Positions 1 through 44,024 of a stretch of DNA of 44,024 nt are shown piece by piece. Under the pieces are notes generated by a model that did not search any database, was not told the origin of the DNA, and worked only from the letters and a program-made list of their open reading frames with translations. This stretch comes from a virus. How positions within the stretch are numbered: position 1 is the first letter of the stretch; each line of letters opens with the position of its first letter. Location of the stretch: the IMG/VR virus record IMGVR_UViG_3300045988_137191. One strand, 5' to 3'. Both the position numbers and the translations under genes were made by a program.

Positions 1-73
1 ATTTTTTTCCCTCTGGGCTGAGTACAGCCGTACGAAACTCCACCCCGCAACGGTAGGTATAAGCGTTCCAGTA
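1..73. repeat. Terminal direct repeat, identical to 43952..44024; marks closure of a circular or terminally redundant genome unit of 43,951 bp.
   Basis: Bases 1-73 match bases 43952-44024 exactly by direct comparison. Confidence 0.9.
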
Positions 74-247
74 CCTGACTCCCATCAGGACGTGATCCTA
101 GTCAATCGGCTCCTTAGGCATGGTCTTTGTACCTATAAGGAACTCATTGACGGGACGCTGTCGTTGAAAGACGTTGTATTCTTGATGAAGTGTGCAGACT
201 GGGAAGATTACGCCACGAGCTACGTAAAAGTAATGCAGGAAGGTTAG
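2..247 (+). CDS. C-terminal extension of the tail assembly chaperone produced by a -1 frameshift (G-T type fusion), continuing from 43597..43959 across the junction.
   Basis: The -1 frame is open from the slippery T_TTT_TTT run (43953-43959, equivalent to 2-8) to a TAG at 245-247. The extension lies in the classic G / G-T / tape-measure arrangement, and the tape measure gene starts at 249. Confidence 0.5.
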   Translation, partial: FFSLWAEYSRTKLHPATVGISVPVPDSHQDVILVNRLLRHGLCTYKELIDGTLSLKDVVFLMKCADWEDYATSYVKVMQEG

Positions 248-248
248 T

Positions 249-1934
249 ATGGCTGTTGTAGACGAACTAGTCACAGTACTAAGTACTGTTCTCGGTGACG
301 GAAGCGAGAAGGCAGTAGACACCTATAAAAAGGGTCTTGATGGCGTTGTTGCGACTGTCAAAGAGGCGACAAAGCGATTCGCAATGGCGGCTACTGGCCT
401 TACTGCATTCGTAGCCGGGGCAGTCAACAGTGCGGCATCCATCCAGAAGGTATCTGAAACCACTGGTGTCAGCACTGACGCCCTTCAGGAATGGGCTTAT
501 GCTGCAAAGAGCGTAGGCGTCTCCGCGAGTGCCGTTGAAAGCGACCTCGCTAAGATGCAGAAGCAAGCTATGTGGACGGGTCGCTCACTTGAATCGTGGG
601 CGGATACGTTCAAGGGCATGAGTGCTCCTCAGGCGAATATGTGGGGTGACGCCATTGGTATCTCACCTGACACTGTTCGCCTCTTGCGTGAAGGCCGTGA
701 AGGTATAGCGGCCTTGCGCAAGGAAGCCCACGCCGTGGGCGCAGTTATTTCTCCTGAAGACCTGAAGCGGGCGGCTCAGCTAAAGATAAGCGTCATGTCC
801 CTCACGACTCAACTGCGAGCGTTTGGGACTACTATCGCTATCGGAACGCTTCCTATGATTGACAAACTGGTCACTTCCTTCAAGGAGTGGCTAAATGTCA
901 ACAAGGAATGGGTCGCAAGCAACATCACCAAGTTCCTTGAGAACCTTGGAAGGGTGTTCAATGAGCTCTGGGAAGACGGCAAGAAGCTCATTGATTGGTT
1001 TAAGGACACGCTTGGGCCTATCGGTGACATGGGCAAGAAGCTCTGGGAGGCAACCGACTGGGCAAAGCTCCTGAAGGGCGCATTAGTCCTTCTGGTGGCC
1101 TATTTCGCTCCTGCAATCGCAGCTTTTGGCTTGGCTGTAGGCGCAGTCATTGCCCTCAGCGCGGCCTTTGAAGACTTCATTGCCTTCTTGGAGGGCAAAG
1201 ACTCCATCATTGGTCGTCTGGTAGACAGCTTCCAAGAAAAGTTCCCGAACTTGGCTAACCTGCTCAAGAACGTCGTCGTTGTGGCGTTCAAGCTGGTTAC
1301 TCAGACAGCCGAAATCATGTGGGAACTGCTCAAGGATATTGCCAAGGGCATCGGTGGAGTCGTTGAGACCATCATTACCGGGGTAGACAAGGCCATTGGA
1401 GCCGCTAGGCAGTTGTTTGGGCTTGAAGACCTGAATGAAGACAAGGATCAAGGGCCTCCGCCTACTCGCCAATACAATTGGGACGGACAGCAACGCAATT
1501 ACAATCCGTATGCCAAGCCCCAAGAAGGCGAAGAGCAGTCGCAAGACCAGACTCGTCGCAACTACAATCCGTATCAGCAGACTGAACCGACAAAGCGCAA
1601 CTACAATCCTTATGCGAAGTCGGCGTCCTCTCCTGCTCCTAAGAACGTCAGTGCAAGGGTTCAGTTGGAAGAGGTTGGCAAGGAGTTAGCAAGGAACTCT
1701 ACTGCAATGCAACAGTCTGCCCATTCTGATAAGGGTCCTGTTATCATTCCTAAGACTGAGACTCGTCCTAGTGTCACAAACCGCAATCAAACGAATCAGT
1801 CTAACCTGAATGCTAACGTTAAGATTGAGGTAAGAGATCCTTCCGAGATCGGCCCTGCTCTCAAGAGCCTTGAAACAGCGTACCCTGATGCGCAGATTAA
1901 CACTCCAGGAACCTATGGACCAAGCGTAGGATAA
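249..1934 (+). CDS. Tail tape measure protein
   Basis: 561 aa. It sits directly after the chaperone and frameshift pair and before the baseplate genes. It has hydrophobic central segments, and it carries three RNYNPY repeats in a Gln/Pro-rich stretch. Confidence 0.65.
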   Translation: MAVVDELVTVLSTVLGDGSEKAVDTYKKGLDGVVATVKEATKRFAMAATGLTAFVAGAVNSAASIQKVSETTGVSTDALQEWAYAAKSVGVSASAVESDLAKMQKQAMWTGRSLESWADTFKGMSAPQANMWGDAIGISPDTVRLLREGREGIAALRKEAHAVGAVISPEDLKRAAQLKISVMSLTTQLRAFGTTIAIGTLPMIDKLVTSFKEWLNVNKEWVASNITKFLENLGRVFNELWEDGKKLIDWFKDTLGPIGDMGKKLWEATDWAKLLKGALVLLVAYFAPAIAAFGLAVGAVIALSAAFEDFIAFLEGKDSIIGRLVDSFQEKFPNLANLLKNVVVVAFKLVTQTAEIMWELLKDIAKGIGGVVETIITGVDKAIGAARQLFGLEDLNEDKDQGPPPTRQYNWDGQQRNYNPYAKPQEGEEQSQDQTRRNYNPYQQTEPTKRNYNPYAKSASSPAPKNVSARVQLEEVGKELARNSTAMQQSAHSDKGPVIIPKTETRPSVTNRNQTNQSNLNANVKIEVRDPSEIGPALKSLETAYPDAQINTPGTYGPSVG

Positions 1935-1935
1935 C

Positions 1936-2514
1936 ATGATAGCAGACAACTATGAAGCCACTACCGTCTTCACTAGCGAAGACACTGGGATTGTGAGACA
2001 AGGCTCTGTGGTGGCTGGCGTTTCTGTGTCTGTAAAAGAGGCGGAAAGTCACAGCTTCACCTCTCAAATGACCGACATACCCTTGGAATCAGGGGCGATC
2101 GTGTCAGATCACGTTATACTGCAGCCTGAGCAGTTGTCCGTGTCCATTGCGATGACCAACACCAGTGAAAACGGTGATAACTTTTCAGCTTTCGACCAGT
2201 TTTACGAAATGTTGAACAGCCGCGAGCCTGTAGAAGTTATCACTGAGCACTGGATCTATACTAATATGGTGTTGATTTCGTTCACACCTAACCATACGGC
2301 ACCGTTCAGACAAGCGTATACAGCTGAATGCGTCTTCAAGAAAGCCAACATGGTCACGTTGAACGTAGTCGGCAAGTCTCCTACCAAGTTAAAAGGCGGG
2401 GCAAAGAAGACTGGAAGCGGCACAGTCAACGCTGGAACAGTGGAATCAGGCAACGCAAGCGACGCCGATAAGTCACAAGCCGCTGTTTGGTACGATACGA
2501 TCAAGAAGGGGTAG
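1936..2514 (+). CDS. Tail or baseplate-associated protein, function unknown
   Basis: 192 aa. Its start is coupled to the tape measure stop, and it lies between the tape measure and the baseplate hub. Confidence 0.4.
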   Translation: MIADNYEATTVFTSEDTGIVRQGSVVAGVSVSVKEAESHSFTSQMTDIPLESGAIVSDHVILQPEQLSVSIAMTNTSENGDNFSAFDQFYEMLNSREPVEVITEHWIYTNMVLISFTPNHTAPFRQAYTAECVFKKANMVTLNVVGKSPTKLKGGAKKTGSGTVNAGTVESGNASDADKSQAAVWYDTIKKG

Positions 2515-2517
2515 CGG

Positions 2518-2901
2518 ATGCCTGTAATCGAACTGCCTTTGACCTCAGACGGCGAAAGAAAGTTCACAACTGAAATTGCAGGGGTGAGCTACCTCTTTCG
2601 TACTACTTACGTGATGGGTCAGCAGAATCATTGGGTTTTGGATATATTTGACGCAAATGAGAACCCGTTGGTGTACGGAGTCAACATCGTAACGGGGTCT
2701 CTCAACCTGCTCAAGGGCTATGGGAGCGTGTTTGACGAAATTCACTTGTTAGCCGTTCCTATCTATAATGAGGATCCTTCTGGCCCTGAAGCGTTGGGCA
2801 CGGTGCTGAAGGTTCTTTGGTACACAGAAGGCGAGGATTTTCCCTTCAGTCTTGGGGATCCCCTGATTGACATTAATCTCCTCTTAAACATTTTCGAGTA
2901 A
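2518..2901 (+). CDS. Hypothetical tail protein
   Basis: 127 aa, tightly packed within the tail module. Confidence 0.35.
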   Translation: MPVIELPLTSDGERKFTTEIAGVSYLFRTTYVMGQQNHWVLDIFDANENPLVYGVNIVTGSLNLLKGYGSVFDEIHLLAVPIYNEDPSGPEALGTVLKVLWYTEGEDFPFSLGDPLIDINLLLNIFE

Positions 2902-2905
2902 TCCA

Positions 2906-3811
2906 ATGGCTGACAGCGAAAATAGACCTTGGCTACGTAAAGTCCTTGTTACGTTAGGGCCTCTCGCTGAATGGCAAAACAAGTCAGCGGGATCCACTGT
3001 TCAATTTGCCAGTGACGGCACAATGAACGGTCTTCGCGTATCCGCTAATATACAGAAGACCCTGATGGGACTTCCTTCTCCTTCTACCATCAAGGTGTAT
3101 AACCTTTCGGACGACACAAGGAACGCAGTAAAGAAAGGGCTCACCAAGCTGACTTTGCAAGCTGGTTGGGAAAACACCAACATGGCTACCATCTACAAAG
3201 GCTCTATCATGAACGTCCAGAGTGAGCGAGCAGGAGCGGACATCATCACGTCGTTCCTTGTTCTCCCTGGATTTGGAGCCTTGGCTATGGGAGCCTCCAG
3301 CGTTACTTTTGGCCCAGGAACGTCCATTTCAGCCGCCGCTGGTCAGCTTGGCAAGGACCTCCCCGGAATCACAGTGAACCCTGAGAGCTTCCAAGGCGTA
3401 GAGGGGAACATTGGAGGAAAGGGCTGGAGCTACGCGGGATCTACCAAAGACGGTCTTAATCGTTTGGCAGAAGAATACGGCTTTTCTTGGTCAGTTCAGG
3501 AAGGCACCCTCAAGTGCGTGGGAGACAAGTTCATGCTCGGCTCCTCAGTGGAGCTCAATGGAGACAATGGCGGTCTGATTAACATCTCTCCAATCCTATC
3601 AGGGCCTCTTCAGTGGACTACCGGGGTTAAGATTAAGGCGTTGTACGTGCCGGGCATCACAGTAGGCTCCTCTGTGAAGGTGTCCAGCAAGCTGAACAAA
3701 AGCCTCTCGGGAACGTATCGTGTTCATACCATTGGAATTGACTTGGATACGTACTCCTCCAACTGGACGATGGATATTGAAAGCTACAAGCTAGGCGTTA
3801 AGGTGAAGTAA
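2906..3811 (+). CDS. Baseplate hub / tail protein (P2 gpD or Mu gp44-like)
   Basis: 301 aa, immediately upstream of the V-like spike gene. The call rests on position in a synteny typical of Mu/P2 myoviruses. Confidence 0.4.
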   Translation: MADSENRPWLRKVLVTLGPLAEWQNKSAGSTVQFASDGTMNGLRVSANIQKTLMGLPSPSTIKVYNLSDDTRNAVKKGLTKLTLQAGWENTNMATIYKGSIMNVQSERAGADIITSFLVLPGFGALAMGASSVTFGPGTSISAAAGQLGKDLPGITVNPESFQGVEGNIGGKGWSYAGSTKDGLNRLAEEYGFSWSVQEGTLKCVGDKFMLGSSVELNGDNGGLINISPILSGPLQWTTGVKIKALYVPGITVGSSVKVSSKLNKSLSGTYRVHTIGIDLDTYSSNWTMDIESYKLGVKVK

Positions 3812-4614
3812 TGGCTGACTACTCAAAGACCTCTCCCAACGAGTCCCAGCGTCTGGTTATTCAGCGCATGTTGGATTCCATGGACATAGCCAAACCTTGC
3901 ATCATCAAGGAGGTCAAACCGGGCCCTCCCTTGAAGGTCACGGTTCAGCCCACTGAACGCATGAAGATCACCATTGGGCAAGAGACCAAGTACATGGCTC
4001 TTCCTGAGATCAACGACGTTCCTGTCATTCTTCCTTGCGCTCAAACCGCTGGATTCCTACTCACTTTGCCATTGAAGCCGGGAGACACGGGTCTGCTCAT
4101 AGTGGCTGATAAGGACATAACGAATTTCGTTGCCTCTGGGAACATTAACGATCCTCCTGTTGGTTCTGACCCTTACGTGTCCAATGTAAGGAAGAGGTCG
4201 CTCACTGACGTAATCTTCATTCCCGGTCTTTCCAGTGATCAGGTTGCTATTCAAAGTTACAACACTGAGAACATTGAGTTAAGGGACTTGACCCGCACGT
4301 CCTACATCAGCTTAGGGCCTGATGGTATCACGATGACAGACGGACAAGCGGTCTATTCGATGAAAGGTGGATCCGTAACAACTACGGCTCCGGGTACAGT
4401 TGCCACCCAAGCCGATGGAGCAATATCCATGAACACAAGCTCCACCTGCACTATTTCAAGCTCCAACATGGAGCTCAGCGGATCGGGCAACACGATTCAG
4501 GGCAACATTACTCAGCGGGACGGCACGTTCACTGACGGCAACGGCAAGAACTCGTCCTCTCACAGACACACCGGTGTTGAATCTGGCGCTGATACGTCAG
4601 GGCCTGTCGCATAA
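3811..4614 (+). CDS. Baseplate assembly / spike protein (gpV-like)
   Basis: 267 aa. Its N-terminal OB-like region is followed by a Ser/Thr/Gly-rich C-terminus. It sits upstream of the W-like and J-like genes. Confidence 0.5.
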   Translation: MADYSKTSPNESQRLVIQRMLDSMDIAKPCIIKEVKPGPPLKVTVQPTERMKITIGQETKYMALPEINDVPVILPCAQTAGFLLTLPLKPGDTGLLIVADKDITNFVASGNINDPPVGSDPYVSNVRKRSLTDVIFIPGLSSDQVAIQSYNTENIELRDLTRTSYISLGPDGITMTDGQAVYSMKGGSVTTTAPGTVATQADGAISMNTSSTCTISSSNMELSGSGNTIQGNITQRDGTFTDGNGKNSSSHRHTGVESGADTSGPVA

Positions 4615-4624
4615 GGATCGCTAT

Positions 4625-5002
4625 ATGTCATGGGACTTCCGACTTAATGAAAATTGGGATCTATCGCCTGGCGAAGTGACCGGGTCTGATGAAGTCATGC
4701 AAAGGCTTAAGATGAGGCTTCTTCGCGAGTTGGGAGAATGGTTCTTAGACACAACAGCGGGACTCCCTTGGTATCAGGATGGTCATGGCATGCTGGGAGC
4801 CAAAATGTCCCAGCAGAACAACGTTCTCTTGCTCATTCGCCGTTGCGTTATGGGCACGGAAGGCGTAAAGACCATTGAAAAGCTCACCACCAGATACATA
4901 CTGGGCAACAGAACCTTCTCTGTATACATCAGGGTAATCCTTACAGATCGCACTGTGAGAGAGCTTACTTTGCCCGTCACCGCTTCAACCTTTGCAGCGT
5001 AG
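4625..5002 (+). CDS. Baseplate wedge protein (GPW / gp25-like)
   Basis: About 125 aa counted from the Met at 4625 (the ORF track gives 4574..5002, 142 aa), which has an AAGGA ribosome-binding site (4608-4612). The sequence SWDFRLNENWDL...RLLRELGEWFLD is typical of the family. Confidence 0.55.
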   Translation: MSWDFRLNENWDLSPGEVTGSDEVMQRLKMRLLRELGEWFLDTTAGLPWYQDGHGMLGAKMSQQNNVLLLIRRCVMGTEGVKTIEKLTTRYILGNRTFSVYIRVILTDRTVRELTLPVTASTFAA

Positions 5003-5010
5003 GATCAATT

Positions 5011-6228
5011 ATGGCTAACTTTGAATACGGAATGCTTTCCCAAGGGTTCGTTCCTAAGCGTCTTGTTGACATCAACAATGACATGCTGGAACGAGTTGAG
5101 GCCATTCAAGACCCGAAGACAGGTGAGTTCCCTTTCGCCAATGCGTCTGGTGATACAATTCTTACTCAACTTGTAGGCATCTTTTCCAACGCTCTGTCTG
5201 AGTGCTGGGAAGCGGCCTATGACGCCAGCATACAATTCAACCCGTTGTACAACACCGGGGCAGGTCAGAGCGGCACTGTTCAGTTGAACGGTATCGTGCG
5301 CAAGCCGGAAAGCGAAACGATTATCATTTGCACCTGCTCTGGTGCTGCTGGAACGCTAATTACTCAAGGTTCACTCATTGGAGACCGACAGGGCACGAAC
5401 AGCTATCAGGCTATGGCTAATTATATCATTGGAACCAACGGAACCGTTGAAGGCCGCTTCCAATGCACGACAAAGGGTGCGATTGACCCTGCTGTTGGTT
5501 CTATCAATACGATACAAACCGCTACGGCGGGATGGTACAGCGTATCAAACACGTCCACCAGTTCAGTCGGTACGCCTGAGGAAACTGATGATGAGCTCAG
5601 GAAGCGTCAGCAGTTGTCCACCAGCCTCACCAGCTACCGTCAGATTGAGGCAATTTACTCGGCAATCATTGCCGTAGACGGCGTTACCTACTGCCGGGTC
5701 TACCAGAATGCTTTGACCAATCCTGAGGACTCCAGAGGCATTCCTTACAAGGAAATTTCCCCTGTGGTAGTGGGCGGAGAACCAGAGGACATTGCCAACG
5801 CCATGTTCTTGCGCATGCCTGTAACGATCCAAGGCTGCGGCAACACCCTTGTGACTTTGAGGGACAGACAGAACCAGCCTTACAACATCAGGTTCGTGCG
5901 TCCTACGAGGGTTCCCATTTTCGTGGATATCACCATACGTGTCACCGACTCTGCAGTCTTCCCGAGTAACTACGCCGAATTGATCAAACAGAGCATTGTT
6001 GATTACTCTGTTTATGATATCACGGCAAATACAGGCTTCCCTCCCGGCGAGCCTGTTATCAGAACAAGGCTCTTCACGCCTATTAACGATGCGTGCAACG
6101 GCTTCTCGATCGTGAACATGACCATTGGAACGTCAGCAGAAGCTCAAGGCAAGGTGGACATTCCAATCGATTGGAACGAGGCGTCCGAATTCACGGTTGA
6201 TAATATCACCGTAACCTTGGTGGACTAG
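5011..6228 (+). CDS. Baseplate J-like protein
   Basis: 405 aa. It lies directly after the gp25-like gene, and it shows J-family character, for example YRQIEAIYSAI...VTYCRVYQN. Confidence 0.65.
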   Translation: MANFEYGMLSQGFVPKRLVDINNDMLERVEAIQDPKTGEFPFANASGDTILTQLVGIFSNALSECWEAAYDASIQFNPLYNTGAGQSGTVQLNGIVRKPESETIIICTCSGAAGTLITQGSLIGDRQGTNSYQAMANYIIGTNGTVEGRFQCTTKGAIDPAVGSINTIQTATAGWYSVSNTSTSSVGTPEETDDELRKRQQLSTSLTSYRQIEAIYSAIIAVDGVTYCRVYQNALTNPEDSRGIPYKEISPVVVGGEPEDIANAMFLRMPVTIQGCGNTLVTLRDRQNQPYNIRFVRPTRVPIFVDITIRVTDSAVFPSNYAELIKQSIVDYSVYDITANTGFPPGEPVIRTRLFTPINDACNGFSIVNMTIGTSAEAQGKVDIPIDWNEASEFTVDNITVTLVD

Positions 6229-6231
6229 CAT

Positions 6232-6966
6232 ATGGCTGCAACTGAAAAGCTAAACGTAGACTTCTCCAAGGAGCGAATCGACCTTGTAAAGCAGGGGACT
6301 GGACTGGCGTTGTCTCAGTTCAGTAACTCTTGCATGTTAGGTCAGTTCTTCGCGGCCTTCCTTGAAGAGTCTCAGGAACTGTTCGACAGTATCCTTGCGA
6401 TGGAAGAAGGTCGTACGCTGTATGCAGCCAAGGGCAGCAATCTTGATGCCTTGGGTCGCATAGTAGGGGAGCCAAGAACGGCGTTTCAGTACAGTGACCT
6501 TAGCTACATGTGGGCAGATAGAAATTCACAAGGGGTAGATAAGATTGAAGTATGGGTTACAAACGCAACTTTGTCTAGCAAAGTAATCCCTAACGACTCA
6601 ACTTATCGCAACAGAATACTAGGCAAGATTCTTAAAAATTTCACATTAGCTGCGTCTGTTCCAGAAATTTTGAATCTCATTTCAAATTTGTACGGTTATG
6701 ATGTTAGTTTTGTGAAAAAAGGCCCTTTCACTATAGACTTGATGCTGCCCTCAACAATAAGCACTACAGTATACTTGGCTTTGACCAGATTCTTTGATGA
6801 TTTAACAGTAGAGCGCAACTGTTACGTAAGCTATCCAGCCACCTTGTCTATTGAAGATGTGATATTTGCTCCCAAGAACTACTTTTGTGCTGACCGAATG
6901 GGAGGTCAGCAGTGTGACTCAGGCAGAGCTGGAGTCACTACTCATAAATACATCAAGGAGAATTAA
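6232..6966 (+). CDS. Tail protein I (P2 gpI or Mu gp48-like)
   Basis: 244 aa, following J and preceding the fiber. Its C-terminal half is conspicuously AT-rich. Confidence 0.5.
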   Translation: MAATEKLNVDFSKERIDLVKQGTGLALSQFSNSCMLGQFFAAFLEESQELFDSILAMEEGRTLYAAKGSNLDALGRIVGEPRTAFQYSDLSYMWADRNSQGVDKIEVWVTNATLSSKVIPNDSTYRNRILGKILKNFTLAASVPEILNLISNLYGYDVSFVKKGPFTIDLMLPSTISTTVYLALTRFFDDLTVERNCYVSYPATLSIEDVIFAPKNYFCADRMGGQQCDSGRAGVTTHKYIKEN

Positions 6967-6968
6967 GC

Positions 6969-8075
6969 ATGTCAAACCAAGACAGAGTCAACTTCGTTTG
7001 GGCGGAAACTGCGCTCACGACTATTCCTCCTGTTCCGGTATCCGAGGTCGCGTATAGAGACACTACGCAGACCCCTGAACAGATGGAAGTAGGTCAGCAA
7101 TACGACACAATTTACAATTCCGCTCGTCATAACCAACTGCTATTTCTCATTACTTCAGTTGCAAAGACCTTGTGTGAAAACGGCATAATGCCTTTCCTTG
7201 CGGGTCAGGCGTACGCGCAATACGCTCGCTGTATTTTTACCGATGGTTTGTTGTACAAAGCTTCTCGTGCTATCCTAGCTAACGAGCAGCCGTATCCCAC
7301 ACCTGGAGATGCCTCCGGTGTGTGGACAGTAGAAACAGATGAGCACCTTGTTCCGGATTCTCGGCATGTTATCGCTGGAACCGGGCTCACTGGCGGGGGC
7401 CCGCTCTCCGCTGATGTGACTCTCGCTGCGAAGCTGACGGACAGCGTGAGTCTGGCGGATTCGACGACTGCGGCGTCCGCGAAGGCTGTAAAAGCAGTGT
7501 ACGACAGATTGGAAGCCTTACGCGTCTCTTTCCTCGGCGTCCCGCGCTACTGGCGCTCGACGACTCTCCCCGCAAACCACGTATGGGCGAATGGGGACCT
7601 CGTCCTGTTCTCCGACTGGCCTGAGCTGAAAAAAGTTTATGATGCTGGTGGGTTCACAGGAATGTTGCTCGCCTACAACGCCAATGCAGCAACCATCGCC
7701 GCTAACCTCGGAAAATGGCGACCAAATGCCGCTAACCCTACGGGATTATACGTTCCTAAGCTAGGCGACCAGTTTTTCCGAGCTTGGACGGGGGCGGGGA
7801 GTGCTGGAGGGCACAACGCTCCGGGGGTGCCTAATATTTTAGGCTCTTGGTCTGGGTGGAACGTACTGTCGATAGAACAAGGCACAACCAATGGAGCCTT
7901 TCAATCGCACTGGGCACCCAATGGAGTTGTCGCTGCGGAAACGAAGGTTGCTGGAGTCTGGGATAGTCTGCATATCGATGCATCCAGATCTAACCCGCTC
8001 TACGGCTCGTCTACTACTGTCATGCCTGAATCTATCAACCTTCCTGTGATCTTGTATCTTGGTCTTACCACTTAG
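6969..8075 (+). CDS. Tail fiber protein
   Basis: 368 aa. It has a conserved N-terminal anchoring region and a GC-rich distal part, and it is followed by a tail-fiber assembly gene. Confidence 0.55.
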   Translation: MSNQDRVNFVWAETALTTIPPVPVSEVAYRDTTQTPEQMEVGQQYDTIYNSARHNQLLFLITSVAKTLCENGIMPFLAGQAYAQYARCIFTDGLLYKASRAILANEQPYPTPGDASGVWTVETDEHLVPDSRHVIAGTGLTGGGPLSADVTLAAKLTDSVSLADSTTAASAKAVKAVYDRLEALRVSFLGVPRYWRSTTLPANHVWANGDLVLFSDWPELKKVYDAGGFTGMLLAYNANAATIAANLGKWRPNAANPTGLYVPKLGDQFFRAWTGAGSAGGHNAPGVPNILGSWSGWNVLSIEQGTTNGAFQSHWAPNGVVAAETKVAGVWDSLHIDASRSNPLYGSSTTVMPESINLPVILYLGLTT

Positions 8076-8405
8076 GCCGGGAGGCCAAGATATATACACA
8101 CGGGGAGCGCGACATTGACCGGGCGGTTTTCTTCGGCTGTCGGGACCACACGAGACGACTCAAAAGACAGACCTCCTGACGCTTCTGTTTCATATGTTAT
8201 AAGTGTCAGAGGACCGATCAGTGTATGCCAAGAAAAAGCGCCCTCGGCTTGTGCGCCAATCTGATTTGTCGAAAGATATGGAGCGTTCGCTGAGATATTA
8301 CGTGCAGCATCTCCCTGCGCCGAGCCCGCCTCCCGGCCCGCCCCCCTGCCCCCAAGCTCGGAAAAACTTTTTGTGACAATAAAACTATAAATAAAGGAAC
8401 AAGAT

Positions 8406-8966
8406 ATGACGATACCTCAGATGTATATGTATGACTTGAAGACCGGAGAATACACCGGCAGCCGTGATGCCACTCGGCGTCCGAACGGCGAGTATATACT
8501 GGAAGCGACCGGCGCGACATCTGTTGCTCCGCCCGCTGTCATTCCTACGGGGCAGACTGCCCGCTGGACCGGGGATGCGTGGGAGACGGTTGAGGACCAT
8601 CGCCAGCACATGGACGAGCGCGGGCGGAAAGAAGGCGGGACGCAGTACTGGCTTCCCGGCGATACGTGGCGTTCCGAGCCCCGGTATACGGAGGAGCTTG
8701 GCCCGCTTCCCGCTGAGGCAATTTTGACAAAACCGGAAAAACCAGCGCCCACCATCGAAGAACTTACTGTAAGTGTACGCACAGAGCGTAATAAGCGCAT
8801 TGCTGCAACCGACTATCTCGTCATGCCAGACTATCCGATCTCTCAAGAAAAGCTTGAAGAGATCAAGGCGTACCGCCAAGCCTTGCGCGACCTTCCTCAG
8901 GAACCGGGTTTTCCGTGGAATAGTCCGGATGATCCGGCTTGTCCGTGGCCTGTACTTTCGTTGTAA
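8406..8966 (+). CDS. Tail fiber assembly protein (Tfa-type chaperone)
   Basis: 186 aa. The C-terminal DYLVMPDYP...AYRQALRDLP signature of Caudovirales tail-fiber assembly proteins is present. An AAGGAA ribosome-binding site and a TATAAAT element lie just upstream. Confidence 0.65.
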   Translation: MTIPQMYMYDLKTGEYTGSRDATRRPNGEYILEATGATSVAPPAVIPTGQTARWTGDAWETVEDHRQHMDERGRKEGGTQYWLPGDTWRSEPRYTEELGPLPAEAILTKPEKPAPTIEELTVSVRTERNKRIAATDYLVMPDYPISQEKLEEIKAYRQALRDLPQEPGFPWNSPDDPACPWPVLSL

Positions 8967-8980
8967 CTATCTAACAAACA

Positions 8981-9015
8981 AAAACCCTCACAAGTATTGC
9001 TTGTGAGGGTTTTTG
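8981..9015. terminator. Bidirectional rho-independent terminator between the converging late and early operons
   Basis: AAAAACCCTCACAAG-tattgc-CTTGTGAGGGTTTTTG is a perfect 13-bp stem flanked by A and T tracts. Confidence 0.8.
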
Positions 9016-9169
9016 TTTTATGTCATTACGATGCCAGTTACATAACCAAACAACCAAGTTACCACAGCCACACTTATCACTGTTTGTTCACTGACGCAAT
9101 TACCTCGCTTGTCAGCGAAGAACAGTGTGACAAGTCCAATCAGGACAACCAGAATAGGAAGCGCGTGTT

Positions 9170-9328
9170 TCATTGCTTCCACAACAGTCCTGTTACTGTT
9201 CCAATAATGTATACCAACGTCCAGAGAAGAATTAACGCCAAGAGAAGAATTTGATCTCTTTCTTTGGGAAAGTTAAAGGCGCACCCAATGAACAGTGCTA
9301 ACTGCAAAAGCACGACAATCACAAACAT
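9170..9328 (-). CDS. Possible small two-pass membrane protein (about 52 aa, counted from an internal Met)
   Basis: MFVIVVLLQLALFIGCAFNF...LLLALILLWTLVYIIGTV shows two hydrophobic helices. The ribosome-binding site is weak, and the longer ORF would overlap the polymerase gene. Confidence 0.2.
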   Translation of the reverse strand: MFVIVVLLQLALFIGCAFNFPKERDQILLLALILLWTLVYIIGTVTGLLWKQ

Positions 9329-9437
9329 ACGCCTATCCCTATTCCTATCAAGAGACCAACTCCAAAGAATAGAGCGGCAAAGGCCGTAAGTGCGATCTTT
9401 ACAGAGTGGATGTCTCTCTTCGTAAGCTGCTCTTCCA

Positions 9438-11309
9438 TTAGTCTGCCTCCGCCCAGTTTTTCGCCTCATGGCAGTCTACAATCAACGGAACCTTCAACGT
9501 AACGCATTCTTCAAGCACCCGCTGGAGTTCCTTGAGGGCTTCCTTGCCCATTTTCGTTGGAGGCACGGACACGTCAATTTCGTCGTGTACGGTAATGTGA
9601 GGGGGAAGCACTTCAAATAGCCCTGCCTCGTACGCATCCACCATACCTTTCTTCATGATATCTGCCGCCGTCCCCTGAATCAACCTGTTGTACAGCGAGT
9701 GCAATTTTCGGGAGGGATGCACCCTTGCCCTCCTGCCAAGCAACGTGAATATGTACCCTGTTTGGGTAGCCTTTTCCACAACGCGCTTGCGTGTCTGCTT
9801 AAGGAAGGGAACCTCCTTGTGGTACGCCTCCATGAACATGACCGCCTCTTCCTTTGACCAATAGAACTTGCGGGAGGCCGCTTCCGCGCCCATGCCGTAT
9901 GACGCGCCGAAGTTGAGTCGCTTGGCTGTACGCCTGTCGAACCCAGTGAGATCCTGAATGTGCTGATGGTAGTCCGTCTTCGGGTTGTCCCTGTACGTCT
10001 GCCTCAGCTCTTCGCTTCCAGGTCCAATCGCGTAATGCGCGCCTATTCGGTACTCAACCTGACTTTGGTCGAGTTTAGCCCACGTGTACCCTTCCTCCGG
10101 AATGAACAGCTTGCGCAGGATTTGCCCTTCCAACAGTTCGTCCCCGCCTGAGAACAGGTCGTCTTCCTGTGCTGAAACCTGTTGCAGGTTAGGTTTCGCG
10201 CTTGAAAAGCGTCCAGACACTGCTCCGTATCCGTCGCTCTTGAGCGGATGGAACTGGCAATGCAGTCTGTCCCCTACGACGAAATCGTAGTACGGAATGA
10301 GGAACATGTTGGTGAGCGTGTTGTAATGCCGCCATAGCAAGATGGTCTTCAGCTTAGGATCAATCCCGGCCATGACCATACGCGTGATGGCATCCTTGTC
10401 CAGATTGGGGTTGCCCTCCTTGCCTTTCATCTTCATGAATTCAGTTGGAGGATTGCGTGGGTACTCAATGCCCTTTCTGTCCAGCACCTTGGCAAGCTGA
10501 GTTGACGATCCAATATCGAACTCCCCGCCAGCCCATTCATAAAGGTCTGTTTGAAGTTCGTACATTTTGTCCACCACAGCCAAGGAAGTCTTCTTTAGCC
10601 GAGGCATGTCCAGCCTGACCCCTTGCTTGCGCATTTGAATCAGCAACGGTATGAGGCGGCACTCTATGCTATACACCTCATCAAGACCCTGCCTAGAGAT
10701 GACCTCCCGTTGCTTCTCGATGATTCGCATGGGCAACATGCCGTCCAGCTCGGCATACCGGGCTACAGCTTGCGCTGGCATCCTCCAAATGTGTTCACGA
10801 GCGTCCTTGAACTTCCAGCCTTGTTTGGCGCAATACATATCCAACAGGTCTGAAGCCTTCTCTTCGCACCCATAGATTTTAGCCAAGGCGGACAAGCTGT
10901 AGGACTGACGGTATTCGTCAATCAACGGCTCAGCGTATTGGATATCTTCAAACGGACCTTTGACTTCAATGCCCATGTTGTTAACGAGCCAGTCAAGATC
11001 GTATACAATGTTGGCTCCCACCTTGCGCGTGGGTTTGGCAAGAATGTCCTTGATTATGCGCAGGTTGCGCTCCTTGCGCTCCGGAGTGGTATCAGGATGC
11101 GCAATGTCCAAATAGACTGCCTTTTCCTTTGTTGCCAGCGAAACGCCAACAACATACCCGTCCTTACGAAAGACTCCCGGCCCTTTTGATCTAAGGTGAG
11201 GGTCTTTCGTTTCAGTGTCTACGCCTATTTCAGTGGCGGAACTCAGCCAATCAAAACTCATTATTCCGCTCCTTTGCCCTTTTAGTTCTTTCCCTCTTTG
11301 AGGCCTCAT
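9438..11309 (-). CDS. DNA polymerase, family A (T7-like), with an N-terminal 3'-5' exonuclease
   Basis: 623 aa. The Exo I motif GVDTETKD is present. Motif B is present as RRTAKRLNFGASYGMG. Motif C is present as HITVHDEIDV. Confidence 0.85.
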   Translation of the reverse strand: MRPQRGKELKGQRSGIMSFDWLSSATEIGVDTETKDPHLRSKGPGVFRKDGYVVGVSLATKEKAVYLDIAHPDTTPERKERNLRIIKDILAKPTRKVGANIVYDLDWLVNNMGIEVKGPFEDIQYAEPLIDEYRQSYSLSALAKIYGCEEKASDLLDMYCAKQGWKFKDAREHIWRMPAQAVARYAELDGMLPMRIIEKQREVISRQGLDEVYSIECRLIPLLIQMRKQGVRLDMPRLKKTSLAVVDKMYELQTDLYEWAGGEFDIGSSTQLAKVLDRKGIEYPRNPPTEFMKMKGKEGNPNLDKDAITRMVMAGIDPKLKTILLWRHYNTLTNMFLIPYYDFVVGDRLHCQFHPLKSDGYGAVSGRFSSAKPNLQQVSAQEDDLFSGGDELLEGQILRKLFIPEEGYTWAKLDQSQVEYRIGAHYAIGPGSEELRQTYRDNPKTDYHQHIQDLTGFDRRTAKRLNFGASYGMGAEAASRKFYWSKEEAVMFMEAYHKEVPFLKQTRKRVVEKATQTGYIFTLLGRRARVHPSRKLHSLYNRLIQGTAADIMKKGMVDAYEAGLFEVLPPHITVHDEIDVSVPPTKMGKEALKELQRVLEECVTLKVPLIVDCHEAKNWAEAD

Positions 11310-11640
11310 GTGCCAGTGTCTTGCACTCGTCAGAGCAATACTTAAACCTTGCGTCGCCCTTAAAAGGCTGTCCGCACTGCTTGCAATAGATCACGCGAGG
11401 CTCAGACCGTTGCGCCGCTATCTTGCACGCACGGCAGCAGTAGCGTTGCCAAGGTACAGCGGGAACGAACGTGTTGTAGCAGTCGGGGTTGGCGCACGAC
11501 CTACGCTCTTTTTCCCTTTCCTTTTGCTCCTTTTTGATCTTAGTAGCAAGGCTGGAATTGCATATGGCACATACAACGGTCTTTGTAGCGTTACCCACAA
11601 GCACATTGCGCCCGCAGATCGTGCATGCAAGAACTTTCAT
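11251..11640 (-). CDS. Cysteine-rich protein with several zinc-ribbon-like motifs, function unknown
   Basis: 129 aa counted from the Met at 11640, which has an AGGAGA ribosome-binding site. There are three paired CxxC/CxxxC clusters: CTICG...CAIC, CANPDC...CCRAC and CKQCG...CSDEC. Confidence 0.45.
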   Translation of the reverse strand: MKVLACTICGRNVLVGNATKTVVCAICNSSLATKIKKEQKEREKERRSCANPDCYNTFVPAVPWQRYCCRACKIAAQRSEPRVIYCKQCGQPFKGDARFKYCSDECKTLAHEASKRERTKRAKERNNEF

Positions 11641-11784
11641 AGCGTCTCCTGGATTTTTACCATGCGCAGGAACGTCGCTTTGAGCGGCGAAAATTCCTTT
11701 CGTGGCCTTTGCCCTATGCCGAAAGGGCGTCCTGCAAAACGGCATTCCTGCGCATTTTAAGAGTTTGCCTGTTATTTCAATAGG

Positions 11785-13056
11785 TTACTTAGAGCACGCT
11801 TCGGTCAGACTCAGGACTTCGATGAGAGGCCAGTGGCCTTTGTAATCCGTCTTGTAGGGCTTGTCGTAGATGACCTTGCGCACCCCAAGGTGGTTGAGAA
11901 GCTTCAGGCACGCATCGCATGGCCCATGCGTCACGTACACCACAGCGTTGCTCCAGTCTGAGAATCCGTTCTGGAGAGCCCTGATGCACGCCCTCATCTC
12001 AGCATGAACGGAGTAGCACCCGTCGCTGTAGAACACTTCCTTCTTGTCCCTTGCGCATTCAGTGCAAGCCTCCCCGTCCCGGTCTCCGTACCCCGTTGCG
12101 ATGATTTCTCCACGTGAGATAATCACAGCCCCACACTTCTTTTTTAAGCAACGGGACTCTTTAGAGGCCGTCCACGCCACGTTCATATTCATCGTATGAT
12201 TGCGCCAATCGAATAGCCCGATAAAACGTTGCACAAAAGCTCCAATTGTCAAACGCTGAATAGCGGCTTGGGGGCACGACACCAACGGCTGTGCAACATT
12301 AAGTCTCTCGTTGTCGTACCTCTTTTCGCAATCCCTGAACTTGTCAAACGCCCATTCATAGAAGTGCAAGTTGAGGGCTTGATGGATGTGATAACCTAAT
12401 TCAAGGTTAGGATACGTTCTTTTAAGCATTGCGAGCGCAGTGTAATGCACGACCCTGAAGAAAGGCAAGTCATACGGCAGACCGTACCAAAGGTCATTGG
12501 ATCGCATGATGACTTGCATGTTGAGCGCATCACCTTGAATGTACAGGTTGATGATCAATGTGCAAGGATTATCGTTGCTGATGTAGGCATGTTCCTTGGA
12601 GTACAGCGTCATCACAGCCTTTTTGGAATCAGGGTTGTTACGCAAGCAATTGATTGCGTGCTCGAACTGAGTAAAACCATGCTTATTCTCGTCATGGAAC
12701 AGAAGGAACCCATAGTTGCTGTTGATGGTTTTTCCGTCGTCGGAGCACTTGCTCCAGAACTTGCTCATCTTTACAGCGTCTTCCAATTGACGAGATCCGC
12801 TCGCGTAAAAGTCCAGTTCCTTCTCAAGGTACTCCTGAGAGGGATACCGTCCAAGGCAATACGTAGAAGCCTCCGGGTCGAGCACCAACGTTACGTTGCG
12901 CATTTCGTAGAGCCCTTGACCCTTGCGGTTAACAGTGTGCCGACCGTTCTTATGGATGTAATAGAAGATATCCAAGAAAGGCACGCACTGTCCTTTCTTT
13001 ACGTTAAAGGTAGTGAACACAGGGTATTCGTTAGTTCCAAGTTGAGGGGTATCCAT
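11785..13056 (-). CDS. Fusion protein: N-terminal thymidylate-synthase-family pyrimidine C5-(hydroxy)methylase (apparently cytosine-specific) joined to a C-terminal dCMP deaminase
   Basis: 423 aa. The N-terminal part aligns with ThyA: LRNNPDSKK matches LKNDPDSRR, the nucleophile Cys sits in NPCT, and RSNDLWYGLPYD aligns with RSCDVFLGLPFN. That alignment puts an Asp at the Asn177 position, which is the dCMP-hydroxymethylase type. The C-terminal part carries the zinc motifs HAEMRA and GPCDAC of the cytidylate/deoxycytidylate deaminase family. Confidence 0.7.
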   Translation of the reverse strand: MDTPQLGTNEYPVFTTFNVKKGQCVPFLDIFYYIHKNGRHTVNRKGQGLYEMRNVTLVLDPEASTYCLGRYPSQEYLEKELDFYASGSRQLEDAVKMSKFWSKCSDDGKTINSNYGFLLFHDENKHGFTQFEHAINCLRNNPDSKKAVMTLYSKEHAYISNDNPCTLIINLYIQGDALNMQVIMRSNDLWYGLPYDLPFFRVVHYTALAMLKRTYPNLELGYHIHQALNLHFYEWAFDKFRDCEKRYDNERLNVAQPLVSCPQAAIQRLTIGAFVQRFIGLFDWRNHTMNMNVAWTASKESRCLKKKCGAVIISRGEIIATGYGDRDGEACTECARDKKEVFYSDGCYSVHAEMRACIRALQNGFSDWSNAVVYVTHGPCDACLKLLNHLGVRKVIYDKPYKTDYKGHWPLIEVLSLTEACSK

Positions 13057-14446
13057 ACGTATTTTCCTTTAGTTTTAGGGTTAATCTGCTCTTTGCCCTT
13101 GTTACTCCTACGTAATACGCCCGAAGTTCTGAGTTCATAAACGAAACCCACGTTCGGTACGTCTTGTAGGAGAAGTCTAGAGCCAATACAACGTGGGAGC
13201 TTTCGGCTCCCTTCGCCGCGTGAATGGTGCTGAGTGTTATATTGGGTTCCTTTTCAAAGTTCTCCTTTGAGCTAAGAAGCCTACGAATGAACCCTGCCTC
13301 TTCCTGATTGGCGTAAACAACGAACCATGGAGAGCTAGGGCAATCCAGTGTAAGAAAGAAGTCCTTGTACAGTTCAAGCAGTAGTTTGGCCTTTTCGTAC
13401 CCTTTTTCTCTCTTTCTTACTTGCTCGTACAGGGTTATAGCGCGAAGAGACTTAGGATTAACAGCGGGCTTTACCGCATTCCTTTCTACTTTGGAGTAAT
13501 TAACTCCTATTAGCCGAAGCCACTTTTCAGCCCTGTTGAGCTCTGCATGGGTTCTTGCAAGAACCAATGTAGGAGTGTTGGGCTCAAAAGATACGTTAGC
13601 CCAATTGGTAGCCGAATCTAACACGCCCTCCTCATCACGAGGATTGAATATCTTTTTGGAGCTTCCCGCTATCCTAGAAGATATCTCCATTGCAAAATGA
13701 TGAACGGCCTTTGGAAGCCTGTGGCTCTGATCAAGAACCTTGTAAGACGGAACATCAATGAACCGTTGTACGTCGGCTCCTGCCCACTCGTAGACCCCTT
13801 GGTCATCGTCACCTGCGAGATAGATTTTGGACGCATTACTGAACAGCTTTAGCATCACCTCCCATTGAAGCATGGTTAAGTCCTGCGCCTCGTCTATGAA
13901 GACCACGTCCACGGGCAATGGATCTTGAGTTAAGTAACTCTGATACAATATGTCCGTGAAGTCCATCAGTCCATTCTGCTTCTTGTAGCGCAGGTAGTTC
14001 TTTTCTACAAAACGCAGCAGTTGTGTATTTGAGTCTTTGATGAATACTTCAAACACATCAGGATTGGTAAGACGAAGTTGGCATGCCACAATGCAACGTG
14101 CAGTTTCTGAATGTGGAACCCCTGTTGCATACAGGTCTGACATAACCAGAGGCAAACCCAAAGCGTGGGCAAGTTCCCTATAATGCTCGCTTCCCATTAC
14201 CTGATCCCTTGTGAGACCAAGTTTGTGATAGCAAATGGAGTGCATGGTTTTAAAGTAAGGAACGTCCTCCTTCTTTAAGTTGAACCTTTTGAGTGCCCGA
14301 TCTACGCCCTCGTACGCACCCTTCCTTGTGAAGGATACAAAGGCTATCCTTTCGGGAGGTGTACGCTTGAGTTCTTCTTCTAGCATATCGAGCAAGAAGG
14401 TTGTCTTTCCTGTTCCTGGAGGCCCAATGATCTTGTACAAGTTCAT
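13031..14446 (-). CDS. UvrD/PcrA-like SF1 DNA helicase
   Basis: 471 aa. Walker A is GPPGTGKT, Walker B is IDEAQD, and the C-terminal motif YVGVTRAK is present. Confidence 0.8.
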   Translation of the reverse strand: MNLYKIIGPPGTGKTTFLLDMLEEELKRTPPERIAFVSFTRKGAYEGVDRALKRFNLKKEDVPYFKTMHSICYHKLGLTRDQVMGSEHYRELAHALGLPLVMSDLYATGVPHSETARCIVACQLRLTNPDVFEVFIKDSNTQLLRFVEKNYLRYKKQNGLMDFTDILYQSYLTQDPLPVDVVFIDEAQDLTMLQWEVMLKLFSNASKIYLAGDDDQGVYEWAGADVQRFIDVPSYKVLDQSHRLPKAVHHFAMEISSRIAGSSKKIFNPRDEEGVLDSATNWANVSFEPNTPTLVLARTHAELNRAEKWLRLIGVNYSKVERNAVKPAVNPKSLRAITLYEQVRKREKGYEKAKLLLELYKDFFLTLDCPSSPWFVVYANQEEAGFIRRLLSSKENFEKEPNITLSTIHAAKGAESSHVVLALDFSYKTYRTWVSFMNSELRAYYVGVTRAKSRLTLKLKENTYGYPSTWN

Positions 14447-16134
14447 TAGAAATCTCCCTGTTCCTGTTCGAACTTCAGAGCTGGGACGGTTTCATCGTCT
14501 TCTACGTCTTCGCGTTGCAGCGCCATACGGCGCAGTTTTTCCGCCGCCGTAAGTGGACGGCCTCCCTGAGGGGACTCTGAAGGACGTTTTTCCTGCAAGG
14601 TAGGCGCAGGGGTAGCCGCCGGGGAAGTGCCCTCAGAATCGCAGGGAGCCTCCTCCAACGCTTGCTGGTGTATAGCCCAAACCCTAAACGCCTTCTTGGT
14701 GAGCGGGTTATAGAGCTTTGTGGCGTATGCCCCATAGTTTTTCAGTTGCTGATGCAGTCTGTTCGTCCCGCCTATCTTGTAGCGTTTGATGTACTCCAAG
14801 AACCCCATGAAATCAGTGGGACGGAAGCAGTAACCCAAGTCATCATCGAAGTAAGCCTGACCCATTAAAACCTGACCCGGAGCCTGAGCAAGCTGGCGTT
14901 CCATGAGGAACTCCCTCAGATGTTGCTTAAGGATCTCGGTTTCGGACAACATTTCGTCCCCATTGTCTAGCTTCACTATTTCAATGTTGGAAAGGGCTTT
15001 GTTGAGGATTTCAATCCATATAGACTCCTTAAGCCGATTCGGGCATCTATGGAGGTACCTGACGCAGTAGTCTGCGAATCTGTCCTGCTTACGCAATTCA
15101 GCTTCAGAATAAAACGTCATGTCCTGCCCATTGATCTTCCATACGTAATACGGTGGATCCGATTCAACCTGACGCAAACCCTCAAATGAGAAGTCGCTCA
15201 CGTAGGTTGAGCTTTTGCCGAACTTGCGTTTGGCGCAGACTGCCTTATTGCAGAAGTCAGCCAGCCAAGGTTCATCACACTGGTAACTGTAGTCGCCGTT
15301 GAAGAAGGAATGAAGAACAGTGCGTTCCAACTCCAATTCATCCATAGGCGTAGCCAGTGAGTTGTTTACGGCCTTGAGCCGTTCCTCATAGTCATCAGGG
15401 TTCCTGCTCTTCAGATAGACGCAAGTGTTGAACAGAAACTTGTTTCGGTTATGGTTCTCTTCCGTCACCAGACCCGACAGGTAGAGCCGTTGAAGGCAAG
15501 GCGGAGCCTCTGCAAAGGGCATACGAGTAAGTGCGTCCTTGAGTGCGCCCACAGAAGTCCTTCGGCTCCATGCGAGCTCCATTGCCTCTTCAAACCCAAG
15601 GGGATTTCCCTCATCGTCGTAGGCGTAGCGTGTCGTGTTGTAGGCATCAAAGTACGGAAGGTTGATCCAGTTGCCTATGGCTTCCGTAGACGCTTGCTTT
15701 GGAAAGATCTCAGTATCCTTTGGGAGACCCAACAGAGATACAGTTCTTTCCAGTTGCTTTATTACGTCCCTTGCTTCTGTCTCCTTGGTGAAGAAAATAA
15801 AGGCATGCGCTCCTCCACTCTTGCTCTTGAACACCGTAAAGGGCAAGCTGTACTTGGTAAAGAAGAAGCAAAACCGACGAGGATCCAAGGGGTATACGTC
15901 TATATCGATAGCCGCGAACCATACCTTGTTGTCCCCCGTCAGCGGAACTATCCCAATGGACTTTGTTCCCTTTATATGCTCCTCGTACACCTCGTCCGTG
16001 ATTGCCGTCTTTTCAGTGTATGACGATCCCTTTCGCTTTTCACCTTCCACGTGTGGGGATTTGTCTGGCACGTGAACTCCGTAGCAAGAATCCCTTCCGG
16101 TGAAAAGCAGTTTGAATTGTGCCAGCGCGGACAT
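14446..16134 (-). CDS. Primase-polymerase (archaeo-eukaryotic primase superfamily)
   Basis: 562 aa. AEP motif I is present as FAAIDIDVY. Motif II is present as SKSGGAHAFIFF. No fused helicase domain is apparent. Confidence 0.6.
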   Translation of the reverse strand: MSALAQFKLLFTGRDSCYGVHVPDKSPHVEGEKRKGSSYTEKTAITDEVYEEHIKGTKSIGIVPLTGDNKVWFAAIDIDVYPLDPRRFCFFFTKYSLPFTVFKSKSGGAHAFIFFTKETEARDVIKQLERTVSLLGLPKDTEIFPKQASTEAIGNWINLPYFDAYNTTRYAYDDEGNPLGFEEAMELAWSRRTSVGALKDALTRMPFAEAPPCLQRLYLSGLVTEENHNRNKFLFNTCVYLKSRNPDDYEERLKAVNNSLATPMDELELERTVLHSFFNGDYSYQCDEPWLADFCNKAVCAKRKFGKSSTYVSDFSFEGLRQVESDPPYYVWKINGQDMTFYSEAELRKQDRFADYCVRYLHRCPNRLKESIWIEILNKALSNIEIVKLDNGDEMLSETEILKQHLREFLMERQLAQAPGQVLMGQAYFDDDLGYCFRPTDFMGFLEYIKRYKIGGTNRLHQQLKNYGAYATKLYNPLTKKAFRVWAIHQQALEEAPCDSEGTSPAATPAPTLQEKRPSESPQGGRPLTAAEKLRRMALQREDVEDDETVPALKFEQEQGDF

Positions 16135-16139
16135 AGAGC

Positions 16140-16820
16140 CTACCTAGGATTTTTGCAGTACGTATGGAAGTAGTCTTCCCACAAGCCGTTGAGATTGAGC
16201 CACGTGTAGAAGTTGGTTATCTGATTGACGATCCGTTCCTCAGCCGTTTCCAAGTCCAGCTTCATATTGATAGCCTTCAATGACTTGATCTTCGTTGACC
16301 CCGCGTCTTCCCATACAGCCACGAGGAATTGGAAATAAGGTATCTCCCAGAACATGCCGTAGACCAGAGGTTGCCAAGACTCGGTATACTTACGTTCATC
16401 CTTGAAGTTGCCCGTGGTCTTTATATCGATGATCTTTCCGTACTGAAAATGATCCGAACCCTTGGGGAACAGAACGTCTGCTTTGCCAGCGGTCTTTACC
16501 TTGCCGTATCCCGGAACGTCATAAGTCCGTTCGCCCCATACTTGGAACTTGCCGTACATGCACCTGTCCACTACGATCTTGAACTCAGTGCTTCCCGGCA
16601 GTTCATGGTTCTTCCAGCCAAACTGCAAGCACCCTTCCACTCGCTTTTGAACCTGAGCTTCAAAATTGAGACCCTTGGTGATCTCGGGAGTGGGCTTGAA
16701 AGGAGCCCTTTTGATCGTGCTGACCAGCCCTTCATACGCTCTGACCTTCCAGCTTTCGGGGCATCCGATATAGAAGTCAAACGAGTTCAGCAAAGTCGGA
16801 GCTATTTTTAATGTTGCCAT
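16140..16820 (-). CDS. PD-(D/E)XK exonuclease (RecB / Cas4 / YqaJ-like)
   Basis: About 226 aa counted from the Met at 16820, which has an AAGGAA ribosome-binding site. The nuclease signature appears as GKADVLF...IIDIKTTG. A QxxxY-type motif appears as ESWQPLVYG. Confidence 0.55.
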   Translation of the reverse strand: MATLKIAPTLLNSFDFYIGCPESWKVRAYEGLVSTIKRAPFKPTPEITKGLNFEAQVQKRVEGCLQFGWKNHELPGSTEFKIVVDRCMYGKFQVWGERTYDVPGYGKVKTAGKADVLFPKGSDHFQYGKIIDIKTTGNFKDERKYTESWQPLVYGMFWEIPYFQFLVAVWEDAGSTKIKSLKAINMKLDLETAEERIVNQITNFYTWLNLNGLWEDYFHTYCKNPR

Positions 16821-17202
16821 ATGGAGTTCCTTTGAACAGGTATAGGTTTTCTTTGTGTAGTACCATAAGGTAGTACGGAGCCTTTTGCTCAAGTGCTTCC
16901 AGCATGAAAGCTACCTGACCCGGTTGCCAAGTGAAATTAAGAAGGACGTCAGTGAACTTCGCCTGACGACAAACCTTAGCTTCAATGAAGATGACGCGAG
17001 AGCCCTTGTAGGCAACTATGTCCGGGAACCCGTTCTGCAACGTGTTCTCTACTCGATAATAGTTCCATCCCTTTGGTTCCAGTTTACGCTTAACGTAATG
17101 GTACACCGCGTCCTCTTTGGCATCAGGCTTCCCTCTCCACGCCAATACTGCGGCATAGAGAGGGAAGTTGAACACCTTCATTTCAATGAAGGACACAGCC
17201 AT
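16777..17202 (-). CDS. VRR-NUC domain nuclease
   Basis: 141 aa. GFPDIVAYKGSRVIFIEAK fits the G-PD...E-K VRR-NUC signature. Confidence 0.55.
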   Translation of the reverse strand: MAVSFIEMKVFNFPLYAAVLAWRGKPDAKEDAVYHYVKRKLEPKGWNYYRVENTLQNGFPDIVAYKGSRVIFIEAKVCRQAKFTDVLLNFTWQPGQVAFMLEALEQKAPYYLMVLHKENLYLFKGTPYGNIKNSSDFAELV

Positions 17203-17205
17203 ACT

Positions 17206-17982
17206 CTAGAACGTAGCTCCGCCGGGGGTAACATCAATGGCTTCAGATGCGTCACCCGCTTCCAGCGCAGTGAAGTCTAGACGCTGTTCGGGAGTGGGCA
17301 ACGCCTTGCGTTCCTCAGTGACAAGCTGAAGCGTTTCCTTGCCGACGAACCCTGCGAACTCCACATGCAGACCAGCCCACGAGCCCTGATCGTTGCTCAT
17401 GGGAACCGTGGTCAGCGTCCACTTCATGAAGTAGGGAAGAGCCTTGCGTCCGGTTCCCGGGATGAATGTGCTGGTAAGCAAGCGGTTCCACCTACGGGCT
17501 TCCTTCAGTTGCGTGGAGGACAAGCAGAGAAGGCAGATACCGTCTTCGATGTAGTCCGGGAACACGATGTAGTATGTGTACGTATCAACGAACTCGTTTC
17601 CTGTTCTGGAGATGAGCTTGTTCTTTTCGTTGCGGTGAAGCTCCCCAGTAGCCTCCATCTGAGCGACAATCTCAGGGGTATGCGCCTGAACGAAGCCGCC
17701 GCGATTGGGCTTCCATTCGATAAAGTAACGGTCGAACCGTCCCACCACAACGTCAACCGGGGGCTCAATGACCCTGTTGTTGATGTTGTTCAGGAACATG
17801 CCTTCTTCCGCGCCTGGGATATGGTTGGGATCAGTGCGCTTGCATTGCGGGGACAGGCTCTGCAGAATGCGAATGAACGGGAACGCAACAACGTCAGCGG
17901 AAAGGCTTTCAAAGCCTCCCAGTCCGTCGTCGAAGAGATGGGAATAGTCCTCAGCCTGATTCTGCATGGTTTCCTTGGTCAT
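17206..17982 (-). CDS. Hypothetical protein; possibly a gp2.5-like ssDNA-binding protein
   Basis: 258 aa. It has an acidic C-terminal tail ending in Phe, as T7 gp2.5 does. It lies beside nuclease and polymerase genes. Support is weak. Confidence 0.3.
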   Translation of the reverse strand: MTKETMQNQAEDYSHLFDDGLGGFESLSADVVAFPFIRILQSLSPQCKRTDPNHIPGAEEGMFLNNINNRVIEPPVDVVVGRFDRYFIEWKPNRGGFVQAHTPEIVAQMEATGELHRNEKNKLISRTGNEFVDTYTYYIVFPDYIEDGICLLCLSSTQLKEARRWNRLLTSTFIPGTGRKALPYFMKWTLTTVPMSNDQGSWAGLHVEFAGFVGKETLQLVTEERKALPTPEQRLDFTALEAGDASEAIDVTPGGATF

Positions 17983-17998
17983 GATTGCGTCTCCTTGT

Positions 17999-18505
17999 TT
18001 AGCCTATGATGAACTTTTCATAGTCGGCTTTGTCGAAAGCACCGCCAGCCTGAACAGCAAGGTAGTGAAGCCCGAGCTGTGTAAGGTGGTCGACCACGTC
18101 CTGGAAGTATTGGCTATGCCCTTCTTCCTCGACAATGATCTTTTTCAGAAGCTGAGCCGACACGTGGTCAATCTCGCTCAGTTTCTGAATGTACTCGTTG
18201 TACTTGAATACCGTGTCCCGCTCGAGATCAGCGTCGGTTGCGAAAACAACCATAGGCTCCTGATTGGTGTCCACGTTCTGAGCCGGGGCAACGATAGGAA
18301 TGCCGCCGAGTTCACGAATACGCTCGCTGAGCATCTCAGCATGGCGCATTTCCGAAATGGCGATTTTCTTTACGGCCTTGGCAAACGTAGGGAACATGAG
18401 GTTGTCAAGGGCATAGTGGTGTTGCATGTACTGACCGATGGCGACAAGCTCCATTGATCTGGCCAGATTCAGAATGTCTATCGATTCCTGAGGGTTCAAC
18501 GACAT
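17999..18505 (-). CDS. Bacterioferritin (Bfr)-like diiron ferritin-fold protein
   Basis: 168 aa. It aligns with E. coli Bfr: ELVAIGQYMQHHY matches ELVAINQYFLHAR. AISEMRHAE matches IDEMKHAD and includes the heme-ligating Met. VEEEGH matches RDEEGH. Confidence 0.7.
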   Translation of the reverse strand: MSLNPQESIDILNLARSMELVAIGQYMQHHYALDNLMFPTFAKAVKKIAISEMRHAEMLSERIRELGGIPIVAPAQNVDTNQEPMVVFATDADLERDTVFKYNEYIQKLSEIDHVSAQLLKKIIVEEEGHSQYFQDVVDHLTQLGLHYLAVQAGGAFDKADYEKFIIG

Positions 18506-18507
18506 AC

Positions 18508-18705
18508 TTACTCCTTTTCGTTTAATAGGTCACGCAGTTCTTCTACATATTCCAACAAGCACGCCACGTCGTCACTGGCTATGGACAAGCCGCCGACGAA
18601 CATGTCATAGTCTCCTACCCGCGACTGAATCTCTTCCAGTTCCTCGTCCGTCATCACTTGCTCCTTTTGATTGTAGTGTTGTAGTAGGTGAACGCGGATA
18701 CGCAC
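18508..18705 (-). CDS. Small acidic hypothetical protein
   Basis: 65 aa ORF in the operon. It has no recognisable motifs. Confidence 0.3.
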   Translation of the reverse strand: MRIRVHLLQHYNQKEQVMTDEELEEIQSRVGDYDMFVGGLSIASDDVACLLEYVEELRDLLNEKE

Positions 18706-19250
18706 TTGGGAAGATCCTGCAGAGCAATATGGGAATCCCCGTCAAACAACGGGTTTTGCTCGTTAAGCAAACAAAGGTTCTTGATGTACGCCTTCAGGGT
18801 CATGGGATGAACGGTCTGCTTGATGTCCGGGTAGAGATCAAGGTTATCCACTAACAGCTCCTTGATCTTGCGCAGGATGCTGGCATCCATCTTGCCGAGC
18901 TCCATTTGCGTCTTGAGGATGTTGGATTCACCCCGTTCGTCAAGGAACTTAGCAAACGCCTCCATGTCCGTAATAGTAGGCGACACGTCCATCTTGACCT
19001 GCACCTTCTCGCCAGAAGGAAGTTTGATCTCGGACAAGCCGTTCTGCATGAGCAGGTTGGGAATAAGCTCTTTGGAGGTCTTGTAGAACGCGGCCTTGGC
19101 TTGCGAAAGCTGTTCTTCCAAGGAGTCTACCGCATCCTTCTGGTTCTTGTACAGCTCCACCAACGCCTTGAGCTTGGCAAGAGAATCCTGCTCGGGAACC
19201 TGATTAGATACCTCGTCCAGCGTTTCCATCAAATAATCAAAGTCACCCAT
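18654..19250 (-). CDS. Hypothetical protein predicted to form a coiled coil
   Basis: 198 aa, operon context only. It could be a recombination-associated protein, but nothing diagnostic was found. Confidence 0.35.
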   Translation of the reverse strand: MGDFDYLMETLDEVSNQVPEQDSLAKLKALVELYKNQKDAVDSLEEQLSQAKAAFYKTSKELIPNLLMQNGLSEIKLPSGEKVQVKMDVSPTITDMEAFAKFLDERGESNILKTQMELGKMDASILRKIKELLVDNLDLYPDIKQTVHPMTLKAYIKNLCLLNEQNPLFDGDSHIALQDLPKCVSAFTYYNTTIKRSK

Positions 19251-19268
19251 GATGCGTCTCCTTAGTGG

Positions 19269-19745
19269 TTAGTTGTTTAAGAATCCGAAAACGATCTCGG
19301 TAATGTGCATTCCTTCTTCCGTTACCCAGATTCCACCCTGCTCGTCCCTCACTGCCAAGGGCATGACAATGAGGTTCTTGCGGTCAATCCTGACTACGGC
19401 ATGGTACTTGCCCTCCTTTGTGATGCGCTTGCTTGCCGAAGCCGAAGGCGGGAATGCCTTGATGAGTTGCTTGCGACTGCCGTCATGGTACAGCTTGAGA
19501 CCTTCCAAGGAAGGAACAGCCCAAACATCAATCTCGGCATACAGCTTGTAAAGGGGATGCTCAGCGCACTGCTCCAGCACGAAGTCATGAAGTGAACCCT
19601 GCATGACGAAGACAGACTTCAAATAGTCCTCTTCCCACGCAACGGCGTAGTTGCCACAAAGGTAGGTTTCTTCAACCTGTGCTCCATTGGCAACGGCAGG
19701 AGTAGCGAAGAGCAGACCAGTCAACATGAGCGCGGGGATGTTCAT
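19269..19745 (-). CDS. Secreted or periplasmic hypothetical protein
   Basis: 158 aa with a typical Sec signal peptide (MNIPALMLTGLLFATPAVANG, with an AxA cleavage site). Confidence 0.45.
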   Translation of the reverse strand: MNIPALMLTGLLFATPAVANGAQVEETYLCGNYAVAWEEDYLKSVFVMQGSLHDFVLEQCAEHPLYKLYAEIDVWAVPSLEGLKLYHDGSRKQLIKAFPPSASASKRITKEGKYHAVVRIDRKNLIVMPLAVRDEQGGIWVTEEGMHITEIVFGFLNN

Positions 19746-21340
19746 ATCAACTCCAGAATGTCGTTAAGGTTGCTGGACATGAAGAAGTCGTTAAGGCTTC
19801 TCCCTTCCTTGTTGGACTGAAGAACCTTCTTCTCAAAGTTCACGTTGTACACAAGGTCGATATAGACCGCAGTCTTGTCGCTACCAATACGACTACTGCG
19901 TCCTTCCGCTTGCAATCGGTTCTCGGTATTGTAATCCCGAGAATACCAGATCTGCAATGCGGCTCCCTGAAGATTGAGGCCGTAGCCAGCCACCGCCGGA
20001 TTACAAACGATACACTGAACACTGCCTTCCTTGAACTGAGCCACTACTTCCCTACGTTCGTCGTCTGGCACCGCACCGTACAACATGGCGCAAGAGACGT
20101 GCTTGCTGAGGGCCTCATGAAGCATGTCTATCTCCTTGGTGAATACCGCGAAGACGAGGAACTGAGCGTCCCCTATCTCGTCCAGCATCTCCATGATGTA
20201 ATCCAGCTTGGCGTTCTTGCAATCAATGGCTACGCTCTTGTCTTCCTGACCGCCCTTGATGACCGGATTGAAAAAGCCTCCGCATATCTGCAAAGCCTTT
20301 GAACCGATTGAAACCTTGCTCTGAAGGGTCATCATGGTGCCTTGATACATCGCAACAGCAAACTCTTTGAGCTGCTCAAGGAGAGCCTTCTGGACAGGTT
20401 CCAGCTTGAATTCAACCGTCCGGTATGTCTTCGGCGGGAGCTTTACATCGTCGTTTGGATCGGTGAATACAGTGTAAGGTTCTACCCGCGCCTTCAATAC
20501 GTCCACGTTCTTGTATGGCGTATACTTCGGAGTCATGACGATAAACCGCACGTCATCCGGCGCAAGGTTGAGCGTCTGAGCCAGTGAGAAGATATCATTC
20601 TGGCTCTTGTGGGAAGCTTCCCAAAGACGCTTGACGCGCTTCCAAAGGAACTCGTCAATCTCCTGGATCTTAGTCACCTTGCGTCCGCCCTTGATCTCAA
20701 ACGTCTTTTGCATAAGAACGGTGTACTCGCTCTTGAACGACATGAAGGACTGGTTTATGATCTTTGGGCTCATGAAGTAGAACAGCGACCACACGTCCAC
20801 AACGCGCTTGGCAAGCGCGGTACCAGTAAGTATCAGGGCTGGCCCTCCGCACCAGTTGCGAACCACGTAGAGCTTCTTCGTTCTCTTAGTGGTAGGCGTC
20901 TTAATACGAGTTGCCTCGTCCAGCACGATCATGGTGCGCCCTGAAACAATGAATTTGTCCAGAGCCCAATCAGCAGTATCGTGGGAGAAGGCGTCTACGT
21001 GCACAGCCAGAACCTTGAGCCCGTCAAACTGACTGCGCAAGAACCCAAGCAACTGCGCCTGATACGCCTTTGTCTTGGTAGAAAGGAACGCCATTGCGTT
21101 GTACGGAACAGGGCAATGCGTGGGCAACTGTTCGTCAACCCATTGCGTGTGAACCAGATTGGGAGCCACTACCAGCACCCGATCGATCTCACCCTTAAGG
21201 TACTTGTGCGCCATGATGTCGATTGCGACCTTGGTCTTGCCTCGTCCCATTGTGAGGAACAACGCGCCGTTGCGCAAGTCCTTCAGCTTGTCGAAAGCCT
21301 TCTGTTGATATGGAAGGGGTTCAGTTAAGAACTGCATCAG
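19742..21340 (-). CDS. SNF2/Rad54-family helicase
   Basis: About 533 aa counted from an internal Met. Motif I is present as MGRGKT. Motif II is present as LDEAT. Motif III is present as LTGT. Motif VI is present as QAEGRSSRIG. Confidence 0.7.
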   Translation of the reverse strand: MMQFLTEPLPYQQKAFDKLKDLRNGALFLTMGRGKTKVAIDIMAHKYLKGEIDRVLVVAPNLVHTQWVDEQLPTHCPVPYNAMAFLSTKTKAYQAQLLGFLRSQFDGLKVLAVHVDAFSHDTADWALDKFIVSGRTMIVLDEATRIKTPTTKRTKKLYVVRNWCGGPALILTGTALAKRVVDVWSLFYFMSPKIINQSFMSFKSEYTVLMQKTFEIKGGRKVTKIQEIDEFLWKRVKRLWEASHKSQNDIFSLAQTLNLAPDDVRFIVMTPKYTPYKNVDVLKARVEPYTVFTDPNDDVKLPPKTYRTVEFKLEPVQKALLEQLKEFAVAMYQGTMMTLQSKVSIGSKALQICGGFFNPVIKGGQEDKSVAIDCKNAKLDYIMEMLDEIGDAQFLVFAVFTKEIDMLHEALSKHVSCAMLYGAVPDDERREVVAQFKEGSVQCIVCNPAVAGYGLNLQGAALQIWYSRDYNTENRLQAEGRSSRIGSDKTAVYIDLVYNVNFEKKVLQSNKEGRSLNDFFMSSNLNDILELI

Positions 21341-21560
21341 CGTCTCCTGTTGTGATCCCAGCTTCACGCTGAACAAAGCGAACGACCTCACGGTGAGGAA
21401 TCAAAGGCCGTCCTGCCTTGCGCATGCACTGGATATGCTTCTTGTGTTCAGGGTGATTTACAAGGTAAGAGATACGAGAAGCGTCCTTACCCACCAGACG
21501 CGCGAATTGCGTCACAGTGTAGTACGGAACGCCCTCAAGCATCAATGGCGAGTCTTTCAT
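21321..21560 (-). CDS. Small helix-turn-helix DNA-binding protein
   Basis: 79 aa. YTVTQFARLVGKDASRISYLV resembles an excisionase or MerR-type helix-turn-helix. Confidence 0.4.
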   Translation of the reverse strand: MKDSPLMLEGVPYYTVTQFARLVGKDASRISYLVNHPEHKKHIQCMRKAGRPLIPHREVVRFVQREAGITTGDADAVLN

Positions 21561-21924
21561 ATAAGTGTCCCTCGTCTCTCATGTGAAGCGTTAAGCTTGT
21601 CTTGCTAACGTCCTGGCTGCGAACGATGTAGCCATCCTTGCAATAGTTGTGTATGTCGTACGTATCGCCTTCCTCCACCAGCCAAGGGCGGGCTTCGCCG
21701 TCAACGGAGATGCGGAACTCCTTGTCCATCAAGAAGCGCACAACGTGACGCTTATGAGGCGCATTCTGCTTCCTGCGCTCAATCTCCTTGCGCAGTGCGG
21801 CGGAAGCCTCATTCAGTTGAACGTAGGCAGGGTTCAACGCCATGCCCTTGCGACGCATGGCTATGAGAGAATGCTCTGCTCCACTCAAGAGCTTGTCAAC
21901 CAAGAGTTCCAGTACGCCGTCCAT
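21535..21924 (-). CDS. Hypothetical protein
   Basis: 129 aa ORF in the operon, directly downstream of the repeat-containing intergenic region. Confidence 0.35.
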   Translation of the reverse strand: MDGVLELLVDKLLSGAEHSLIAMRRKGMALNPAYVQLNEASAALRKEIERRKQNAPHKRHVVRFLMDKEFRISVDGEARPWLVEEGDTYDIHNYCKDGYIVRSQDVSKTSLTLHMRDEGHLYERLAIDA

Positions 21925-21989
21925 ACATTTGCCTCGTTGTATAAAAGGTAAGACATTCCTACAGGTTGCGTGGGGAGTGCGCCGCCCGG

Positions 21990-22045
21990 CACTGTAGAGC
22001 GTTGTAGTTGCGCTGTAGTGCCGTTGTAGCGGCGTTGTATAAAAG
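21990..22045. repeat. Five tandem imperfect 11-bp repeats (core YTGTAG), bounded by two copies of GTTGTATAAAAG (21936-21947 and 22034-22045)
   Basis: The read-out is ACTGTAGAGC / GTTGTAGTTGC / GCTGTAGTGCC / GTTGTAGCGGC / GTTGTATAAAAG, with a helical-turn period and an intergenic position. Confidence 0.6.
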
Positions 22046-22059
22046 TTCCACGATTACGA

Positions 22060-22836
22060 TTACTTACGGAACTGCGAAAACCGGATAGTCACGTCCTTAT
22101 ACATGCGTCCCGTGAGCGGATTGGTTTTGTCCCTGAGCATGACGCAAGACGGGAACTTGTTACGTAGCAACACCGCCGCCTTAACCCGAAGGTCATCGTC
22201 ACGGTAAAGGTTGCAACCTGAGTTCGTACCCGCTCCAAGTTGATCGTCAGCCGTGAACAGGTTTAGCGTAGCCGTCCTGTAGCCAGCCTTCATCAATTGG
22301 AGTTGCATGTGAAAGTCCTCCAGGATGTCCCCTTCCCATTCGTAACGGAAACCCTCTCCCGACAACGTGGGCAGATGCAGGACTGGCGTCCACATGATGC
22401 GCTTGTTGATGCCCCACGTCTTTGTTTCAGTGTGAACGAACATGCGATGCCGCAAGCCTATCATGGGGAACACCTGACTTACGTTGTCGAACATAGGTCT
22501 GAGCGCGTTGTCTATGCTGACGGGAGGGAGCTTTTCGAGCTTGTTACCGTTGCGATAGGCGAACGCCAGATCGTCATCAAAGATGCCGAGCTTTTCAACG
22601 TCCCGAACGTAAGCCTCTTCCATGATGATGTCCCGAATGCGAGACACTTTATTAGCGGTATGCAACATGAGCCTGACGTTGAACGCTTCGGCTACAGGCT
22701 TGTACGCTTCAGCTTCATCCCTGTGCACCCAAAGGGATACAAAGTAATGAGAATGCTGGAGCCACGTGAGCGTCAGTTGCCTATTCAGCAGAACGTCTGC
22801 CCTTCCCCGGCTCAGTACGGCGAGTTCGTACTTCAT
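22060..22836 (-). CDS. Hypothetical protein; possibly a GT-A-like glycosyltransferase, suggested by a DxD motif
   Basis: 258 aa. There is an N-terminal beta-strand-like segment, then LGIFDDDLAF (DxD) about 90 residues in. There is no P-loop. The call is speculative. Confidence 0.3.
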   Translation of the reverse strand: MKYELAVLSRGRADVLLNRQLTLTWLQHSHYFVSLWVHRDEAEAYKPVAEAFNVRLMLHTANKVSRIRDIIMEEAYVRDVEKLGIFDDDLAFAYRNGNKLEKLPPVSIDNALRPMFDNVSQVFPMIGLRHRMFVHTETKTWGINKRIMWTPVLHLPTLSGEGFRYEWEGDILEDFHMQLQLMKAGYRTATLNLFTADDQLGAGTNSGCNLYRDDDLRVKAAVLLRNKFPSCVMLRDKTNPLTGRMYKDVTIRFSQFRK

Positions 22837-22844
22837 ATCGTCTC

Positions 22845-24110
22845 CTAGAACATTTGGCTTTCAATGAAACTGCGTCGCATGGTGCATTCATAAGCCGTCT
22901 TGTCATGGCGGAAGCCTGTTACCCAGTCCGCCTTGGCATGAGAAATGCGCTGATTCCTTGCGCTGATGTCTTGACCATCGATGGTAAGGACTAGCCCGTA
23001 GAACTCAGTCTTGAGCGCGGGCTTGCCGTCCCGTACTTCACTTAGAGCCATGCGTGTTTGCAACGGAATACCGCTCACGGTAGCCAGCCAATGGACTCCA
23101 AACTGTTCATTGTTGTCTCCCAACAAATAAACGCCGAGTGTGATGCCAGCAATGAGCCCCGCCTTATCCCATTCACCGCCGTTGGTGTAGCCTATGACGA
23201 ATGCGTCAATGTCCGTCTGGCTCGCCATGGACATGCTCCTCTTCAGCTTGATGGTGGAGTTCTTGTCACGGAAGTTGCCAATAGCCGGAATGTAGAACGA
23301 GCTCAGGTTCTTGAGAACTACACCTTCCTCACCGTTGGCAACCAGTGATTCAAAGTAGGTCTTCTTGCCCCGCTCCCATTGCTTGGGAAGGCGTACGGAA
23401 CGATCGAGCATGGGCATGCCTTGCATGAGCTCAAGCCTTTCCCTGAAGGGAATCTCCGTGATGATCTTCTCACGTTCAATGGGAAGGAAGTCGAACGCCA
23501 CCAGCTCCATGGGAGCCGTAGTGCGTTGCGCAAGGTGGCTGTCATGCACGTTAAGCTGAAGCATAGACGTTACAGCGTTCAAACCCTTCCCAGTGAAGTT
23601 GCCGTCATTGAGCTCCACGAACCCGTCAGTGACCAGTTCGCAGTCCAATATGAACTCTTCCTTCCAATGACCAGCGAACTCCTTGAGCGTGCTTAACTTG
23701 CCGTTGAGCGGAACAAGGAGCTTTTCAGTGTACTCCACCGGAAGCAGGGTAACAGTCGAGCGATTACGCCCAAAGGCTGAAAAGCCCTCATCGGGATGGT
23801 AGACCAGAACCATGCGGCAACCATCGAACTTCTCTTCGGCTACCCAACCATTGCCGTCGGAAATGACGGCCTCCTGCTCGTCATGCTTGAGCTGGTCATA
23901 ACGGTAAGCCAACTGAACGTCATGCAACTGATCACGCATGACGCGACCGAAGGTGATCTCCCGCTGTTCACGATAGTGTTCAGCGATGACAGCCTCCAAG
24001 TCCCTGTTCAGGATCTTGCCGTTCTTACCTGTCCCTTCATACGGAACACGCAAGCCGAGCTCTTCGATTCTGTTGCACAACTGCGTAAACGTAGCCATTA
24101 GAACCTCCAA
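22845..24110 (-). CDS. ATP-dependent DNA ligase
   Basis: 421 aa. The nucleotidyltransferase motif I KxDGxR appears as EEKFDGCRMVLVY. Confidence 0.7.
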   Translation of the reverse strand: MEVLMATFTQLCNRIEELGLRVPYEGTGKNGKILNRDLEAVIAEHYREQREITFGRVMRDQLHDVQLAYRYDQLKHDEQEAVISDGNGWVAEEKFDGCRMVLVYHPDEGFSAFGRNRSTVTLLPVEYTEKLLVPLNGKLSTLKEFAGHWKEEFILDCELVTDGFVELNDGNFTGKGLNAVTSMLQLNVHDSHLAQRTTAPMELVAFDFLPIEREKIITEIPFRERLELMQGMPMLDRSVRLPKQWERGKKTYFESLVANGEEGVVLKNLSSFYIPAIGNFRDKNSTIKLKRSMSMASQTDIDAFVIGYTNGGEWDKAGLIAGITLGVYLLGDNNEQFGVHWLATVSGIPLQTRMALSEVRDGKPALKTEFYGLVLTIDGQDISARNQRISHAKADWVTGFRHDKTAYECTMRRSFIESQMF

Positions 24111-25045
24111 GCACTCGGAATGTAAGGTTGCTCCAACGGAGAAAGGATGCGACTGAAGTTGCTCTTAATGCTCTTACCGTCATCCCGAACCCGGCAATAC
24201 TTGTCATATTCGCAGAACAGATTCTGCACGTCATTGCCACGGAGCGGGAACTCCTTGCCGTCTACAGTGAGTACAGGGAAGGACGGAATGCCGTTAATCG
24301 CAAGCCGCTTGAGCACGCTAGGCAGTTCAGTCAGCTTAAGATAAGGCCAAACCCGTCTCATCCCGCGCTGGCACCCAATCCCCGGAACGATGAACTTCTC
24401 GTAGTCGAACATTAAGTGGTTGTAAGAGAAGTCCAAAGCGAACTGGTAAGCCAAGAAGTCCCCAAATCCCTCGTGACGGCGGAAGATTGCGTAGGTGTAA
24501 CGCATGTCTGAAGAGTTGTAAGCCCTCTCCAGATCACCGCTGTCTTCCATGTGCTTCAGCGTCCTGAGGAACAGCTCCGTTCTTGTGGTACAACCAAACG
24601 TCCACGGCGGAGTCATCATGTAAGCGTTGTTGTATACCGTAACCCCGCAAGCGCGACGTGCTTCAACGAAGCTCTTAATGGCAGGAAGCGCGTTGTACGC
24701 ATCGTACTTGTATTCCGGAAGGGATTCCCATGTCTCAATGCTGTTGAACAGTCTGAACAGGAACATGCCCATGCGATGAGCGCGAGGGAACTCAAAGCGA
24801 TTAGCCCTGTCGTCAATGATGTTCTTCACCATGTACTGCGAAACACGATCAAGGATGCGATAGGCGTTGGTGAACTTCCACTTGTCAAGGATAGGATCCT
24901 CGGACACCAGCGCAGTACCATTGACACGTGCGAGGAACCGCTCTTGCCTACGAATAGCGAACCCGTAAAAGTCCACCAGTCGCTTACTGGTAGGCAGATG
25001 CGGAGCCACCGGAAAGTCGTTAGCCTTGAACCAATCCATGCTCAA
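24098..25045 (-). CDS. Hypothetical protein (315 aa) in the nucleotide-metabolism cluster
   Basis: It has no P-loop or other recognisable catalytic motif. Its stop and start codons overlap those of both neighbours (the ligase and the HD nucleotidase). Confidence 0.4.
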   Translation of the reverse strand: MSMDWFKANDFPVAPHLPTSKRLVDFYGFAIRRQERFLARVNGTALVSEDPILDKWKFTNAYRILDRVSQYMVKNIIDDRANRFEFPRAHRMGMFLFRLFNSIETWESLPEYKYDAYNALPAIKSFVEARRACGVTVYNNAYMMTPPWTFGCTTRTELFLRTLKHMEDSGDLERAYNSSDMRYTYAIFRRHEGFGDFLAYQFALDFSYNHLMFDYEKFIVPGIGCQRGMRRVWPYLKLTELPSVLKRLAINGIPSFPVLTVDGKEFPLRGNDVQNLFCEYDKYCRVRDDGKSIKSNFSRILSPLEQPYIPSAWRF

Positions 25046-25698
25046 TCCTTTATGTTAAGCTCTTCGAACGCCTCGAAGAGGTTGGTGTACACCATGTCAT
25101 CGGACATGGGATTCAACAAGGAGTAAACCCGCTTGTCATACTGGGACGCGTCCCAATCGGGCTCACCAAAGAAGAGCGAGCACTCCATGAAGCCAAGCGC
25201 GTCATCCGCCTTCGTAACGGCTGGATCAGGTGTCGCGTTGTACTTGTCAAATATTGCTCGCTGAATCCTGTCTTCGCACTGAAGATACTCATAAGCGCAC
25301 TTGAACGCCTCCCGGTTGCCTTCCTCAGCGACGTCCATGTATACCTTGACAGCTCGTCTCACCGCCGTAACAATGTGGTTCTTCATGGGACGGATGATGT
25401 CCCCTGTGTACGCCTCCACTGCATCATGCAACAGAACAGCCCTCAGGATGTCCGGAGCGGTGATACCCATGACATGCTTGGCATAGGCCAGCGTAGCCAA
25501 CGAATGCTGCCCCACACTATAAGGGTAGGGGGTCGCGCCGTTGAAACGGCAGATGTGCGACAAGCTGTTGGCAATGTGCACAAGGCTCAGGTTCGGTCCA
25601 AAGATCGCGTTCTTTGGATCATGGGTAGGTAAAGCCCAAAGGTTGAGTCTTACGCGTTCAGTTGTGAAAACACCGGGATAACAAGGTTGCTGGCTCAT
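25042..25698 (-). CDS. HD-domain 5'-deoxynucleotidase (YfbR-like)
   Basis: 218 aa. GQHS...LLHDAVEAYTGDIIRPMK fits the YfbR HD signature (H...HDxxExxTGDxxxPxK). Confidence 0.7.
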   Translation of the reverse strand: MSQQPCYPGVFTTERVRLNLWALPTHDPKNAIFGPNLSLVHIANSLSHICRFNGATPYPYSVGQHSLATLAYAKHVMGITAPDILRAVLLHDAVEAYTGDIIRPMKNHIVTAVRRAVKVYMDVAEEGNREAFKCAYEYLQCEDRIQRAIFDKYNATPDPAVTKADDALGFMECSLFFGEPDWDASQYDKRVYSLLNPMSDDMVYTNLFEAFEELNIKD

Positions 25699-26219
25699 TT
25701 GCGTCTCCTAATTGCGATTTCTAACAGCACCTGTTGCGAGATTTCAAGTGCCGCTGTCAGCATGACCTTCGCTCTGGAAGGGTTCAATGCCAACATGTTG
25801 ATGAAATTGTGTCCAGTTTTGAATATGACACTCAGTCGTTTTGGGTCATAGTCAAAGTCCTCTGGACAGTTGTCCTTGGGGCAGTCTGGCGAGAAGCACG
25901 TGCGAGCGGGACACGTCACGTGAGGAAGTTCCAAGTACGCAAGGATCACGCTCACTGGCATGTTCGTGCTGAACAACCAAAGGATCTTACGTGCTTGATT
26001 GGCTGTACGAGCCTTGGAAAGGCAGTTGGTCAGGTGACCTTCTCGTATGCAAGCCTCCTGATACCGTCGCTTCTCAGCTTGCTTGGTGTTGCCTTCAACC
26101 TTCCCTACAAGACGCGCCATGCGTCTCTTGTCCTCTGCTTCAAGGACTGCGGTTCCGGCTTTTGCAGGTGCAGTTTCGCGCTTCACGGCCTTTCGGGAAA
26201 TCATAAAATGCCTCCTCAA
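25695..26219 (-). CDS. Hypothetical Cys-rich protein, first gene of the leftward early operon
   Basis: 174 aa. It contains CPARTCFSPDCPKDNCPED and has a basic N-terminus. Confidence 0.4.
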   Translation of the reverse strand: MRRHFMISRKAVKRETAPAKAGTAVLEAEDKRRMARLVGKVEGNTKQAEKRRYQEACIREGHLTNCLSKARTANQARKILWLFSTNMPVSVILAYLELPHVTCPARTCFSPDCPKDNCPEDFDYDPKRLSVIFKTGHNFINMLALNPSRAKVMLTAALEISQQVLLEIAIRRRK

Positions 26220-26387
26220 CTGATCAGGGCTTCTGGATTTTGGCCTTTGTGTATAGTTTCACCCCCTGCCGAGTTTTCGCAAAATTTCGAGGTAAGTTGT
26301 GCGATTTCAGTCGGTTACAACAAGCATCCAATCCGCGACTGCTAGGTACGGCAAATGCAGTGGATTTGGTGCGGTTGCGCTGAATTG

Positions 26388-26416
26388 TAAATGCACCAAA
26401 ACGCACAAAAAAGCAA
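26388..26416 (-). promoter_or_regulatory. Leftward copy of the shared promoter motif (TTGCTT, 17-nt spacer, CATTTA)
   Basis: The reverse complement reads AATGCTTGCTTTTTTGTGCGTTTTGGTGCATTTA, which shares the TGCTTGCTTT...GCAT architecture with the two rightward copies. Confidence 0.5.
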
Positions 26417-27342
26417 GCATTTTCTTTCTCCTACAAGTTCAATGGGTTACGCTGCGCAGGGATACCAATCCAGTTCTAGTCGGCTTCCCGTCAAAATTCC
26501 GATTTTGATTTGTTCAATGGTTTTGCACGCTTACTCGCTTTTTTCCGCCTTGGAAAAAAGTCCGCCAGCTCCGCGTACAGTCAATTATTCCAGTGGGTTG
26601 CGGTTCAGAAACAGAAGGTTACATGACACTTCCGGAGCATTTCCCCTCTGTAACAAATTTTCAGAATCTTCACGTGAAAAAAGGATTGGTATCACATGCG
26701 CATGAAATCAAAATGTTGTGTGCGGCGGTATTATGTGACCCACTTGACCGACCCCCCCCGGAAAAAGTAAAAACTCCTATATAATACTTGAGATCTTCAA
26801 TGATTTCGAGGGGGTTACTGTTTTACGCTGATTTTACGCCTCCTCGGGAAAAAGGTGGGAAAGTACCTGTTTTTGAGAAGCCCTGACGGATTGAACTCAC
26901 ACAAGAGAAAGTTTCTATTCTGAAAAACAGTGGGGTTTTTGGTCAACTCGCCCCGGTTCAGATAGATTAAGCTCTGGAAAATCCTAAAGCAAATCCGGTT
27001 CTTTCGGGGATGAATCTTAAAAATCTGTCGGGGTGTTTAATACATTGAACCCAAACCGCGAAGGGCGGAGCCATTGACCCTCCGCCGCCCACGTTGCGCC
27101 TTGCCGCCTCCCTACCATTAAAAGGGACGTTCCGGAAGCGGCTCCTGCCCCACGTCACGGGAGCGCGGGCGGAGGCGACTGAACCCGCCCCCCGCCGGGG
27201 GGTCAAACGGCGTTCCGGCGTCGCCAGGTCAAGCTGTCCGTTGGAGCCAGCCGGAACCGCTTCCGCAAGTCCTACGATTGAAACGAAAAGTTGAAGCCTG
27301 AAAACTTTTTTGGAAAAAGTCCCAAAAATCCGAAAAAAGTGC

Positions 27343-27371
27343 TTGCTTTCTGTCTCGGAATCCGGCATAGT
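27343..27371 (+). promoter_or_regulatory. Rightward promoter A (TTGCTT, 17-nt spacer, CATAGT)
   Basis: GTGCTTGCTTTCTGTCTCGGAATCCGGCATAGTG. It lies about 110 nt upstream of the gene starting at 27490. Confidence 0.55.
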
Positions 27372-27489
27372 GTCTTCAACGGGAGGGACGGTTCCACCAC
27401 GGTGGAAAGGAAGGCCGCCCTTGTGTAGGCGCAGTATTGCGCCGGGGCGCAGGGCCTCCCGTCAGAAACTACCTTTTAAGGAGACGCAC

Positions 27490-28101
27490 ATGAGTCAGAC
27501 TGTTGCCCCCGCTTCCCGTCGTTCTCGTCGTACCCCCGTTGAACCTGTAACCGCTCAGGAGAGCCCCATGTCCCAGATCGTTGTTGAAGACCTGACCGCT
27601 GAATCCGTTGCCCCCGTCACCTCCGCTGAACCCGAAACGACTGCCCCGAAGCGTGAAGTTTCCGAAGCGGCGAAGGCCGCTCTGAAGGAATACCAGGAAG
27701 CCTCCAAGAAGGCGAAGGCGTTCCTCGCTGAGGTGATCCTCGGCAAGCACCCCCAGCTCGTGCTCCCGAACGAAGTCCTGGAAGCGATTCGTGTTCTGGT
27801 TCCCATCCGCAATGCCAAGCAGGGTCATGCCGCTCCCCGGAACGCTAAGCAGCAGGTTCTGGACAAGCTCCTCGATCTGTTCATGGCGAACGACGGCAAG
27901 GTCACTTTGATGCAGGTGTTCAAGGAGTTCCGCATGGGTGAAGGCGAAATGCGCGTCCGCATGCGCAACGCGATCCACGACCGCAAGCCCGAAGAGCGTA
28001 TGTGGATCACCTATGACTCGGATACCGAGACCTACACCTTGGAAGAGGTTGGCGTGAACCCGCCCGCCGGATGGACTGGCACTCTTCCCAAGAACAAGTA
28101 A
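27490..28101 (+). CDS. Early hypothetical protein with a disordered Ser/Pro/Thr/Glu-rich N-terminus
   Basis: 203 aa counted from the ATG at 27490, which follows an AAGGAGA ribosome-binding site. The longer track ORF runs back across the promoter. Confidence 0.55.
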   Translation: MSQTVAPASRRSRRTPVEPVTAQESPMSQIVVEDLTAESVAPVTSAEPETTAPKREVSEAAKAALKEYQEASKKAKAFLAEVILGKHPQLVLPNEVLEAIRVLVPIRNAKQGHAAPRNAKQQVLDKLLDLFMANDGKVTLMQVFKEFRMGEGEMRVRMRNAIHDRKPEERMWITYDSDTETYTLEEVGVNPPAGWTGTLPKNK

Positions 28102-28134
28102 ATCTCCTGTCTAACCCTAACCACTTCCCTATAA

Positions 28135-28165
28135 GCCCCATGTGTGCCTGCATGGGGCTTTTCTT
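28135..28165 (+). terminator. Rho-independent terminator
   Basis: GCCCCATG-tgtgcctg-CATGGGGC followed by TTTTCTT. Confidence 0.7.
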
Positions 28166-28261
28166 ATATGTAAAGACCTAAACGGCGCAAGCCGTTGGAA
28201 TTGTACAAGTTACTCCAAATTGCGATTCTGAGTGTACTTTGCATGGCAACGTAAGCCCATA

Positions 28262-28365
28262 CCTACCCCGCCCCCGGTTTGCCCCGCCCGCTCCCCTCCC
28301 TGCCCCGGCAAAGGGCAAATTCCTGCCCCCGGTAGCCCCCGGTTGCCCCCGGTAGCCGCCCGGCG
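28262..28365. repeat. GC-rich cluster of direct repeats (CCCCCGGT[A/T]GCC, at least three copies, plus CCCCGCCC-type units)
   Basis: cccccggtttgcccc / cccccggtagccccc / ggttgcccccggtagccgcc lie immediately upstream of promoter B. Confidence 0.6.
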
Positions 28366-28382
28366 CGGTTCCAACAAAATGC

Positions 28383-28411
28383 TTGCTTTTCCGCTCGGAA
28401 TGGTGCATAAT
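28383..28411 (+). promoter_or_regulatory. Rightward promoter B (TTGCTT, 17-nt spacer, CATAAT)
   Basis: ATGCTTGCTTTTCCGCTCGGAATGGTGCATAATGG. Apart from 4 nt between the -35 element and CTCGGAAT and 4 nt before the -10 element, it is identical to promoter A. The downstream ATG at 28419 would lie at the predicted transcription start, giving a leaderless mRNA. Confidence 0.55.
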
Positions 28412-28418
28412 GGTTTCT

Positions 28419-29009
28419 ATGAAAGAACCCCGTGATCTTAATGCTCTCTTCTCTTGGCTCGAGAACCAGAGCAACTCATCTATAGCCGAGAACCTCTACA
28501 ACCTATTGTATGAGGGCGGACTTACCGACGCTGAGAAGGAGTACGTCTATTCGATTGCTAATCGCAAGAGAGCGACGAACTCCACGCTCAGCGATGATGA
28601 TATATTGACTGATGAGTTCCTTGAGATGTATGCTGAGTATCGTTCCCTTGGCTTGTCAAGCGAAGACGCTGCAGGACTCATTGGAATTTCTTCGGAGCGA
28701 ATGAAGAGTCTGTTGCTTGGAGGGAGCATTCAGGACAGGCGTCGCCACGCTGAGCTTCTCAAGATTGAACGCAGGTCGGATCTTATCCTAAAGAAGACGT
28801 GCTTGTCCACGATCGTGAGAGCGACTGAAAACGGTAATACCAAGACAGCTATGATGTTGCTTGAACGCAAGTGGCCCTCCGAATGGAGCAGTAAGGACGC
28901 TGGAGTCCAGACCAACGTGTTCGTGTCCACTGATGACTACGCTAAGAAGGCGCGTGCCGCGTCTGAACGCTTGAAGGAACTCAGGAGAATGCGCCGTGAG
29001 GAAAATTAA
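28419..29009 (+). CDS. Putative terminase small subunit or helix-turn-helix DNA-binding protein
   Basis: 196 aa. It has a central helix-turn-helix (LGLSSEDAAGLIGISSERMKSLL) and a basic C-terminus. It heads the late operon. The start is uncertain: it could be the leaderless ATG at 28419 or the ATG at 28410. Confidence 0.35.
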   Translation: MKEPRDLNALFSWLENQSNSSIAENLYNLLYEGGLTDAEKEYVYSIANRKRATNSTLSDDDILTDEFLEMYAEYRSLGLSSEDAAGLIGISSERMKSLLLGGSIQDRRRHAELLKIERRSDLILKKTCLSTIVRATENGNTKTAMMLLERKWPSEWSSKDAGVQTNVFVSTDDYAKKARAASERLKELRRMRREEN

Positions 29010-29439
29010 CGATTTAATCGTTCATTGTGCTGCCACGTATGACACGATGGACATTGGCGTGAAGGAGATCCGTAAGGTTCACGTCGATGAAAACGGCTGG
29101 AAGGACATTGGCTATCACTTCGTCATTCGTCGTGATGGAACCGTAGAGAAAGGCCGTGACGTGAGCGTTATCGGAGCCCATGTGCTCAATCACAACGCGA
29201 ACTCCATTGGGATTTGTTTGGCAGGTGGCCTGAGCAAGAAGGACGGCAAGACCGTTAACTGCGTGAACTACACTCCTGAGCAGTACAAGTCGTTGTATGC
29301 GCTTCTGCTTAAGCTGAAGTCCGAATATCCTCATGCAGGTCTGCATGGTCATCAGGATTACGCCAACAAGTTCTGTCCCGGATTCGATGTTCGTGAATGG
29401 TGGACAGGCTACACTGGAAAGAAATGGGAGGATGTATGA
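28996..29439 (+). CDS. N-acetylmuramoyl-L-alanine amidase endolysin (PGRP/Amidase_2, T7 lysozyme-like)
   Basis: 147 aa. The zinc ligands appear as HCAAT, GYHFVI and H...CPG. The pattern matches T7 lysozyme. Confidence 0.8.
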   Translation: MRKINDLIVHCAATYDTMDIGVKEIRKVHVDENGWKDIGYHFVIRRDGTVEKGRDVSVIGAHVLNHNANSIGICLAGGLSKKDGKTVNCVNYTPEQYKSLYALLLKLKSEYPHAGLHGHQDYANKFCPGFDVREWWTGYTGKKWEDV

Positions 29440-29978
29440 AGCCCTTGAGTACGGTCGCACGATGGTTCTATTCGTTCGTGATGTTTTTCGCACTGATTGC
29501 CTTTAACGGCATGGCGTCGGGATGCACCAAGGACGAGGTGGCGTTGAACTCCTACAAAGTCCTTGAGTCCTCCAAGGTAACGTACTACGCGGTCATGCAG
29601 AGCGCAAGCGCGATGCACCAACGTGGATCCTTGTCGGACGATAAGTACGGAGAGCTCAAAGAAGCGGCTCTCATTTACGTTGACTCATATCTGGTTGCAG
29701 TTTCGGCCCTTGCGACCTATGCTGAGCTCAACGAGGCTGACAAGGGCCTCAGCAAGGATGACAAGCGAGCCCTGCTGGAGCAGAAGGTTGATATTGTGAC
29801 CAAAGGCTTCAACGAGTTCATCAAGAAGGCCATTCAGCTTGGGGTGGACGCGAAGGAGCTGAAGACGACCGCCATTGCCGACGGGAGCATGGTTCACAAG
29901 AACCTGAATGCACGGGCGGCTCCGTTCACTGACCACGTTACAAAGTCATGGATCAACCTTCCGGTAATGGGGAACTAG
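29436..29978 (+). CDS. Lysis-associated lipoprotein (candidate spanin component)
   Basis: 180 aa counted from the Met at 29436. There is a signal peptide and a lipobox (LIAFNGMASGC), then a helical-rich periplasmic domain. An ATGA overlap joins it to the amidase gene. Confidence 0.5.
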   Translation: MKPLSTVARWFYSFVMFFALIAFNGMASGCTKDEVALNSYKVLESSKVTYYAVMQSASAMHQRGSLSDDKYGELKEAALIYVDSYLVAVSALATYAELNEADKGLSKDDKRALLEQKVDIVTKGFNEFIKKAIQLGVDAKELKTTAIADGSMVHKNLNARAAPFTDHVTKSWINLPVMGN

Positions 29979-29979
29979 C

Positions 29980-30141
29980 ATGAGCAAGCTCGACAAGAAT
30001 GCAGTCCTTGAAATCCTGTTGCTGGCAATTCAGATTGGCGTTCCCGCCGTTAAGAAGCTGATCGAAGCGTGGGACAAAGACGAAATCACGCTCGAAGAAA
30101 TTAAGGCTCTGGCCGATATAAAACGGCCAGATGAGTTCTGA
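29980..30141 (+). CDS. Small 53-aa protein with a hydrophobic helix (not in the ORF track)
   Basis: It reads MSKLDKNAVLEILLLAIQIGVPAVKKLIEAWDKDEITLEEIKALADIKRPDEF. It starts 2 nt after the lipoprotein stop, in the lysis cassette. Confidence 0.3.
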   Translation: MSKLDKNAVLEILLLAIQIGVPAVKKLIEAWDKDEITLEEIKALADIKRPDEF

Positions 30142-30163
30142 GACTTGGTGATGGAGATAAGTA

Positions 30164-30526
30164 ATGAACGAACCTTTTTCAGCAGACTATATCTCCATCG
30201 TCAAACGTCTTGTTCCCCTTATGCTCACGGGAGGAGTTATGGCGATCATTCTCCATTCCTCCGAGATAATGAACAAGCGTCCTTGGTTCCGGGTCGTTAG
30301 TGAAGCAATCTCGATTTTCGCAATAGGCTCAGCCGCCGCGTTCGTTTCAGCATTGGCGATTCCGTACTTGCCTTACATTGATAATCTGCCTGAGACGCAT
30401 CTGCTGGTGGCTGCAATGGCGGGAGTAGGCGGTCAGAAGACATTTGACTTCATCCAGAAGAAGGTCTTCAAGATATTGTATGGAATGGGCGAAGTGAAGG
30501 GGATACGCAGTAGCGATGGAAGATAA
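30164..30526 (+). CDS. Holin candidate (three predicted transmembrane helices)
   Basis: 120 aa. It has three hydrophobic segments and a charged C-terminus, and it sits in the lysis cassette. Confidence 0.5.
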   Translation: MNEPFSADYISIVKRLVPLMLTGGVMAIILHSSEIMNKRPWFRVVSEAISIFAIGSAAAFVSALAIPYLPYIDNLPETHLLVAAMAGVGGQKTFDFIQKKVFKILYGMGEVKGIRSSDGR

Positions 30527-30740
30527 ATTACTGGAAGCTCTGAAGTGGGCGTGTCACATCACGAATATCCAAAAGATATGCGAGAACTGTTCAAACGAGG
30601 AGTTTGAGGCTTGCCAAGCCCAATGTGCCGCTGAGAACAAGATGAGCCCTTCCAGAGCGTATAACCGCAAGAAGGTTGAATGCAGATTAAGACTCGCGCT
30701 TGCCCATGTTGGATTGGATGTGCGCGATCTTTATAAATAG
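30516..30740 (+). CDS. Hypothetical small Cys-containing protein
   Basis: 74 aa. It contains CENCSNEEFEACQAQC. Context only. Confidence 0.3.
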   Translation: MEDKLLEALKWACHITNIQKICENCSNEEFEACQAQCAAENKMSPSRAYNRKKVECRLRLALAHVGLDVRDLYK

Positions 30741-30777
30741 GCGCAAGCCACGCATCGCTCAGCGTCTCCAAGAGCGA

Positions 30778-30842
30778 GGTTCCCCTAGATCTATGTGTAA
30801 GTGAGGGAATCCATTTGCATGTAGGCGGGGCCTAGGGGAACC
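30778..30842 (+). promoter_or_regulatory. Perfect 11-bp inverted repeat (GGTTCCCCTAG, then 43 nt, then CTAGGGGAACC) immediately upstream of the large terminase start, overlapping its ribosome-binding site
   Basis: The repeat was read directly. The right arm contains the AGGGGAA sequence 4 nt before the ATG at 30846. Confidence 0.5.
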
Positions 30843-30845
30843 ATT

Positions 30846-32258
30846 ATGATTCACTCTCTGTTCGATTACTGTGATCGCGTTGCAGGCGAGGAGAAGCGAG
30901 CGTTTGTAGATCTGGAGTACGAGCATCGCTTATGCGAAGCACTAGAGATGTGCGTAATGGGTGAGCTTCCCAATGGGAAGAAGAACCTGATCATAAACGT
31001 CCCTCCTCGCTGTTTTAAGACGACGTTCACTTCGCAAGGCTTTGTTAGCTGGTGCCTCGCTGAGGTTGCACCTGATTGTGAGTTCATCCTCACTTCGGCA
31101 ACGGCAGGACTGGCAACTGAGAACACAATGGCGGTTCATCGCATCTTGTCTAGCGAATGGCACAGAGCACAGTACCCAGAAACGATAATCTCCCGCGAGT
31201 CTCGAGAGTTGCAAAACTTCTTCAAGACGACAGCGGGAGGAGCCGTTTATGGCGTCGGCTTGGGAGGCACGATAACAGGGTTTGGTGCAGGTAAGGTTCG
31301 CAAGGGTTTTGGCGGAGCGATCATCATTGACGACCCGCTCAAGGCTGACGATGCCAAGTCTCGTGTTAGACGAGAGAACTGCATCTCATACTACCTGAAT
31401 ACGCTCAAGTCACGACGCAATAACGCCCATAACACGCCGTTCATTCTCATCATGCAACGATTGCATGTGGATGATTTGGCGGGATGGTTGCTCAAGAACG
31501 AGCCTGACGATTGGCATTTAGTTTCGTTCCCGGCCCTTGATGGTAATGAGGTGCTGAACCCCGTTACGCTGTCCAAGGACGATCTGGAGACGCTGAAGGT
31601 AGTTGCGCCAACGACGTTCTTTGCTCAGTACCAGCAGTCGCCTCTTATTCCGGGTGGCAACATAATCAAGCTTCCATGGTGGAACTTTTATGATCCTGTG
31701 CAGTATACGCCCAAAGGTCTTAGGTACATCACGGCGGACACGGCGTACAAAGAGCATGACGATAACGACCAGTCGGTTGTGCAGTGCTGGGAAGGAACTG
31801 AGAGCGGGCTTTACTTCATTGACTCCATGTACGGCAGATGGGACTTCCCTAAGCTGTTGCTCAATTCCAAGCTATTTTATAACGTGATGGACAAGCCAAG
31901 GGAATTTTGGATAGAAGACAAGGCGAGTGGAACTCCGTTGGAGCAGACGCTGAGCGATACGGGATTGCCTGCCTTTGCATGGAATCCTAGCAAGTTCTCA
32001 TTCCCAGCGGACAAGGTGGCAAGGATGCAAGAGGCCTCGTGGTTCGTCCATGGAGGCAAGGTGTTCCTACCCTTGGGGAATGTTCCGGTGCGGATAGACA
32101 AGGATACGGTTGTTAATGTGACTCCAGGAGCCGCCGCTCTGATGGAAGAAGCCGCCGCGTTCGCTAGGGATATGTCACATGCGCATGACGACCATTGTGA
32201 CGCGTTCACGATGGCTGTAAGTTTATACAAAGACGCTGGCGGAAATGTCAGTTTGTAG
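30846..32258 (+). CDS. Terminase large subunit
   Basis: 470 aa. It has a Walker A-like motif (NVPPRCFKT), a Walker B motif (AIIIDDP), and a C-terminal nuclease domain with acidic residues (HAHDDHCDAF). Confidence 0.8.
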   Translation: MIHSLFDYCDRVAGEEKRAFVDLEYEHRLCEALEMCVMGELPNGKKNLIINVPPRCFKTTFTSQGFVSWCLAEVAPDCEFILTSATAGLATENTMAVHRILSSEWHRAQYPETIISRESRELQNFFKTTAGGAVYGVGLGGTITGFGAGKVRKGFGGAIIIDDPLKADDAKSRVRRENCISYYLNTLKSRRNNAHNTPFILIMQRLHVDDLAGWLLKNEPDDWHLVSFPALDGNEVLNPVTLSKDDLETLKVVAPTTFFAQYQQSPLIPGGNIIKLPWWNFYDPVQYTPKGLRYITADTAYKEHDDNDQSVVQCWEGTESGLYFIDSMYGRWDFPKLLLNSKLFYNVMDKPREFWIEDKASGTPLEQTLSDTGLPAFAWNPSKFSFPADKVARMQEASWFVHGGKVFLPLGNVPVRIDKDTVVNVTPGAAALMEEAAAFARDMSHAHDDHCDAFTMAVSLYKDAGGNVSL

Positions 32259-32266
32259 GTGGTAAG

Positions 32267-33724
32267 ATGTCGCGATCTCGTTTGTCTTTGGGATTTTCCC
32301 GCCGTCTCCATAGAACCCGGACGAACAATACGCTCGTTACCGGGTCTAGCGGCGCAGGTACGACGAATGACAGGGGAGCGACTCAGGTCACGGGATTCAC
32401 GTCTCTCTCCCCGTACTACAATAATAACTTTCTCGCTCGGTACCAGACGTATGTAAACCTTTATGAGACGTCATGGGAAGTGCGAAAGATCATTGACATT
32501 CCGGTGGACGACGCTATGCGAAAGCCCACCATTCGAGAAGGACTGTCTCCCGAAGACGAGCTGATGATTGCGAGGGCGTGGGAAGACCTTGGTGTTGAAC
32601 GCCAGTTGCGTCGTGCCATGAAGCAGGAACGCTTGCTTGGTGGTTCAGTCATCCTTGGTGTCATGCTGCTCCAAGACGGAGAAAAGCTCAGCGAGCCCCT
32701 GAATCAGCAGAACCTGATGAAGGGAGACCTTAAAGCCCTCAACGTGATCGACCTTTCCAAGCTGTCCCGCTCTCGCGTCACTTGGGATCCGTTTCAGCCC
32801 GACTACGATAGGGTGGACAGCCTCAACATTGATGGAATAGAGGTAGACGCCTCTCGAATGGTCGTGCTTGACGGCAATGCGCTCTTCGGAAGGAACAGCC
32901 AACGTCTCATGCAGAACTTCAGGTACAATCCTTTGGGGTTCGGCGAGAGTAAGATTGCCCCGCTCTATGACGTCCTTTGCAGGTCGTTGGGCACTCAGCA
33001 AGCGGCCTATCAGCTTGTGAACATGGCTTCGGCTATCATCCTTTCGGTTGAGAATTTGCGTAACATCAAAGCGTTGGATTCGGGTGCGGAAGGGAAACTG
33101 CAAGAAGTAGCTCGCCAGCTTTCGGTCTACAATGCCGCATTGGTGGACGGAAAGGATGTTAAGGTGGAGTCGCTCTCGGCTTCCTTTGGTTCTGTCCCTG
33201 AGCTTCTCGTCACCTATACGCAGTTCCTTGCGGCGGCGTCTGACATACCGATTACTCGGTTCTTGGGTTCGTCGGCAGGTGGCCTGAATGCGACTGGTGA
33301 AGGCGACTCGCGAAACTATTATGACATGGTCGACTCGATCATAAACAATACGCGGAAACCCGCTGAACAACGTTGTTTGGATTGGATTGGACCTAGTGTG
33401 TTTGGCTATGAAGAATGGAAGCGAAAGTCAGCCAACCTTGTTCTCTCGTATGAGCCCCTTTGGAACCTTGACGCGGTTCAGCAAGCGACTCGTGATGAGA
33501 TTATTACTCGCACTGTGGTCTCTATGTATCAGGCTGGATTTATTTCGGGCGAAGCCGCAGTAAACGAGCTGAACGCTAGAGAGATCTATGAGACCAAGCT
33601 CAAGGCGGAAGAGGCGTTGTTAGGCTCTGACCTTGATACTGGGGATTTGCTGGAGGGCAAGGATGCCTATTCAAGTCGCGGGTTCACCCCGACGGGGACG
33701 ACCCAACAGACCAATCCGAGCTAG
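32267..33724 (+). CDS. Portal protein (Mu gp29-like)
   Basis: 485 aa. It directly follows the large terminase and precedes the Mu F-like gene. Confidence 0.7.
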   Translation: MSRSRLSLGFSRRLHRTRTNNTLVTGSSGAGTTNDRGATQVTGFTSLSPYYNNNFLARYQTYVNLYETSWEVRKIIDIPVDDAMRKPTIREGLSPEDELMIARAWEDLGVERQLRRAMKQERLLGGSVILGVMLLQDGEKLSEPLNQQNLMKGDLKALNVIDLSKLSRSRVTWDPFQPDYDRVDSLNIDGIEVDASRMVVLDGNALFGRNSQRLMQNFRYNPLGFGESKIAPLYDVLCRSLGTQQAAYQLVNMASAIILSVENLRNIKALDSGAEGKLQEVARQLSVYNAALVDGKDVKVESLSASFGSVPELLVTYTQFLAAASDIPITRFLGSSAGGLNATGEGDSRNYYDMVDSIINNTRKPAEQRCLDWIGPSVFGYEEWKRKSANLVLSYEPLWNLDAVQQATRDEIITRTVVSMYQAGFISGEAAVNELNAREIYETKLKAEEALLGSDLDTGDLLEGKDAYSSRGFTPTGTTQQTNPS

Positions 33725-34505
33725 TGGAGTAGGCGGCTCTGTACGGCAAGCTCGTCAGTTATACGCTGAGTTGCAGAAGCTCGTTGGGCCTATGGTTGAC
33801 GACCTTATGAGCATGGTTCCATGGCTTGAGTCAAGACCCGGCCCGGCGGCAGCCGCTTATGCGCTTCAAAGCAACAAAGAGAAATGGAGACGAGTCTTAG
33901 GGCCTTCCATACGAGGCATAGCCGGACGTTGGGTTCACGCTGTTTCAGAGCGTGACAGACTGAAGCTCCAAGCGAGCTTGGCTAAAGCTCTTGGGGTGCC
34001 TTTCGTTTCCATCTTTGACAACGACGCTATAAGGGAGACCGCTGAGCTCATGGGAGCTCAAGCTGTTCACCTCATCACCACCGTTCCTGAGATCTACTAC
34101 GATAAGATCCAGGAAGCCGTGATGAAGACATACCAGCAAGAGCGATTGCCTGAAGGCCGCGGTCTTATTGCTGAGATACAAGAGCTCACGAAAATAACGT
34201 ATGAGCGAGCCAAGCTGATAGCAGTAGACCAGACTAACAAAATGCACGGCATGGTCACTCAGACGAGACAAACGTCAATCGGAATAGAAGAGTACTACTG
34301 GCAAACGGCAAGGGATCAGCGAGTCGTTGGCGACCCTACTGGTCTGTATCCGAAGCCGACCAAACTGCATGGAAATCATTACATTCGTCAGGGCAAGATC
34401 TTTCGTTGGGACGAGCCGCCAGACGATGGACATCCGGGCTGGCCTATCCGGTGTAGGTGCCATGCCAATCCCAAGATTGACTACAGCAAGTTGAAACTGC
34501 AATGA
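33633..34505 (+). CDS. Head morphogenesis protein (Mu F / SPP1 gp7 family)
   Basis: The C-terminal HPGWPIRCRCHANP signature is present. The start is uncertain (33663 or 33792), because the track ORF overlaps the portal gene. Confidence 0.65.
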   Translation: MILGICWRARMPIQVAGSPRRGRPNRPIRASGVGGSVRQARQLYAELQKLVGPMVDDLMSMVPWLESRPGPAAAAYALQSNKEKWRRVLGPSIRGIAGRWVHAVSERDRLKLQASLAKALGVPFVSIFDNDAIRETAELMGAQAVHLITTVPEIYYDKIQEAVMKTYQQERLPEGRGLIAEIQELTKITYERAKLIAVDQTNKMHGMVTQTRQTSIGIEEYYWQTARDQRVVGDPTGLYPKPTKLHGNHYIRQGKIFRWDEPPDDGHPGWPIRCRCHANPKIDYSKLKLQ

Positions 34506-35431
34506 AAAGAGTAGCCTTCTCCAACGCCTTTAATGCTGACTTCAAAGAAGAAAAGCATAAAAGAGATAAAGACGGAAAGTTCTCCAAGTCCGGTTCCGGA
34601 GGGAGCAGCTCAAAGTCGAAAGGTGGAGCTTCGTCTAAGAAGGAAGCCAAGACGGAACCTTCTAAGGCTATTCCGCCCATAAGCGACGACGTTTCATTGG
34701 ATCATATCAACAGCCTGATGGAATATACTGGCAACTCCTTTTCAGTTAACGACGGGCTGCGAAAGGGTAAGCTCAGTGAAAAGGACAAGAAAGTCGTAAG
34801 GCACTTGGATGAGGTAATTGCCTCTTCCAAACCTACCACGGCGGATACTACGGTTTACCGGGGCATCTCTGCAGATTCTGATTTTGCCAAGAAGTTGGCG
34901 TCAGCTAAGGTAGGGGACACGTTCAACGATAAGGCGTTCATGTCCACCAGTGTTGACAAGAACAAGGCTAAAGAGTACGCGCAAGACGCCGCTAACGGAG
35001 AACCTAAGAAAGGCGGTGTGGTGTTGGAGATTAATGTTCCCAAGGGAACCAAGACCGCTAACCTGTCTGGCGAGGCGGATATAAACTCCAACAACGAAGT
35101 TATCTTGGGTCGGGATTCAAATATCAAGGTCTCTTCAGTGACCAAGAAGGGAGGAGAGACGTATGTCACGGTTGATCTTGTAAAGGCTCAACCTGCTCCC
35201 AAAAGCGAACCCAAGGGGTCGCCTCCCGAACCCGTGAGTAAGGTATACCGCAAGCAAGTTGAGACGCTGATCAAGTCAGACGCTAAAGAAGCGAAGACAT
35301 TGGAATCCTTGTACTCAAAGCTCTTGTCTGCCAAAACTGCTGAAGAGCAGTCTAAGCTCAAGAGTGAAGTGAACAAGGTTGTTAAGAAAATAAAAGGACT
35401 CAACATACGTCCACTCAACTTGCGAGGCTAA
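34502..35431 (+). CDS. ADP-ribosyltransferase-fold protein (VIP2/C3/Alt-like), probably packaged in the virion
   Basis: 309 aa. The catalytic Arg appears in TVYRGIS. The STS motif appears as FMSTS. LEINVPKGTKTANLSG...NNEVILGRDS parallels VIP2's LQVPKGSTGAYLS...EKEILLDKDS, with NxE in place of ExE. The N- and C-termini are Lys-rich. An ATGA overlap joins it to the Mu F-like gene. Confidence 0.65.
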   Translation: MKRVAFSNAFNADFKEEKHKRDKDGKFSKSGSGGSSSKSKGGASSKKEAKTEPSKAIPPISDDVSLDHINSLMEYTGNSFSVNDGLRKGKLSEKDKKVVRHLDEVIASSKPTTADTTVYRGISADSDFAKKLASAKVGDTFNDKAFMSTSVDKNKAKEYAQDAANGEPKKGGVVLEINVPKGTKTANLSGEADINSNNEVILGRDSNIKVSSVTKKGGETYVTVDLVKAQPAPKSEPKGSPPEPVSKVYRKQVETLIKSDAKEAKTLESLYSKLLSAKTAEEQSKLKSEVNKVVKKIKGLNIRPLNLRG

Positions 35432-35435
35432 CGTC

Positions 35436-36647
35436 ATGCGGTATTCTAACAGATATAAGTTCCAGAACTGGAGAATCGACTCCGATGGTATGCTTAGGGT
35501 TACGGCTAGAGTTTTGGCTGATGGGGTTTTTCCCTATCTCAAAGCCGAGTCGCCTGATGATGCCAAGGAAAACACTGAAGGGCTCGTGGGGCAGTACATC
35601 CCCGTAAAAGAGTTCACTGATGAAGCTCTCCAGTCATTGGAAGGCAAGCCTGTTATCGTCGAAGATCATGTGTGGAGAACGCCTGAGAACACGACTAAAG
35701 ACGGGCTTACCGTTGGTTCGGTAGCAGGGACTCCCCGAGTCGAAGGCGGCTACGTTGTCACTGACCTTCTCATCACCGACAAAGAAGCGATTGAGAAGAT
35801 CAAGAGTGGCGAACTGGTTGAAATTTCGTCTGCCTACGACGGGGATTGTTATTCCAAGGAAGGGGTTTACAAGGGCAAGCCTTTTGGGGCAGTCCAGACC
35901 AATCTGAGGTTTAACCATGTTCTCTTGCTCCCTGAAGGTGCAGGTCGGTGCGGACCAAACGTCCGTATTGTTAATCATAAACAAACAAAGGAGAAGGGAA
36001 TGAAAGTCCTTCAGAGACAGTACGGAAACCGTCGTGTCGACTACAAGTTCAATAACGAGGACGACGCGGCCGAAGCTGAAAAGATGGTTGAAGATCAGAA
36101 GACCTTCAACGCTGATGCGCTCGCGGAAGCGGTGGAAAAAGCCCAAAGCATCAAGGCTCAGCTTGACGACCTCCAAAGCCAGTACGATGCGGCAATGGCG
36201 ACCATCGAGGAGCAGAAGGCCACTATCGACGACCTTATGAGCGCGGAAACCCAGGAAGCTATGGCGCAGGAAGCCGCCGCTCAGACTGAAGCCGAAGACG
36301 CCATTCTCGACGACGCTATCGAAAACGAAGTGATCGAAGAGAAGGAAAAGGAAGAAGTCAAGAACGAGTGCGCTAAGGCGAAGACCTTTGCCAACCGCCG
36401 CAAGATCATTGTGCAGAACGCCATGAGCGTCCCTGCCGAAGATCTCTCCAAGTGGACTCAGGACGCCATTGACGGCGCGTTCGAATCCCTTGCTCGTCAG
36501 GCTGAAATCCGGCAGAAGCGCGCCAACAAGCGTGTCATGGGCGGCACCACTGCTCAGATCAACAACAGCAAAGCGCAGGGCTCTCTGGACAGAATTCTCC
36601 GTCCCATGCGCCTCAAAAATGCTCGTCGCAAGGGCGAGAAGGAGTAA
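35436..36647 (+). CDS. Prohead protease / scaffold protein (Mu I-like)
   Basis: 403 aa. The N-terminal domain is followed by an acidic coiled-coil C-terminal half typical of scaffold proteins. It sits upstream of the capsid gene. Confidence 0.5.
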   Translation: MRYSNRYKFQNWRIDSDGMLRVTARVLADGVFPYLKAESPDDAKENTEGLVGQYIPVKEFTDEALQSLEGKPVIVEDHVWRTPENTTKDGLTVGSVAGTPRVEGGYVVTDLLITDKEAIEKIKSGELVEISSAYDGDCYSKEGVYKGKPFGAVQTNLRFNHVLLLPEGAGRCGPNVRIVNHKQTKEKGMKVLQRQYGNRRVDYKFNNEDDAAEAEKMVEDQKTFNADALAEAVEKAQSIKAQLDDLQSQYDAAMATIEEQKATIDDLMSAETQEAMAQEAAAQTEAEDAILDDAIENEVIEEKEKEEVKNECAKAKTFANRRKIIVQNAMSVPAEDLSKWTQDAIDGAFESLARQAEIRQKRANKRVMGGTTAQINNSKAQGSLDRILRPMRLKNARRKGEKE

Positions 36648-36650
36648 GCA

Positions 36651-37616
36651 ATGGTTTACACTCCTCAGAAGGGCTTCGCTCAGTTCCAGTACTTTGATCA
36701 GCAAGCGACTGCGCTCGCGGGCATGCTCGCCAACGCCTCGGACATCAATCTGGTTGATAGCGCGTTTGTCGGCCCTGTGGACGTCACCGTCGGTCTTACG
36801 GCTGGTATCGGCGTCATGGTTAATCCGACCGTTCGCAGCAACCGTCCCGGCCTCAACTATGACATCGTGATGCCTCCGGACAGTGCCGCTACCGACGAGG
36901 CCTTCGCTGGCATCGTGGTTCGCAACCAGTTCATGCGCACCAACTCCAACGGCGAAGCGTGCTACTTCTTTGAAGACATGGCGAACTACGCTCGTCGTGA
37001 CCGCGCCGGGGCTCGCATTTGGGTTCAGCTTGCGCAGGGTTCCACTGTGTTTGGTGGCCCGGTATACTGGATCGTTCGCGATACCAAAAATGCTGGCCTG
37101 AAAATCGGCGCGTTCTCTGCCGCTCCCATCACTGGCACGGCTACGCCTACCCCCGGCTCCCTGAACGGCGGCACCCTGTCTGTGAATGGCGTTAAGGCCG
37201 TCACCAACGGCGGCTTTGAAATCACTGTTGCCAGCACGCTCCACAAGGTTGCGGCTCTGGACTTCAGCTCGGTCAATACCGTGAGCGACGTTGCTACCAT
37301 TCTTCAGGCCGCTATCACCACGGCCTCTGTGCCTGTCACCGTCAAAGCGGTCGGCAACGGCGTTGTGCTTACTACGACCGCCACTGGCGCGTCTGCCACC
37401 ATCACGTTCGCGTCTGCTCCTACGACTGCGGATACCACGGATACCACGGACGCTTCGGCTATCCTTGGTCTCACTTCCGCCGCCGGAGCCACTGTCACGG
37501 CGGGCTCGGCTGGCACCAGCGAAGACACTGTGCTTCTTACCGGAGCGCGTTTCCTCGGGACGTTCACCGCAGGAGAAGCTCCCTGCAACAACATCGCTCT
37601 CGTTGAGCTTCTCTAA
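36651..37616 (+). CDS. Head-associated (decoration-like) protein carrying one copy of a surface repeat domain that is also present in the sheath
   Basis: 321 aa. The N-terminal domain is followed by a Thr/Ala-rich domain (NGGFEITVAS...ILGLTSAAGATV) resembling the repeats in 40948..43164. Confidence 0.45.
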   Translation: MVYTPQKGFAQFQYFDQQATALAGMLANASDINLVDSAFVGPVDVTVGLTAGIGVMVNPTVRSNRPGLNYDIVMPPDSAATDEAFAGIVVRNQFMRTNSNGEACYFFEDMANYARRDRAGARIWVQLAQGSTVFGGPVYWIVRDTKNAGLKIGAFSAAPITGTATPTPGSLNGGTLSVNGVKAVTNGGFEITVASTLHKVAALDFSSVNTVSDVATILQAAITTASVPVTVKAVGNGVVLTTTATGASATITFASAPTTADTTDTTDASAILGLTSAAGATVTAGSAGTSEDTVLLTGARFLGTFTAGEAPCNNIALVELL

Positions 37617-37627
37617 GGAGATGAAGA

Positions 37628-38644
37628 ATGAGCCTGAAAAGATTCAATAACGCTGCTCCTACCAGCGGCGCGGCGTGCAACGTCACTGCCGCCGATATTG
37701 CGTTTGAGCTTACCACCCAACTGGACAGCCAGTTCTATGACGTCCTGTATCCTGACCGTGAATGGTACAACATCGTTCTCGAAGAGCAGATCTACAGCGA
37801 CATCAATCCCGGCGCAACGTCTTATGCCTACATGAGCCGCAACCGCCACGGCGCGGCGGCCTTTATCGGCCACGGCCCGAACAACGACATCCCGATGGTC
37901 GGTCAGTCCATGGGTGCCGTTCAGGTGCCTATCGCCTATGCCGCTGTTGGCGCGGAAGTTACCAACGAAGATGCCCGCCAGTACAGCTTCGGCGTGAACG
38001 GCAATCTGGCTCAGGATCTTGGTGGTGCCATGCGCGAAGCGTGTGACAACCTGATGGAACTGAGCATCATCTTCGGTACTCCCGACCTTGGCTTCAACGG
38101 CTGGATCGACTATCCCGGCCTGACGGTCATGACTCCGGAAGCCTCTTCCGCTGTCCCGTCCTCTACCAAATGGGAAGACAAGAACGGCGTTGAAATCGTT
38201 CGCGATATCAACTCGGCTCTTAATTTCTTGTGGCAGAATAGCCGCACGATCTTCAAGCCGACCACCATCTTCCTTCCCCTGAAGCAGTTCGCTCAGATCA
38301 CCAACATGCCTATGGTTATCGGCGCGACGAGCTCCTCCAGCGGCACTGGCATCGCCGTAAACGTGATCGACTACGTTGTTACCAACAACGTCATGTATCG
38401 CGTTACCGGGCGGGAACTGGAAATCATTCCCTCTCGTTACCTTGAAGGCGCTGGCGCAGGTGGTTCTGACCGCATGGTCATCATGGATCGCCGCAAGGAG
38501 AACCAGATCCTGCCCTTCCCCCTGCCGTATCAGCTCAGCGAGCCCCAGCCGAAGCCTCTCGCTGTTGCATGGTACGCCGAAAACAAGTTCGGCTCCTACC
38601 ATGTTCGTCAGCAGGGCTCCATGGCTTACGTGGACGGCATCTAA
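37628..38644 (+). CDS. Major capsid protein (Mu gpT-like, HK97 fold)
   Basis: 338 aa. It sits directly after the protease/scaffold and decoration genes, and a hairpin follows it. Confidence 0.7.
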   Translation: MSLKRFNNAAPTSGAACNVTAADIAFELTTQLDSQFYDVLYPDREWYNIVLEEQIYSDINPGATSYAYMSRNRHGAAAFIGHGPNNDIPMVGQSMGAVQVPIAYAAVGAEVTNEDARQYSFGVNGNLAQDLGGAMREACDNLMELSIIFGTPDLGFNGWIDYPGLTVMTPEASSAVPSSTKWEDKNGVEIVRDINSALNFLWQNSRTIFKPTTIFLPLKQFAQITNMPMVIGATSSSSGTGIAVNVIDYVVTNNVMYRVTGRELEIIPSRYLEGAGAGGSDRMVIMDRRKENQILPFPLPYQLSEPQPKPLAVAWYAENKFGSYHVRQQGSMAYVDGI

Positions 38645-38694
38645 ACCATCAAGGGCTCCTAGGCGACTGGGAGCCCTTCTCCAAAGGAGACGCA

Positions 38695-39012
38695 ATGATT
38701 ATCGGCAATCGCTCTGAAACCCCTCGTACCATCTGCATCCGAGAAAAGCACTACCTGATCCCGCCTATGGGTTTTGTGACCCTTCCGGATGATAACAGCA
38801 CGACCGAAGCTCTTGAAGCCCTCAAGAAGGTTGAAACCGTCAAGAAGCTGATGGACATGGGCGTGTTGGTGTTTGGGGAAAAGGTCAATCCTTATGCGGC
38901 ACCTGCCAAGGTGAAAGGGCCTCAGCCCCCTGCTGAACTGCTCGCCGAACCCCAGAACGAAAAGGTTTCCAGAGGGAAGCCTAGAAAGACCAAGGAAACA
39001 ATGCAGGTGTGA
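38695..39012 (+). CDS. Hypothetical head/neck protein
   Basis: 105 aa counted from the ATG at 38695, which has an AAGGAG ribosome-binding site. Confidence 0.4.
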   Translation: MIIGNRSETPRTICIREKHYLIPPMGFVTLPDDNSTTEALEALKKVETVKKLMDMGVLVFGEKVNPYAAPAKVKGPQPPAELLAEPQNEKVSRGKPRKTKETMQV

Positions 39013-39536
39013 CCATGAACTGTTCTAAGAAGCCTATCCCAATGGACGGGATGGTAACATGCGTTGACGGTGAGTTGACGTTTGTAGACGAAAAGTTCTT
39101 GGAGTTCTATCCGGAGTTTTCTCGTGTTCCGTCCATGTCAGTCAATACGTCGGGTACAACGAGTGTAGCTATTTTGCGTGAATGTTCGTTCGGCCCTATG
39201 TTCCAGTTGGCTGTAGGGCTTCTTACAGCGCATCGCTTGGCTACCTTGTATGACCTTGGTGAGGTGTATACCGAGGGAGGGATGAAGGATCAAAGCTCCT
39301 CTGAAGTGGGAACTAACATTTCAGCCGCCACTGGTTCTCTCTCCCAAGGTTCCGCTCCTCTGTCGTTGGTGATGGGAGACGATCCTTTCACAGTCGACTT
39401 AGCGGGAACCAAATACGGACTCCAACTGCTCGCGCTCATCAGCACTTGGATACCAGCCGCTGATATTGTTGGCGGCAGACCAATTGGTCGCTTCTTGTAC
39501 TCATTGCAATGGCCTCCTGTGAACGCAGGGTACTGA
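39009..39536 (+). CDS. Putative head-tail connector protein
   Basis: 175 aa. An ATGA overlap joins it to the upstream gene, and it sits between the capsid gene and the tail genes. Confidence 0.4.
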   Translation: MTMNCSKKPIPMDGMVTCVDGELTFVDEKFLEFYPEFSRVPSMSVNTSGTTSVAILRECSFGPMFQLAVGLLTAHRLATLYDLGEVYTEGGMKDQSSSEVGTNISAATGSLSQGSAPLSLVMGDDPFTVDLAGTKYGLQLLALISTWIPAADIVGGRPIGRFLYSLQWPPVNAGY

Positions 39537-39537
39537 T

Positions 39538-40032
39538 ATGAAAACGATCCTGAAGTTGAAACGACAGCCTGTCCAGACTATGGAAGCCCTCCGTAAGATC
39601 AAGTCTGCTTTAAAGTACGCGGATAAGAAGGAGGTTGCAGTGGGCTATCCCGTAGACGCTTCGGGACTTGGGGTTCCTGAACCCAACTATGACGATGAAG
39701 CCTCGATCATTGAAGTCGCGTTGAAGAACAACTACGGGTTAGGTGTTCCCAGACGCGCATTCATGGACTTGGCTTCTCAATACATGAAAAAGACGTACAA
39801 AGAAGTAATGGAAGAGCTAGGGCCTAAACTTCTGAGCGGAGATGCGACGTTGGAAAAGGTTCTAGAGGTTGCCGGACTAGCCGCCGCTGAAGACGTACGA
39901 AAGGCCCTTACGGAAGGCGAATGGCAACCTAACTCCAAGGCCACTATTGAGAGGAAGGGATCTGACGTTCCTCTCATAGACACTATGACGATGCATAATA
40001 GGGCAACTCACATGGTGAGGGATAAGTCATGA
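39538..40032 (+). CDS. Putative virion morphogenesis / neck protein
   Basis: 164 aa, in a conserved position. Confidence 0.4.
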   Translation: MKTILKLKRQPVQTMEALRKIKSALKYADKKEVAVGYPVDASGLGVPEPNYDDEASIIEVALKNNYGLGVPRRAFMDLASQYMKKTYKEVMEELGPKLLSGDATLEKVLEVAGLAAAEDVRKALTEGEWQPNSKATIERKGSDVPLIDTMTMHNRATHMVRDKS

Positions 40033-40406
40033 CAGCGATACCTATGAATTTCGACAAGGTCACGCGAGCCTTCTCCAAAGTTGTTCAGGTTGTTCATTGT
40101 GTCGGAAAGCACGTGGACGGGGTATGGGAAGAAGAGCAGATTGGAGAGCCTGAACCGCTTAGGGCAATCGTGTTAGCCCTTACTATAGAGCAGCTTGAAT
40201 TCTATTCCGACGGAAACTCCTCGTCTGGCGGCATCTCCGTTACAACGGACAAGGAGCTGTTCTATTCTGATGTAAACGAGGAAGGACTGGAACACCGTCA
40301 AGATTACGTGCTGTACAAGGGGTTCAAGTTCAAGGTCAGGGGAACAGGGTTCATGATGGGGAATACCAATAAGCATATCTACCACTGCGTAAGGTACTTC
40401 ACATGA
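40029..40406 (+). CDS. Putative neck / tail completion protein
   Basis: 125 aa, with overlapping stop and start codons. Confidence 0.4.
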   Translation: MTAIPMNFDKVTRAFSKVVQVVHCVGKHVDGVWEEEQIGEPEPLRAIVLALTIEQLEFYSDGNSSSGGISVTTDKELFYSDVNEEGLEHRQDYVLYKGFKFKVRGTGFMMGNTNKHIYHCVRYFT

Positions 40407-40957
40407 GCGATGTTATTCAACTCACTCCTCAAATGGTCAATGTCCTTCTTAAGGACTACTTTGACTCGTTCTTTGGATGGGATCCTGAACCCAACAGAGT
40501 TCTTGTTGAAACTCAGGCAGGAACGAGACCGCCAAAGGGATTGTACATCACCTTGTGGTGGAGAAATATCGAGGTCATGCGTCAGGATCCAGGAGGAACA
40601 TTCTCATGTTCTCCTGATACTGGCCCGATTGAGAGCCTGATAAACCTTTCCCTGTGCGAAGTGCAGGTGACTTTTAGAGGGCCTAACGCACTTGAAAGTG
40701 CGGTAAACGCTCGCTTGTCATTGGGCTCTTCAGCAAGGGCTTTTGATCTATGGAAGCTTCTTGGCTATTCGGGTACGAGTGGAATACAAGACCTAAGTGC
40801 CTATTACAATGGTGCAATTCAGCCTAGAAGCTACTTCAACTTTTATTTTTATGCCCTCTTCAACAGAGAGTATCCAGCAGACTACTTCGATAAGTCGAAG
40901 TGGGATGTTAATGGCATTGAAATCACAATCCCTGGAGAGAAGCCGGTATGCCCGTAG
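40403..40957 (+). CDS. Putative tail terminator / sheath-stabilising protein
   Basis: 184 aa, immediately upstream of the sheath gene. Confidence 0.4.
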   Translation: MSDVIQLTPQMVNVLLKDYFDSFFGWDPEPNRVLVETQAGTRPPKGLYITLWWRNIEVMRQDPGGTFSCSPDTGPIESLINLSLCEVQVTFRGPNALESAVNARLSLGSSARAFDLWKLLGYSGTSGIQDLSAYYNGAIQPRSYFNFYFYALFNREYPADYFDKSKWDVNGIEITIPGEKPVCP

Positions 40958-43164
40958 TCAGTTGCGCTAAGACGAGTTTGCCTCGTTCCCTTGACGTTCC
41001 TGTGTCCCTGTCTCGTTCTGTCGCCGAAACTGCGACGGATATGACCATGATGTGTTTTGTTACTCCCGGTGTGGCGTTCCCTCCCGGCAACGACAGAGTG
41101 CAGTTCTTTTCCACCTTTGACGCTGTGCAAGGCGCGGTTCCCGAGAACTCTGAGGCCATTTTCGCGGCTCAGGCGTTCTTCAACCGTTCTGACCGTCCTC
41201 AGACCATGTGCATCGGTCGTGTATTTACTGAGCCGACCAACGGTACTCTCGTGTCTGGCCCTATTACGCTGAGCAACCTTGCCAGTGTTCAGAACGGCGG
41301 TTTCACTATCAGCGTGGGCGACGCCTCCTACACCGTCGCTAACCTTACCTTTGGCCTGAACCCGACAATGGCTGACGTGACCCGTCAGTTGAATACCCAG
41401 ATGTCGGCTTTCGCCAATACTGTTGCCAATGCTGACGGTGAAAGCCTTACCATCACCACCAAAACCGTTGGTGACGGTTCTGACATCAGCTACGCGGGAA
41501 CTCCAACCGAGTTCACTGATGTGAGCACGCTTCTCAAGCTCACTTCCACCACGGGAGCGTCCATTGAGAACGGGGAAGAAACCACTGAAAATTCCCCCGC
41601 CAAACTGGTTTCGGGAGCTATTACCGATCTCTCTGGTCTCGAAAACCTTACCGACGGGTCTTTCGATATCAAAGTGGACGGAGCCAAAGTGCAGGTTCGT
41701 GATGTGACGACCGGGGCTTCTGTGACCCTTGCGTCCCTTGCAACCGCGCTCAACTCCAAGATGACTGGCAAGGCTACGTTCACGGTGGACGCGGCTAACA
41801 ACCATCTCGTTCTCATGACCGCCAGCACTGGTACGGCTTCCGAGCTTGCGTATGCTGTGACTGCCTCCCCTGCCGCCGGAACGGACATTTCAGCCCTGCT
41901 CAAGCTGACTCAGTCTACGGCTACCTCCCTTACTCAGGGAACCTCAACGAACGTGGAGCACCCTGCTGAACTCACCTCTGGTGAGATCGCCTTGGCTGAT
42001 CTGTACAACGTAACGGACGGAGCCATGACCCTCGTCATGAACGGGGCAATGGTTAACCTGTACGGCCTCAACTTCGCCACCTATGGGAACAACCTGACGC
42101 TCAATGAAGTGGTTCAGATCCTTACGGCGGCTATCGGCTCCAACGGCCTTGTGGAAGTGAGCGGTCAGTCTATCGTGATCTCCACGAACCAGAAGGGCGA
42201 AGGCGTAACGATTGGCTACGCGTCCTCTGCTTCGTCTATCACCGACCTGTCCGCAATTCTGGCTCTTACCAAGAGCACGGCGGCTTCTCGTATCGATGGT
42301 TACACTCCGGGTGGCCTCGTTTCTGAAGTGGCTCTCATTCAGACCGCCGCTCGTTGCGCGGGTCGCAGCGTGTTCGCATGGACGTTGGATCGGCAGTATC
42401 GTGATACGCAGGATCAGAAGGATTTCGCTGACTGGGCAGAAGCTCAGGATCAGGCGTACTTCTCTGCCTGCACCAACAGCGTTCAGGCGTACAATACTGC
42501 GGACACGACCAACATCGGGTTCTATGCTTACAACAAGGGATACATCAAGACTTCGGTTATGTATCACAACAATCCGCAGGTGTATCCGGACGTGTCCTAC
42601 GCGGCCTTGGCTCTGTCGGTCAACTACGCGCTGGATAACTCCACACTGACCATGAAGTTCAAGCAGCTCACCGGGATTGAAACTGTTCCGCTCACGGAAA
42701 CTCAGCTTTCTTCCCTTAAGGCTCGCCGCATCAACACCTACGTGTCCATGGGCAACTCTTCCTCTGTCGTGCGTGAAGGCGTGCAGTCGGCTGATTCGTG
42801 GTTCACGGACAGCCATGTGAACCTCTCCAACTACAAGGAAGAGCTTCAGGTTGAAGTGTTCAACGTGTTCATGCGCAACAAGAAGGTGAAGTACACCTCC
42901 GCCGGACAGGATCTTCTTGTTTCTGCCGCCGCGAAGATCAACAACCGTTACATTCGCAACGGCACCTTCGCTGATCGTGAAGAGGAAACGACCGATAACG
43001 AAACGGGTTACACGACCCTTCCGGCATGCACGATTACTCCGGCTCCGATCTACAGCGCAACGACTTCCGAGCGGGCAAATCGTGTTGCTCCCCCTATCGC
43101 TATTGTGGCGTATGAAGCAGGAGCCTTCCACTCCGTCGCGATTGACGTCACTGTTTATAACTAA
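40948..43164 (+). CDS. Tail sheath protein with three tandem repeat domains of about 115 aa inserted in its N-terminal half
   Basis: 738 aa. It is followed by the tube, chaperone and tape measure genes. The repeats (41230-42270) begin with motifs like TDLSGLENLTDGSFDIKVDG and end with SALLKLTQSTA. Confidence 0.65.
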   Translation: MPVVSCAKTSLPRSLDVPVSLSRSVAETATDMTMMCFVTPGVAFPPGNDRVQFFSTFDAVQGAVPENSEAIFAAQAFFNRSDRPQTMCIGRVFTEPTNGTLVSGPITLSNLASVQNGGFTISVGDASYTVANLTFGLNPTMADVTRQLNTQMSAFANTVANADGESLTITTKTVGDGSDISYAGTPTEFTDVSTLLKLTSTTGASIENGEETTENSPAKLVSGAITDLSGLENLTDGSFDIKVDGAKVQVRDVTTGASVTLASLATALNSKMTGKATFTVDAANNHLVLMTASTGTASELAYAVTASPAAGTDISALLKLTQSTATSLTQGTSTNVEHPAELTSGEIALADLYNVTDGAMTLVMNGAMVNLYGLNFATYGNNLTLNEVVQILTAAIGSNGLVEVSGQSIVISTNQKGEGVTIGYASSASSITDLSAILALTKSTAASRIDGYTPGGLVSEVALIQTAARCAGRSVFAWTLDRQYRDTQDQKDFADWAEAQDQAYFSACTNSVQAYNTADTTNIGFYAYNKGYIKTSVMYHNNPQVYPDVSYAALALSVNYALDNSTLTMKFKQLTGIETVPLTETQLSSLKARRINTYVSMGNSSSVVREGVQSADSWFTDSHVNLSNYKEELQVEVFNVFMRNKKVKYTSAGQDLLVSAAAKINNRYIRNGTFADREEETTDNETGYTTLPACTITPAPIYSATTSERANRVAPPIAIVAYEAGAFHSVAIDVTVYN

Positions 43165-43176
43165 GGAGAAACAGGA

Positions 43177-43596
43177 ATGCGTAACCTTTATAATCAGGCA
43201 TCCACGAGTATCATCGTGGATGGCAACCAGATCTACGACCTGTTTGAAGGTGCTACCATCACGTACACCTTTGACGGCGGCGAAGTCGCCAAAACGCAAG
43301 GCACTGACGGCGCGGGTATCAATATTGCCACCAATCAGGGCTCTACCCTTCAGTTCACCCTGAAGGAAATTTCCCGTTCCATTGGCTTCCTGAATAATCT
43401 TCGCTTGCGGCAGGAAAACGGCGGCCTTGGTGTTACCGTTGTGGTCAGAACCGGAGCCAACATCCTGCTTACCATGACCAATGCCTACATAAGCCGTCCC
43501 GGTCAGCTTGCCACTGGCGACAAGCAGATGGCCGGATTGCAGTTCACCTTGACCACGGCTGAAGACGACATCACCAACCTGACTGTGGAGCGGTAA
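43177..43596 (+). CDS. Tail tube protein
   Basis: 139 aa, between the sheath and chaperone genes. Confidence 0.6.
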   Translation: MRNLYNQASTSIIVDGNQIYDLFEGATITYTFDGGEVAKTQGTDGAGINIATNQGSTLQFTLKEISRSIGFLNNLRLRQENGGLGVTVVVRTGANILLTMTNAYISRPGQLATGDKQMAGLQFTLTTAEDDITNLTVER

Positions 43597-44007
43597 ATGA
43601 GAGACCTCAAGTCGGGAATGGGTGAGTTCAAGGTGAACGGTAGAACGTATAAGTTCGACCTCCTGCCTCCCATGGAAGCAATTGACTTTGGGAGCCGTGT
43701 TCTTAAGGCCGCTGGCGGAGCCCTCGTCTCCATTTGCGGTGAAGGTGAAGTGCACTACGACGCCATTGCCAAGGCTCTCAGCGTCGTTGAAGCGTCGGAA
43801 CTCAGTGCGCTCATGAAGGAAGCCCTCAAGCGTTCGTATACGCCTGAGCAGGAACCCCTAAGCAACGAAGCTGTGTTCCATTCTTGGTTCAACCAAAACC
43901 CTCAAGACCTCTTTGTTGCGGGAGCGTTGGCTGTCTTTGAACAGGTGAGGGATTTTTTTCCCTCTGGGCTGAGTACAGCCGTACGAAACTCCACCCCGCA
44001 ACGGTAG
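43597..44007 (+). CDS. Tail assembly chaperone (gpG-like); the 0-frame product ends at TAG 44005-44007
   Basis: 136 aa. An ATGA overlap joins it to the tube gene. The slippery TTTTTTT run lies at 43953-43959, and the -1 frame continues across the junction. Confidence 0.55.
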   Translation: MRDLKSGMGEFKVNGRTYKFDLLPPMEAIDFGSRVLKAAGGALVSICGEGEVHYDAIAKALSVVEASELSALMKEALKRSYTPEQEPLSNEAVFHSWFNQNPQDLFVAGALAVFEQVRDFFPSGLSTAVRNSTPQR

Positions 44008-44024
44008 GTATAAGCGTTCCAGTA
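43952..44024. repeat. Second copy of the 73-bp terminal direct repeat
   Basis: Identical to bases 1-73. Confidence 0.9.

Follow-up and report, generated by a model that had tools for sequence, protein, structure and literature searches.

A thymidylate synthase-fold protein fused to a dCMP deaminase in an abundant uncultured phage, and a possible route from dCMP to 5-hydroxymethyl-dUMP

The window (the whole 44,024-nucleotide stretch of IMG/VR virus record IMGVR_UViG_3300045988_137191 that was analysed) carries on its minus strand a gene for a fusion protein of 423 aa, which combines a thymidylate synthase (TS)-fold domain with a dCMP deaminase domain. The first 26 nt of this gene are shared with the 3' end of the UvrD-like helicase gene that precedes it. 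The features used below are as follows.

9438..11309, minus strand: family A DNA polymerase (PolA), in the same operon-like module as the fusion gene
11785..13056, minus strand: fusion gene, 423 aa, ATG start; TS-fold domain, linker helix and dCMP deaminase domain
11866..12195, minus strand: dCMP deaminase domain, residues 288-397 (Pfam dCMP_cyt_deam_1, PDB matches)
11908-11922, minus strand: zinc motif Pro379-Cys380-Asp-Ala-Cys383 (PCDAC)
11998-12006, minus strand: zinc/catalytic motif His351-Ala-Glu353 (in VHAEMRA)
12163..12273, minus strand: long inter-domain helix, residues about 262-298 (AF2 secondary structure)
12310..12978, minus strand: TS-fold domain, residues 27-249 (Pfam, PDB phmmer, Foldseek, hhalign)
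12469..12471, minus strand: codon of Asp196, the pyrimidine-specificity position (E. coli ThyA Asn177, T4 dCMP hydroxymethylase Asp179)
12559..12573, minus strand: Asp162-Asn-Pro-Cys165-Thr166; Cys165 is the catalytic nucleophile and Thr166 stands in place of ThyA His147
12712..12720, minus strand: Ser113-Asn-Tyr115 (T4 dCMP hydroxymethylase Ser94 and Tyr96; E. coli ThyA Val93 and Tyr94)
22060..22836, minus strand: TET-associated glycosyltransferase family protein (TAGT, PF20691; profile matches)
24098..25045, minus strand: PF18723 'HMUDK_hel' protein, formerly aGPT-Pplase clade 1 (Pfam E 2.5e-50)
25042..25698, minus strand: HD-domain phosphohydrolase (phrog_318 E 1.7e-26; weak Pfam YfbR-like/HD matches; PDB 2gz4 E 1.3e-06)

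An earlier note, made from the letters alone, had read the gene as coding for a TS-family enzyme joined to a dCMP deaminase, and Pfam, PHROGs and NCBIfam domain calls agree on this. Thymidylat_synt (PF00303) matches residues 27-249 (E 1.2e-20, 74.2 bits, cut-off 24.3), and the closest solved relative of this domain is T4 dCMP hydroxymethylase (dCH) 1b49 (phmmer against PDB, E 6.8e-12). The AF2 model of the fusion protein is confident (pLDDT 89, pTM 0.85); its top Foldseek match is again T4 dCH (1b49_A, TM(target) 0.77, rmsd 2.9), and TS and dCH structures are matched at E about 1e-14. When a 36-sequence family profile was aligned with E. coli ThyA by hhalign (probability 99.1%), YD fell on FN177, DNPCT on LAPCH and NSNYG on GPVYG. 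The match stops at ThyA residue 224 of 264, so that the C-terminal 40 residues of ThyA, including its tail, are missing in the fusion protein, and the inter-domain helix stands in place of the segment. Both domains are kept in 25 fusion proteins that diverge to as little as 26% identity. Equivalents of the TS residues Cys146, Glu58, Tyr94, Arg166/Ser167/Asp169 and His207/Tyr209 (Cys165, Glu80, Tyr115, Arg185/Ser186/Asp188 and His231/Tyr233 here) are invariant in alignment A3, and TS Arg126/Arg127 are replaced by Lys145/Lys146. The motifs quoted in the note, LRNNPDSKK, NPCT (Cys165), RSNDLWYGLPYD (Asp196), VHAEMRA and PCDAC, are all present in the translation.

The central claim of that note, an Asp at the position of ThyA Asn177, is confirmed in four ways. 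In phmmer against PDB, RSNDLWYGLPYD aligns with RSNDVVFGFRND of T4 dCH; in a MAFFT alignment with E. coli ThyA and T4 gp42, Asp196 falls on the N177/D179 column; the hhalign profile alignment places it there too; and the AF2 model has T4 dCH as its top Foldseek match. Of the 166 close homologs with a residue in this column, 163 have Asp, and Asp196 is invariant in the 25 fusion proteins and in alignments A3 and A4. The hydroxymethylase signature drawn from the ternary complex of T4 dCH (PMC6400193) includes Asp145, which is proposed to activate water; its counterpart here is Asp162, three positions ahead of the nucleophile Cys165. Asp162-x-x-Cys165 and Ser113-x-Tyr115 are likewise invariant in A3 and A4. 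By hhalign, the columns of ThyA Trp83 and Leu143 hold Cys104 and Asp162; in ThyA the tail closes off the folate site so that hydride can be transferred, and the role of Trp83 and Leu143 is described in the same work (PMC6400193). Position 147 of ThyA, which is Thr166 here, is discussed in PMC8670742. Judging from these residues, we call the N-terminal domain a putative dCMP hydroxymethylase rather than a methylase or thymidylate synthase: hydroxymethylation is preferred to methylation because every residue of the published T4 dCH signature is there and the ThyA tail is not. A dCMP methylase of the XP12 kind was considered as a candidate and rejected on the same two features. Among the 5hmC, 5mC and 5hmU products offered in the earlier note, the hydroxymethylated ones thus appear to stand and the methylated one appears to fall.

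The C-terminal domain matches dCMP_cyt_deam_1 (PF00383) at residues 288-397 (E 7.4e-16, 58.3 bits, cut-off 25), and its best PDB matches are all dCMP deaminases: 2hvv (E 1.5e-15), T4 Cd 1vq2 (E 4.9e-12) and 4p9c. The HAE...PCxxC motifs reported earlier are intact (His351/Glu353 and Cys380/Cys383). Four more cysteines (303, 331, 334 and 347) are invariant in the family and may form a second zinc site, and the usual GYNG motif of dCMP deaminases reads GYGD. Human DCTD, which deaminates hm-dCMP to hm-dUMP, is a precedent for such a reaction by a dCMP deaminase (PMC12386326).

Three further genes, absent from the earlier note, lie in the same window. The TAGT protein is predicted to glycosylate a 5-hydroxymethylpyrimidine in DNA after replication. 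The match to PF18723 (Pfam, '5-hmdU DNA kinase helical domain') covers positions 4-275 of the 281-position model; the protein has a conserved Cys-Glu motif, D[VI]QNx[FL]CE (alignment A2), and no Walker A motif, which rules it out as a 5-hmdU DNA kinase itself, and its profile gave no match among PDB sequences. Phages Pam3 and Golden encode a P-loop kinase as a separate gene upstream of PF18723, and the homolog Pam3_50 is annotated aGPT-Pplase1. The HD protein, whose sole PDB match (2gz4) is an uncharacterised protein, is a predicted dNMP phosphatase that would deplete the competing canonical nucleotide, and PolA presumably uses the modified dNTP. The TS profile matches only the fusion ORF within the window. 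A search for Walker A motifs picked out just four stop-to-stop segments: those of the UvrD-like helicase and the primase, and two short ones (71-77 aa; nt 24963, minus, and nt 26180, plus) that correspond to no called gene. The absence of a separate ThyA, ThyX or dNMP kinase, asserted in the earlier note, therefore holds as far as the TS profile and the Walker A scan reach. No minus-strand ORF has a Pfam kinase match, so that no P-loop 5-hmdU DNA kinase (PF18748 or related) was seen, and an amino-acid:DNA transferase (PF18724, formerly aGPT-Pplase2) was not found in the window by a scan that detects Pam3_47; the kinase and transferase profiles, built from one or a few sequences, are insensitive. 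A dCTPase/MazG-type enzyme was not found in the window either. The plus-strand genes are structural or lytic in the best 25 of 58 matched PHROG families.

Using PF18723 as a seed, we surveyed IMG/VR and obtained 80 loci, 60 of which have a TS homolog at most 3 kb away; altogether, PF18723 loci number more than 440 and Asp-type TS loci more than 570. The type of each TS was read directly from the RS.D...[ND] segment, as MAFFT --add --keeplength shifts the Asp column by 1-2 residues. All 60 are Asn-type and nearly all have the hydroxymethylase Asp in KD[IV]PC, and for these two reasons we take them to be dUMP hydroxymethylases; the gene orders are HEL-TAGT-TS(Asn)-HD or HEL-TS(Asn)-HD, where HEL is PF18723. 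Only 4 of these 60 have any deaminase within 10 kb, whereas 10 of 11 lineages in which an Asp-type TS lies beside PF18723 have a dCMP deaminase fused or adjacent (Fisher p = 2e-8; the lineages are not independent). The ten include the family of the window, contigs 134020 and 111509, and the unfused cassettes L109-L113 and L119, ordered TAGT-HEL-(HD)-TS(Asp)-deaminase. Compared with Asp-type loci without PF18723 (20 of 75), the excess is again marked (p = 7e-5, with the same dependence among lineages). The contrast between Asn-type and Asp-type-plus-deaminase loci spans more than 150 related viral loci. In a neighbor-joining tree the PF18723 proteins of Asp-type cassettes fall in at least three separate places among the Asn-associated ones, a scatter that fits repeated swaps between TS(Asn) and TS(Asp) plus deaminase. 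One locus (L181) unites HEL, dCMP deaminase, a PF18748 5-hmdU DNA kinase, TAGT and an Asp-type TS, and the characterised 5-HMUDK phosphorylates 5hmU, not 5hmC (PMC6457204). In a diverged fusion (P0191, 32% identical), a YfbR-like HD gene overlaps the fusion start. Likeness between the HD and TAGT proteins of the two cassette types was rejected as an argument for a common substrate, their identity (22-39%) being too low.

From the observed domain architecture, catalytic and specificity residues, gene context and comparative pattern, we infer a scheme in which the fusion is a bifunctional enzyme acting sequentially, dCMP to hm-dCMP to hm-dUMP, for a modified-thymine genome, and we give this reading an even chance of being right. 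The N-terminal domain would hydroxymethylate dCMP at C5 with methylene-tetrahydrofolate, and the C-terminal domain would deaminate the resulting 5-hm-dCMP to 5-hm-dUMP. Host kinases would convert this to 5-hm-dUTP, PolA would insert it instead of T, the competing dTMP pool would be cut by the HD phosphohydrolase, and the PF18723 protein and TAGT would elaborate 5hmU in DNA after replication. Such an order would reverse the textbook one (dCMP deaminase, then dUMP hydroxymethylase) and bypass free dUMP, so that host ThyA could not divert flux to dTMP. It is the context that suggests the 5hmU branch, namely the TAGT, PF18723 and HD genes together with the pattern of Asn-type versus Asp-type-plus-deaminase loci. 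More broadly, and tentatively, we propose that widespread uncultured myovirus-like phages use a dUMP-free route to hm-dUMP, by a hydroxymethylase and deaminase that are fused or adjacent in an operon, with kinase-independent, base-J-like modification of 5hmU by a glycosyltransferase and the PF18723 protein, the Asp-type-plus-deaminase pair having replaced the Asn-type dUMP hydroxymethylase and arisen or been swapped several times. Our literature search found no TS-deaminase fusion and no phage route from hm-dCMP to hm-dUMP; an earlier mention in the family-defining paper of Iyer et al. 2013 is possible.

One alternative is an ordinary Cd-ThyA, in which the deaminase makes dUMP, the TS domain makes dTMP and the DNA is unmodified. 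The JGI name ('deoxycytidylate deaminase/thymidylate synthase') and the generic Pfam, PHROG and NCBIfam names (thymidylate synthase) agree with it, but Asn177, His147 and Leu143 have become Asp, Thr and Asp, the ThyA C-terminal 40 residues with the hydride-transfer tail are missing, all NCBIfam thymidylate synthase equivalogs score far under their cut-offs (e.g. 53 versus 327 bits), and DNA-hypermodification genes lie in the context. The dTMP-supply fusion, named in the earlier note as the outcome that would overturn its proposal, finds no support here, since Asn177, His147 and the tail are all lost, and we consider it very improbable. The main rival is a branch point of the T4 kind, which we also think unlikely: hm-dCMP would go to hm-dCTP and to 5hmC DNA glycosylated by TAGT, the deaminase would independently turn dCMP into dUMP for host ThyA to make dTMP, and the fusion would only co-localise two consumers of dCMP and help to exclude unmodified C. 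T4 gp42 and Cd are the enzyme pair at exactly this point, and the dCMP deaminase domain is statistically linked to cytosine-modified contigs in MetaGPA (PMC8670742). Several observations speak for this branch point and against the 5hmU route. TS(Asp)-deaminase adjacency also occurs in cytosine-modifying phages such as Xp15, there with a carbamoyltransferase; a deaminase lies next to the TS in 19 of 80 Asp-type loci, mostly with no PF18723 nearby; TAGT-family enzymes so far characterised glycosylate 5hmC; and in Microbacterium phage Golden PF18723 occurs together with an Asp-type TS and a P-loop kinase but no detectable deaminase, so PF18723 is not strictly tied to the uracil route. The window's lack of a P-loop 5-HMUDK and of an amino-acid:DNA transferase also counts against the 5hmU route.

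Against a T4-like branch point, neither a dCTPase/MazG-type enzyme nor a dNMP kinase was found in the window. Elsewhere the Asp-type TS comes with such help: that of Serbin is accompanied by thymidylate kinase and dUTPase, other Asp-type TS proteins are fused to kinases, and in MetaGPA modified contigs TS, carbamoyltransferase and dCMP deaminase occur together with PRA-PH (PMC8670742). HD, PF18723 and TAGT, the accessory genes of the window, recur in dozens of loci as companions of Asn-type dUMP hydroxymethylases. A parallel branch point also leaves unexplained why almost every Asp-type PF18723 cassette has a deaminase when about one quarter of other Asp-type loci have one. Improbable, in our view, is a dual output, in which some hm-dCMP becomes hm-dCTP and the rest hm-dUMP, so that 5hmC- and 5hmU-derived bases coexist in the genome and are further modified by TAGT and the PF18723 protein. 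Both fates are compatible with the fusion architecture, the window offers TAGT and PF18723 as two candidates for modification after replication, with no kinase or transferase, and Pyle et al. mention uncommon phages that could make both types of precursor. However, host kinases would have to accept both hm-dCMP and hm-dUMP, and the confident fixed inter-domain geometry of the model, with the tight fusion or adjacency, hints at coupling rather than leakage.

The phage is abundant in metagenomes, with more than 100 near-identical contigs of 42-44 kb, and is also carried on a 432-kb ENA contig. Samples rich in it include SRR23175694 and ERZ27291373. A 6-kb query had no megablast match among 50,697 phage records, and therefore this collection holds no cultured close relative; among 185,579 species genomes a single match was found, a 7.4-kb Thermoplasmata MAG contig that is probably a mis-binned viral fragment. 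Since the phage is so common, its modification may matter ecologically.

Hypermodification of phage DNA defeats restriction and CRISPR and is a source of enzymes for epigenetic sequencing and DNA labelling. To our knowledge, described routes to 5hmU DNA all begin at dUMP (with an Asn-type hydroxymethylase) or with thymine oxidation in DNA. If the sequential reading is true, hm-dCMP would be a third entry point to 5hmU DNA, the Asp-type "dCMP hydroxymethylases" within thymine-modification cassettes would be explained, and Asp177 alone, as now used, would be unsafe for inferring cytosine modification. An enzyme that takes dCMP to hm-dUMP within one polypeptide could be a useful reagent. The apparently undescribed PF18723-TAGT-TS(Asn)-HD cassette, for which we found no describing paper, predicts glycosylated 5hmU in many phages.

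Among known systems, T4 uses the same two enzyme families: the N-terminal domain shares with gp42 the equivalents of Asp179, Asp145 and Ser94/Tyr96, the Cys-Thr pair and the missing C-terminal tail, and the C-terminal domain matches Cd. The T4 enzymes, however, are separate proteins working in parallel on dCMP, backed by dCTPase and dNMP kinase, whereas the phage of the window has one polypeptide, no dCTPase or kinase that we found, and the accessory genes of 5hmU-type cassettes. In SPO1/SP8 and M6/ViI/SH-Ab 15599 the route runs through dCMP deaminase, dUMP hydroxymethylase, 5-HMUDK and amino-acid:DNA transferase (PMC8989533, PMC13458397). The predicted nucleotide-stage product (5-hm-dUMP) and the two enzyme families are the same, as are the dTMP-depleting accessory enzymes and PF18723 in the neighbourhood (PMC8989533, PMC13458397). 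In this known route deamination comes first and the hydroxymethylase is Asn-type, unlike the Asp-type fusion, for which the order must therefore be reversed if 5hmU is made; the known route also has a P-loop 5-HMUDK and a transferase, where the window has a TAGT glycosyltransferase instead. The HEL-TAGT-TS(Asn)-HD cassettes of uncultured phages and of Brevibacterium phage LuckyBarnes share PF18723, TAGT, HD and a C5 hydroxymethylase with the window, but their TS is Asn-type, they have no adjacent deaminase, and their product is also only predicted. The 5-carbamoyloxymethylcytosine clusters of Xp15 and MetaGPA have an Asp-type TS directly beside a dCMP deaminase gene (PMC8670742); there the genes are unfused, a carbamoyltransferase is present (with PRA-PH pyrophosphatase in the MetaGPA contigs), and it is cytosine that is modified. 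Human DCTD performs the predicted second step, hm-dCMP to hm-dUMP (PMC12386326), but as a salvage side reaction with a toxic outcome, whereas the phage fusion would do so as dedicated biosynthesis.

The open reading frame described in the earlier note is exactly placed: an ATG start on the minus strand (11785-13056) opens a 423-aa protein. Pfam assigns both of its halves well over the curated cut-offs, and PHROGs and NCBIfam give the same assignment:

Residues 27-249: thymidylate-synthase domain (Pfam E 1.2e-20)
Residues 288-397: dCMP/cytidine deaminase zinc-binding domain (Pfam E 7.4e-16)

The NCBIfam thymidylate-synthase equivalog models all score far under their cut-offs (e.g. 53 bits vs 327). 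Among solved structures, the top sequence match in the thymidylate-synthase (TS) family is T4 dCMP hydroxymethylase (T4 dCH; 1b49, E 6.8e-12), and every true thymidylate synthase ranks behind it. The C-terminal half matches the solved dCMP deaminases of S. mutans, T4 and cyanophage S-TIM5; the zinc motifs previously noticed there are intact (His351-Ala-Glu353 and Pro-Cys380-x-x-Cys383), and four further Cys are invariant across the family. One domain clearly belongs with the dCMP hydroxymethylases and the other with the dCMP deaminases, and the label at JGI is "deoxycytidylate deaminase/thymidylate synthase".

The fusion is not peculiar to a single genome. Metagenomic contigs of 42-44 kb carry more than 100 near-identical fusion proteins (92-100%), the architecture is retained in about 17 clusters at 50% identity, and relatives at 26-32% identity (P0191) remain fused. 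Megablast against 50,697 deposited phage records gave no match for the phage, which is extremely common in public metagenomes. One near-identical copy (180574-201845 of the 432,583-bp ENA ERZ28656998 scaffold_5, L006), with a HicA/HicB toxin-antitoxin insertion in its tail module, may represent a prophage, a concatemer or an assembly error. Among the TS homologs, P0188, P0245 and P0257 (35, 36 and 33% identity to the query N-domain) have an N-terminal P-loop kinase-like domain fused to TS, and the close homolog P0197 carries an intein with an HNH domain within its TS domain.

The key claim of the earlier note, an Asp at the column of E. coli ThyA Asn177, is confirmed by four independent alignments: phmmer with T4 dCH, MAFFT with ThyA and T4 gp42, hhalign of a 36-sequence family profile against ThyA (probability 99.1%), and the structural match (TM 0.77 on target, rmsd 2.9 Å) of an AlphaFold model (pLDDT 89, pTM 0.85) to T4 dCH. 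Asp196 corresponds to Asn177/Asp179 (ThyA/T4), Cys165 to Cys146/Cys148, and Thr166 to His147/Thr149. In a library of 1.8 billion proteins, Asp is found in 163 of the 166 closest homologs having a residue at this column, and Thr follows the Cys in 159 of the same 166; exactly these two positions separate cytosine-modifying from ordinary TS homologs in MetaGPA (PMC8670742).

A three-part hydroxymethylation signature was proposed from the T4 dCH ternary complex: an Asp three residues ahead of the catalytic Cys, as activator of the water substrate; a Ser-x-Tyr pair; and the absence of the C-terminal tail, which keeps the folate site hydrated and rules out hydride transfer (PMC6400193). All three parts are present in the window protein. 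Asp162-Asn-Pro-Cys165 and Ser113-Asn-Tyr115 are invariant across the family, and the ThyA-profile match ends at residue 224 of 264, from where a 37-residue helix leads to the deaminase domain. Cys104 and Asp162 occupy the columns of ThyA Trp83 and Leu143. Because the signature is present, we read the N-domain as a probable dCMP hydroxymethylase; the alternatives, dCMP methylase and thymidylate synthase, each fail on tested features and were rejected.

The window (~44 kb) seems to hold a whole or nearly whole myovirus-like genome. Its plus-strand genes, among the matches listed, have structural or lytic roles (terminase, portal, sheath, baseplate, tape measure, endolysin), and its minus-strand module contains, beside replication genes, three modification-relevant genes overlooked in the earlier note:

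22060-22836, minus strand: TET-associated glycosyltransferase (TAGT)
24098-25045, minus strand: PF18723 "5-hmdU DNA kinase, helical domain" protein (HEL; E 2.5e-50)
25042-25698, minus strand: HD phosphohydrolase (HD; named dNMP phosphatase in PHROGs)

HEL was rejected as a kinase since it lacks a Walker A motif. The window's Walker A motifs belong to its helicase and primase and to two short segments (71-77 aa) matching no called gene:

nt 24963, minus strand: short Walker A segment
nt 26180, plus strand: short Walker A segment

HEL is present without any kinase. A search of the window for a second TS and a dNMP kinase found neither, in agreement with the earlier reading, and no amino-acid:DNA transferase was found there. 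The HEL homolog in cyanophage Pam3 is annotated as aGPT-Pplase1, with a separate P-loop kinase gene (PF18748) upstream. HEL carries an invariant D[VI]QNx[FL]CE motif (PF18723 alignment A2), and a conserved Cys-Glu pair is the proposed catalytic pair of clade-2 aGPT-Pplases (amino-acid:DNA transferases). By this resemblance the clade-1 protein is possibly an enzyme, and it may act at C5/C6 of 5hmU rather than being a passive 'helical domain'.

The replication module common to the relatives includes SNF2 helicase, DUF7307, ferritin-like, Pam3-gp34-like, AEP primase, UvrD-like helicase, fusion and PolA genes. A ferritin/rubrerythrin-like gene (17999-18505, minus strand; PF00210, E 1.5e-23) lies inside it and is kept in relatives L002 and L005-L007. 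Pam3 gp34-like (PF23977) and gp33-like/DUF7307 genes (17206-17982 and 18654-19250, minus strand) are mutually adjacent in all relatives and in the diverged contig L093; Pam3 itself encodes a complete thymidine-hypermodification cluster, a hint of a functional connection. Between the fusion and PolA lies a Cys-rich 164-aa ORF (11251-11745, minus strand) that contains several CxxC pairs and weakly matches an HNH-endonuclease PHROG; this slot varies, since its ORF has 129 aa in L005 and L007 and 164 aa in L006. On L093 (40 kb, distantly related; 9438-11392), a YfbR-like HD gene and the start of a 32%-identical fusion overlap, with a PF18909 (dGTP_diPhyd_N) gene nearby, which suggests tight coupling of a nucleotidase with the fusion.

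We annotated about 180 IMG/VR loci with small custom profiles (TS, deaminase, HEL, TAGT, HD and others). Of 80 HEL-seeded loci, 60 encode a TS homolog no more than 3 kb away. Each of these 60 is of the Asn type (RSND..WG...[AIV]N), and the hydroxymethylase Asp (KD[IV]PC) is present in nearly all of them, which marks them as dUMP hydroxymethylases; a deaminase lies within 10 kb in only 4 of the 60 loci. HEL-TAGT-TS(N)-HD and HEL-TS(N)-HD are typical, and Brevibacterium phage LuckyBarnes (L010, 3822-7837) has the order TS(N)-TAGT-TAGT-HEL. The compact PF18723-TAGT-TS(Asn)-HD cassette, its TS with the hydroxymethylase Asp, recurs in many uncultured phages and LuckyBarnes; it predicts glycosylated 5-hydroxymethyluracil DNA, and no published description of it was found in the literature. 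Its loci are:

L039, L040, L053, L054, L059, L061-L064, L066, L068, L071, L074, L077-L081, L083-L085, L087 (uncultured phages); L010 (LuckyBarnes)

The fusion-seeded loci comprise fused relatives and also five loci (L109-L113) that hold an unfused TAGT-HEL-(HD)-TS(Asp)-deaminase set, and contigs 134020 and 111509 each carry a diverged fusion plus a diverged HEL. In the 80 loci seeded with Asp-type TS, 55 lack any deaminase within 10 kb and in 19 one is adjacent, and every HEL-bearing locus of this set has a deaminase. Counted by lineage, 10 of 11 Asp-type HEL cassettes come with a deaminase, as compared to 4/60 Asn-type cassettes (p = 2e-8) and 20/75 Asp-type loci lacking HEL (p = 7e-5); both p-values are too strong, because the lineages are non-independent. 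A neighbor-joining tree of HEL puts the Asp-associated members at three or more distinct positions. One locus (L181) combines HEL, dCMP deaminase, PF18748 5-hmdU DNA kinase, TAGT and TS(Asp); the characterised 5-HMUDK uses 5hmU, not 5hmC (PMC6457204). An exception is Microbacterium phage Golden (L011/L092, genes 47, 54 and 55), with TS(Asp) and a Ploopntkinase3 gene directly upstream of PF18723, where no dCMP deaminase was detected; it may be a 5hmC-directed version of the system.

The simplest reading of sequence and context is that TS(Asp) plus deaminase substitutes for TS(Asn), both supplying 5-hm-dUMP to the same HD, HEL and TAGT set. The N-domain would convert dCMP to hm-dCMP, and the deaminase domain hm-dCMP to hm-dUMP; we give this sequence of steps about an even chance. 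The known route runs dCMP to dUMP to hm-dUMP (PMC8989533; PMC13458397), and dCMP deaminases accept hm-dCMP (PMC12386326). The reversed order would never release dUMP, leaving host ThyA no chance to compete, and fusion or adjacency of the two enzymes would limit hm-dCMP escape. Host kinases would probably be relied on, and the HD substrate and the final modified base are likewise predicted from sequence and context.

The main rival, possible but rather doubtful, is a T4-like parallel branch point leading to glycosyl-5hmC DNA. In T4 this enzyme pair operates in parallel, a carbamoyltransferase of the 5-carbamoyloxymethylcytosine type goes with TS(Asp)-deaminase in Xp15, 5hmC is the target of characterised TAGT enzymes, and Golden combines TS(Asp), HEL and kinase without a detectable deaminase. 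However, the pyrophosphatase and kinase found with Asp-type TS in Serbin, and the pyrophosphatase that occurs as PRA-PH in MetaGPA modified contigs, are missing from the window, and its accessory set is that of uracil-type cassettes. A dual output, with hm-dCMP used as well as deaminated to hm-dUMP and both 5hmC- and 5hmU-derived bases in the DNA, appears unlikely. The sequence effectively rules out an ordinary deaminase-ThyA fusion that supplies dTMP.

The sequence-level observation on the fusion is solid. Neither a TS(Asp)-deaminase fusion nor a phage hm-dCMP to hm-dUMP route is described in the full-text literature searched, which did not include the comparative study in which these families were defined (Iyer et al. 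2013). The kinase and transferase of the described thymidine-hypermodification systems were tested for in the window and both are absent, which places the window's system outside them, and we do not read it as T4-type either.
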